A DNA stretch of 63,765 nucleotides, the filler included, from Perkinsus chesapeaki ATCC PRA-425 (lineage: Eukaryota; Protista; Perkinsozoa), in assembly GCA_013115145.1 (NCBI GenBank). It is 5 parts of 5 records of this genome, joined end to end, with 100 filler letters (N's around TTAATTAATTAA, not from the genome) between each part and the next. Parts side by side here need not be neighbours in the genome. Positions count along the whole stretch, not along the records: positions 30,410 to 35,473 come from JAAPAO010001198.1; 4 more parts are not named here. One strand, given 5' to 3'. Position 1 is the first letter of the stretch; each line of letters begins with the position of its first letter. A program made the translations under genes and the position numbers. Under the pieces are notes generated by a model. It saw only the letters and a program-made list of their open reading frames with translations. It ran no database searches and was not told the origin of the DNA. Positions 1 through 63,765 of the stretch are shown one piece after another.

Positions 1-135
1 ACATATTTCCTATCAAACTCCTTTCTATTATATCTCCTCCTCCGTATCACTAGTAACATATTTCCTATCAAACCAACCCTCCCCGAAGACACATCCCGGT
101 GTACAAGTCCCTCCTCAACATAAGCAGGCCTCTAT

Positions 136-1782
136 TTAGTAAGAACTACCCATGAGTGAAAACGCGTTTTGCAATGTCACTAACAATCCACTCGACACCT
201 TCAGCCAGGCCGTCCCCGGTTACCGCTGAGCATGCCAGGACGTACCAGTGCCGAGACATGGACATTGTCTCCAGTTCGAGGTGCTGAAGAAAACACCACT
301 CTGGACTTCACCAAAACGATGCCTCGGTACTTTGCGAATTTCCATCGGTGAGAGAGCCCCTGAAATATCTTGCTTATTTGCGAGGACCTGAGTAAGGTGC
401 AGAGGACTACTAGGTAACCCTTCCCCTACGAAGAGAGGTAAGTATCACTATCGACAACACCTCAGCTACGGGTAGGCTGCATTCATAGGCCTACTCGAGC
501 CCCCAGCTGATGGCGCACAAAAAGAGTTAACGGAGAGGCTAGCGCTGGAGGCATTCGTTCAAGCGGTATTCTACATAAACGACACCTTTTTATTCAGCAA
601 ATGACTGTCAATACCAAGCAGCTTGCCCGAATCATTTTTTCAATCTGTTCGTTTCCCGTGGTTCGAGCTCACCTCCCCGTTGGACACAGAAGCTACTTCG
701 CACATGAACAGTGAGGATTTTATTAGCTGCAAGAAATGGAAAGCTCTTCAAGATTTCCATAGTAAGTATTATTGTTTATTATTATTATTAGATTAATTAA
801 TTCAAGTAACCTACTAGAAGGGACGCCCCAGCAAGCCGCTCTTCCTTGAGCAGCTTATGCAGCTCCTCCTTACAGTCTGTCAATCTGTGACGGTCAAGCG
901 AATCAACAACCCAAATCTGAAAAGGATTCCGGCGGCCGATTGCGTCATCTGCGGCCTACCAGACCATCTGTCGCCTCGAAGTAGTTGCGCCAAAAACTTC
1001 TGATACTTTTCTGTCCGCCTACATCCCAGATGTTGAGTTTGAAACTGTGAAAAGTCAAACACGGATCTAGTAAAAATAATAAATAAACATACAACTCATA
1101 GAAATATGAATAATACACAAGGGCAATTCCAGTAAACTGTATTGTGGCGGTTGTTCAGTTGTTGAGCATCGGGCGATATAATTGAAACCCCGAATCCACA
1201 GAACACTGCAACAGTTGACAGAAGCACAGTGCAACGGCTTTAACAGCTGGTGTGGCACAACTCCGTGCTCCAGCACTTGTATAATTTTCAAGCATCATCG
1301 GCGGCATCGAGACCTCTTCTTCAGGTGCCGCAGGATCCACTAATCCTGGTAGACCGATCCACTAAGGATTGGAATAGGTGACGATGGATAATAAGAAGAT
1401 TTTCAGACAAACATTTAATGGCAAAGCATGTCGTCATTTTAGTGACATACGGGATAAGCATCCTAGATTTGCAAGGCTGACTCAGCTTAGATGTCAGTCG
1501 GTTGAAGTATCAACTCGTTTGCCGTTGCTACTTCACACGTGCATGCCTTTTAGAACCAGCCTACTCATTATATAAAATAGTTTTGATATTAAATCCAACA
1601 GTCGGTGGAATCTGCGAGATATCTTCACCATTAAACCTCAACAGCACAGTTGTCTTCCCAGCGTTATCGAGGCCTCTGAAAAAACAAAGTCGCCGATTTC
1701 CCCAAGCGAAGCCCTACAGGATCAGCAGCCGAATCTCCCTTTCTTGCTCCTTTACCTTTCGGACAATTTTAAGCAGCCCCAT
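136..1782 (-). CDS. ARL2: ADP-ribosylation factor-like GTPase 2, 6 exons
   Basis: Hand-spliced translation: [22 protein letters not shown]|[37 protein letters not shown]|[28 protein letters not shown]|[34 protein letters not shown]|[19 protein letters not shown]|[49 protein letters not shown]1, G3 and G4 motifs are intact and [11 protein letters not shown] is Arl2-type. GT-AG introns include 1676-1717, 1045-1564 and 388-814. Confidence 0.96.
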
Positions 1783-2099
1783 CGACGATCAAATTTAAAC
1801 TGCCAGCACTAGTGCCACCGAAACTTAGGTACCTTATATGCTATTGAATGGACCCGGTATATTACTAGAAGTTTGGTATGTCGTGAACAGTTTCGGTGAT
1901 CTATTAATAAAATGGGTAAGCTTCTTGAACGATCGGCAAATGAGTACAGATCCGGGTTAATTACTACTCGAACCGGAAATGCTGTAGTGGCGCCGAACTC
2001 AAGAGCATCAGATCCGAATTAGACAAATCGATGTGACGGGCAGCAGACTTCGCTCACACAACATCGTTTCGAAAAGTTTTTGGTATCTTCATTCGCGCA

Positions 2100-3722
2100 T
2101 CAAACAGTGGCGGTTGCCGAGTGAACAATGGTGAGCATTTGGAGCGCGGTGAGAGATGCTCCCTGTGCCGGATAACTTGCTTGGTAGTGATGCCTTTGGC
2201 CAGCAGGCAAAGATGAAACCTGGATGATATTAAAAACGGGCAGAGGGGAGAGGCTTACCCGAGGAACAGGACCAATGAGACTAGGCATATCAGACAGAGA
2301 AGGGCCATAACTCTGGCAAGGATGGCAAGGTCCTAAGAAAGCATCGCTTCGTCGTTTTCTGGTAAGTGCCGTGATGAAGTTGGATAGAGCGAGTTTGGTG
2401 GGCCGTAGTGAAATGTGCTACTCCGGGCCCTTCTATAACCCAGCGGATTCGAGGACGGTGACTCAGCATTCCATGAAAATGACGGGGAAGCAATAATACA
2501 GATACATGCCCGAGGGAATCGACTACACTTCTGAGCGAGGTGTTTGCATGTCTGTCAGGTCTTCCATTTAAGAGTCTAATTTTTCTACTACTTTGCCACG
2601 ACCACAACTTTACCGATTCCAGGGCGAAATTTTTCCCCGCCAGTACGTGGCACATTCCACTAAAAACGTGTATGACGAAACTTGTGCACATTAAGTTCGA
2701 TGATGCGACTTTTGTGCAATTTACTGTTCCACTTTACGGTTCTCAAGAATGTTGTTAATGGTGCCTGGCGACAACACTTACTGGCTTGGCTTTGATACCG
2801 ATCGATATGCCAGTCGTGGCTGACTCGTCATCTACTATACTGGTCCAGATAATAAACTGTATCATAACAATTGCCGCATACAGCGTTACCGATACGACAA
2901 ACGTCATGAAAAAGGGATAGTTGCGGCCACCTAAAAAATACTCTCAGCAAGGCAGGACGGCCAGGCATTTTACCAATGCAGTTGTTAAGGAAAATACAGT
3001 GGTGATCGAAGCCGAGCACGCAGTTATTGCAGACACGGCAGTGAGATGTTGTGGTGGAATCTCGATAGAGTTGGCAGGTGCCTGAGCAACAATCTCGATA
3101 ATACCTGCCGAGCAAAGGACAGTGGCGAGGGAGCTAGGGCAGGGTTGAAGAAAGGTGGAAAATACAGTAATATAGTAATCCTCTGGGATAGATAGATGGA
3201 TGGTGAATTATCTTACTGCAGTATCGTAAAGGCCCTCCTCCGACCCGATCGTCCATCTCCGAACAGCACCCGTCTGGAGTCGCATCCATTTGGTCCATCA
3301 ACTCCACTATGGAGCGTCTGACAATGACAGGTCAGGAGGTCGACAAAGAGCAAGTCTACCGTGGCATGATTCCCGGGTCAGAATATGCTGCCAAGAATAA
3401 TCCCGTCATGGTACTGATGAAAAGCATCACGGTTGCTATTGCGAGCCAGGGGGACACAGCCTGCCAAATATCAACTGCAGGGAGCACCGTATAGAGGAGA
3501 AATCTGAATAGGAAATATTAACAATCCTCGAGGTTAATCAACTGACCCAAGCATGATAGGAACACTAGTCCATATAGGCGCCCATGGCTGAGGGCCACAG
3601 ACGCACAGACCACCACATAGGAAGGTGGTTTGATGAGAAGGCCAAAGCTTGTACAGCTGCACTGTGGAGTCGCTGGGCTTCAACGGCGAACAGAGCTCCT
3701 TGGTCGAGAAGGAGGTTGTCAT
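2100..3722 (-). CDS. DHHC-type protein S-palmitoyltransferase (ERF2/ZDHHC9-like), multi-exon; 3' end approximate
   Basis: Exons encode [23 protein letters not shown] (Erf2-type N-terminus), a TM segment followed by [36 protein letters not shown] (DHHC-CRD) and [28 protein letters not shown]. Confidence 0.9.
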
Positions 3723-4164
3723 ATGAGAAGATAACGCAACCCTCACTTACACCGCTCACTGACACATCCGCGTACATACTAGGATCCTAGTGAGCTGGGA
3801 AAACCCCAAATCCATTCCTCTCCATGCCCACATCCAACGTTCCTACATTATGACATAGTCTCCACGCAGTAAGACTCGGACCTCCAAGGATCAGGCACGA
3901 ATCATGACAAATCTCGATGCGCAATGCGGACAAGCAAAAATTTATCGTTATAATATCGAGTTATAGATTGAGCAAGCACGAGCAAAATAATAAGCCATAG
4001 CTGGGTTCAAACTTGAGCCTGCCTTTGGCTCCTTGGTAGTTCAATAAATCAACAGTCGCCTACCGAACGCCAACAAGACCGCCACTCTCGCACTAAAAAC
4101 GCAACGGCACATATCGCGCCACGGCTAAGTGAAAAATTGTACATGGTTGAGAGTCATGAAGAAT

Positions 4165-7030
4165 TCAATTGTCAGAATCGTCGATGAGCTCTGGTATCCA
4201 ATCGGAGTCTTCGACCTCAGTAAGAATCTTCGGATCCTCAGTAAACAGAATCTGACGACTCGATCGACCTGTGTTTCTCCCGCTGTCACATACGTGTTCG
4301 CAGCACTCTGTGACGCGGCTCACCTCCCCAGGACCCTGCTTAATCTCTCCAGTGAAAATAGGCACCTAGTGCACAGTATAACAGCTACCTTTCACCAGCA
4401 CCGAGATGGATACTCTATCGAGAAGAATGGTGATGTTTCTGACACCTCTAGCTGCATACAATCTCGATTTATTATAGTTCCAAAGCCTCACCATAGCCAA
4501 GCATACCTATCAGTAGTTAACCACCAAATGGAACGCATTATCCTACCGGTTTCGTTCCGAGGTCGATGGTGATGCGTTGATCACCGTCGGCCTGGAAGAG
4601 CGCCAGCCACGAATGTAGATCATCTTGGGTTAAATAGGGCTCTCGAACCAAATTCATAAGCATCGCTCCGCTAGACTTCTGACAGTCGAATCAAGTTTTT
4701 GTCGAGCCCCAGCTTGAAGGTGATCCCCGAGGTAAAGGAGAGTGATTACAGTTGAATGACATGTGGGTGTGCGGCCCCCAACGACTCGCACCGAACCATC
4801 ACCAAAAGACGATCTGAGATGCCCGCCGCCAACCCTAGGGTACCCCTCAATCACACAGCACTCTGGAGTCCCATTCTAGGCGGAGATCGGTCACTGGACA
4901 TCGGGGCAACCTCTACAGCTCACTGGAAATGTTCATTGAGCTGTCATTGACATCGAAGGCTCTTCCTTGCATTGGACTATATCGTACTCATTATCAAAGA
5001 GAGACTTTGACGGTTTTCATGATGAGAGTGAAATGTTAAGTATATTTCGACGGGAATCTTCTCTCCCCAAACATTATACCTTTACGTCTTCATCTCCCTA
5101 TCTTTGATCGAAACGCAGCCGTGCGAGGCACCTACCCCTTCTCCTATGACTTCAACTGCCTTCAATGTCGATGACACACTTCCACTACCAATCACAACTC
5201 GCCGCCCTTTACTATCAAACAGCTCAATGCCGTTCAAACCTGAGCGTCTTCGGGCGGAAACTTCCTGTTCATAATTTTACCAACAAGATTCTCATCTCCC
5301 CAAGTGGAATGTATAACGATCTCCATCACTCTCCCCTGCGGCAGCACCGGCACCGTCACCGACTACATTCGAGAGATTACCGACTAACAGATGTCTATCG
5401 TACCGTGTCTGCCGGAGGGCCGATGCCGGGCTGCCTCCGAGCCGTTACAAGCCCGTCGAGGAACTCCGAAGGCGAGATCCCGCGAAGAAGGGAGCCGCTT
5501 CCCCCCCGAGGACTAATGGAACCCGAGTAAAGTCTCGACCAATAATCTCTGACGAACCTGTCGGTCACGGAACTCATAGGAGGCAAAACGTCAGCAGCAG
5601 AAATAGGCCGTTTGGAAAATATATCATCTCTGGGGCGCGTGACGCTGCTCTCTGATGACTTCAGTGCCTATAGCGCATAAACGTAATTTCGTGGCGCGCG
5701 TGATGACCTCGAAAGTCTTTCGTGACAGACTCGCGTTGAGAGTGAGCATCTTCGTGTCGACCGACTCCCGAACCTGAGAGTCATCGGCCTAAGTTTCAAT
5801 TGCGAAAATCCTTACCGTGTTCAAGGAGGTGTCTTTTTCGGTCGTGCCATGACCTGGAGAATTATCAAGAAGGATGGTCTGAACAGAGAATACCCAACTG
5901 GAAGGATCTCGGTGTTACGGTGGTTCGGTGTACGGGAGCACATACACACGCTACAGCGGGGCCGTACTAGCTGAATACAGTATATATTGAATAAACGTAT
6001 ACTAACGTTTGTTGAAATGGTACGGTAATATTAAACGTCCTCTATTATATCAGTATCGGATATACTGGATATAGTTCACATGCTTTCTGGAGGTGTAACA
6101 AACTGATAGGTTACGGGAGATAAGGTATTCACGAGCGAAGTCGACCGAGGCTACCTCATCACCGCCAATGGCTGTGTCCTGCTCAACAGCCGTTGGCAAC
6201 GATACTCTCTCAGAAGTGGTATCGATAACCTTCCGGAGAGATGAGACGGATGCCGCAAATGTTACGATACTTCCTTCAAAATTGCCTTCTGTTCACCACT
6301 AAGCCGAAGTATCGATTCACCAACTGGTTCTGGAAGTCCTTCACTGAGAATCTAGACAAGTGGCCGATGTTGCCATAATCATGCTGAGCCGTGGCGCGCT
6401 TGAAGGAACAAAAAAGCTTCCCCGAACAAATTGACGTTTCACCAAGAGCATATTCAATACGAAAACTGTCCAAAGAATTCCTTTAGGCTGGGAACAGATT
6501 GGGATACTTCAAGTACTCACGGAGAGATAGGTCTAGTAGAAGGATGTCTCCGTGAGGCCGGATTATTGAAACTACGGAACCACTTGAGAACTAGTAAATT
6601 TGGATGATCTATATTTCACACACAAATGCTATCTTCAAATGAAGAAGTAAAACTACACCTTCGTTTGACAGAGATTTCCTCAACTCTGACAGTTCCTCCG
6701 AGGACGCTCTTGCCGCGAACTTCAACAAACTGTCGCTCTCCTTGGAATCCCTGAAGTCACCGGGTATCTCACGCGCCCCGGGATGGTAATGCTACTCCGA
6801 AGAGGAAGAGCACTGTTCAAAATCATCATCCGAGTAGAACTCGTATGCTTCGATGTCGTTCGCCAACTTATTAGGTGGATGGAGGGAGAGGCTGGGGACG
6901 GTACTTTAATGAAGGCAGATGGCAAAAGGTAGTAGCAGCTCACACTAAACCATCATCAGTTTTGAGTCTGACGGTTTCCATGCCCCAAGTAGGGCGATCC
7001 TCTGCTGCAGCTAGGATAACCGGAGCAAAC
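4165..7030 (-). CDS. KATNIP/KIAA0556-like (DUF4457) basal-body protein, many short exons; 5' end approximate
   Basis: Spliced C-terminus VLPQGRVMEIVIHSTWGDENLVG|LNGIELFDSKGRR...NLVREPYLTQDDLHSWLALF...RGVRNITILLD...PIFTGEIKQGPGE...ILFTEDPKIL resembles the KATNIP repeat (STWGD..YVGLNGIE, TQDDMHVWLAPF, RGVKDI, ILFT). Upstream exons chain in frame through GT-AG introns such as 6751-6795. Confidence 0.8.
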
Positions 7031-7232
7031 TCATCTGAGCCGAAAGGACAGAATAAGAAAGCCGAAGAGAAATGAAAATGTCAATTGATAGCTCAGAATT
7101 CGAATCGTAATATTAGATTGAAATAGTGAATTCGCAATTTGAAATCGCGACGATGATTAAATGACTTACCTAAAGCTACCTGATACATCGAGCCCCATTC
7201 ATTAGATGCCTCTACAGAGATAAGCGGAAATA

Positions 7233-7560
7233 ATGTTAGCAAAGAGAAGCATTTCTATTCTCCCTAAACTTTATGGAAGCCCAGTTACCCCAGATGTTCG
7301 AGTTCTGGAGATATATGAACCAATACTTCATAACAGCGACAGTATATCCCAGGATGGACACTACTGTGTAAAAAACTCCGAGTCTGGCCAGAAATACGCA
7401 ACAAGTCTCCAACGATAATCAGGAAACTGGTATCTGTTCAACGATTCGATTTTCAATTATATCTCGCTAAAGGCGCAGATGAATGGCAAGAATCCTGACA
7501 ATGAAAAACTCCCACGTGTTTACCACATTTTCCCCTTCTTCCGGCAAAATATGGCATTTA
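7233..7560 (+). pseudogene. Possible decayed fragment of a ubiquitin-specific protease C-terminus (His box)
   Basis: The reading frame gives ILHNSDSISQDGHYCVKNSESG...*SGNWYLFNDS...RVYHIFPFFRQ, resembling H-S-G...GHY...WxxFND...AYxLFY, but it has an in-frame TAA and no room for an N-terminus. Confidence 0.3.
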
Positions 7561-8039
7561 TTACGCCTTTAAGGCAAACATTAATATTGGACCGTTTCAT
7601 ACAGCATCATCATCATCCACTTACACTCATTTTCTTGTGGTGGTATTTCCCGTCGGTTCCTCCCTCTTCTCCTCTCCTTCGGTGGATTGGAGTATCGTCG
7701 CCCTCCTTGAGAATAAAGGTCAAATCCTTTCTCCTTCTCAATGACCTCTTGCGATTCTAATGCCAACCTGACAGTAGGATGGAATCGCTCCAGGCATCTC
7801 ACCGGAAGTATCGGTTTTATAAACTAACTGAGGACTTGTAGGCTTTAATGGGGTAGTACGAAGAAGTCCGAGCAGTCCTCTATTGAATGAAAGTGGCACG
7901 ACTTGGAATAGAGCGATATAATTTTAATTTACTATAAATTATACCGTGTAAGATCACGGTAGCCGATCACGTGCACTCGTGACAACCAAGATGGACCATA
8001 AATTTTTGTCAAGTGCGATATAGCCTGCGTGAGAATATA

Positions 8040-8560
8040 CTTCTCTCGGTCAGACTGAAGACTCTCCAGTATGATCAGTCTACAGTGTAGAGCAACAACT
8101 CACAATATAATTCGGGTCAGTTTGACATATCTACATTTGCTTGTTCCCAATAATAGATTAAATGATACTTTCATCGCAATCCGTCCTCACGAGGACGAAT
8201 CCTTGCTTCGCTCCGCTCACCTCCGAGTAATTTTCCTTTTTTCTCTAACCAACCTAAGATACCTCTCCCGTGCGTCAGGATCATATCTCAACTGATACCT
8301 TCGAGAGTACGATCCTTCATTTCCAGCAGCTGTGCTGCGCATTTGCCATCAAATCGAAAACTATATAAAAAGTGTCTCATACGAAATGATACGTCGGAAG
8401 AGTTGTGCGCCTGCTAGGCATGGCATGCTCTCATATCCTTTCGGGCTCGAGAATCTGGTCTTTCTTGCGTTCGACGTTGCGGCCACTGTAGACAGGTCAC
8501 ATCGGGGCCGTATCAAGTACATGACGCAAATCTTCACATTAATCATCGTCGTGAAAAGGT
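8040..8560 (-). CDS. Possible small multi-exon gene, unknown product
   Basis: Several short open segments are bounded by cag/tag acceptors and gtatc/gtgag donors. The frame chain is not unique and I recognise no homology. Confidence 0.25.
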
Positions 8561-8904
8561 CCATACAGTGAAGCCAGGAAAAATCTCGCTCGCCCAAAAA
8601 ATCGAATTGGGTTACGAAACGGTCATGATATTATAAAATTTATTTTTAACTGTTACCATCATGCTGTCTTCCAAGTTTCCTGTTCTAAGCCGTAAAATTA
8701 AAAAAGTTATACCAAAAAAACGAATTCGCATAACGGTTTGGTTCGCACTGTAGGTTTACAGTGAAGTGAAAATCTACACTGTGGACACGCTACAGCCAGT
8801 AAAGAATCTCCAAGATACGAGGAGGCGGAGAATACGGCGATTTAACTTTGATGCTCGGTGAGAATAACCGTCTCATGTTAGGGCACCACCCATGGACATA
8901 TTAT

Positions 8905-11900
8905 ATAACACGGGCAACTTGTTCGGAGCCAGTTCCTTCATACGCGGGTCCATCAGCAGAATGTGTAATGACTTCGTGGCCGTTGCCTAATGTAGATAAA
9001 ATAAGTTCATCTACTCGGAGGAGACTCCTTCTGAGGTCAGTTTGATCCACATGAACTCAACAACACTGTACCATAATACCATAACAACATCATCAAGCTC
9101 ATGTATCCCTTCTCAGTGCTTGCATAGCCTTAGCTACCTCCATCGCTGCAGCTTCCTGCTCCAATGCCTGTCGCCAAAGATCCCTCTCATACACCTTCGC
9201 CAATGCAAAGCAATCCTGAAACAGCATGCAGACACGAACTACAATTCTGCCTACTTTTAAATTGGTAACAGGGCCTTCAGGAACAGACAGGTCCGTCGAA
9301 ATGCGGACCGCTCGACTTCGTCTCTTTTTGCGAAGGTCATCGCTTCCTTTCTCCCCAGCACCGCCCCGGTTACCCTGAAAGCTCAACATCGGCAAGAAGG
9401 ATCCAGGAAATAAAATTATTCCCATTTCAAATTCAAATACATTCCACCTACGTGATGTGCTTAGTAATCGGGGGGAAAAAGCAAAGCAAGGCAGCCACTC
9501 GAAAGTATGGTAACAGCAGATTGAGTGGGCGTGGGAAGACATATATCCCCGACCTGTCTCATTGATCATTAATAATACAAGCCTACTGGTAAATCCAAAG
9601 TCCCCGTAGATTCTCGACGATTCTCCTCGGCTTCTTTCGGTCTAGCTATGAGCGATGAACCGTACAACCTAAAACTCATACCGCTCCTCTCTCATCAAAG
9701 TAAGAATCCTACTCGTGATTCTGGCGGATGAATTCCATAAGACTGGCCGCGGTGAAATCGAGACTTTCATTACCGTCACCGTGCATGCCACTGTCAAAAT
9801 CGGTCTGCAGATGGAAATATGGAAATATAGCCTATGCGAGGTCCTACAGTAGGAACTAATAAAAGGGAAGCTGACTGCCCGTCAAGATGAAACAGCCGAG
9901 CAAATTGGACCTGACAAAGGCACAGGTTCGAACCCGCCACTTTGCGTTTATTCAACAGTCCTATTTTGATAATTCACGACGAAGCCTATCCGTCCCTATT
10001 TCTCGGCGCGCAAGAAATGTTCCCTGACCTACCCAATCTCTGAGATGCTTTGCACAATCGTTCATAGAATCTATTAATTTCTTAGCTGCAATCGCCTTGT
10101 TCCTCATTCGTCTGCAGAACTCCGTGGCCAACAGACCATACCGGAGCACCTACCAACAACATCAGCAAAAGGGGATCTAGCCGTCTCCCCTACAGGATTC
10201 ATGACAGCGGCATCCACCCGAGCCTTCAGCTGAGCCAGGCCGACATTAGCCATCATCTCCTCAGCTTCTAGCCCGAGCAGTTCACGGCTCCCTCGCCTTG
10301 GTGCTCCACCAGGCATGAGTATGGATGATCGATGGCTGCCGACACCGCCGCCCCGCATAACTGAGCCTCGTCTTCCTCCCTGCTGCTGTGGCACTGCTAG
10401 AGTATTCGAAGGTTGCTGAAATGTCCAGACTGAGGATCGAACCCACAACCGTTCGATTGCCTACCTGGTTAACTCTGGACATCCGCCTCGCTCCGCTGCC
10501 ATCAGGTGGCTGAAGTGTCGGAGCCGAAGGGCTAATCCCAACCATCACAGATTTTCGGAGTGTTGGCGAACTCGCGACATGCCTCACAGATTTCCTCATA
10601 GATTTCCGGCCCTTCCTCCCTCGCCGACCCTTTTCTGAGACCACGACTCCAATACAATACACCATTATATATACCATATTCACTGTAGGTGTTAGCCGTT
10701 CCCACTACCCCAGAAATGGCAGCATCGTTTATCTATTTACTCATTTTTAAGATAAGTCCCTCTGGATTGAATTATTGCGCGTATCGTACGTACAGATATT
10801 ATGATAACCACCTTAATCATCTCCATTCCATCGGCACGCACTTTACGTCGTTCTTAATAATGTTGATAATGACGAAGCTGAGCTCCGTAACAGGCCTTAT
10901 CACAGCCTACTATATATCATTTTCAGAGGAATTCTGGGGAAAATTTTGCGGCTTCAAATTCCACGAGCACGGTAGATAGCACATTTCACGCGCGAAGCTC
11001 CCAGCTTCAACACTCGTGACGAGTTACCTTTCTCCCCAGGCCGTCCTTTGACTCGGCTCCCTCGTGTTCGAGCCTTCTGGTTAGCTCTCTCCCAAGACAC
11101 TTGCCATTCTTCTATCAAACCTTGTGGTGCTTTCTTCACTGATATCTCCGCGGACTGAAAGTAGAATTTACAATCAGGTAAATCGGCCGCCCGTTAGGCT
11201 CACCGAATGGTTCTTGTAGAGGTTCATAAGGTAATGATGCTCCACTTTAATGAATCCAGGTATCCACTTCGTTCTCAGCGTTTCTTGAAGGTCGCTGTGG
11301 AACTGTCTCCAGAGCCTCTGCAGCCTCCTTGTGTTCCACAATAGCCGCTTGACAGCAAGGCTAAACGAATGCGAAATAAAAATCCTCCAAGTGGGAGTTC
11401 CCACCTTAGTTGACCAGCTTGCGACGCCGATACCATCAACCTCCGGATTAGCTCTGCCGCACTTGCCTTTCGCCGCTTCTTCCACAGCGGTCTCAGAAAC
11501 CTCACACTGGAATCGAGTAAGATACTCATTTGGGAGGATGGATTCAAGTATCACCATGCATTGACCGCAAGTGTCCATCGTTTTCGTGAAAGCTGGAATC
11601 GTCTGGTTGTCGACTTGAACCGCAAGGCGTAGATTCCGATCACGAAAACTCGCCTACGGAGTATCATTCAAGCGGCCTAGTGAAGATACCTTACCATAGC
11701 CTCACATCGATTGGAACGCTAGCTCTCAGAATTGAACGCTGGACGTTGACAACAGCCGCCGCCGAAAGTATCTAGGTCGAATGGTGAATATTTCCCCAAT
11801 CAAGCATACCTACTCTCAGCCATTGCTTTTGCCACAATGTGAGTTGTCGGACAGACATATCCGTTTTAGGTGCAAGGCGACCTGACATAACTCGATTGGG

Positions 11901-12945
11901 CATACGGTCGCGAGTTGCGATGAAAGATGATTTTCGGGTGATATCCCGGGCTTTCACATGAAAGATGGGACCCTTGATATACACGGACGCCTATATATCA
12001 TTGGAGGCATCGGGTAGCCCGGCTACAGATAACTAAACAGTTAGAAGGCACAGGTTCAAGGATATCTATCGGGCACTAGGGGAACACATTAACATCCCTA
12101 TGTCAGGGTGCTCGAGTGTAGCCTGTATTATCATAGGCGGAGGATGATGTTACACAAGTAGTAACCGTTGTGGGCAGGATCGGGTCAGTATTTTTTCGTT
12201 ACCCAAATGAGAATTCGGTCAGAGATCAGTCGGCCCAGCACTGTAGTGACCACAGTGTAGTTTATGCGTACCTCACGAACCAGTAACCGGCTGTTGTTTC
12301 TGATGTTCCGGGCGAAGGCAGCATAGGGGCTACCCGAAAACCGAAACATATAGAAAATGGAAGCATCTGAGCATTTATTGAGTATTATAAATCTTTAGAA
12401 GGTGCCAAATTTAACTATGAAGCGAAAAGCGGTCGACTGCGATAGCTGTACCGAGTCGCTCACTTCGGTATTGTTATCCCGTGAACGTGCGCACCATAGT
12501 TAAATTTGGCACCTATATTGCGCCCGCTCCAGCACTGCCTCAAACGCCTCCACAACTCCAACCGCGGCGGCATATTGGCGATGGCGCTGAAGATGAAGGA
12601 GCAGGCGGCGGAGCGGAGCCATCTAGTAAAGTGCCGCCAAGACGGTAGTAGGTCACTTGGCGATACCCTTCGGTGTCAGTACTATTCGTTATTCGACACG
12701 ACTCGGTGCACGATGCCTCTTCGATGGCAGTGTCCAAGAACGCCGATAGCATCCAATGCAGGGCATATGTACACAAGAAAGGCCGATGGGAGGCTCAGGT
12801 CCATTCAAAACCACCATCCTCGTCCTTTCGGGTTTCCCAAATTGGGCCCTCGAAGCAGGGCCTCCGAGCTCTACCTGCTCAGACTCGGCACACAACTTCA
12901 CCGCTTCAGCACATACGCTATTTGCTGAAGCAGCGTTATCTTTGA
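8905..12945 (-). CDS. Multi-exon hypothetical protein with IQ-like/basic helical segments; boundaries approximate
   Basis: Successive splice-bounded open segments include MAPLRRLLLHLQRHRQYAAAVGVVEAFEAVLERAQYR, RRLQRLWRQFHSDLQETLRTKWIPGFIKVEHHYLMNLY, Arg/Ser-rich low-complexity stretches and YERDLWRQALEQEAAAMEVAKAMQ. Confidence 0.5.
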
Positions 12946-13439
12946 AATAGCCCATCGTGTAACTTCGGACACACTTTCCTTGAAAATGTGCCTTTCTATC
13001 ATTCATTTTTCTACTACTTTATCCATATGATAGCCTATCAAACAAGTTGAGCCTGTTCACACGCACTGAGACACTGAGTGTCAGGCTCTAGGCCCAAATC
13101 GATCCGACCAATCAGCCACATATGACGAGACATGGCATGCTAACAACTTGCTGCTATGAAATACGAAGTAGTTGGCGCCCGCGGATGGGTGTTAAATTCC
13201 CGCTATTGGAGGAACAGTGATAGGTATTAAATGGTATAATGGCCGAGCCATTATAACCTGATAGATAGCGGCGTAGTTCTCGAAGCGAGAAACCTCAATA
13301 ACACAGGCCAAAGCAACCTTATGTTTAGAATTTCACAAAAAAAACTGTGAAAAATCTGACTACCCCATTTTATCGCGTCGGGCTGTAGACTCCCGTCACC
13401 TCAAACCGCATCCCAAGCCACGTATTTCGTAAGAACGAC

Positions 13440-13872
13440 GTGTGCAGGAATTTGCTTCCCGAAGGTCAATATTTGCCACGTCGAAGATTCTTACCAACAC
13501 TAGCAAAAGATTGTGCTCTCATCAACATGGTAGAGGCACCAGATGTCCGAGCCCGCTCTTCTAGGTTCACAGTTGCACTCCTGTTCATATGCCCTGTACC
13601 ACTCCTCGCCATCGGTTCATACCTGACAAGTGGACAAGCTCAATTTCATACCGTATCTTGCCCTACAATATATCCTCATCATCGATCACGATGTTCCCCA
13701 GCGTTCTGTGACGCCTAAGAAAGGCTTCTCCTATACGCCTCTCCCTGTCATCGGCCATGCATTGAACCTACACAGAGATGATGCCTCTGGTGATAACATT
13801 TCAAAAACCACAACCTTACTTGGCGAATCTTATGGTCTGGAACCGAGGTGGAGAGTTGGGACTGAAAAGTGA
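13440..13872 (+). CDS. Possible small spliced gene with one hydrophobic segment
   Basis: Splice-bounded segments FTVALLFICPVPLLAIGSYLTSGQAQFHT|RSVTPKKGFSY...VGTEK* join in frame. The start codon was not identified. Confidence 0.25.
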
Positions 13873-14048
13873 TAACTGGCAGCGATCGGGAGAACTGTTA
13901 CTTATAGTGGTGATCTACTATTATCATTACTCATAAGCCTTCACGTGGTTGATGACGAGTAGGCATTATTACCGCCACCAGAGGCTGTGGTAAGCCACAG
14001 CAACAACAACAGTTACAATGCTGAACTATTCCATGCCACTATTATTCA

Positions 14049-14236
14049 AAATTAACAGGAGAGCATTGTCACTCACGCAGCACACTTCCTATACTTATAT
14101 AACTACTGTACCCCTGTATGAGTTATATATGTTAGTATAAAGTTATGATACTAAACTATTACATGTCACTTGAAATTAAACAGGAGAGCATTCTTACAAG
14201 TATAGCACACTTCCTATAACTACCACCCTCCTGTAT
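14049..14236. repeat. Imperfect direct duplication (~65-70 bp, two copies)
   Basis: aaattaacaggagagcatt...agcacacttcctata...ctgtat (14049-14119) recurs as aaattaaacaggagagcatt...agcacacttcctata...ctgtat (14173-14236). Confidence 0.7.
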
Positions 14237-14249
14237 ATTATATACACCT

Positions 14250-16330
14250 CTAAAGCCGCCGCCCTCTCCCCCTCGACCATCTTACCGTCCTTCTATTCCT
14301 TCCTATATAATCCACATTTGCCCCCAACGGTGCTGCTATCGTAACAGATTTCCTCAATGCCTTCCCCCTCGATGGCGCCATCATCACTTTACCAACTTCC
14401 TTATACCGATTGCTCGGCGTAGCCGGGGAGCCAGACAACCGAGCAGCAGCCGCGTCCAGCCGTCGTCTGATTGGGCTCCTCTTCATCCCATTTGAAATCC
14501 TATTATTCCAGTCATCCATAACTTCTTGCGCCGAAGAAGATCCGTTCAAGTTCAATCGCACCTGAAATTTTCTTAACAATTTGACTCTATAAATGTATCT
14601 CCTACACATTCCCTTTGCAGCGTTTTAATATCTACAAACCCTCCGCTCTGGGATGGTATACTCATGATCGTCGTCTCATTAAACATTTTATATCTTCGAT
14701 TAAGTTGAACCTACCGCACTACTAACCACCCGTGCCTCACGAACCCACTACTTTAGCAAGCACACGCATTTTAGGATTGCCCAAACGATCTATTTCCTTC
14801 TCTGAAACCTGAAAACATGAGTTGCTGCCAAAAATGGACAAGGAAGCAGCTTCAAAGGATTTAATACAGGAATAGTGATCTCCCTCCGTACTACTGGGCC
14901 GCAGAATGAGAGCGAAAATGCTTATAACTTCAGAGCCCTCCCGAATCAAAAACTTCGGGGGTTTTTATAATATAAAAAATCATCAAAAGTTATTAATAAT
15001 TTCCTTACAATCAACTGCCTTTCCATGACTTTTTACATCTCCCGAATACGTATACATTTTCCCCAAACTTCTAGGATATCCTCCACCCTAATCCCTACAG
15101 TTCTCCCCATCACTGTGACCGTCCTGCCCATATCAATCTCAAAATCGCTGCTACTTCGCCGCCTTTGAATCCTCTTAGGCTTTCGACGACGCTTCGGCGG
15201 TGATACCACCGACGAGGAGGATGTCGTCGGACGAGTAGTTGTGTGCAAGTTCGGCATGCCTGTCCCATCGCAGCTTCATCTCGACACTACTGTAGACAAT
15301 AATATTACTTCTACTGATGTTGTCCTCTTCAACGCCAACAGGCTTTCCTTTCTTTATTCGATCTATATCCCTGCCAGCTTGCACGAATCCAACCTATGAA
15401 CGACATCAATGTTAGCGGCGCCCAAGTTGGAGATGTCAAATAACTCAGCATTATGATAAGCTTATTATCGGTCTAGTGAACTCGTCAAATTCGCTCACAG
15501 GCGGAATTTCGTAGTCAAGTCAAGTTCCCATGATGAATTTCATATTCACCTCAGCAGATCATAAATGGACTTAAAATAGGCGTAGCTGACTCTACCAACG
15601 CAAAAACAAGTAAATGCTCAACACTTCGTATTGATTCTCGGTGATGGCGATGAAAATACCAACACCCTCAGCCCCTCGGAAAATCGCCTTTTTCCTGGAA
15701 CACGACAAAGAATAGGCTTCGACATAAGCCTCGTAGAACACTACGAAACCTTCATCACAACACTCCCGAAAAATAATGAAGAAGCTGCACTCCCAATATA
15801 AAATCAATGGAAACCGCAGGACGCAGCAGCATACTAATCTTCATATTATCAAAGTCTATCACGAACGAACGACAAGCTACCCTATATTTCTAGTTCGTCT
15901 CACTCTACTTAGATGAGGAGAAAACCCCCGACAGTAAAGGAACGTCCATGTGTACTAGTAAATAGAACCAACAACAACTCGCACATTTAAAATGCGGAAG
16001 GTTCGCATTCATCACAGCAGAGTCATTGAGGAAGAGCCGGAGATGTTAGAATAGAAAGGAATGCACTCGACCTCCCTCTTTGGTCTATTTCCTATCAAAA
16101 TTTATAATGTATCTCGGCCTAAAGAGCATTCCTAGATCCCCGACGAATGCATTTCTATCAGGCAGCTGCTGGAGGGAGCCCTGGTGCCCTTCATAACCTC
16201 GCAATCCACTTTGATTTCCCGATAGGTCCGCGGTGTGAAGGGTAAACGTTCTCTGCCATATGCCATCCTTGCCGGAGGGACACTCTTGATAGGTGGTAAG
16301 GTTGTCATCAAAAATAATGTACGCGCCAAA
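14250..16330 (-). CDS. Multi-exon hypothetical protein; structure unresolved
   Basis: GC-richer open segments (VSEKEIDRLGNPKMRVLAKVVG; EVMDDWNNRISNGMKRSPIRRRLDAAAARL...) are flanked by splice signals inside AT-rich DNA. No recognisable domain. Confidence 0.35.
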
Positions 16331-16638
16331 AGACGCTGAAACTGCTCAGAGATGTGGGGCTGCTGAAAACGCCATTGTCGAAAATAATAAGTTCGACAAA
16401 AATGCCCTCAGGTTACATAAGTATATTTGTAGTCATTTATTATAATAGTGACATTCGATGCTTAACTTGAAAATAGAACGATTATCGGCAATTTCGGCTG
16501 ATGGGACTGTTCCTCAGCACTTCAACGAAAACAACTATGGCTCAACAGCACACCAATCTTTTTTATTTTCCATTGTTTTGCACCTTCCTGTAACCAACGC
16601 ATTATATCATACTTAATAAGAAACTATTATATTAATAA

Positions 16639-18117
16639 TTACATAAATGGCAAACCCCCACCAAATGGTCCCCTACTGAACCCTCCTCTATTGCCACCGA
16701 AACCCTTGCCCGGTTGGGGTGGCCTACGGAACTGCGGCGGTACTTCATGATCGAAGTCAGGCTCCCCTAAAAATGATAGGAACTGACGGTATGGGAATAT
16801 CGGTCGACTCCCCTCCGCAACTGAGGCTATATAGCTGCGAGGATTCCTCACCCCTCGCCGACACATGCATGAAAAGTGAGCCCAACAATGACAAGTACTA
16901 TCTACTAATAATTCAACCGCACTGAGAATCGTTACTCTTCGGGCAATTAAGGCGCCACGACCATTCTCAGGTTCACGGATGAACCTCTTCTTTGGTTCTA
17001 TTCAGTAACTCGCCCCTCCCCTTTTACTTAGTACCATCAAATCCTGCCGGCCCCATAGGATCCCATCTCGGCTGCAGGCTGCCCGGTCCATTCGGTGGCA
17101 CTCCGCCGGTAAACAGAGGATCCCTTGGACCCACCAAAAGGCCACCAGCACCACCAGCACCAGTTGTTGGATCTCTAATAATGTTAGGTGGACCTCTGGG
17201 CAGGATATGGGGCTGAGGGAAAGTGATATTAAAAACTGGTTAAATATAATATTGGATTAAATATGATGTTATTAGATCATTTGGCAATAGACAATATATA
17301 ATAATATACATTATAATAATTATACTGACACCCACAAAGGTATGTTAAACAGACAGTTGCCGTTCTGCTCTTAACACGTATAAAAGACAAAGATTCTCCG
17401 GCAGAGAGTCTCCGCGTTTAACGTCCTTTTAACCAATGAATAAGTAATTCACGCTGGGGCGTATTATATCAATAATACCAACCCCTATCAGTTCGTTAAA
17501 ATACTACTTTATTATAATATACCCTACCATGAATCAACCGAATCATTATGGATATATCTAACTTCATCATTAAAGGTGTTTCCCATCACACTCTACATCC
17601 CCCAGCTCTGCACTACATTATTATCATCATCCCTATATATTATTTCCTCTCCATTAGCTTCCCTCTCTCCCTCGTCCTTCCTAGTCTCCATCGGCGGCAA
17701 TGGATCCAGCTTTGCCATCATGTCTGCAACTTTCTTTCGTATGCCATCCAACTTATTATTATCCAATCCTTCATCCACCTCCGTTCCGCTAGCAACTTCC
17801 TTATCCTCCCCTTTCACCGATTTGCACGCATGCACACCGATTTTTCCCGACCCAGTCGGCACCATTTTAACACTGATTTCTCTGCCATTCGCACCTAGCC
17901 GAAAGTATCGACTAGAGAACACTTGGATGCCTTCCCGAAGCCATTCCTTCGGCACTATCTTCATAACTATTCCACCAGAGCCGTCCCTATCGATAACAGG
18001 CTCTGCTGGACAGTACCCATTTTCCAGGATACATAAATGAACTGCTATCGCCGTCCGATTGATCTGGGGAATGTCGTCTGGCAACAGACTCAAACTTGGG
18101 GTTATTAAATCACTCAT
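16639..18117 (-). CDS. PSMF1: PI31-type proteasome inhibitor/regulator (PSMF1-like), 3 exons
   Basis: The N-terminal FP-like domain (TAIAVHLCILENGY...PKEW...SSRY) is followed by a Pro/Gly-rich tail with PI31 motifs GGLLVGPRDPLF, PRWDPMGP and GEPDFDHEVPP. The last intron joins D G|EPD in frame. Confidence 0.85.
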
Positions 18118-18295
18118 TAATATCAAATTAAACAAGTTTAACTAAAGCCAATATTATTATTAAAATCAATATTCTCAATTCATAAAACCAATCTTACGAA
18201 AGTGTCGGTATGAACAATGAAAAATATTTATTATAAGCTCAGAGAGTCGTCGAGGGACGCCCAGGATTCGTAATGGAGGGCCATTCCTTTCTACC

Positions 18296-21200
18296 CTAAC
18301 GACGTTTATTAGCATCATTCATCTGGCCACTAGTAAGATATTCCCGGCAAAGCCTTGTCATGAAACTCAACAAGGTGGTGATTCGAAACTGTTCGTCACC
18401 ATCCGCTATCAACACTCCTAAAAAGGTCATCGCATTAATAATGTCACTACTGCTTAGCGATCGGATACCTGATTAAGACAAGGTATTCATTTACAGCGCT
18501 GAAAATTCACCCATTATTACCGGCGCAATAAACGCTATGACGTACATCAGATGATAATAATGCGCCAATTCAAAGGAAAAACAAAAAATATATAAAGTTT
18601 ATAAAAATCGCAGATCAATCTTATCTTATCAAAGATAAAATCGCAGTTTTAGAAATCCCAGCGCCACGCGTAAAGCGAGATGATCATAATTGTTCAAAAG
18701 AGAAAGCTGTATCGATATGACAAGCAATAGACTAGTTAAACAAAGATGAAAAAATAACATTAGTAACAATATTTACCATGTCACTTAACTCCATAAAGTA
18801 ACAGTAATACGACATATGAGTCAAACCATTTTATAAAGTACAGTGGGTAGAATATCCTATCTCCAAAAGAACAGTTCAAAACTAATCCTTAATAACTTTC
18901 ATGAGCATTTCAAAGCTCCTAGAATGATATTGATAACAGTGCGGAGAAAAACCCACTTCAAGATCGTTGAGAGTTTCGGGAAGGGCCGCCCTAAGCATAA
19001 AGATCAGCCCTATATATATCATCACCAATAAAATATCATATAAAAATGAGCTCCCCAAATTTTCCTATTATTACTTCAATCCTTTCCCGGCCATCTGTTC
19101 CGTAACCTTCGATACAACATCCATCTCAGTTGCCGTTTGAGAAGTAGCGTAGATGGCTCTAATTATGTGGCGCGTGACTTTACATTATACTACTAACAAT
19201 ACTACCTTAATTTCTCGTACCAGTCCAAATCCGTCAAAGCAGTTTTCACATTCGCGTCCATCAGATTTCTGGCGTCCAATTTAATACGAATAAATTCATT
19301 CCTGAAAAGACATACTTGTAGACAGTGCACGGTCAACCTAAAGATACCATGGAAGAGCCTGGTACTTGTTCCCTATATACGACGCAGAAGTGTCGCACAT
19401 TTCGGGAATGTCTCTGACTACGTCCAGGGGTACCTGAAAGCGACCTCGAAAAACATCTTTAAAGATGCATTTACCTCGACCTCCCTCCTAGCTGCTCCGA
19501 CTGCAATTCTTTGTACTGCGCGTTTGCCGTATCTACAACGTATCTTAGGTCGAAGCTGGTAATTCGCATAATAGCTTACAAGAAAGATACGGATTGGCAC
19601 GTTTTGGGGATGAAGTTGAGCATCGAGAGGAGGGGAGCAAAAACAACTAGATGAAAATTCTGATGGAAAAACCGTAAAAACACTTAGTACCTAATCAACT
19701 ACTCATATACACAAAATGAGCGGTTTTTATCTAAAATTTCTTAATAAAATAATATTTAAAATATTTCCACGTATTCCTTGCCTCTTCAATATTTATTATT
19801 ATTAAACTGTTATGAAGCACACGGCAAAAATTTATTGCTTCTTCCTTGACCAGATAGATTTTTCAGCAGGCTCAGCAGTATTATTAATATATTAGGAGCA
19901 AACGATAATGATTAATAATACTATATATCCTTTTAGGCAGCCACCGTAAACTTTACGGCGTAAAGTCTATTAAAAACTAAGATTCCCAAAGTCAGGATAG
20001 GATACACCAACTTCAGTGAGCTAGGTAACGGTGCTCTATTGCTAATATAGTTATATATCTCTCAAATGTTAGGACAGATAAAGTGAAATGACTTTATAAT
20101 GAGGAGGAAGGAGATCAATGAAAAGATGATGCCCGAATATTATTGGGCGTGCGCTACTCTCGAAATGCGCGTGACGATAATTTTGTGGCGCGTGAAAGTA
20201 ACCATCATCTTCATTACGTGGATGGGTTGCGTCATTGTTGGTCAAGGATCGAATTTAAACTCCCTTTTTATTTAATATATCGAGAGGGAATAATCGCTGG
20301 ACTTAGGGAGGCTTTGAAGTTGACCTAAAAAATATCTTTGTCAGTTTTTGAAGCTTAAAAAATCCAAAAATATCTTTAATGATTGTCAATGTTATATCAC
20401 CAATAAAGCGTCCACCCGACGCCCCCAGTGACGACTACTCCTCAATAGGGACAGCGACACAACCCAACCAATCTACCACAGTACACAGAGAGCCATCTCC
20501 TGGTAATAATTTGTGGAAGGAGCGGTATGAAATTCTATGGGAAAATATCTATTGAAAATATTAAATTCACACTTACGTATTAGCAAGCTTATTGGCGCGT
20601 GACGCCCGAAATCCTCATACCGGTAAATAAGTAATTATTATAAGATGATCGCCTTACAGTTACATCACATTGTGAATGGTGACGGGCTACTAGTTAGGAA
20701 TAGTACTGAATCTTTACCCTTTTGTCGATCTCGTTCTTACCGTCGAACCCAGACGGGAGCGATTATAGAGTCGGGTGTATCTTGCATAAAATATACTATC
20801 AGTTTGTAATGTAAGATCAACGAAGTCGTTGTCGAAGTAGGAATCTGTTGGAAGTCTATTGTTGAATTTCGCTTGTTTCGAGTATGGTTGGTTTTTATAA
20901 TAATAAACTTTATATTATCATTCGACGTCGACATGTTCTATATATTTTTTAATATTTCATAATATTTTCAGATCCATTGTTGTCATCAAGAGCTCCTATA
21001 GTCATTTGTGGTGGAGGCCTGACCGACCTGGGCGGATTGATTCCTCTTTCTGGCGGCTCCTGCAGTCCAAATCATAATAGCCCTATCACATTATCGGGCG
21101 ATTATTTATCTCCGGGAATGGTAAGGTCATCCAATTAACCTATTATGAATCTTTTCTATCTTAAGATATCTCCGCATTGCCATGGTTTCTCGCAGCCGTC

Positions 21201-21300
21201 GACCTGCAGCAGTTCAGAAGCCTATAAAGGGATTTTGCTATTTTCACCGGACGCGCTGAGAAATGCCAGTCCTAGTAGGAAGGATAAGTAATAAGGGATA
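18296..21300 (-). CDS. Multi-exon hypothetical helical protein with AT-rich introns; 5' end lost toward the repeat/gap
   Basis: Splice-bounded exons include AIYATSQTATEMDVVSKVTEQMAGKGLK, LDARNLMDANVKTALTDLDW and LIFMLRAALPETLNDLE, with a terminal GIRSLSSSDIINAMTFLGVLIADGDEQFRITTLLSFMTRLCREYL...*. Confidence 0.4.
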
Positions 21301-21410
21301 GAGAATGGTGTAGAACTTGTATTAAGGGTTGGAACTTAGACCTTATGATCATTGATGTAAGGTAATATACGATTTATAGAAATATCATTATCGGAATAAT
21401 TTACTATAAA

Positions 21411-21664
21411 ATCTACTGTATAATCTACTGTATAATTTACTGTATAACCTACTGTATAATCTACTGTATAATCTACTGTATAATTTACTGTATAATTTAC
21501 TGTATAATTTACTGTATAATTTACTGTATAATCTACTGTATAATTTACTGTATAATCTACTGTATAATCTACTGTATAATTTACTGTATAATCTACTGTA
21601 TAATCTACTGTATAATTTACTGTATAATTTACTGTATAATTTACTGTATAATTTACTGTATAAT
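21411..21664. repeat. 12-bp minisatellite TACTGTATAAT(C/T), ~21 copies, running into the assembly gap
   Basis: Direct reading of the tandem unit. The array is cut by Ns at 21665. Confidence 0.97.
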
Positions 21665-21764
21665 NNNNNNNNNNNNNNNNNNNNNNNNNNNNNNNNNNNN
21701 NNNNNNNNTTAATTAATTAANNNNNNNNNNNNNNNNNNNNNNNNNNNNNNNNNNNNNNNNNNNN
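21665..21764. other. Assembly spacer (44 N + TTAATTAATTAA + 44 N)
   Basis: An identical 100-bp construct occurs four times; the 12-mer has stop codons in all six frames. Confidence 0.98.
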
Positions 21765-23084
21765 GGCCCCCTACTCCAGCTATAACGATATATAACTGGG
21801 TAAACATATTCCTATGACTGTGTAGAAGTAGTTGGTTTGAGTGACACAAAGCTCTGCACCGTTCAGCAAGTTGATTGACTGTACTTGCGTTTGTGTATAT
21901 CTCTTGTTCTTTAATCTTCTCCGATCCTCCGCGGTGAATTGATATCGGGTATACTATCAAACCACGATTGTCACGATGATAGAACCCTGACACAGCCCGA
22001 GTCCGAGTCGAGAAGACAAACCAAAACATCATGTTCAGAACATGATGTTCTCACTTAGGCTTGATCGTCGTGAATGACGAGCAAGCTAGACTCCAGCTCC
22101 AAGTGTGTGATCTCGACAAATTCGGCTCTCTAGCTGCTAGAGAGGCGAACATGTCAAGATCATATACTGTACGGTAAGTGACTTAGTTACACCACACGGA
22201 GGATGATGGTAATCATTGGGAGCTAATAGCAGAAAAGTCGAACTATTGAAGACTCATGACAGATGCGCTGACTTGCAGGTAGCGAGCCTGAGATTGTGTC
22301 CCTTAACAGGAGCATAATGGAGCTCCTCTCTACACGGAGACGCAACCTCGTTCCAAGGGATTATTAAAGACAATTCTTTCCGAGGGTACAAAATTATCCC
22401 CCGGAGAGATCTGACTGATCGTTGGGAATGAAAGGCAGAAAACTATAGCACAAATGTAGGCATATTGGTAATTCCTTAGAAAAACTAGGAGTTACCGCAA
22501 GTCGAATGCAATCCCATAACTGTCTCATACATTGACAGCGCCACTGTGACACTGGCACTGTCCCGCTCGCTGAATGATGGAAATAAACCGAATGCGATCT
22601 GGAAAAGCATATTGAACATTGCTTAAACTGGTAACTCATCTTAAACTAAGATTACCAAGGCGGTCTTTACATTGTCCTCTCGAGACCCGAACATTCCACG
22701 CGGGGATAATCGTTTGACTACTTGAGCCCCATGCGGACATGGTCCAGGTCACCTGGCCGTTGTCTGGTACGGCAGGAGGGCACATCTTTGCGACACACTG
22801 CGAAGAGATGCTTCTATCTCGGAAAGGCTTCATCCGAATAAACAAAACAAGCTTAGGAGTGACATGCATTGCGATCACTGCATTTCTCTGGACCCACAGA
22901 GCAACAAACATAGGGTCGGGCATAGCGGCACGGAGGCCGGCGCTGATCTTCGAAATCAACGGAAAGCTAAAAGGCTTTGTTGTATTCTTTGAATCATATT
23001 GCAGTTCGACATCACTGCTATGAAGAAGGAAATGTCGACTTCAGGAAACCCGTAGTTTGTCAGCTTCATTCTTCATCAAATAGC

Positions 23085-23309
23085 ATGCCGTCCAACATTC
23101 TTCTCATTTGTATCGCTTCTATGCTGATTAGAACCGCAGCCATTATTTATTGTAACACTCCTAAGCAGTGTAATAAGAGTGTGCCGGTATGTTATGCTGG
23201 CCAATGTACAAAAGTCTGCACTGATTATAGGGACTGCCTCGTCCCGGATCTCGGGAGGACTTACCACTGCTATTGGGTGCCCGATTACAAAAAGAAGCTA
23301 TGCATCTGA
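23085..23309 (+). CDS. Small secreted 8-cysteine peptide, paralogue 1 (74 aa)
   Basis: Hydrophobic signal MPSNILLICIASMLIRTAA is followed by C-x5-C-x6-C-x4-C-x3-C-x5-C-x10-C-x10-C-I*. Intronless, with a conserved paralogue 1.1 kb downstream. Confidence 0.85.
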   Translation: MPSNILLICIASMLIRTAAIIYCNTPKQCNKSVPVCYAGQCTKVCTDYRDCLVPDLGRTYHCYWVPDYKKKLCI

Positions 23310-24172
23310 TTGATATGGCCTTCTGAGGGTTACAAGCCGAGCAAGTAACCAGATCATTCACTATTAGATCTTTCGAATGATCGAAAGCTCCTTGAGCCAA
23401 GCCTTAAAGTTTTGTCGTCCACTTGTAGCTCTAGTCAATAGACTCATTTGTCATGAGATTTCATATCACAAGCTTCGAGTTAAAGGGAGTGCTGGACAAT
23501 GAGTCGAAAAGTCGAGTTAAGGTTTGGCCCTGATGAGGAACTCGTGTAGCCATGGGGGCGGCCATCCTCATGAGGTTTGCTTTGATAAGATTCACAATTG
23601 ATTGTGCATCAGAGTTGATCTCAGATCAATAATCTGAATAGCATTTTCAATCCTGATGGAGCCGTGAACCTGCATAACCAAAAGGTGGGTTTTAGAACCC
23701 GATAGGTTTACAATCCTATACTCGTCGATTTTTCATGTCACCGTGGCTGTCTAACACTGGCTGTCTCTTTTGAGGCAGTACTTCTATCGCCTTAACTCAG
23801 TCAGATGGCATATGAAGACATTACTCAGACTGTGAACACAAAACAGCCTATTGAAACTCAACGCCACATCCTCAGTCCTTCAGAGATCATCATTTGAAGT
23901 CGCCCATCATATTGTTGATATTATGATATGACATTCACGGTGTGTCATCCCCGTGACGCCCGGAGCTGGCGCGAGTGCGTCTTATTGAGCGAGTCAATAA
24001 AAGGCTCCCAGCGCAGAGTTACCGGGCTTCGGTACACTTGTCTTTGCACGTAGTCTGCATCTGCTATGAATAGCCAGGTAGCCATGGGATAATTTACCGA
24101 GTAGTTCTGGGTGGCGAACGGATGCATCATTCAGCTTATCTGCTCCAAACCAACACCGTTTTAGGCAGAAAA

Positions 24173-24400
24173 ATGCTCATCAACCGTCTCTTCGTCGTGG
24201 TTACTACTACGCTTTCTCAGAGCCTCGCCGTCGTTTACTGTGTTAGCGACTGGGACTGTCCAGGAGAAGTGCCGATATGTTACGCTGGGCAGTGTACAAA
24301 GGTTTGCAGCAGCTATGAAGACTGCTATAACGAGCCGGACCTTGGGAGGACTTACCATTGCACTTATGTTGAAGATCTAGAAAAGAAGATATGCATCTGA
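24173..24400 (+). CDS. Small secreted 8-cysteine peptide, paralogue 2 (75 aa)
   Basis: Signal MLINRLFVVVTTTLSQSLA is followed by C-x5-C-x6-C-x4-C-x3-C-x5-C-x11-C-x10-C-I*. Shares CYAGQCTKVC and PDLGRTYHC exactly with paralogue 1. Confidence 0.85.
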   Translation: MLINRLFVVVTTTLSQSLAVVYCVSDWDCPGEVPICYAGQCTKVCSSYEDCYNEPDLGRTYHCTYVEDLEKKICI

Positions 24401-24659
24401 TCTACTTGCCCTTTTGATTCAGAAGTTATGAAGGTCCCAAGCTGGCCGACCTGTTAACCGGCTTTTGGTGACGAGAAATAAGGTTTTCCTTCAAGTACAA
24501 ATCCGGCCACGTATCGTCATCAAGGTCTCATATTCCCAGCCTCGAGTTCGTTACAGGAGTTAGCAGTTGTCCACCCCATCTATCCGGGCGGCATATGCTT
24601 CATGTGTTACGTCATGGAATCGTTGTTCGGGATTCCGGGTAGGCTATCGGAAGAGTGTC

Positions 24660-25241
24660 TTTCTTAGAGGGGCTGAAGCCAAAGCGAATCTTGTATTGTT
24701 CGGTAAAAAAGTGTGAACTACAAACGCGGCTGGGGCACATATTGGATTCGTCTTACCTGGAAAGGACCGCTGTTTTTCAAGCAAGCTGCAGTATTAATAC
24801 TCACCATCTAGGTCACCACGGGGCCTCTAGACCCGCAGAGAGATCTGATACTATCCCAAAGGTCAGCCGGAACCCCTCCGACACACTGCGGCGCGCAGGT
24901 CCCAGGGACTCTCCAATACAGGGGTTTCAGTTTCTTACTACATGAAGTGGGAACTATCGGAAGTTATGTCAGTCGCAGTGCGACTGTCGCATCACTAAGT
25001 TCCTCAGTCTATCTGAGGAATGCCATATCCATCAGGGTGGCTGGAATCCATGGGCCAACCGCAGAAGCTACGAGTGGCTGGAAACGTGGTCACAGGAGAT
25101 TGCATCGCTCATCCACGCGTGCCCAAGTCTGATTTCCCTGGTAAAGATGCTGTTATGTCTGCGGTTCTGGGTGATCCGCAGAGAACTTATCGATTGAAGA
25201 TACCCATTATTAATGATATTTTACCAGTAAAAAGTGAATAA
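24660..25241 (+). CDS. Multi-exon hypothetical gene; start and last exons uncertain
   Basis: Four consecutive GT-AG-bounded exons join in frame: GAEAKANLVLFG|PLFFKQAA|VTTGPLDPQRDLILSQR|SQGLSNTGVSVSYYM. Confidence 0.4.
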
Positions 25242-25556
25242 TTAAATCTGTTTTTTCGCAACCCTTTCTATTCCTAATCTTGCAGGCTCAAGCAAGGTCC
25301 TTGTGTAGATCATCTTCAATTCAAGTGAAATAATAAATATATCGCCAACTCCCAGTATAGTGCAGTCCCCAGGTCCCCATTTATTCATCTTCACGATCGA
25401 TTCAATCAAGCCCTTCCGTGCTTGCTTGAGTAAATTTGTTTTATGAGATTACGGTTAGCTCACTGCGTGCGGCGTTACTAGCAAACTCTGACGTGTGATA
25501 GCTAAACACAAAACCCAATCCCAGAAGAACTTAAACTAACGGCGCATGACGATAAG

Positions 25557-28500
25557 TTAACTGTTCTGCTGTGGTGTCAAGTCCAGGAACCAGTCGTGAC
25601 CAATAACTGCGCCAGCTGGTCGTTTGATAGTTACACGGTTTGGCAAGGTCGACGTAGCCGATATCTCGGGATTGGCGAGAATGGCTGAGAATGATACGCA
25701 ATACAGGATTTGATATCAAAAGGGGCAGCTGCTTTCTGGTGTTGTCTCCAATTCGACGCTGTCACTTATAGTCCCTCAACTCCCTAACTGAGCCTACCTC
25801 TGCGCAAACTTCTCGGTAACCCGATGATGTCAATCCGTTCAATTGCGGCAGTAAAGCCGCCATTACCAGCAACTTTAAAAATGATAATACTGCTTCCATC
25901 AAACCTGCAAGCGAGATCCGGCCGCCGGAAACTATGCCGAGAAACACTTACTTCATCGTGCTCAAGGTGAATACATTTCTGTCAATACTGTCGAAACTGT
26001 CGCCATCATCGAGATAACTGATCAACGAGTGAATGCTCTAACTGATGAACATGACGGAGTCTGTACATCTGTCCTTCAGCTGAGTTCGTTTGAGGGTCCA
26101 CAAATATCTCCAATGTAAGAGGATCATTCACCATCGCTTTGGTTGACGGTCTCTGACGCAGTTTGAGCCTGATAACTATCCTCCTTGACAGCTCTCGAAG
26201 GGCGTGACATACGGTATAATGCTTCCTGCTCTATAAAAGACAGGTATGTCGTCCATGGTAACCTTCATATCCTCATTCAGTCCAGTGGACATAAGCTAGC
26301 CAACACGCTGCTGATCTCAGCCATCCGGAAGAACTTACCTCATCTTTATCATCATACCATTTCGATCCCTCAGGGAAGTAAACGGCGACTTTTTCAATCT
26401 CACTGTCAACAACACCCCGAACCATGACATCTCGACCGATGATGACCTGAGCCCCTGTCAACTGACTACTATCGCGTATCTTACCTGTTGATCTAGAATC
26501 TCATCACAATTGGCTGCGGTGCAGGCAAAGGTCTCAGAATCGTTCAAATGATCGAACCACAATGGGCGAATAATAGGCTCACCATAAAGAGAATAGCGAG
26601 CAAAAAGTGTATACCAGAGGGGTAGCATCTGGTACCTATTGCAACCACATAGGCTCATAATGAAAGGCACATCCGTTTCGCGGACCTTCTCTGCACTGCA
26701 TGCTTAACTCTGTTACGTGCCACTTCACTATACTCCCAGGGCTCCCTTCTCGGTGTCTCAATATGAGCATGTGACCTGACATCCAAGGTGCGAGCTGAGA
26801 TCCCCATCCGTGTTGTACGACAAAGATTAAGCAGGCATTTTACACAATGGGATACTCCGTCTAACGTTAGTTATTGTGCTATAGCGTAGGTAAGTAGGTC
26901 TTAAGTTGGACTTATAGTCCGTATAATTGTCTTGGATTGTATTTATCTTCGTGTTAGCTAGTTGGTATGCATACCGACATACGTACGATCGTCTAGATTG
27001 TGGTACCTACTTCTACTACTGCATCGGTCGGTTGGTGTACATTCCACAATAATTGAGCTTAATAATAAGTCACCTTGACTTAGTCAAGAAGTACTTCAAA
27101 CTTGACATTCATATAAGACTTGCCTGTAGAACGGATTGGTAGCCGCCGCAAGCTGATGCCATCTTGTGAAGAGCTCTTCTCCTGGATGGTTGAAGAAGCC
27201 ACCAACATCAGCACCAACGAACGAATATCTACCAAAAACAGCTTCTAAGAATAACCCAACATACCACCTCACCCAGCAGTGGCGGACAGCGTGACCAACA
27301 TTGGTAACACCGCCTTCAAATGCGGCCAACTCGCTTCATTATCTCCTGTCCACATCGGCCCGTACCTACTCTCAAACTACTCTAGAGAAGCGAAATTCGG
27401 ACGCTACATGTGGCTGCCGACGTAGAAGCTTCTCGTTAAGACAAATGGGCGCTTACCAGGGCGGCGATGATTAAGATGCCCTTCAAAGGTAGCTCTATGG
27501 AAGTACTGGCCGTATCTAATAAAACAACGTCATGAAAATCCGATACCGTAAGAGGCATACATATTGTGGATGTCTCTGTGCTCTACATCACCGTCATGTA
27601 CCAAGTCCCGGTCCATGGACACCTGTAACGAACTTACCAATTTCTTCGGGAGCGACAACCGTACTACCTCGGGACCGTTGAAAACGCTTGGCTCATTCAT
27701 GTCATTCCAAGTGTAAAAATCTTCATTTCGACCATCGGGCTTGAAGTACCTGAAATATATTCATCATAACCGTACGGTATTCCTCTTCTATCAATTCGAG
27801 TGCCGCCCCAACGTACTACTTGGACAATAGGAAACAGTACATGTTTTGTAAAGTAAAAAATACCTTAGACTTACATCGCCCACCAATCCCTCACAGTCGG
27901 GTTGGTGAAGTCTGGATAGACGCTGGTGCCAGGCCAGCAGTGGCCATCGTAGACCTCATTAGGCTTATCCTTATTCAGCTCAGATATCTGCCACGGGAAT
28001 GGTGAACCGCCCTCTGGTGACTTTCGGATGATACTTTCCTCGGAGACCAATAACCACTGTAGTCCGGGTTAGGCTTCGTGGGAGGTGTCCACTCACCATC
28101 CTCCTCATCGCTCCACCCCTCTGGTTTAACCTACAGTAAAAATAGCCTTACTAACAGAAAACGTTGAGCGTACGGCATCCGTGTCCAGTATGGTTTCTGT
28201 ATCATTCCATGTATCTGAGGATAATAACGAAGGCTCTTGTCTACACAATCAACGCAGGGCAGCCTAGAAACGGTTTCCAGCATGAATGTTAAATGTTCCA
28301 ATATTCAAGCTCTCATGTCAAATCTTGATGAACTATACGCCAGTGAGTTTATATCCGAAAGCCTACTAAGTCTCCCATAGTATCGCAAATAGCAACAGAG
28401 AAAAGGTGTAGAGCGAGGCAATGAACAACACTCAGTGTCTCTGCCGTAACGTGTGCCCTACCTGGCTTCACGTCACTAGGGTCGTCCACCATGTCATACA

Positions 28501-30309
28501 CTCGCTTCTTCACAAAGACGTCCTTTTCGAGTCCTTCCGAGTAAACAAAGTACCTAATGAACATTGTCTTCCTCTATAAGGCTGCCATTATTCATATGCA
28601 TGGATACGGAAATTCGCACTCCTCCAACTTGAAAGTTTCAAGTCGGAACATAATATACCCGCACTGATCCGAGGAGAGATCTATAGTGGAGCTCGGCAGG
28701 GACCAATGGTTTCCTCGCATTGTCCAGTTCTTCGAAGAGGGAACAGCTCTATACCTCGTACGAGTGCTGTGGGAATCTCTCCAGAGACACCCGCGAAGGA
28801 TCGCACGCATCCCAGCATTGTTCCGTTTCGCCAAGAGGGAACCGACGATCAGACTCAGATTTTAGGCTCTCCGCAAACCTACGCCGAGTCCTTCTTAATA
28901 TGTGGGTCCACAATAGTGACCATCTCTCTGCCACCTGCCTTCAGATCGGTCACCATCCTCTTCGGGTCCGGAAAGTACTGCTCATTCCAGGTATGGTATC
29001 TGAAACTATGTATACCACAGATCCCCAGTAAAAGCGTTCGACAGGAAGTGTGGAAGGAAGTTATCCTTCAAATGCTGGCCCGCAAATTTTGCAGTGCTGC
29101 TGCTGCTGCTGCTGTAAACGACAATCCCGAGGCCCCGTTCCATTCAGCCTACTTTTTATGATCTGTATGCTCGATATCAAGCCATACCACGTCCACCGGG
29201 ATGTTGTACTTGTCAAAATTTGCCACCAATTCCCGAACGTCCGCTTCATCCTGCGGCCCGGCAATCTCAGTGTGAAGACATGCGTGCTGTCTTCTTCCTC
29301 ACTTTATAGTTCCAACGACATTGGTGCTTTCCAATGCTAAACAGTGGCGGCAGAGGTGCCAAACCAGTGAGCTGATGATAGGACTTCAGTATCTGTTACA
29401 CAATAACACTTTGTCATTCATTGCCGAAACCTTATGAATTCTCCCAACTCTTCCGACTTAATCTACTGTCCAAGCTAAGGCCGCCAAATAATGGCACCAA
29501 CTTGTCAGATTGAAGCATGACCGCATCAGTGTAACCCGGTTATTATCATTTCAGTTTGGGTCGATTGCCGCTACTCCGAATCAAAACCCAGATCGTGGCG
29601 GCGCTCCAAAATTTAGCGGGAATTCGATGGTATGCGGAACGTTGGGCCAAGAAAGCCGCTATGACTCACCTTGGCTGGGGACCGCTGCGGAAACAATAAC
29701 ATATCAATGATGCCCGACTCCGAGACGAACCACGTCTGCAGGCCCTCTGGCTCCGACTCACCGGCTGAAATAGTAACAATCCTCCAGGAGCTCTCTGACA
29801 GAGCACTTGCTATCATTAGACTATAAAAGTTGTTTCAAACCGTCCGAGCCTTCATATTTTCTCCCGGAAAACATTGCTTAGTCGACACAAGAGGTCATTC
29901 TCGCCTACTAGCGATCTGCGATGAAGTGACAGGAGCCAAGCCTGCTGCCAAGCCTGCTGCCTTCGGTGGTACCGTCATTATAATAGAGCATTTAGGGAGC
30001 TCAAGTGGCTTTCAAAACAATTCGCTGAATACTCATTCTTATTCAACTCCCTTTACTACAGATGAGCCCCCCGATCACGGAGCTCCACGTGCCCGCATCT
30101 TTACGTTTGCCTAGAGAGACATATGTCTCCGATGGGTTGAGCCAGAGCATCGATGACGTCACGGCAGCGGCCTTCGGTCCCTGAAAGCTAGTTGCGTACC
30201 TCCGCTAACAACACCTAAGACGTACGAATTTCTGGACTGCAGTGAGGATCGGTATCGAACCGTAGATGGCCGCTTGGCTGTCCATTTCGTACTCGAAGAC
30301 ATCCAAATT
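25557..30309 (-). CDS. GANAB: Glucosidase II alpha subunit (GH31 alpha-glucosidase), 5'-truncated by the gap
   Basis: Exons encode [61 protein letters not shown], nucleophile motif [32 protein letters not shown], acid/base [33 protein letters not shown] and a C-terminal [17 protein letters not shown]. Confidence 0.95.
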
Positions 30310-30409
30310 NNNNNNNNNNNNNNNNNNNNNNNNNNNNNNNNNNNNNNNNNNNNTTAATTAATTAANNNNNNNNNNNNNNNNNNNNNNNNNNNNNNNNNNN
30401 NNNNNNNNN
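30310..30409. other. Assembly spacer
   Basis: 44 N + TTAATTAATTAA + 44 N. Confidence 0.98.
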
Positions 30410-30771
30410 GTACGAGAAATCGTACGCCAGCACTGCGAGATGATGGCGAGTACTCTACACGAGCTCGCGCATCACCTCCACCACTTGCGCTACCACACCT
30501 CACGCACTGTGTATAACCCGAAACAAACTATAGTTTCATGAACACAAACAACTTGAAAGGCTCAGAAACACACGGAACCGAGCGTAACACGAAGGGGACG
30601 GCAAGGCGCCTTGCCTAGGACAGACATGCGAGGCTCCGGGCCGAGGCCCTCGGCAACTGACGGTGGCACCGATGACCACACAAAATCGCCTACTCAGATA
30701 GTAGCGGGCTACAAGTTCAGCTCCGCAAGCTGGCAACATCAAGCTGCAGACAGGCTAGAGAGTAGATATCA

Positions 30772-31916
30772 CTAGTCTTTTATCATGAACCACGAAGCTA
30801 ACTTGGCTTTATCTTCGGCACTGTCATGAAGGTAATCTAAGACAGCTGTGGAGCGCCACCTGCCTGCGCGCATGAAGGCCGGAGAGTCCGCCGGCCAAGA
30901 CCTATGCAGCAATTGTGCGCCGGTGCGTCTATGGGTGTGAGTTCCGTAGTCGGAAACCGCTTCCCAGCCAATGACCGGGCCGAGCCTGACGCGTACCAAA
31001 TCCAGAAAGGCATCGTACTGCAGAGGGAAAACCCTCCCTTCCGGTGGAGCGTCGGGGGGCCGACAGTCTAGAAGAGCATGAAGGGGACAGAGCTCACAAG
31101 GGTCATTGGCCAAATCTTGGATATCAAAGGAACTCACAGCCTCGGACACACAGGCAATATACGCCGACTGCCCAATTCTGCATTGGTCCGTCTTCGAACG
31201 CCGAATACTAATAGTGAGCAAGGGCGAAGGACAGACGCTAGGTTTAGTGGTAAAACATAGGTCGCCCCAGCGCAAATTTAGAAGCTCGTCAGCTCTCAAA
31301 AGGCCAAAAATCCCGACCAACATTGCACGCGACGCGATGTCCACCCTAGGCGGAGCACATCTGAAAACACGCAACAGATCAGCTCTGCAGACAGGGCGCA
31401 TTTGCCTTGTTGGTGTACCACCGACCATCTTCTGCGAAGCTTTCAGGATGTGAGAGACTTGAAAATCTTCGCTAGGGGTTAACCAAAAACCCGCGGACTT
31501 ATTACGCGATCGAAGCGCCGACACAAAAGTCTTGATAGAGTTGTACGCATAGTTGCAAGAAGACAGACTCCAAACAAATACGGCTAGGTCTTGAACCCGC
31601 AGAGGGAACGCTTTTCCTCCAATAACTTCTTCAAAGAACCGTACCGTGGAGTCGTATAAGGTATTGGTGTTCGAAGCCAAGCCAGAATGCGCAAAGGAGT
31701 CGGCCATGGCACAGGCTTCGACCTTGGTAAATTGGCTCATGAACTTACGAACATCATCGCGCTTGGCTTTTGTCGATGGCCGCGACAAGGCAGCGTGTCC
31801 CTTAACCTCGGGAGGCGCCAAGAGGGGTAGACTGTACTGAGTACCGCACCGAGTCTTGCTTGGTTGGAAGGGATAAACTGGGATTGGCGAGTTCGAACGC
31901 AACACAGCAAGAGGAC
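30772..31916 (-). CDS. Tyrosine recombinase of the retroelement
   Basis: Catalytic set R (FGLLRADEL), K (RRSKTDQ), HxxR (THTHRRTG), W (GRW), Y (VLDYL), plus CPLHAL and an N-terminal LASNTNTLY SAM-like helix. The frame is open from an AG at 31917-31918; the first in-frame ATG is at ORF-track codon 56. Confidence 0.95.
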
Positions 31917-31982
31917 CTGAAACCGGAAATTACTTGCTCACAAGAAGACTAGAAGGAGAAGTAACTGAAGCACTATTGCCAA

Positions 31983-34141
31983 TTAAGATTGCTCAACAAA
32001 GATGTCATCCAACGCTATGGGGACCCTACGCCAAGCTTTGGGGACCGATTCACAATCACCGCGCGATATGCCGTCGGCAAGCCAATTCTCCTCGGAAGGA
32101 AGGTGGGATAGCACAAGACGGTCGTTGAAGAAACCGAACCAACTAGCGATCCCTCTGAGTACGGCTGCTAGGGCTGGTTTGGGAGAGTAAAGCTTTTTTA
32201 GCAAGCCGACGACACCCAGGTTGTCGCAGAATAACACCACATAGCCCACATCTGCTGAAAGGCCCTGGGAGGTACCGACGGAAGATGTCAGTGAGGCCGC
32301 AAGATGCAGAGTGATGGTAGCCGCTAAGAGCTCAAGTAGAGCTATGTCCCGATGGGTAGGGACCGGCCGCTTTGGAGCACCAGCCAAATGGGAAGCCCAT
32401 CGCCCTAACGTCACAGAGGTAGCTTCCAATTGGAACCAAAGTCCGCCGGAACCGCATGATACCCAACCAGCCATAAAATCAGTCGATGCATCCGAAGCCG
32501 CAATCAAAGATGCTGGGCCCACGAAAGCCGGGTTCAATAGAGAGCAGGGGGCCGGCTTCTCTGCGACACCAAGCCAAAAAAGGACAGAGCCAAAAGAAGC
32601 TGACGACTTACTCAACTTCATAGAACGCAGCTTCTTCTTTTCGAAGATGCTCAACAACGCGTATAGGGGTTGGAGAAAACCCTTGAGGTGCCGCATGCCC
32701 TGACAGGCGAAGACCAGTTTACCGATCACTTTACTCAGAGGGGCCGGTGTCACGCGCCCTTCATCAACAAAAGCGAGCAAAATGTCTCGGATGGATCTGA
32801 AGATGTCAGGATGCACCCTTACCGAAGCCTCGCCCGTGTGCGAAATAACTGCTTCAAACCCGATGAACTTTACCGAGCGGACAGAAAAGAGGGACTTCTC
32901 CCAATTCAGCTCAAAGTTGAGGCACCGCCAAATCAAAAGGGTCATAGCCGAACCCACTGCATAAAGCGCCTCGGGGAAAGCGAGAAGGCCATCATCCACA
33001 TAAATCAGGGAGAGGAACTTCTCATGGCCAAAGGTACATCTCAAGCAGGCCGCCACTATCCTACACAACGAAGCGCTTGCGCGACACCAGTGGAAAGGAG
33101 ACGTTCCCGCTCCGAAGGGCAGGGCGAGACTCTCGTAGACGTCCTGGCCCAGGCGTACTGAAACTCGCGGTCTGTCCACTTCTCTTACGAATAAATGACG
33201 ATACGCCGAGGCTATATCGTACTTTAAGAACAAGTAGTCGTAAGAGTCTAACCTCTTACGAGGAAAAACCGAACGACAGTGACAGACCGAAGGAGCCCGG
33301 CTCCCGGCGAACAAGTCCGCTAAACCAGACCGAATGTCACAACTGCGAGGCAGAGAGCACGTTTCGCTCAATGAGCACTGAGCGTTTAGCCCAGACCCCG
33401 AATGGTCCTCAATGAGTCGGTACTCACCAGAAGATTTCGGGATTAGGGCCATACGGGCATAAAGGCGATGAGAAGCTTGGCTAGCTTGTGCAGCTGACAA
33501 CCGCCTCATTCGACCTAGAGCGACCTCCCGATCTAGTATGACTTTGCAGATCTCTGGCCTCAGCTCTACCGAAGCAAAGTTCTGGTAGGTGCGCTTCAAG
33601 TTGAAGACTTCCATCGCCTTATCCAGGTCTTTCTTAGACTTAGCCGGCGGGAAGGTTCCCGTGGGGTGGATTGGGGGATCAACCCCTAAATTAAGGCCAA
33701 CGTCAACCTCAGAGAACAAGTGCACATCAGGATCATTAGTCACCTTCGCTAAGGCACTGCCCAAGGGCGCTCTGATGGGGCTACCGCAAGATGCCGAGCG
33801 ATCCGAACAATCAAGAACCTTGCACAGCCTAGCGACCGCAGACGCGGCGGCGGAGCTGAAAGTAGTCTCGAGAGCCTTTGCCTGTGAACCAGAGGGCGCA
33901 CCTTTCAAACCACGGAACCACTCCAAAGTCGCTATGGCTGAAGCCTCCTCGAACAGGATCGAAGCGACCACAGGTAGCTCGGGAGCGCAGCACGTAGCTG
34001 CAAAGTCTGATGGTTTCTTGGCCGACAGCCCAGTACCGTCTTGAAACCCCGTGTCAGTCAACTGTTTACCAACCGCGGCGTGTCCTGCCTTTCGCAGCTG
34101 AGCAACGTGCTCCCGAGCCGGCCCATCCTCGATGCAGGCAT
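31983..34141 (-). CDS. Reverse transcriptase-RNase H (pol) of the retroelement
   Basis: RT motifs YRLIED, KYDIASAYRH, LPFGAGTSPF and IYVDDGLL; RNase H motifs ASDAS, IALLELLA, FCDN and ENWLADGISR. No methyltransferase domain follows. The first in-frame ATG is at codon 150 of the ORF-track frame. Confidence 0.95.
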
Positions 34142-34294
34142 CTGAGGACCATGACTAAATAACTCAACACATGAGACACGCTCACGAAACAGAGTTCCGA
34201 CACACACAGTGCCACAACGCAATCACTATTAGCGATTCACTAAGACGTCACACAGACATCACCCTAACGCAGCGACGAAACTAGCCGGACTTAC
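34142..34294 (-). other. Predicted 153-nt spliceosomal intron fusing gag to pol in frame
   Basis: Donor GCTG|GTAAGT at 34294 and acceptor GTCCTCAG|AT at 34142. Removal gives ...ERSGA-D-ACIEDGPAREH... continuous into pol. The intron holds the gag stop plus four more in-frame stops. Confidence 0.6.
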
Positions 34295-35390
34295 CAGCAC
34301 CAGAACGCTCGTCTTTCTCCTGAGCCTTCGGCGGAGCACCCGAAGAACCTTTAGAGCCCCTATACTCGCTCCGCGCAGGCTGCACCTCATCTTTGCCGGG
34401 AGCTCCTGCATGCCGAAAACGGCAGTGGGAGCCAAAACGGCACCGCCCCTCCTTCTGGAAAGCGTAACAAACTTGCCGAGACTTCTGCCTGTCCGAGTTG
34501 TTACCAGGCTTAGAAGGTACTGACCGAGAGCGATTGAAGGAAAACTCGGCCAACAAAGTCGGATAGGCGTCGTTCACAAAGCACTTGCTCACAGAGAGAT
34601 CGGTGGACGCCGCAACCAAAGAGGCGATCGATCTACGGTACTTGTCGTCATATAAAACAAGCTCGTCCACCGACAGAGAACCACTTAGCGAGAGTAACCT
34701 CAATAGGTATGACACGACGTCGAGGGCGGAGAGGACTTCAGGATCGACAATAGCTGCGACCAACAAAGCATAACGGAGACCGCTGTGAGCAAGTTCGCTG
34801 ATAGACCCGATCCTCTTACCTTTGCTGGAGCTGGAAAATGGGTTCTCGCCCTTCTCGGCCTTGGAAACGCTGAAGTTGAAAAGCTTCTCGTCGGCCAAGT
34901 CGAGAGAGGAGTCCTTTGGTACCAGAGACTTGAAGGATAGGTAGTGACCGTTCTCTTTGTTCGCTATTTGGGCGACTATCTCATTGGATATACCATGGAG
35001 AGCCGACGGAGGCAAAACGGTCTTATAGCTAGCCGCGACAGCCGCGATGAGCTGGCTGACATCAGCAGACGAACCGCCTTGCTTGAACTGAGAGTCAACA
35101 GCGACTTTGCGCCGCTTTTTAACGAAGGCGGCCACATCTTCAGCTATACCCGAGAAACAAGCACCAGCAGCGACGGACAGGCCTTCCGACGCTTTATCGA
35201 AAAAGGCCGATGATAAATTACCAATGAGGCTCGAAGTGACCAGACCGTGACGGGTTAAAGCGTCGATGATCTCCTTCTCAATAGCGGGAGACGGAGATAC
35301 CGACTGCACCAAAGCACGGACCTCGTCACTCACCGGGATCACTGAAGCACCAGATGCGCTAGCGGCTGGCGGAGTCTCGTCGTTAGCCAT
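34281..35390 (-). CDS. Gag-like protein with C-terminal CCCH zinc finger
   Basis: ATG at 35390 (MANDETPP) follows a pyrimidine tract. CYAFQKEGRCRFGSHCRFRH is C-x8-C-x5-C-x3-H. The ORF is first in a RT/YR element. Confidence 0.85.
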   Translation of the reverse strand: MANDETPPAASASGASVIPVSDEVRALVQSVSPSPAIEKEIIDALTRHGLVTSSLIGNLSSAFFDKASEGLSVAAGACFSGIAEDVAAFVKKRRKVAVDSQFKQGGSSADVSQLIAAVAASYKTVLPPSALHGISNEIVAQIANKENGHYLSFKSLVPKDSSLDLADEKLFNFSVSKAEKGENPFSSSSKGKRIGSISELAHSGLRYALLVAAIVDPEVLSALDVVSYLLRLLSLSGSLSVDELVLYDDKYRRSIASLVAASTDLSVSKCFVNDAYPTLLAEFSFNRSRSVPSKPGNNSDRQKSRQVCYAFQKEGRCRFGSHCRFRHAGAPGKDEVQPARSEYRGSKGSSGAPPKAQEKDERSGAGKSG

Positions 35391-35473
35391 TGTAAAATGA
35401 AAAAAAAATGGATGCCACAACTTAAGCCAAAATACCTAACCATTACTAATGACAAACCAAGGAATGTACAGTC

Positions 35474-35573
35474 NNNNNNNNNNNNNNNNNNNNNNNNNNN
35501 NNNNNNNNNNNNNNNNNTTAATTAATTAANNNNNNNNNNNNNNNNNNNNNNNNNNNNNNNNNNNNNNNNNNNN
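35474..35573. other. Assembly spacer
   Basis: 44 N + TTAATTAATTAA + 44 N. Confidence 0.98.
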
Positions 35574-36859
35574 GAGATGTATTGGTATGGGTGCTGTGGG
35601 GTATGGGTTTTGGGGACAGTAATTGGCCCTTAGCAGTGTAGGTCCGTCCCCCCCCTCACCTTGCCCCCCCACTGTCAAGTACTCAGCTACGCCACTGCTC
35701 TCGATCAGTCTTTTCTACTTCGTACTACAATGGACCGAGGCTACTGACAGGTCCCCGTATCCGAAGTTAACTGGGATTTCTCGAAAACAGACAACTGGCT
35801 GCCTCTGTTCGGCGACGGAGAGCTAACCTCGCTCATCGAGTCTGATACTCTCACCTCGATACAGGTATGGCTGTCCCAGACCCGGAACGTGGTCACCCGC
35901 TTCTCAGGCTGATAACGTTAAGTATAGCATGTTCTCTCAAGCTTACGTTGACAGACTTCAAAGTAACTTGCAGTCAAAGCTGGAGAACAACGTACGTCAG
36001 TATCGGAGCTACATAGGAAACAGTAAGTATCCTTCCTACTTTGAAGGGTGCCCCTGATGAACTGGGCTATCCTCGATGATCGGCGAACCCGGCGAGCCTC
36101 TGAGTGATATTCGCCGCGTTTGGGAAACCTCGCCGAGAGCTTCCTGTTGGTAGCTTTGACGTTGGTAAATTCACTAACCAAACGACAAGAGCACGTTGCA
36201 TTCATATAGTTAACCTCGTGTACTCTGGTCTTAATGAGGGATTCATTCGGCCCACAAGCCATGGCTGATGGGATCGGCTCGACTATGCTATGTTAGTTTC
36301 ATTTGTGAATTGTGAGCACTTTAAGATATGCTAGCCTGGATTCTCTGAGCCATAACACAGCCTCCTGTGCTAGAGTCTACTCTTGTAGGCCTTACGAGAC
36401 TGGACTCGCGTCTCCGATCCTCACTTGCTGAAATTTGCGCTCAGTTTGAGGGGTATGCGCAGACTTACCGTGAAACAGGCAATGACGTCGCTTACCCTCT
36501 GCGATCCAAAGGAGTAAGTACGTTTGCTGCCTTTTTGGAGAGTTCGGGTCTTGAAGGTGCCTGAAGTCTCAGAGGCTAACCTAGAAGAGAGCATGAGAAA
36601 TCTTGAACAGATCACCGAAAGCACTTGCATTTACGGCGTTCCCATAAACGTCCCTTATACAGATGCAAATACGATCTGGCACAAGGCGAGTGCGATCTCG
36701 CAAAACCATCTACTGATTTCATTTTAGCAGGTTCTCAACACCGGGGCGTTGGACCCGGTTGGCCAGTCCTGCGACTTCGGTGTCGCTGTGCGCATATTCA
36801 GCTATCCTGGAAACGTTCTCAGTGTCTGGGCGTTTGTTGTATGTTGCACCAGAGAATGA
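35574..36859 (+). CDS. C-terminal part of a CC2D2A/MKS6-like (CEP76-C family) transition-zone protein, 5'-truncated
   Basis: Spliced end IYGVPINVPYTDANTIWHK|VLNTGALDPVGQSCDFGVAVRIFSYPGNVLSVWAFVVCC resembles CC2D2A GFPLHMPY...VYSTG...FALAVYIHPYPKNVLSVW. Upstream exons are VPVSEVNWDFSKTDNWLPLF and VDRLQSNLQSKLENNVRQYR. Confidence 0.8.
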
Positions 36860-37107
36860 TGATATGTATTGTAAAGCGGTGTCGGTCGTTGATAGCTTTG
36901 AGTTTGCACAGTGTTAGAGCTGAGTTGAGATCATTCTTGAACATCCATACCATGCTGAGAATATGCAATCTCATTCAGGCCGTACGAGTCTCCGTCTTCT
37001 TGCCTTGTCACTTTGTCACAGCATACTTCTAAGGACCTGTGGGGGCAAAAGCCCAGTAAGCAAACACTCAAAACAGCAAAAACAGAGACAGCTGAACCTC
37101 AAACTCT

Positions 37108-37479
37108 CTATCGAACCTGATGAACGAATCCTTCGTTATAAGACCCAAAACTAGCGAACACTATCAAGGGTTCTCCTTTTATGGTCTGGACACGACCCTT
37201 ACGTGGGTAGCATGTGCTGAGCGCGTTGTGTTGCAGTGAGTGCTGGATCGCGCGCAACAGAATCTGAGTAAATCTTCTTAAAGCAATTCGCCAACTAAAG
37301 CCACTGATAGTGCTTCTCTTCAAAGCAGCGTGGCTCGCTGCTAGGTCTGCGCAGCCTCGAACGCGAGACCATCTGAGAGTCGCTGTCGGTTCTTGTGAAT
37401 GGGATTCTTGCCTAAAAGGTGCGCAAAGATGTGCACGCAGTAGTAGTACAGCTGTAAATGGAGCGATCCAAGGAATCAC
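37108..37479 (-). CDS. Possible single-exon secreted hypothetical protein (123 aa)
   Basis: The N-terminus MIPWIAPFTAVLLLRAHLCAP is signal-peptide-like. No recognisable domain; could be spurious. Confidence 0.2.
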   Translation of the reverse strand: MIPWIAPFTAVLLLRAHLCAPFRQESHSQEPTATLRWSRVRGCADLAASHAALKRSTISGFSWRIALRRFTQILLRAIQHSLQHNALSTCYPRKGRVQTIKGEPLIVFASFGSYNEGFVHQVR

Positions 37480-38442
37480 AAGGTTCAGCTTTGATCATAT
37501 ATCAACCACTGGTCAGTAGGCGGCATTTACATTCATTTGCGACTGTTATCCAACACTCCTCAGTCCCGATGGCGTAGTTAAATATACAAGTATACTCAAA
37601 AACTCTCCAGGTTTCAAGCTCTAGCCAAGAAGCTTGCAAAGCAAATAGCTAAAGGAATTTGCTTCAAATGAAAGTGCAGCACTAAGAAGTACGAAATCGA
37701 CTTTATCCGGAGTAAAACGCGCAAAAAAAGCTCTATACAGGATGGAAGCGTCCTAGAATACACAGTAAGTACATGCCCCATAGTCTGGACAAATCATCAA
37801 CTGGCTTCTGCCCCCGGTACTCCAAAGATGCGCCTAGCTTTACTATCAATCTGTGGGTGCGTGCTATTTCGGGCTGCTGCAGGTCAGCGATCTGTTGATA
37901 TCAGGCTTAGTCGATTGTCACAACCCAACCCTAGTCGTCGATGCTTTCGGGCACTGGTACTGTAAAAGCAGTTCGAGACAGCACTCCTGAGAATTCCCTA
38001 ATACGGTCAACAACACCGCGCTACATTTAGCTATACTGTACATTGCATAGTATGCGAGATATGCAGTTACAGAACAACTACCACTACTGCATATATCAAT
38101 TACAGTAACTGCTCGATTACAGCTACCTTACTCGCTTATCTGAGGTAATTTAAGAGTAAACCAGTTACAGTACGAACAGAACGGTTTACAGTAAACCGAA
38201 GCGAACAAGGCATCGAGGCAATTACTTGGTCGGAAGGGAAAATGAGCATGCGTGCTCAGTCTTTCCCGCTTGTTGGGAAGCGCTTGGCGAGCTGTAGCAC
38301 AACTCGAAGTCGACTGCTTGTATCTCCACCTCAGAGAATCTAGAATCACGGCGTCTTTTTTGCGGTATTTTCTATAAAGTTGCTAACTTGGCTGATTGGC
38401 TATTGTCTTCAGCTTTACTTTCCCTTTTGACCCTTTACGATA

Positions 38443-38862
38443 ATGCGCTGCACCTACATCGTTCTTATCGCCTGCACCGTGCTCCAGATGATGGCCCAAA
38501 TAACCCCTCCTTCTGGCGAGTACTGTGGCACCTTTACGAGTGATGTATTCGACTTACAGTTGACGGTTACTGGCAATACCGGAAACACCTTTGACATCTC
38601 AGGAACGCTCTCATTGGCAGGCGGTGACCCAAACTCTGCTGAAGAGACTGACATTCCCTACGAGTTCAATTCGGCCACTGGTACGATCACAGTTACCGAT
38701 CTCGACAAGATCCAAGATTTCCTCAACGAACTAGGAGCCCCTATCTCAAGCGGTGCCCTTGGCACGTTCAACTACGATGGTACCGCCCTATCGTCGAGCG
38801 CCTTAGATGACTTTGAGCTGACGAACGCTGGTTGTGCTTCGAGAAGATCTTTGCGAGCTTAG
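38443..38862 (+). CDS. Secreted PPSGxYCG-family protein, paralogue A (139 aa, acidic)
   Basis: Signal peptide followed by QITPPSGEYCG...FDI...LAGG...YEF...GTITVTD...YDGTALSS...GC. Intronless and co-linear with 41122-41532. Confidence 0.85.
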   Translation: MRCTYIVLIACTVLQMMAQITPPSGEYCGTFTSDVFDLQLTVTGNTGNTFDISGTLSLAGGDPNSAEETDIPYEFNSATGTITVTDLDKIQDFLNELGAPISSGALGTFNYDGTALSSSALDDFELTNAGCASRRSLRA

Positions 38863-41121
38863 TGAGGATAGCATCTTGTTATCCTTGGTATAGGAACATA
38901 AGTGTTGACATATGTCTTGATCATTCCCAAACACTAGCACCGTCAGGTAGTTGTACCTAGTGTATACGTTCACATTGCCCTCGTATGTGAGCTAGCGACT
39001 TTCTGTTAAAACTCCATGTTGCTGGGTTGTAGCTTTGTGCTAGAACTTCGGTTTCTAAGGGTGATGCGTTGTTGGTTGGGTTCAGTACACCCGAAAGTAT
39101 GCATTATCGAACTGAGAGGCGTAGCATTCAGATTTGAATCACAGTCAATCAGAGCCCCTGATCCAGGTGGTGATTAGAATAAGCCCTAGAAAACACCCGT
39201 TATCCTCCATTTTCACTGATTAACCATCGCGATCTCCCTAGCTCCCAACTCTACATTTCTGAGGCGTCTGACGCAATGTCTCTAGCAGAACTCTGGCTTG
39301 GGCCGAGCGCCTCAGTCGAATCACTTGGTGAGTGCATTATTAAAATACCGTTATGACTAAAGGTTACTAATATAATATTGGTTGCGGAAGTTGGGTGGTT
39401 CAATGAGCGGGTGCTAGCGCGCAATATGCGGCGGACCTAGTTCTTGAATGGCAAAGTGCCATCAAGAAAAGTACCGAAAGTACGGGACGCGAGCGGAAGC
39501 CGATAACGAAATGCAATGCGCATTGAGCGATAGTCCCTTGGATGTAGCACTGCGGGTGCTACTCAGCGCAGCCAAGCATAACGGTCGTGAGACAAATGAA
39601 AAATTCACCTTAATAATGAAAAATGCGGGCGGTATCATAGGGCACTGACTCAGTGCCACTGAGTATATCTGGATATAAATTCGTAGGTACGGCGGACTGG
39701 GAGGAAGTGGTAAGGGCAAAGCTGCCTATAAGGCAAAGCTTAGCCCAACCATCGAAGCACTCACGTCAGGTCTCTGCAAATGAGTAACTCAAACGCAGAG
39801 GACTAAGGTGAGCGCACTCCCCATACCCTAGAACGAGAAAAGAAAAAAAAGGGAAAATGGGCAGGGAGGATAAAACTCCACACAAGGGCGATCGACATGA
39901 GTTTTCTGCTCTACTCTATCATTATGAACAGAAGCTACGCAGCTTACACAATCATCAAATCTCAGAATCGTGGCGGAGCGAAGCGTCCCCCGATGAACGA
40001 ATTTACCCGCGTCGAACCTTGCAGGTTTAACTAAACATTATAGGCCTGTACATGTCCACGTGGCCTATGCCAGAACTGCGCCCGTCACTTCGCGTTGCAG
40101 AGAGCCATCGACCGGATAGGAGGAGCCTCCTTAGAATTCTTCAACCAACTTTTGGCTTTCATATACTTTGGATACTACACCATTTCCCGGTCAACTTATA
40201 GCTTCGACGATCGAAAACCACGTTTTTATTCAGAGCTAAATAGCACGGGTATCAGCGCGTCTTGCATATCCTGTTAAAACTTCGTATTAATAGCATCCGC
40301 AATGATCCGAACCGGCTCTCTCATGTGCTGCATCTGCAACGATTCATCAGAAAAGCTTATCATGAGAACGAATAGGACGATGCATTAAATTTCGCTCTAG
40401 TAAATTGCAACTTGCTGGTGGATACGCTCCTGCGCCTATCCGTACCGACACCGAAGGGCGATGGAAGCGGATTAATTGCGCTCCCTTGATTGCGAACCCA
40501 TATTACGTGCTTGCCTTTTTCCTCCTGAATATCTGTATCCTTATGTTGGCGGACCCTAGCCGGCAAGTGACTTCTTATGCTTCAGCATCAGTCTGAGTAT
40601 CACCGGTGTTATTGAGTAGGTATATGGATGAAGCTACGTACGCACTGGAGTGTATACGCCTCTTGCTTGCAGTAGCTTTGCAGTGTCGAGTCAGATAACT
40701 CGTCGACGGGCACTCGTCGCAACTTAGACTGCTCAATAGGATAGTCTTGACTGGTATCCCATAGCTTCTCAGTATAACTTTGTCGGAGTATCACCTAGAA
40801 GACGTCTTCACCACTTCTGGTATGCTCTATTGTGCACGCGAACCTCGGCTACTATTCCTCGTCACCTAAGCTCGTTACTTCAACTCACTCTCAAAGCTAA
40901 GGGTAACTCTCGAAGCTGGCTGATTTAGTTTTGTGATTGAGAAACCAAGGGTTTGCAATCATTCGCATACATCTTCATTTTCCATGTTTCCGTCCCTCTT
41001 GAAGGGTTCATTCTACTTCCCAGCTTCGAAAACCGCATCTCTCTAGTCAGGTTTGGCCCTGCATGTTTCCTGTTTGTGCTTCAGCTCAGTTTTTTCTATT
41101 CTTTTCGATCCACTCACAACT

Positions 41122-41532
41122 ATGCGTTTTGGCTACGTTGCTGCCATCGCCTCCGTGTTCAGCCAGCTGGCGGTTGGGGTAACTCCCCCATCTGGTGACT
41201 ACTGTGGTTCTTACAAGCATAGCCTGGTCAACTTGTCGAAGGCGAAAGTAAACTTCAAGAACGGGGATGTCTTTGACATTTTGGTCACGGCCTCGATTCT
41301 TGCTGGTGGGCCAAAGGATGCCCAGCAAACTGAGGTCTCCTACACTTTCGACGTGTCTTCTGGAAAGATATCTGTTACCGACGTAACGAAGGTTCAAAGC
41401 CTCCTTAAAGACCTTGGCGCGGAGGCTTTTGCTCCTTTGGTTACGAAAGCTTTCTTAGAGTTCAGTTATGACGGAAGTGCGCTCTCATCCGGCCTGGCGC
41501 CCGGTTTCAAGCTAACGAAAGATGCTTGCTAA
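41122..41532 (+). CDS. Secreted PPSGxYCG-family protein, paralogue B (136 aa)
   Basis: Signal MRFGYVAAIASVFSQLAVG followed by VTPPSGDYCG...FDI...LAGG...YTF...GKISVTD...YDGSALSS...AC*. Two conserved Cys, one at each end of the mature protein. Confidence 0.85.
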   Translation: MRFGYVAAIASVFSQLAVGVTPPSGDYCGSYKHSLVNLSKAKVNFKNGDVFDILVTASILAGGPKDAQQTEVSYTFDVSSGKISVTDVTKVQSLLKDLGAEAFAPLVTKAFLEFSYDGSALSSGLAPGFKLTKDAC

Positions 41533-42383
41533 AGCCTCTTAAGTGTGTACGATATACGATACATAGCGTCATTGTCTTATATGTCTCTTCTTAATGTTGG
41601 TATTTGTCCTGGTATTGCCACACCCCTGCTAGAAATATCTCACTTTCATGTTCGTTTTTTGGCTGCGTTTTTCTTGCCATCAGAAATGTAGATAGTAGTT
41701 CTATCATAGTACCCATCAACGCGCGGCCATGTAGGTTTGTGTAGGCTTCTTCGATAAAGGTGTTGTGTTAGTGCTGCTTGTCAGTCGATAAACTCTACCA
41801 CAGTACGTCGAATAGTCAGGAATTTACTGACGAGATTAGCACTTGCAATGAGCTCTCTATAGGGGCAACTCAGTCTTTCACGGAACGCAAGTCGTGAACT
41901 TCAACAAGGCATGCAACAAAGCTCCTCTGATAAAACGCAACGTGTGCACAAGACCTTTCCCGTGCTATCCACGCTACTATTTCCACTTAGAAGGAAATTG
42001 CCGCGCAACTGTTAATCGTTATCGCCTTGTAGTGTGGCATACGGTCATCCGTCGTGATCGGCAACTGCGTGCAAGGACATTCCTACAGTGCGCATACTGC
42101 ACAGCTGTAGTCGAGGATAAACTACTGAAGTGAATCACTTCAAGTGATCGGTGAAGTGTAACACCACCAGCTTTAGCCCAACGATCCCGAATAACGAAAG
42201 GTCCGGCATCCCTAGGACAGGCTATCTTCACCACTACCAGGTCTGAGAACGCGAGAAACAAGTTCATCTTTTTGAAACTTTGCACTTCGATTCGCAAGGG
42301 CATCGATGCTAAATGGGACAGTCCTTCTCCATGTTACACAGCACGTCAGTAGACATCAAACTTCACTGGTGTAGATTCGGGAA

Positions 42384-45223
42384 TTAGGGTGAGACTCTGC
42401 CGCTCGGACACATAGCTTGTATGAATAGCTGCTTTGATCTTCGTACCCGATCTACTAGTTCAGTATACTGGAGACTAAGCGTCTCGAGGTCTACAGGGAA
42501 GGACCGAGACCCAAAGCCATACGACTGGGGAGGGTTCCAGTTGTCAACGTGTCGGAGGCCAGACCAAAGTGCTAAATGATTGAACAAACACCATACGGGG
42601 CATTCATTTGGATGAGCTTGCCGATCATGCCACAACTCGAGGTAACCACCGTACTTCGGCAGGAACGTCACATACGTTGCCCCAGCCCCATGTGGGGTGA
42701 TAAGAATGTCGTGACTTGATATTGTCATTATCTGTTCTCGAACGCTCATCCCAGCAAAGTCAAGAGCAGTAACCGTCACGCCAGAATCTTTTTCCAGCAT
42801 TGCTATCAAGTCTTCCTCGTTCGACACCTACCAGCATACTCCGACAGGACCTTCGTTCCGGTACCACTCACCTGACGTGTCACACTTCCTCTTCGGGCTA
42901 GGAAAAGGACCTTCACAGAATGAGTATCAACGGGCTTGCCAAGTAGTCCATAGTGCGCGAGTATCGTATATGCCAGCCCTACAGGGGCCCTCATCGGGTG
43001 GGTGCATCCTACAGCAATGAACGCTCGACACGTCAACTCTTGTGGCGATAGGTGCATAATGTACGTCCGTTGGGTAGCCGAAGACTTACTTATGGCAACT
43101 TCGTAATGATTAGCTTGGAATGGTGTGTTATGCATCGATGGAGCAATGATGACAGGTCCTCGTAAAAGTATCTTTTCTTGGGGAAGATCCCCAAGCGTCA
43201 TCACTTCTCCCGCGATAGAGCTCATTAACTCAGTGTGCCACACTTTTATGTTGTTATCAAGGAAAATAACTCTAACTCTCGGACCAGGTTCAATACCAAA
43301 AACGGATAAAGCTTGGTAAACGTTGAGATAGTGCATATAACTGTGCCACAAATTCTGATCTTCCCGCTTGCCGTTGCTCTCGCGCCAGGTCAACACTGTA
43401 GGACCCTCCAACACCCGAACAGGATTCGGTAACACATTCTTCCAGGTGGCTGATTCAATCAAGTCCCGTACGAAGTTGCCCGTGAAAAGTCCGTCGATAT
43501 CGGGAGTTTCCACGTGCCTGTCGCACTGCCCTGATAAAAACCCAGGTCTGTAATTGAAGTATGCCTCTTGTGTGCCGCTCATCCACTCCCTATGTTTGAG
43601 ACGATGGGCTTTCTGAGCTAATTGTGAGCTGAGATGGAGATGTTCCCCCCAGCAAAGATTTGCGTTATCCGCTGCAACAGGGTGAAAGGGATTATTGTCT
43701 GTTGCACAAAAGAGCTTTGATGTGACGCCGTCACAAAGACGATAGGCTGTTTGAAAGAAATTGTCGTAGTATGTTGTATCGATCAAGCGGCAATCAGGGT
43801 CCTTCTCTTGCTCCTTGAAAGGGATCATTGTCAATAGGGGGTTAAATACTTGTTCCAACTTCAAGTTCATACACGAATCGTTTGAAGGTAGATAATCATA
43901 TCGTGCTGGTGCTATCGACCTGAAACGCAAGAGGCAGCTTACCATAAGTCCTACGTAATCAAACTACTTCTTGGCGAAAGCACTAGTGAAGTTGCAAGCG
44001 GGTTAGTACTACTAACTTAGTAGCCCACCTCGATAGTTGGTCTCCAGCAGATATCGGGGAGCATTTGAGGTAGAACTGACTCGGTTCTTCCGAAATGTCT
44101 GTGGTGTTCCTATATCCTTGCACAAGTGGCATTATTCTAACCTTGAAGATGCTGCAACGCCTTTCGACCTTCCTTGACGAAGCATCTCTCCCCTTCAAGA
44201 TGAAATGCACATTGCACACCCGCGCAGCGATCGTTAAGATTAGTGCAATGATGTAGTGCAGCCTGAAGAACGTATGCACAATCTCAGCTTGGCTATTCGA
44301 CCTCCAATTTGAACCATCTGTGGTCCCTATCACATGATGAAGAGTAGCACCATAGCGCGTTGGCGGATGAGACCTTTGTAGAGTTGAACCTCTTATACCT
44401 GAACGTTTTGACAATGTCCTTCGCTGAGTTCTAAACTACTGTAGAGCTGATAGCTCTGTCTACTTTCTGAACTCCAAACACGGTTTTCAGGTGAACGGGT
44501 AAACAGACTAAGAGTGTGTACACCCGCCCACAACTGATTTCTCATCAAGCAAGTGTTGCATGTGCGGGAGGTCATCAACATACCTTTGTCCTCTAGCGTC
44601 TACGGAAATCCCTTCCCTTTCACCCTGAGAACACTGCAGCTCTTCTCTCTGGACCTCTCTGTAGTCGATGCAACCGGAACATTGACAATGTAGGGGAGTT
44701 GAGCCACACCTGAGATTGCTCTCACTTTGCCAATGCTTCATTTCACCAGCCTCCTTGCGAACAGCAAGGGAAGTCGCTCTTCGGGTCGCATGGCCTCCCT
44801 TCAAAGTTAGAGCCGCACCTCAAATCATCGTTTATCGTGGGTTGAGGCGCGGAGTTGGATGGTGCTCCCAATGTTGCGGTAACCGTTACCACAGGAACTC
44901 GGCTTTGTGGCACTCTAACATTACGGATTCCAATCTGATCTGATTGATCTCTTTCATGCTCCATGTCTGCACAAAGCGTACAAGGGATTGTTGCAATGGA
45001 GCCGCCACTTACATTTTTTCCGCGTTGTTTCCTCATAAGCTTTCGCTGCCTTCTCTGAGAGTTCTAGAGCACTGCGTAGCTTGGCCGATGCCTCCTTTAA
45101 TGATCCTTGGAGATCCCCTCTTTCGAGAACCCACAGATTGATCAAGGCCAGTCCCAACATAAATGACATTAGCAGCATGCCAGCGCTGGGTGGATGGTAC
45201 GACGGCACACCGACACGAGCCAT
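42384..45223 (-). CDS. GT61-family (EOGT/DUF563-like) type II membrane glycosyltransferase with a hevein-like Cys-rich module
   Basis: N-terminal TM (LLMSFMLGLALINLWVL), coiled stem and an 8-Cys module, then the catalytic region NLWHSYMHYLNVY...VLFLARRG...SNEEDL...DFAGMSVREQIMTISSHDILITPHGAGATYVTFLP...YLELW. Confidence 0.85.
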
Positions 45224-45429
45224 TGGCCGATTACGATTGCCAGGTTATCCCAACCAACTTCCTTCAGGAAACAAACTCAGCGATAGCTTGTACAAGTGAT
45301 GTTTAGGTAAAGTAGTTCCACTGGAGTCCCTATGCTCCCAAGATAGTCTCGAACTCAAGCTTAAAGTATGGATAAAAGATACTAAGCCTTGAAGTGATAC
45401 AATCGTACTTCTGAAATATTAGTAAACGA

Positions 45430-45950
45430 TCCCCGATGGCATCACGAATGCAGCAGTTTCATTAGCCGTTACAATAACGGGCGAGCTGCCCTTCAACGCT
45501 GCCCATCTGCTCGTCAAGTACTTACAAAGCTTAATGTATAGCATGCTGAACGAGAAGGGATGTGTAAATATCACAGTATATGATAAAAGGGACCCCTCGC
45601 AACAAACAGCACCGGCTGCTCATACCGTAGCGAGCACCGTAGATACTCAGTCTCGACAGGTCAGGCACCATCGAACAGATGCAGCTACTGGACTTGGTGT
45701 TTTAGGTGGCAGAAGGAAAGAGCCAAGACGAGCCTTCGGAAGAGAAAAAGAACGATGAGCCACGTGTGAGGAGAACTTCTCTGGTGCGTTGACCTAGTCG
45801 CAGCGGAAAAGCTCGAGCCTAGATCCGAAAACCGGATTCGCTCGGTACGCACTCATCGGCCTCGGAAGAGTTACTCAAGATAGTATGTAACAGCATGTTC
45901 ACCGATGTCGAGAAAGATGATCATTCAAACAATGGCATATCTGTGTCGGT
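45430..45950 (+). CDS. Possible multi-exon hypothetical gene
   Basis: Open segments GITNAAVSLAVTITGELPFNAAHLLVKYLQSLMYSMLNEKG... and SMFTDVEKDDHSNNGISVS|gtaag. No homology recognised. Confidence 0.25.
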
Positions 45951-46380
45951 AAGCATTCAGACCTATGGTACGGACAACTACGTTTTGAGAACACACGTGC
46001 GCAACCAACTATCGCCGTGGAGCACTACTGGCCGTCGTCCCAGCCGGAAAGAGCCGTATTACAGAAGATGATCATGAAGTTCATTATAGGCCATATTAGA
46101 TAGAGTTTCACCGTATATAGGCAGCCTATAAACTGCAAAACTTCATTTATTACGAGTGTGGTCGATGTTGCATCATCTGACTTCCTAAACCTCAACAATT
46201 TCCTGAATTATTATCAGTTTGTCGATCGAGTGGGAGCACTGTGCCTTGGTGACCCCGAGTCTGTGTTTTCCGTCAAAGACGCGTTAAAAAAATATAATAT
46301 TGGCAATGCTCGGATAGAAATGGGCTAGAGCTAAGCTAGGGGCTTCATCTTGTCTGATTGGCTTGTCCAAAGCATTTCAA

Positions 46381-48567
46381 ATGCTTTGGAGTCGATCCGC
46401 GGCGTAGCAGTAAAGCGCCTATGTCTATTTGCAGGAGGAGGGCCGCAGTTCTACGATATTCCCTGGAATAGAAGACTCGGACAGCGAAGAGAAAGAAAAC
46501 GGTGGTCGTGATGATACCACTCAAGCCTTCAGTCATGACGATTTCGAAGTAAGTGGGCTAACAATCGGTTTCTATAGGCTTTCAGGTCATCGATCAGCTT
46601 GGTCAGGGCGGAGGAGGAGCAGTTTATAGAGCTGTACACAAGGACACCGGAAAAGAGTCCGGGGGGATACTTGCGCTATATCTTCCTCGGACTTCGCCCA
46701 GAAAACTTCTACAGGGCATCGCTGGGAGCAAATCAAATAAAACAAATCAGAGCAAATTACAAATCGACAATCTGTATATTCGCAGTGCTCTCCAGACTGA
46801 AGGTGGCAAGGTACGCTCTGAAGAAGCTGAATGGCGACAACGATCATACTCGGGCTGAAGTTGAAGTTATGGCACACAAGCGTCCGCATCCTAATGTTGT
46901 TGACATGCACGGATCATATATATGTGATCACCACTCCCCATAAGCAGCATTAGCTGACGGCCAGACAGATAACGGTGATACCTTCCTCGTGCTCGACTAC
47001 GTCGACGGCGAGGACTTGTCGTCATGGCTGGATCGAGAGGCTGCAACAGGCTACGGCGTAGACACCGTGACTTTGTAAGGACCGATGATGGTGACGACGC
47101 TGAAACCGATTGACGTTGGTGTCTCAGAGTAAGGCACGTGTTCCGACAGCTGGTGAAGGCTGTGAGGTGAGACTGAAGGCCGAGCAAAACTATATAATCC
47201 TTTCAGACATATTCACAGCCACCGTATTGTGCACCGAGACCTGAAACCCGGAAATATAATGATAGTAGACTGGCACGCTTTGAAATGCGGCACCTATTGA
47301 CTTAATGATAGGTGGAACCAAGAGGCAATATGAGATTGCCAACAATCTCTTTGCTTGACTTTGGGACCGCTAAGTGCCAGGAATGGGTAATGTCTTACGA
47401 CAACCCGTTTTGAAGTCCGCCAATATCCGAAGAAACTCGGGTTTTTCCACAAGCGTTGTAAAACAAGTTCAGCTGGGATCAGAGTGTTGTACTTCAGGGA
47501 TCGCTCAAGACTTTATGCGGTACTGTAACCTATATGGCACCCGAAGTGGTGAGTCTATCAACTGGATGAGCTTGTTGGTCGACGGTGCAATGATTTTCAG
47601 TTGCAGCAAATGCAGTGCATGGCCGAACCGAGGCAGACGAAAAAGACTGACGTTTGGGGACTCGGAATGATTTTACACGAAGTACATCCCGCCGAGTAAC
47701 GAGCTTCTATCGAAAACATGTTGTTCGTGACAGATGCTCATCGGCAGTCCACCTGAGTGTGCAGAACGACCCGGCAAGGACGGCAGGTTTCCGGAGCCGA
47801 AGCTTAGCCGTGATATCGAGGATAAGGAGGCTACCGACCTCATACGTGAGATACCGGGGAGCCGTATTCAGGTGCAAATGAGGCTTAAGATTTCGTCGTG
47901 GATTGACAGAATACTGGAACCGAGAATCGAACTCGGGACCTACTGCGTGTTAGGCAGTCGTCATAACCAACTAGACCATTCCAGCGGGTGTGGTCTCTTC
48001 CTTTCCACAGCCTGCCGTCCATGCTTATCACTGTGACGAAACCCTCCAGGTCGCTGCCTATCGGTGAACCCACGCCATCGTCCACTGTGCACTGACATCC
48101 TTCAACATCCTTGGCTGAAGCACGATGACAACATCGCAGCTGTAAGTTAAGGTCCCTACAACTTCTCAGCTTTCTGTAATTTCGGAGTGCTTCCTTGTAC
48201 CGGTTCAGATTCCTACGTCAAATATTCGACCTGTGGCGGTTAAAGAAATGCTGACCTCCAGGGTAGAAAGTTTTCATGTCCATCAGCTGGTGTGGTGACA
48301 GATCACTGTTTTTAGCGGAAACAGTAATCTGTCACCGCACTACCAGATTTTGTTCTGTTTCAGAAGACCTCTAGTCCGCCTGCAACCCACGCAATGTATC
48401 ATCGTCATGCCGAGGACCTTGCTGGGGAGGAATCCTCCGGGTATCGATTGAGACTCTCTTCCTCTCCAGAAGGCGGCAGTCTTTCGGAGCGTGTTTATTC
48501 ATTGCGTAGTGACGAAGATGACGAAGGTGATTATTGTTATTGCTGTTTTTGCTATTGGCCACGATAA
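46381..48567 (+). CDS. Ser/Thr protein kinase (CAMK-like), multi-exon; start approximate
   Basis: Subdomains in order: VIDQLGQGGGGAVY, YALKKL, EVEVMAHKRPHPNVV, LVLDYVDGEDL, IVHRDLKPGNIM, LLDFGTAK, LCGTVTYMAPEV, DVWGLGMIL, CLSVNPRHRP...ILQHPWL. Confidence 0.92.
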
Positions 48568-49121
48568 CCACTTTTTATAATGTTCCTGTATGCACGACTG
48601 TATCAATGAAGTAACTCATGGATTCAGCTACATTCAGTATTGAGTTGATCATATAACTAATTGGGAAACACATAATAGCTTTTCGTGGCTTCGACCGTTC
48701 AAAGCAATACACCATAATACTATAATACGTATAATAACATAACGATTTCAATTCGTTCTCAGTAACGGCAGAAAGCCCAAGGGTATATGCTCGGCTGCCC
48801 AACAGTAACGGCGGGTGTTGTTATAGTTACCTCAGGTTGAGGTTCATATCGTTTTTGTCTTTAGTTCCAGTTCATCCATTGCCCCTTATAACTTTCGTAA
48901 GGTGTAAGAAGTCTCTTGTATATTAATAATTCAAAATCCTCACGTTCTGATTAGCGCAAGTCTTGTTTTATCCTTAGTGACATACCCAGCTCCAAGCCCC
49001 CCTACTGACTTCAACACAATCCAAGCACACGAAGCTGTTCTCAAGCACACAAACGACACAATCTGTCTCCGTCAAGCCCTCCTCGTATCCGTAGATTTCT
49101 CAAGCTCGTCTCTGCTATTCC

Positions 49122-51157
49122 TCAAGTCCCCTCGATTTCCCCATTCACTGCTTCCGCTGGCTGTGCCAGGCGATCCTCCAGCCATCTGCTCCGAAGTTCT
49201 TCGGCCATCTTGGTCACCTGAGATACCAGCGGTGCTATTAGGAGCGTGACGTTAGGGTAATTCCTCAATGTGCTTCTTACGAGCCCTCTATAAGGAAATA
49301 GGTAACGTAGAGTGACATACAGGGATTGACTACAAAGACCTCATTATACATCCCAGAAGAAGTATGGAATACATTATTTACAATTTGATAGGAGTGAGAA
49401 AATAATTCCTCTCTTGGACCATCCGATGCCCCCACCCAATCACTTGTCATCCTAGATAGCCAGTTCCCCAACAGCCTGCCTTACTTGTTTCCATTTACTC
49501 TCAGCTCCCTCCACTGACAGGAGCCCAACAGCACATTGCCGAACTGGCTTGCCGCATGCCTTACCTGTTCAACGAGTAAGCTTAGATCGATTGAGTTTCA
49601 GCAGCCATTACCAAGTCTATTCTTAGAGAGGGCAAAAACCACCGGGACTGGAGGTCGATCCGGAGATATCTTATCTGGAAAACAGCGCTCAAACTTAAAG
49701 AATCTGAAACCTCTACTAAGCATGTATAGAAGTATGCTTAACACTATTTCGATAAAGTAAGCAATAATTCCTACTTCATCGATTCCTTTATTGATGTTAC
49801 GCAGTTTAATGTAGACTTTCAAACTTGACAGAAGAATAGGGAAGTCAGCGTCCGAATATGAAAGAAGTATCTCTGATCAACATTGATCTATCCTATGAAA
49901 ACTATATTTTGCAATTTCCTGCATTACTTCCCCCATTCCTACTACTAGCAGTAGCGCTGCTCCTCCCCCCTCCCATCGAAGCCTCCTCCACTACTCCAAC
50001 TACATGCTCATCCAGCCCCCCCGACGACTCTGAAGAGTGCATATTTGGTGCCACTATGATACCTGAGAGCCAACTCGAATCTATTAGCATGTATTGATAT
50101 AAATGATGTTATTATACATTGATGACTCAGTAGATAGATTTCATATAGCTACCGATGACATATAAATAATACGGGACGTGTAGGTATCAGCATTCTCTCA
50201 ATTAAGCAATGTTATCATCAGTCTAGTAATTCAATCAACAATAGCCGTCATTCCGGGCTTAAAAATAACAACATCACTTTGAAACTGTCCCCAGATCGTT
50301 CCGCCAGCGACCAGGCCTCGACAGTCGTCCAGTTCTCCCAGACATCAGATAGCCCCTGTTATAACCCAGATCTCGGGATGAACTGTCTCCACACTTTCAA
50401 CGTAGTGTGCCCCGAATATTACCCTGCAGCTTTCCCAGCCTCAAAGCTCTCTCAACCTCTCTTAAGCCGGTCACAAATCGTTTTCTCTTTTTAAACTTCG
50501 CAGGATTCTCCTTGGCTCTTTCTTGATATCGGCACAAGTCCTCCAACATGCTCAATACAAGGCTGTCAAGCTCCGGGGATAAATACCTAACAACTCTACA
50601 GTAGCTTTACATTACAGTGACTTCACACTACAGTAGCTTTACATTACAGTGACTTCACACTTCAGTAGCTTTACATTACAGTGACTTCACACTACAGTAG
50701 CTTTACATTACAGTGACTTCACACTACAGTAGCTTTACATTACAGTGACTTCACACTTCAGGAGATTCTTATACAGAGCCTTCTTCTAGGTAGAAGGAAT
50801 TCTTAGTATTTTATTAGTTACTATGATACCATATAAAATCGTAGTAAGTTTTCCTATCCCATCTCCACCTCCCCCTCCGCCCCTTTACTACTGATGGACA
50901 TAATGCCGTACACTGATCTCCGGCACACCATTACCCTCTGGCTCCTCATTTGTTTGATCATGCATTATAACCTCTTTAAGCTTTGATGGTTTATTTTTAT
51001 TTTTGCTGACAAGTCTGGTCTTTCCCATCCTCAAAGCCGTCATGTCCTCTACCAATTCCGACTTCAACTGCGGAGGAGCAGGTCCCCGATTGCTGGTTGC
51101 CTTCCCCTTTCCCCCCTTCATGTTCAATACAGGCTTTTGAGGCCGGTTATTAGACAT
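49122..51157 (-). CDS. SECISBP2: SECIS-binding protein 2 (L7Ae domain), short form
   Basis: K-rich motif KNKNKPSKLKEVI, then SVRHYVHQ|YLSPELDSLVLSMLEDLCRYQERAKENP...KRKRFVTGLREVERALRLGKLQG|IIVAPN...SGGLDE...VPVVFALSKNRLG|KACGKPVRQCAVGLLSVEGAE...VTKMAEELR, co-linear with the SBP2 SID/L7Ae region. Confidence 0.9.
50596..50761. repeat. 32-bp minisatellite CT(A/T)CAGTAGCTTTACATTACAGTGACTTCACA, 5 copies plus a partial, inside SBP2 intron 1
   Basis: Units start at 50596, 50628, 50660, 50692 and 50724, with no spacers between them. Confidence 0.97.
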
Positions 51158-51743
51158 AATAAAAATGATCTAATATCAGATACTATACAAATGTATATAG
51201 ATGTCTTTCCATAATAACCAACTCGAGCCTAACTAACTGTGAGTTCCCGGCTCAAGAACTCTGGCCTTCAAGGGTCTCCCTCGGAGGTAATATAACACAC
51301 CTTACACGAAGCTAATTATCACTGAATTTCAGTGTAAAATCATTTCTTGTAGACAACCAGGATAACATTAAGGCCTTCGCAGGTGCCGATATACAAAAGT
51401 TTTGTAAATCCTTTTGATGACAAAACGTTCACTTATAACTCCTACATCGTAAGGTATATGTAAGCGGCCACATCTGTGGTGATGGTTCTTGATAGTGGTG
51501 AATGACAAATGATATTATATATAATAATTATTATTATGATAAAGTATAATTAATAGTTAATAATATATAGTCTTATAATTTAGACAACATTAATATACAT
51601 ATATGTTGTTAACGTGAGTTATAGTAAACATTAGCCTTAGTCAAGCTGATAGATTTAATACCGTATAGCTCATCCATATTGAGAACAACAAATGCTTCGT
51701 TATAATGTCTGTTGAACTGAGTGTTTGCATAACCATTCCTAAA

Positions 51744-52420
51744 TAGGTTCCTCTGACACCACCAATATATCGATTTTGATACCTGTGTGCATGCGTGCAG
51801 AATTTCGTGACTTTAGCAAGGTGACGTGCGTCGTGTAATAGAAGGTTGATGTGCATTTTTTGAAAGATACTTTGGAGCTCAACAATGAGTTTCGAGCATC
51901 CGTCGATTCTTTTACTGTGTGTTTAATGGAGCACTTTGTGTGGAGCCGAAATTTCAGAATGCTTCCAAATGAAAGGATCTCGATCTGTTCACTAGAGCGC
52001 ATCCCAAGTAGCCGGAAATTGTGCAAGCGGGGCGGGCGCCTGGTCTGAACGAGAAGGCTTATGGTGTCTCGTTGATAAAGACATGGCAAGGAAGAAATCA
52101 GTGGTAATACCAATTTAGCAAATATCGTATATTTGACTTTAAGCAGGCATCGTTGTCATCTAGCAAAGGCTCTGTATCGACTGGACATACCAGCCTTGAT
52201 CGATACAGTAATACAGATGCTACAGTGGGGGGACGGATGAATAAAGGTGATATAGGAAACGGCAAGATGTTATTAATATTATTATATAATAGCGTTATAA
52301 TATTGTTATTAATAGCTATTATACTGTATTAGTGTTGTATACAGTACTCCTATACTGGCTTCTGTCTGTCTGGTGGGAAGAGTGCTGCCCGAGAAACAAG
52401 AAATGGTTATTATTATTAAA
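51744..52420 (+). CDS. Splice-bounded exons of an unknown gene, possibly the 5' part of the STPG-repeat gene
   Basis: Segments GSSDTTNISILIPVCMRAEFRDFSK, KVDVHFLKDTLELNNEFRASVDSFT and HRCHLAKALYRLDIPALIDT have AG/GT boundaries. Confidence 0.3.
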
Positions 52421-52804
52421 TATAAATTAGCAATCCGATAATTAGTACTTTGTATTAAGTACTGCTGCTATGCCCTATAATAACTAGTGATAATGCCGGA
52501 ATTTTATAAAATTATTGTTGGTATAATGACATAGTATCATCGAAATCTTATTGCACCCGTCAAAGGTGCTCGTGATTCCATTATCGATTCATCTTTTATT
52601 ATATAATACAATAACACTATTAACATACAAGACAAAGATAGGGCCTTTACGGCGGCATTACTAAATCATTAATCAGTAGCTCATGGAGAGTCTATTAGTA
52701 ATAGTAATATACTTATTATTAATGTACGACACAGTCTCCTCGGTGTTATTGGCAGCATACCGCCATATTGGGCTTATAAGCTATACTATATTTCATCACT
52801 TCAG

Positions 52805-54821
52805 GCCAACCAGCTTCGGCGCCCTCCCTCGGTCCTCCCCCTCCTGAACCTCTAGTGCCAGCAATATCGACCACAGCGAGTACTGTTATCACTCCCGGTA
52901 GATATAACTCAACCTGAGCACTTTGAGCCATCGGGAATAGGTCCCGGGCAGTATGACGTCCACTCGACCAAGGCCGTTGACAGTGTGAAGTACCGGCCAC
53001 CGCATTGGTCACTGAATGAACGTCCGAGGCATCTTCCGCGAGATGTGAGCTGGGAATCTTTGCTTGGAGTTGCCCTTTCACAGTGATTATTAGTTACTAG
53101 TATAGTCTAACTGGTTGTTGAGATATTACTATATGCGAATACGTAATATTTAATATAATATGGACTAATCTGTCTTTACTTGGCAAATGCTATTTAACAC
53201 TCAAACTAGCCTGTGTTTATTTTCAATATTATTAACAAATCATTGCGCATTCATTCCTAACTTAATTACGTTTGTTTTATATACTATATTATAATATTAT
53301 GAACGTTAACAGATCATCAGCTACCAACTGCTATTTGTTTTTATTGCTCTATTGGTAGGTTCCCACGTGGATCGAGACCACTATATCTCAACGGGTGGCT
53401 TCGGGGCCTGATCCAGCGAAACTCAAGCTGGCTAACTTGACGAGGCGGGGGAAGATCGTCCTCGGAAATAAAGCGAAGCATTTGGGAGGGGTATCTGAGA
53501 GGTACTAAAGGGCGCCTGTGGTGAAATCTGCTTTTGGTTTCAATCTGGAGGTAATATTATTGAGAAATGAGCAAGTATAAATACGATATATAGCAGTTAT
53601 AGATCTCTATCGGAGAGCCATAGAGGAACACTGAATGCTAGACCTTGGAGGAATGCACTTTATCTCTCCTTTTGGTGCAGGATTTTTCGGGTCGTACAGT
53701 TACGCTTGGAGTGCTTTACCGGCCCTGAGGGACGTAGTGAACCAGCAGATCTCAAAACATAGAGAAAAATACTGATATTCATCGGCGTAATGTTCTCCAT
53801 GATCGTGGGAATTAGTTCATGAAAAATCCACAAATCTTCTCGAACCTGGTCGAGGGGAGAATTATTGGTGATTATCAGGTTCACGAGTTTCGGAGGTTAT
53901 CGAGGCAGCCCAGGATGCGGACAGGAACCTACTAGGGATGAGCCGCCAGAATATAACTCTATATTCCGTATGATAGCTGTATAGGTTGGTGAAACTGGAC
54001 ATGTTCAGGACCGAGTGGTCATCCAGTACTGTCGAAGCCTCCGAAGTGGTCTATGATGGCAAGGACGGAGAAAGGGTCTATTACTGATGTTGGAAAGTAA
54101 TTATTAATTGTGATTAATTATGTTGGAACTGTTGGGAGAAGAATCTCGACAGTCGGACAAGATCGTATCAAATCTTACTCGCTGGCCTTCGGTTTCGTGA
54201 TTCGAGCTCCTTTGATGAGAATTTGATCGATCAGTTTGGAAATTGAGATTAAGATCACCCAGTTAGATGATTAATTGATCTTGAGCCATTAATGACTTGA
54301 TTATCGATTTTTGTACTTGATATATGTCTAAGACATCTGTGAGATGTCCGAAAAATACGGAGTGAAGCCGATATCGACCCTATTCGCTGGAGGATTTCAC
54401 GGAGGCTCTAATGGGCACTAATGATTAACTCCATCACTAAATTTTATAATATACCGATTTTATCGATCAGCCTTCCAACGAGTTTAATGATCATTTTTTG
54501 TCGGCTTGGCTTTTGAACTACTCTGTCATTAGTTACCATTCTGGAGCGGTATAGTATTGTTTTTCAGGGGTGGCGGAGTCCTTTCCGTTCCGTTTCCTGG
54601 CCCAGGCGCCTACGACCTATCTAAAAGGCAGCATCGACGGCCTATGAAGAATCGATGTACATTTGGTGGAAGGTAAGTCTAAGAATTTTGGAAATGATAC
54701 GCAGATTCGAGATATCGCGGCTTATTCGATTTCTGTTTTTATGCTATACTATAGCATAAAAATAGCAGCTGTAGGTCTTATAGCTCCAGCTTTCGGGTTT
54801 TCGCTGCGAGAATACAACTAA
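52805..54821 (+). CDS. STPG/ODF3 (SHIPPO, PGP-Y repeat) axonemal protein, multi-exon with AT-rich introns
   Basis: Splicing of the 43-nt intron 52898-52940 gives VITP|GPGQYDV. Later exons give KYRPPHWSLNERP, SGPDPAK, SKPPKWSMMAR and VPFPGPGAYDL, typical PGPGxY / P-K-W-S repeats. Confidence 0.6.
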
Positions 54822-55375
54822 ATGAATTTGGGTTTCGGGTTGTCACCGAGCACGTTTAATCACAGTGAAATACGGTCATGTGTTATTGACGATCAGGCCA
54901 AATAATCTGTCCTATATGACCACTAATTGGACCCCCGAGACCTTTTTGGTACGAGAAGCTCGACGAGGCCCATATGGTGGTATTTAACGCCATCTGCGAC
55001 ATGATACATTATAGTTGTTATCAATCCTTCCGAGTTGGGTTGCTGCGGAGTATTTACAGCGGCGGTGGTGAAGCGGCCGAATTCATAAGTCGATTGGCTA
55101 CGAACTGGCTGATTCACATATTGGGTCATCGGCGACTGCAATGCTAAACACTGTTGGAATGGTAGGAAAATTTTGAGGAAAATTCGATCGTTTTTTCTAT
55201 GGCCCGGAGCGCTGGAGCTGGACTGGGGAGAGATATTACGGAACTGTCAGAAACGTACTTTGATGACCAACAAGGCGGTTGAGTATTTATAAGTGTTGAG
55301 GTATTTGAGGAACTGGGCTCTCATTTCTATGGGGTTGGAGATAACTGTATTGCGTAAGTTGATTGCATAATATTT

Positions 55376-58028
55376 ATGGCTAGCGGCCTAAGTCCATCTT
55401 CACTTGAATTAAAGGACCTTTCTTTATCACCAAAATACACAACAACGCCGTCTGTTAAACGAAGACTAGATCAACCACCCGATTCCGCTGGCAGTCGGAC
55501 CCCGGATAGATCATTCGAAACCATGGCGCTGCGCTGGAACGACGACTTTGCGGACGAGGAGACCTCCATGGAGGCCGGCGGCGGTGGCAGTGTGTCGGTT
55601 AAGGAGCCTCAACCGATTAGCCCACTACGGGCTAAGTTGTGGAAGGTTGAGAGTTGGCTTTTAAAGCATGTGTGGCTTATAATAGGTCTGGTCACGACGG
55701 TCTTGATTATTTACGGCTTCGTCATTATCTCGTCTAGGGTGACCGGGAAAAACGAACCTGAAGGCTTCCTGGCGAAGCACGGCCCGATTACTTACAAGGT
55801 TATCTTCGACGCGGGTTCGACAGGCTCTCGGGTCCAGGTGTTCAAGTTTGAGGAGGTCGGCGATAAGATTAAGCTCGACCCGGTTGCTCCAGATTCCCTG
55901 ACGCTTTTCCGGAAGGTCGACGGTGGGCTGTCGAATTATGCAGATGATCCTACAGCTGCGGAGTAGGCAAAAATGAGTGTGTCTCGCTTTTAGTTTTTCC
56001 TCTGTTATCAAGATCCTTCCGGATGTGATCATCATTGTCCCTTTCAGAGACGGTCTTCGCTGGCTTGTCAATGAGGCCATCGCTAACGTTCCAGAGGCCC
56101 GGGGAGCGCAGGTCGTGGTGAGCGCTACTGCAGGGTTGAGAATGCTTCCTTCTGAAAAGGCAGAGGCCCTCCTCGAGGTACTACTCGGAGCCGTTGGAAA
56201 TTCAACCTTCCTCGGATAGGCTCGACTATGAAAGTATAGACTTTTCTACGGAATATTCACTCATCGACTTGACTAGCAAAATATCATCGAAATTTTGTTC
56301 CTAAATTACGTAGACTAAGGGGAAGTAATATGTAGTACTAAGGATAGCGAGTGCAAGTCAAGTTTGACAAATGCAAAAGCAACAATATCAGTGATGTCAT
56401 TCCAAGATTCGCAATTCTTCGTTGAATTCTATGACTTATTCATCTTTGACACGCCCTCAGTCCTTCATCTGGTTCAAGTTAGTATATGTAGTAGTGTAAT
56501 GTATAGTAATATGTACATATAAATGGCTGTAGGAAAACAGACGTATTAATATTTGCCAGCACTAAACATGTGCTCTTTCAGACTACCAGGAAAGTGATGC
56601 GAGAGTCACCCTTCACTTTAAGATCAGATGATGATGTGTATATTATGGACGGAGTCGACGAGGCTAAGTTCCAATGGATGACTGTTGACTTTGCGTATCG
56701 GTACGCTGGTTTGCCGAGCGCTGTCATCGACCTTGGTGGAGGAAGCGTGCAGCTGGCATATGGCATTAAAAACAAACAAGTAAGTGTCGGCGAAGTCACG
56801 AAGTTGGCCCGGTGCCCAGATTAGAAGTGCGTACTACCTCTCGCAAATACTCCGGAAACTGTTTTGATTTTGCCGGCGTCTTTTCTTTGTGATATAATTT
56901 CGAGTGTGATTCTGGCGGAATTGGACTCACGATGAGAGACCAGCCCAACGGACAGGTTTTCTTTGATCACCGAGAAGATTTCCTACAAAAAATGCTCATT
57001 TCGTACACAGTTTCCAGGGGGTCACTCGTGCTGTTATAGGGGAGAAATGGAGCTTGCCAACTGCGAGGTAGTAGTTGTCGTTGATTATTCAGTTAACCCC
57101 TGCGGTCCGAGCAGAGTATGGTTCCTATTTGACACCATTGGATGAAAGTAGGAGTCTGTATGTGCATAGCTGGCTCGGTTATGGACTTAAAGCGGCTCGA
57201 CGGAAAGTTTTAGAAGTCAACATTAATGGTAAGCGAACCCGCTGCCTCCGTGTGATTGCCATGCCATCCGTTACTACCGTAATGTCATCACATGTCAAAA
57301 TGGTCACTTTCCAGGGAGTCGCTGAAGGAACGCCGATTGTTTATAGAGAAGACACTTCCGCCCTACATATATAACATTGTCTACATTCATACGGAACATA
57401 TTCGAAGCCTTAATGGCATCTTCTTATTAGGACCGATTCTCAACTCTTGAGGGATACAGTAGGTTTGATTTCTGCGACTTCAGGTACCAACCCGTGCGTT
57501 GTACCCGAATCTGACCTCCCGCCAATCTACGAGTACTCTGGTGCGAGCTTGAAATTAATAGCGGACGACCAGGCCTCGGCAACAAGAGGAGCTCGGTGTC
57601 TTGATACCATCAAAACTGCGATGAATCTGGCTCAGCAGTGCGGCACAGACTCCGACCGGTGCGCTTTTGACGGCAAATGGCTCGGTCCTGTTACGGCAAA
57701 CCAGTACACCTTCCGACTCTACTCTTATATATTTGACCGTGCGAGCCAGCATGGGCTCGTCCCCGAGGGTGACTTCCAAGCGGTTGTCACCGTTGGGGAA
57801 TTCCGGTCGCTTGCGGATAGACTATGTGGCACGGGAGTTGTTGATGACCCGTGGGCGTGTATGGACATGAGTTATATAGTGTCTCTGTTGAGCGATGGCT
57901 TTGGCTTGAAAGACGACCAAGCAGTGGTGGTTGCTAACAAACTGCAATACGGTGATTTCCAGCTGGAAGCCGCTTGGCCTTTGGGCGCTGCTGTAGATAG
58001 ATTACACAGTGATGATAATGATGGTTAA
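55376..58028 (+). CDS. GDA1/CD39-family nucleoside phosphatase (apyrase/NTPDase), type II membrane
   Basis: All five ACR motifs: VIFDAGSTGSRV, SATAGLRML, IMDGVDEAKFQW, IDLGGGSVQLAY and AAWPLGAA. One N-terminal TM (HVWLIIGLVTTVLIIYGFVII). Confidence 0.95.
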
Positions 58029-58270
58029 ATTAGACTACACTGTCCACTTTTACTGTATTTCATTTACAGCAACACTATGTTTTGTTAACAGTCGAGTTGA
58101 GACAGAGGATTCCACAAATTGGTCTCGTACTAACGTGTGCGATGCGAGTATAATCGTATACAAATAATATATAATCATGATTGAGTTGTACCCTCAGTAA
58201 ACGGTGTATTTATAAGGGACAGTTATAACACAATCGGCGTCACGAACCCTAACCTCTCACTGCCACCCTT

Positions 58271-58750
58271 TTAGTGGCAAAGCGATGGTGCCTCAGCAGT
58301 TGCAGTGCAAACATCGGAAGAGCCTGTGGACTGTTTAATTGTCGAACTCGAAGTCGCCTGTGCACAGGAGTTCGGGAGAGGAGGACCGAAGCCTTGCGAT
58401 GAGCACCGTGACGCTTTTCCTTCCGAAGCCGCCAAAGTTGCGTTTGGCTTGGGCAGTTGAAAACCACCACACCAGGGAACGAACCTTGGCACATACTCCA
58501 CCACTCGGCCACACGAGTGTTCATTGAGCAAAGCTTCTGTCCTAGGCCTAGAGATCCAAAGAGGTGCTCTCGTAGTGAGCCACACGCCAGAATCATAGGC
58601 CTCTCCGGCACGGGCGGGATGGGAAAGGAAAACAGTCTCTGGTCTACGTATGAAAGGGTTCCAGCTGCTATAATCCAACACCAAACACATGAGACGCGTT
58701 CCCAGCCAACTGAACGCAACAGACTTCGCATCACAAAGATACGCTCACAC
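58271..58750 (-). CDS. Possible hypothetical protein
   Basis: An open frame of ~160 codons (LMCLVLDYSSWNPFIRRPETVFL...) overlaps other open frames. No domain recognised. Confidence 0.2.
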
Positions 58751-59578
58751 AATCACTAGCGCTCGCCTGATCCTCCTGTGCCAGCAATTTGACTATCCGT
58801 ACCTACCAGTACTCCCCATGTCAAGGCCTACTTAGTAAAAGCCAAGACCAAATTAATACTGCCCAGAACAAAATAGTAATAGCCCGGACCAAGTTCGGGA
58901 CCAGAGTGAGCGGAGGCTGAGCCTCCGAGGCTCTATGCACTATCAGAGATCCACTAGTTTCTTGTCTCCAGTTTCGCTAACTAGTTCGAATAGGCGTTCG
59001 AAAATGAGTTGCCCGAGCTCAACTTTGCGTTGAGCAGTATCGAATAATAGTTCAGTGGGCATACCTCTTGCTTTTTACGTACCGTAATATGAACGCCAGG
59101 GATTTATGACCTTTCGAAGTTGAAGAATCCCCACGAATTCAGAATAATGCATCTTTAGCAGTCATTCAAGCAATATTGAATGCGCTCCTTCGGCAATCAA
59201 GTCTGCCTCTGCTCGGTGTTATTAGTGTGCCGGGCACACTGTGCCCTTGTTAGTGCCCTCAGTTTGTTATTAGTGTCATCTATCTAATATATCAACACTA
59301 ACACGTGAGATTCAAGCGCATAGAATTCGTTCGATGAATTAATTGACTTGAACTAACAATTCTCATATCTGACCAGAAAAATGTGCTCCCAGAGCCATAA
59401 TGATATCATCCAAAAGTTTCGGTGTGACAAGATGACATGAAGATAAAGACAGGTTTAGGACATGACCTTACGCAGACATACTAAAGACGCCATATGGCAG
59501 CCGCCTCGCAACAAAAGCCAACAACGAGTTGGCGGCTGATCATCCTACGACTGGTATAAATGACTGTTTCAAAGTGGT

Positions 59579-60538
59579 TCATCTGAGGACCTTTTCGATA
59601 GCCTTGAAAGCATCCAGCCTGCCGAATGGCATTGATTGTGTGCCATCATAGCTTTTAACTCCAAGAGTGCTAGTGGTCCTGATTATGTCTTTGATCTCCT
59701 TGACGCTCAAAGAACGCGGAGCTACGCTTTTCAACATTGCTATCACGGCGGCAGCAATGGCCGCCGAGCCTGATGTTCCTTGGACGCTTGTGTACTTTCC
59801 AGACATGGTCGTGGTTACGGCGTTGGCCGGGGCGGCCACGTCTATGAACGGGGCATAATTGCTCTTCACGTGGAGGTTCATTGAAGCTTCTCGAGTACCA
59901 GCAATGCAAATGACGCCGTCGGAGGTCGTAGAATGTTGGCATGGGTATCTCGATTGGCCGGGCTCGGATATGTTTCTGCCTTCATTACCAGACGAACACA
60001 CGAAAGGAATATTAGCCTGTGTCGCCCGGGCCAGAGCAGCTTCGATAATAGGCGATCGGACCTCAAAACCAGCTGCCAGAAGTATCACATCAACCTTCGC
60101 ATTGATAGCGTAGTCGATAGATTTAGCGAAGTCTGCCAGGGGTATCTCTCCATAGACGCAGATAGGCATGATGCTGATGTGATCTGTGATGCCAGCTATA
60201 CCTTTGCCATTATTAGTGACAGCCCCAATTATACCAGCCATTGCCGTGCCGTGACCTGCCCTATCATGCGTGTCAGTATTCTTATCCATCACATTATATC
60301 CTGTCACAAGGTTTCCCTTAAGGTCTTCGTGGTCAGCTCGAATGCCCGAGTCTATGAGGGCTACCGTAGCACGTCTCTGGGAAAGTACTCCATGAGCTTT
60401 GTTCCACGCTTCTGGCACTCTGATAGCCTCAAAGTAAGACTTTTGGGCGTTCTCATAGAGAGGGTCATTAGGGTCGACGGCGACAGCAGTACAAACCAGC
60501 GTGAGTGGTAGGATCCATCTTGATAGATAAGCAAGCAT
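59579..60538 (-). CDS. Secreted subtilisin-like serine protease (S8), intronless, no propeptide
   Basis: Signal MLAYLSRWILPLTLVCTAVA is followed directly by VDPNDPLY. Catalytic Asp (VALIDSG), His (HGTAMAG), oxyanion Asn (SSGNEG) and Ser (QGTSGSAA). Confidence 0.95.
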   Translation of the reverse strand: MLAYLSRWILPLTLVCTAVAVDPNDPLYENAQKSYFEAIRVPEAWNKAHGVLSQRRATVALIDSGIRADHEDLKGNLVTGYNVMDKNTDTHDRAGHGTAMAGIIGAVTNNGKGIAGITDHISIMPICVYGEIPLADFAKSIDYAINAKVDVILLAAGFEVRSPIIEAALARATQANIPFVCSSGNEGRNISEPGQSRYPCQHSTTSDGVICIAGTREASMNLHVKSNYAPFIDVAAPANAVTTTMSGKYTSVQGTSGSAAIAAAVIAMLKSVAPRSLSVKEIKDIIRTTSTLGVKSYDGTQSMPFGRLDAFKAIEKVLR

Positions 60539-61713
60539 AGCGCACGGCTCAGATGGTGTCAAAGGGATAACTGAGGAGATAATCCAAAACTATCGCTAAA
60601 AAGGCCGCTAAGCATCCAGCGGCTGAACCTACGGGCAACTCCTTCCTCGTGGACTTGGCGCCAGCAGCACAAGAAATCCAACGGCCGCCGTGCTGCCAGC
60701 CGATCGTCCGATAGAGGGGCGCCTCGGCACGGAGCAGGAACCAACTCGTGTAATATTATATTACTAATATACCTCGAAGGCTCTAGCAGAAGATAACTTA
60801 TTAAGAAGCGGCTCCACGGTGGATGACTGCGGGGTGTGCGTGTTTGTAGCCCAGCGCCGAAAATGGCTTAGCTAGACTGGAGGTTGTGCGGTGCGGTGCT
60901 GTGCTGTGCTGTGCCCGCGCAGTACGCTGGCCATGAGGCCCGTGTGCAGGCGGCCTACTCCACCCCGTTCTGCTGAGCAGAACCAGCAGAATCTTCTCGT
61001 TGAGCCCTCGAAAAACATGAAGCCGGCTCAGCCATGAAGGTTATCTCCAGCTATCGTCAGTAGCGTGGTACTCGTTATTATACCGACGTTATGATTACTG
61101 TAGGTCGGGCACATATGCTCCGTATCCTCCGGAGGAGATAGTCTGTTCTGCAGGCGCGCGGCTCCGCGTTGATCTCCGAATCATGTATTTTGCTAGCACG
61201 AACTCGCCGGTAGGGAGTTCGAACGTAACGGCTATTGGCTTCATTTCTCATACTTATACCTCCTATACGATGCCGGCTTTATTCGCTTGCGGCCGCGTGG
61301 TATCTTCGGCTATCAACTAGTGGGTACGCACTCTCATTTCGGCAGCCGCAGTAAGCCGCTACGGCAGCCTGAGTTAGAGCTCACACGATGGATTGACGTA
61401 CTGGCCACATCATTCTTATTTCCACGCAACAATAAAATTTGCCTCACATGATTCACTCATCATTAATGTCGTAAATGTTTGTCCATGCCTGTATATTGTG
61501 ACTCAAGTAAATCCAAGGAGAATCTTCTCGGGCATCGTAATTGCAACCTATGTCGACCAAGTGAGCGTAATGGCATCGTGGCATCCAGCGCATGTTACTA
61601 TGTAAATCGTTTCCCACTTGCACCCTATAAGATGCCCGACATGCACGGTGATTTCGTCATAGGATTAGGGAATACCTTACTGTGACTTGCCGATTAGGTC
61701 TCCAATATCCTAG

Positions 61714-62292
61714 TCAATGCCACCAGCTGGGTGGTTCTTTCGTTCCCAATGCATAGAGTGCATCCACTCCGACTGCCGCCCTTTCTGACACGACGGTTGG
61801 CAACTCAGCGTAAGACAGATGACGGCCGAGCTGAATAACACTGTCGCTACCAGACTCGACGGCTTTGCGCGAGCCACGAGTCTCGACATGTGCGGTGTAA
61901 ACGAGATCAGCCAAGGACTTGCTTATAGCAGAACCATAACTGATAGAAGAGCGCCAAAGGGATGACAAAACATTGACTTCAGAATTTTGTGATACAATAC
62001 TTAACGATGGTCTCGAGGAACTCCATAAGGGACGCGTCGAAGGCTGAGGTGTCAGACATTAGAGAAATTATGTCATCGGAAGGCAACTGGAGAATCAGAC
62101 TTTGCTCGCAGTTGAGGAGCACATCTCTACGGATCGACCGAGAGACAGTCAATAGAGGCCGAGAACACAGCTTTGGAACATCGGCAACATTGACAAGGGC
62201 TTTCAAGAGTAACACTGACAGCTTCACGGCCAATTGACGGAGATTAATTTTGCACAAGTCCTCTTCTATAATCGAGGCTTGTCGATGCTGGG
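61714..62292 (-). CDS. 3' fragment of a helical hypothetical protein, 5' lost in the gap
   Basis: Two Leu-rich open segments (LAVKLSVLLLKALVNVADVPKLCSRPLL...; LSSLWRSSISYG...PPSWWH*) abut the spacer. Confidence 0.45.
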
Positions 62293-62392
62293 NNNNNNNN
62301 NNNNNNNNNNNNNNNNNNNNNNNNNNNNNNNNNNNNTTAATTAATTAANNNNNNNNNNNNNNNNNNNNNNNNNNNNNNNNNNNNNNNNNNNN
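62293..62392. other. Assembly spacer
   Basis: 44 N + TTAATTAATTAA + 44 N. Confidence 0.98.
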
Positions 62393-62673
62393 GCGGTTGC
62401 GCGTAGCTTCGGCTAGGATGGATTCGGAGAAAGTTGGACTTAATGACGATAAGTCCGCCATTCACCAACAATGATGGACAAGCCTAGTTTAACGAACACA
62501 AGAATGTTGATTGAAGAAACTGTGACTCAGCAAAGAATCACCAGTCGGTGATGGTGGCATGGAAAGCAATGAAGTCATGAGATTGGCATGTATACGTATT
62601 AGATGGCGGCAGAGTGGCTGACAAGATTCGTGGCGCGCCAACATGCCAGGTCGTTAACCTACTGTCAATGTGG

Positions 62674-63765
62674 CTATCTATATCCTTTCTTATCATGGTC
62701 ATGGTTGTTGTTGTCCTTCTGAGGTTTCACGTAGTCGGCCAGGCCATTTGCAGTTATAGAGAAAGCGCATTCGGCCTCTGGTAGGCAGGGAGAGTCATAC
62801 ACTCTTATGATCTGTAAACAGGAATAGCAGCAGCAGCTTGTGCTCAATACACCAGGCTCACTCGCTTCTCGGAGGCCTGGCCCTTCCGGAGCTGGAGGCG
62901 AGTCTGACTGCTATGCGCCAGAATATTGCCTCCAATTGGTTTGGTAGCATTCGCGGGATTATTGAACATCGAAGGGCCTAAAAGTACCATACCGTGAACC
63001 GGCGATAAGGACTTCTCTCGCCTGGATCGACGTTGGCCACAACCTGGTTAGTGATGACCACGGCCACTCCATACCTGGTGGGAACAGATGGGCAGGCGGC
63101 CAGACGTGGAGTGGGACTCACTCGTCTGCCATTCGCTGAAGCATCCTCAAGAGCCTGCCTAGTAGCTGCTGACGCTCCGCCAGCTCCCCTCGGCCTTGGA
63201 ACTCCGATCGAAGGAGATTCGTCACAGAGTCGACTACGACCAGTGCGTATCTGTTCACGTGAAGACTATCAACTGATAGACCAATTTTACGACCTGCTGG
63301 CACACATGACGCTTGCCGCATCCAGTAGCAGTTGCTGTTGATGGTCGGAGTTGTACGCTCGAGCGTAGACAACATTGGAGAGCACGGTCTCCTTGTCCTG
63401 AGTGGGCATCCATCAGAATGGTTACATCACGACATTAAGCGAGCGTGGACACCACGGCGTGCCGAAAGTGCTATCGGAGGGGTAGTGAAGTATGTGCAAT
63501 ATTTGTGTGATATACCCCGACCTCTTTGAACAATAACCCATCGGCGGCTAAGTTCAGAGAACCGAGGGAAAGCGGGGAGAGAGGCAATGCTTTGGAGGTG
63601 ATGCAACACTGCCAGGATACATTACTTCACGTAGGCAGTAGGTTCAGCCCGGATAGCCTAGGAAGCATTCTAAGCGGCAGTACAACGTCACGTATGAAAG
63701 CGAACACCTACCAGGCCCCATTTTTGCCCCATATCCATAAGTCTCTCCGGACGGAAAGTGCCCTC
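62674..63765 (-). CDS. RAD51: RAD51-family recombinase, C-terminal half (5' end beyond the window)
   Basis: Spliced [18 protein letters not shown]|[35 protein letters not shown]|[43 protein letters not shown]|[16 protein letters not shown]...[21 protein letters not shown]...[22 protein letters not shown]. Confidence 0.93.

Follow-up and report, generated by a model that had tools for sequence, protein, structure and literature searches.

Comparative evidence for a candidate frame-restoring intron between gag and pol in Ngaro-type retrotransposons of Perkinsus

Ogre, a Ty3/gypsy retrotransposon of pea and Medicago, carries an intron between ORFs, and partial splicing rather than recoding links these ORFs. 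The Neumann 2003 paper, listed in PMC1142308, calls the element partially spliced in its title, and PMC3735527 and PMC12786077 cite Steinbauerova 2008 to the same effect; in the passages concerned, PMC3735527 states that Ogre splices between ORFs and PMC12786077 that Ogre introns are functional. The Perkinsus element presented here resembles Ogre in this respect, with the difference that splicing is predicted here and was experimentally shown in Ogre. Ogre is an LTR element of plants that encodes a protease and a DDE integrase, and its intron follows the protease. Its splicing reportedly reconstitutes the gag-pro/RT frame, a result attributed to Steinbauerova et al. in 2008. The Perkinsus element, unlike Ogre, is LTR-less, encodes a tyrosine recombinase and resides in an alveolate; its candidate intron lies directly after gag, whose stop it includes, and there is a further acceptor ahead of the recombinase ORF. 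Given the Ogre precedent, the production of Gag-Pol by splicing is not new in kind. We know of no element other than this plant LTR retrotransposon, however, for which such a splicing-set Gag:Pol ratio has been documented so far, the copia-type logic being opposite.

In copia, BARE and EVADE (Ty1/copia), the balance between Gag and Pol is also controlled by splicing (PMC3735527, PMC5580714), but there the spliced transcript is a Gag-only mRNA and the unspliced transcript gives Gag-Pol, which is the reverse of the logic proposed for Perkinsus. Retroviral subgenomic mRNAs offer a further likeness, as the Perkinsus element possibly combines one strong donor in the gag region with two downstream acceptors of the same phase, for pol and for the recombinase. 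Retroviruses differ in that they obtain Gag-Pol via frameshift or readthrough and use splicing for env and accessory genes, and the use of the second acceptor in Perkinsus is conjectural. Ngaro elements (order DIRS; Cafeteria burkhardae, fungal, zebrafish) share the gene order of the Perkinsus element and likewise have no methyltransferase, protease or DDE integrase (PMC8547959, PMC3783388). Solo AB repeats and split direct repeats arranged as A1-[ORFs]-B1A2B2 are also described for them (PMC8547959, PMC3783388); the split arrangement is seen here in relative L009. In contrast with the Perkinsus element, the Ngaro and DIRS descriptions that were searched give separate or overlapping ORFs; introns are unmentioned in PMC3783388 and PMC3266345, and are mentioned in PMC8547959 only for virophage genes. 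The CCCH finger of the Perkinsus Gag is another difference from these descriptions. To our knowledge, the expression of downstream ORFs in tyrosine-recombinase retrotransposons (DIRS, Ngaro, PAT, VIPER) is poorly understood.

The window, i.e., the whole stretch of 63,765 nucleotides that was analysed, includes at positions 30410-35473 an entire contig of Perkinsus chesapeaki, a clam parasite. This contig consists of one full-length internal copy of an element on the minus strand, in which a gag-like ORF1, a reverse transcriptase/RNase H-like ORF2 and a tyrosine recombinase ORF3 follow one another, all three intact. The coordinates of the features are presented in Table 1. Classified by its gene content and by the repeats of a relative, the element is an intact tyrosine-recombinase retrotransposon of Ngaro type.

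Table 1. Coordinates of the element's features in the window, with the basis of each assignment.
Feature	Positions	Strand	Basis
5' terminal region, part of 'A' repeat, high-copy, ends near gag ATG	35399-35473	-	depth, contig joints
gag-like ORF1 (reading of the unspliced RNA), 369 aa + TAG	34281-35390	-	ORF from ATG 35390 to TAG 34283-34281
CCCH zinc finger (C-x8-C-x5-C-x3-H) of Gag	34410-34469	-	Pfam zf-CCCH_4, E 1.2e-5, 25.4 bits vs cutoff 24.6
Candidate splice donor G/GTAAGT, phase 1; 34295 = last exon base	34289-34295	-	sequence; conserved in relatives
Candidate intron, 153 nt	34142-34294	-	five in-frame stops, gag TAG included; every frame has stops
Rival AG (TTATTTAG), out of frame, 13 nt upstream of in-frame acceptor	34155-34156	-	sequence
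Candidate acceptor AG, TCCTCAG/AT; exon 2 from 34141	34142-34143	-	sequence; YCAG/ in relatives
pol exon, about 718 codons + TAA	31983-34141	-	ORF; ATG-less for first 175 codons
Reverse transcriptase domain; YVDD at 32991-33002	32853-33242	-	Pfam RVT_1, E 1.1e-7, 32.2 bits vs cutoff 29.6
RNase H-like region	32061-32498	-	D..E..D..N-x-x-A-D columns invariant in 7-relative alignment
pol-recombinase spacer ending in TTTCAG/, AG at 31918-31917, in phase 1 with respect to ORF3	31917-31982	-	conserved acceptor
Tyrosine recombinase ORF3	30772-31916	-	frame open from 31929; unannotated in GenBank on contig
3' terminal region, part of 'B' repeat, high-copy	30410-30482	-	depth, contig joints

The reverse transcriptase and the RNase H-like region fill pol. 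The latter has no Pfam match, and its PDB profile search was non-significant, the top weak matches being Ty3 RT/RNase H (E 0.15-0.44). No Pfam match to an integrase or a protease was found in the element or in the relatives searched, no Dam-like methyltransferase domain was matched by Pfam in the GenBank protein P0001 or in six relatives, and NCBIfam returned zero matches for pol or ORF3. The absence of a methyltransferase sets the element apart from the DIRS1 and PAT groups, as is the case with Ngaro. The CCCH finger of Gag is kept in relatives P0008, P0016 and P0028. Since the window's own ORF3 has no Pfam match, identifying it as a recombinase required a family profile: the profile of seven ORF3s matches Cre recombinase with an E-value of 5e-8 and with the catalytic positions aligned, and four of the seven match Pfam Phage_integrase (PF00589; best E 9.6e-8). 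The catalytic positions are R (31279-31302), K (31183-31197), H-x-x-R (30925-30939), W (30850-30864) and Y (30823-30840); the first three are invariant in the seven ORF3s, while W and Y are found in six, L010 being truncated. In database sequence comparison, the nearest ~30 clusters all belong to Perkinsus.

The gag and pol ORFs lie in one frame and are separated by five stops, the gag TAG included. The coordinates that the initial annotation gave for the donor and the acceptor were reproduced, as were the length of the intron and the uninterrupted fusion. Removing the candidate intron would join the two frames through a split codon (G+AT, Asp), with the junction ..RSGA-D-ACIEDGPAR.., and this predicted junction is identical to that in P0001. 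The final four gag codons (K-S-G-stop) fall within the candidate intron, and the pol frame opens only five codons upstream of the acceptor. The sole gene called in GenBank on the contig, FOL47_000903, is an automatic prediction that contains exactly the 153-nt intron; with this model already available and the plant Ogre as precedent, the unusual expression strategy announced in the initial annotation was overstated. The model is not independent support for the intron, because the same pipeline draws implausible introns of 46-51 nt with weak donors in the degraded relatives L003 and L007. The donor match in one copy alone is also weak evidence, given how often GTRAG pentamers turn up in these ORFs, with 13 in the present element. 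In the neighbouring host genes, GTAAGT and GTAAGA favour the sense strand by 8:2 and 5:1, respectively, and cis-introns of 39-1622 bp are common in Perkinsus (PMC3101222). The sequencing runs found to contain the element were all of DNA type. Nothing of the element was found in two small runs guessed to be RNA of this organism, and no database protein fragment spanning the junction was found with part of P0001 as query, neither of which is evidence of absence.

The junction was compared across the window's element and seven related elements of P. chesapeaki and P. olseni, with 26-66% pol identity. The junction of L003 is unreadable, and the junction statistics refer to seven elements (the window's, L001, L002, L008, L009, L010 and L012); the P. 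marinus locus L011 was left out due to an assembly gap in gag. The spacer at the gag-pol boundary is filled with stops; it measures 153, 134, 166, 176, 270, 311 and 697 nt in the seven readable elements, and ~142 nt in a copy diverged by ~9%. In every element with a readable junction, removal of the GT..AG segment restores the frame, the phases of donor and acceptor always match, and the GT donor lies 0-7 codons upstream of the gag stop. The donors are G/GTAAGT in three elements, and GTAAGA (L008, read as GGTAAGA), GTAAAG, GTACGT and GTGAGA in the others. The 8-mer GGTAAGTC is identical in the window, L001 and L002, and is the sole conserved block of their otherwise unalignable gag tails. An equivalent of the YCAG/ acceptor is present in L001, L002, L008, L009, L010 and L012, and in five of six elements for which this was measured, the pol frame is open for only 3-7 codons ahead of the acceptor.

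According to the initial annotation, the splice sites should be conserved while the interior of the intron diverges faster. The splice sites are conserved, and the window intron is unalignable with that of L001 except at both ends. In the ~9% diverged copy, uncompensated indels are confined to the intron (net -11 nt) or other spacers, with none in ~4.4 kb of coding sequence, yet the substitution density of the intron is not clearly above that of the exons, so that the difference lies in indels only. Neither an intron-less copy nor a continuous gag-pol ORF was found among the DNA contigs or relatives examined. The candidate intron is a family-wide feature rather than damage of one copy, and the comparison speaks strongly for a genuine spliceosomal intron, conserved and enclosing the gag stop, that would give Gag-Pol on removal.

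Readthrough, which the initial annotation considered implausible, and simple frameshifting, which it considered unnecessary, are both excluded, because stops are present in all three spacer frames (checked for L001, L002 and the window's element) and the spacer lengths fall in every class modulo 3. The gag and pol ORFs do not overlap, and neither a single leaky stop nor an overlap with a slippery site, one of which recoding requires, is present.

From these comparisons, it is probable that this Ngaro-type element makes Gag from unspliced RNA and Gag-Pol by partial splicing of the 153-nt intron. The start codon of gag would be the only one of the gag-pol-recombinase set. Unspliced RNA would yield Gag and also act as the template for reverse transcription, and this proposed template role would account for the intron being kept in every genomic copy. 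In a fraction of the transcripts, 34294-34142 would be removed, joining gag codon 365 to pol via the split Asp codon and yielding a Gag-Pol of 1084 aa. The Gag:Gag-Pol ratio would then be set by the efficiency of splicing, not by frameshifting or readthrough. The initial annotation had assigned Gag to intron retention and Gag-Pol to splicing; the conserved frame-restoring intron supports this assignment in part, whereas the splicing itself, its partiality and the template role we infer.

Unlikely, though the best placed of the alternatives, is that the spacer is an untranslated intergenic region and pol is translated alone, via non-AUG initiation, reinitiation or spliced-leader (SL) trans-splicing at the CAG. 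Perkinsus does add a spliced leader to mRNAs at AG acceptors (PMC3101222, PMC9399869), the searches of the two small runs and of database protein fragments gave no spliced cis-product, and in the distant relatives L009 and L011 the recombinase has an ATG of its own and a separate gene annotation. The beginning of pol argues against separate translation. The initial annotation had counted ~175 codons without an in-frame ATG after the acceptor, and 175 were measured; in four elements these counts are 175, 177, 193 and 138. In comparison with L001, the stretch from the acceptor to the first Met presents a pN/pS of 0.39, with 63/52/119 differences by codon position, and the C-terminal part of gag a pN/pS of 0.38 (139 codons compared). 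Judged by this ratio and by the excess at third positions, the ATG-less start of pol is coding and under purifying selection. Hence, a trans-spliced or reinitiating pol mRNA would need a non-AUG start exactly at the acceptor. Separate translation would also leave unexplained both the strong U1-type donor conserved just upstream of the gag stop and the constant phase match between donor and acceptor.

A 13-mer upstream of gag, identical at 12 of 13 positions to the 3' part of the dinoflagellate SL, was considered as a spliced-leader relic and rejected as chance, since other loci carry equally good matches at random positions and the relatives lack it.

It is very unlikely that the GT..AG pair is real but another acceptor is mainly used, such as TTATTTAG, giving Gag with an alternative tail. 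The out-of-frame AG pointed out in the initial annotation does exist at 34156-34155; a T-rich tract precedes it, and a spliceosome scanning the intron would reach it before the in-frame acceptor; in L001, too, AGs lie 17-20 nt ahead of the in-frame acceptor. What relatives conserve in position, however, is the final CAG ahead of the pol frame and not these AGs, and use of the latter would leave pol with no expression route. Under general splicing rules, an AG a few nt after the branch point is usually unusable, and these AGs lie a few nt past branch-point-like TTAAT/TTATT/CTAAT motifs, which suggests they would be unusable too. We infer on these grounds that CAG 34143-34142 is chosen over the AG 13 nt upstream. 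Scarcely credible is a decayed copy in which the stops are mutations and the GT..AG fit is a coincidence used by the gene predictor: gene predictors do bridge defects by invented introns, as in the L003 and L007 models, but the three ORFs are intact, a second sample holds a near-identical copy (0-1 differences over >2.8 kb), spacer lengths span all classes modulo 3, and in relatives down to 26% identity this position is always taken by a spacer with matching splice signals and gag-pol is never one continuous ORF, which refutes the simply mutated copy that the initial annotation had allowed for.

If the predicted gag-pol splice does take place, the Gag:Pol ratio of an entire radiation of Perkinsus elements would be set by the host spliceosome. 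This would be convergence with Ogre by an unrelated order of retroelements in a distant eukaryote, and would provide a natural case of an intron obliged to escape removal from the replicating RNA. An intron-joined Gag-Pol would also be a simple explanation of the long 'C3H1-type domain-containing' hypothetical proteins in automatic Perkinsus annotation. Given that genome-editing methods are published for P. marinus (PMC8062965), the hypothesis may be testable in that species, and also in cultured P. chesapeaki.

The initial annotation was silent on the tyrosine-recombinase (Ngaro-type) identity of the element and on the second conserved acceptor, which precedes the recombinase ORF. A Y-rich CAG/ in the same phase is found before ORF3 in seven elements (the window's, L001, L005, L006, L007, L008 and L010). 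ORF3 has its first in-frame ATG, an unconserved one, 58 codons past this acceptor; the corresponding distances in L007 and L008 are 135 and 70 codons, which places their first ATG within the conserved core. The pol-end donors of the GenBank models are weak. The idea of a further conserved intron, separating pol from the recombinase, was rejected, as these donors differ in every relative and none is present in the window's model.

The phase-conserved ORF3 acceptor, the lack of a conserved ORF3 ATG and the weak, unconserved pol-end donors underlie a more tentative reading, possible but doubtful, in which a single donor, of phase 1 and located at the gag end, would be joined by alternative splicing to 34143-34142 and to 31918-31917, giving Gag-Pol and Gag-recombinase from one start codon. 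The first 57 codons after the ORF3 acceptor present a pN/pS of 0.91, i.e., no coding constraint, which counts against a Gag-recombinase fusion. A covariation check in L009 gave no support to the one-donor reading: its gag donor is in phase 2, the homologous acceptor-like site is in phase 1 and is followed by stops, and the recombinase has its own ATG.

The read depth at the termini is 4-8x that of the element body. Contigs of the source sample connect 35399 to 30482 across 14-22 other letters, as expected of A2B2 or solo AB. Positions 30423-30493 (element positions 4981-5051) share 80% identity with the 3' end of L001, a relative from P. olseni. No terminal repeats were found inside the piece, because the contig ends within the repeats, and no repeats of the A1-[ORFs]-B1A2B2 type were found in relatives L008 and L010. 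The split direct repeats of relative L009 comprise A1 (5790-6001), B1 (11341-11554), A2 (11552-11763) and B2 (11781-11994), and its A1 repeat stops exactly at the gag ATG.

As the initial annotation stated, gag (ORF1) and pol (ORF2) of the minus-strand retrotransposon lie in one frame with five stops between them, the gag TAG included. A donor, G/GTAAGT, stands four codons upstream of that TAG (last exon base 34295), and a spacer of 153 nt ends at 34142 with the acceptor TCCTCAG/AT. The out-of-frame AG is likewise present, 13 nt upstream of this acceptor. Removal of the spacer yields the fusion ..RSGA-D-ACIEDGPAR.., which is the junction of GenBank protein FOL47_000903 (1084 aa), precisely the spliced gag-pol product. 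The gag-pol junction is already in GenBank, as an automatic model described merely as a hypothetical C3H1-domain protein. Given that GTRAG occurs 13 times in the ORFs of the element, one copy alone is weak evidence for an intron. Coordinates are presented in the following table.

Features of the window element and of related loci in Perkinsus genomes (L handles; L001 is from P. olseni)
Feature	Element	Position	Strand	Remarks
ORF1, gag-like, CCCH zinc finger	window	35390-34281	-	Pfam zf-CCCH_4
CCCH finger (C-x8-C-x5-C-x3-H)	window	34410-34469		in Gag; also in relatives' Gag
ORF2 (pol)	window	open frame just before 34141, to TAA 31985-31983	-	reverse transcriptase (RVT_1 over its Pfam cutoff)
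ORF3	window	31929-30772	-	tyrosine recombinase, by family profile
Second acceptor (AG), Y-rich CAG/, directly before ORF3	window	31917-31918	-	phase 1
Second acceptor	relatives	L001 2919-2920; L005 816-817; L006 180-181; L007 2258-2259; L008 6944-6945; L010 3956-3957		all phase 1
TTGCGT(T)	window	34216-34222; 31896-31902	-
TTGCGT(T)	relatives	L001 606, 2935; L002 266; L008 4812; L005 823; L006 196; L007 2243
Split direct repeats	L009	A1 5790-6001; B1 11341-11554; A2 11552-11763; B2 11781-11994		A1 ends at gag ATG
Short introns of GenBank models	degraded relatives	L003 601-646, 1322-1372; L007 1323-1370, 1467-1625; L001 3792-3852		donors GTCCAA, GTAGTG, GTCGTC, GTCGAG (non-consensus)

The relatives' DNA came from P. 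olseni and P. chesapeaki, with exon structures derived from their proteins.

Spacer between gag and pol in the elements compared
Element	Pol identity to window	Spacer (nt)	Donor	Phase
window		153	G/GTAAGTC	1
L001	66%	134	G/GTAAGTC	1
L002	47%	166	G/GTAAGTC	1
L008	48%	176	G/GTAAGA	1
L010	30%	270	G/GTAAAG	1
L012	26%	311	G/GTACGT	1
L009	26%	697	AA/GTGAGA, overlapping gag TGA	2

Spacer lengths represent all three classes modulo 3, so the genomic frames of gag and pol differ in several elements, and removing the spacer restores the frame in each element of the comparison. Every frame holds stops in the three spacers checked (window, L001 and L002). In five of six elements measured, pol becomes open only 3-7 codons upstream of the acceptor, and the donor block is the sole alignable part of the gag tails. 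Readthrough or a simple frameshift is excluded by the stops and the spacer lengths modulo 3. The possibility that this copy is simply mutated is refuted by the conserved spacers, donors and frame restoration, no intron-less copy or continuous gag-pol ORF being found among the contigs and relatives examined. It is these comparative data, rather than the single copy, that make the intron more than chance or damage.

The GenBank pipeline also placed implausible 46-51-nt introns in the degraded relatives L003 and L007. The short introns of degraded relatives look like predictor patches over frameshifts (e.g., a duplicated 10-mer near L003 50-70); hence, the database models are no evidence of splicing.

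Downstream of the acceptor, pol runs for 175 codons without an ATG, as had been noted, and that of L001 for 177. Between the two, this stretch presents a pN/pS of 0.39 and differences by codon position of 63/52/119, which indicates that it evolves as coding sequence; it also contains blocks conserved in all relatives. A pol mRNA could instead begin at the acceptor, e.g., through spliced-leader trans-splicing, which Perkinsus uses (PMC3101222, PMC9399869), but this would leave the conserved pol start without a start codon. Cis-splicing to gag would be the simplest route to pol. Perkinsus cis-introns are frequent and span 39-1622 bp (PMC3101222). The element's donor type suits the host: in neighbouring host genes, sense-strand occurrences outnumber antisense ones for GTAAGT (8:2) and GTAAGA (5:1), albeit in a small sample. 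Of the runs found, two very small ones presumed to be RNA contained nothing of the element and the others were DNA-type; a database search of protein fragments for the junction peptide was blank.

We consider it likely, from this comparative evidence, that the spacer at 34294-34142 is an intron whose removal gives Gag-Pol. The claim is well supported by comparison of the relatives rather than proven at the RNA level; that the spacer is spliced, and only partially, is what we still infer. The in-frame AG would presumably be chosen over the one 13 nt upstream, and the unspliced RNA would serve as template for reverse transcription.

The initial annotation regarded this strategy as unusual. Splicing for Gag-Pol is not new in kind, given the precedent of Ogre, a plant Ty3/gypsy element that carries an intron between ORFs and undergoes partial splicing (PMC3735527, PMC12786077, PMC1142308). 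In copia, BARE and EVADE the logic is the reverse, Gag being made by splicing. The searchable papers on tyrosine-recombinase retrotransposons yielded no mention of introns in these elements. What appears new is to meet an Ogre-like strategy in a retroelement order and a host lineage unrelated to those of Ogre, conserved family-wide; the novelty is moderate, since Ogre is a precedent and GenBank already contains the model.

The phase of the second acceptor is that of the gag donor. One donor with two acceptors, giving Gag-Pol and Gag-recombinase, is possible because ORF3 has no conserved ATG (the first ATG falls in the conserved core for L007 and L008) and the donors chosen by GenBank models at the pol end are weak and different in each element. 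However, the first 57 codons beyond the second acceptor show no coding constraint, and L009 lacks covariation of the phases and has a recombinase with an ATG of its own, so we regard this scheme as rather unlikely. The L009 ATG lies 17 nt past a possible trans-splice acceptor.

Contig JAAPAO010001198.1 (5064 nt) of P. chesapeaki, an alveolate clam parasite, is the entire piece 30410-35473, all of whose genes are on the minus strand. ORF2 carries an RNase H-like D..E..D..D pattern, invariant across relatives, for which a profile search against solved structures was non-significant. By itself, ORF3 has zero Pfam matches; a seven-member family profile matched Cre recombinase (E 5e-8), in an alignment that pairs the catalytic residues R, K, H-x-x-R, W and Y, and Phage_integrase was hit by four of those seven ORF3s. 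A domain search of the element found no protease, DDE integrase or Dam-like methyltransferase. ORF3 is unannotated in GenBank on this contig. The Gag of this element and of its relatives has a CCCH finger, whereas a CCHC knuckle is usual in retroviral-type Gag.

Judged by published descriptions, the element appears to be of the Ngaro type: gag is followed by RT/RNase H and then by a tyrosine recombinase, and a methyltransferase is absent, as in Ngaro (PMC3783388, PMC8547959). Textbook split direct repeats are seen in L009, a complete 6.2-kb relative (5790-11994) with host genes on both sides. The contig ends (30410-30482 and 35399-35473) have a depth 4-8x that of the body, the assembly having broken at repeats, and reads of the source sample join A to B (35399 to 30482, 14-22 nt between), as would be expected from A2B2 or solo AB copies in an element with split direct repeats. 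The 3' end of the element shares 80% identity with its counterpart in the P. olseni relative. All of the nearest ~30 protein clusters belong to Perkinsus marinus, P. olseni or P. chesapeaki, pointing to a diverse radiation across the genus; DIRS1-like elements of P. marinus have been listed from GenBank (PMC3266345).

Two kinds of copy occur in reads of a second sample of the source organism (run X2): one nearly identical to the present element, with 0-1 differences per contig, and, at higher depth, a sister copy diverged by ~9%. The latter has uncompensated indels only within the intron (net -11 nt, giving ~142 nt) or other non-coding spacers, and none in ~4.4 kb of coding sequence. The two copy types suggest at least two subfamilies, with recent activity or conservation.

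The minus-strand ATTTTGGCTTAAG (35421-35433), whose end lies 27 nt before the gag ATG, matches 12 of 13 positions in the 3' part of the spliced leader of dinoflagellates. As a spliced-leader relic it is probably a chance match, being absent from relatives and equalled at random elsewhere. Nearly all closer relatives have a sense-strand TTGCGT(T) no more than about 80 nt from each of the two acceptors, in varying frames and either before or after the splice site. In ~36 kb it matches 18 times in sense and 3 in antisense, and it could be a candidate splicing-regulator or Gag-binding site.
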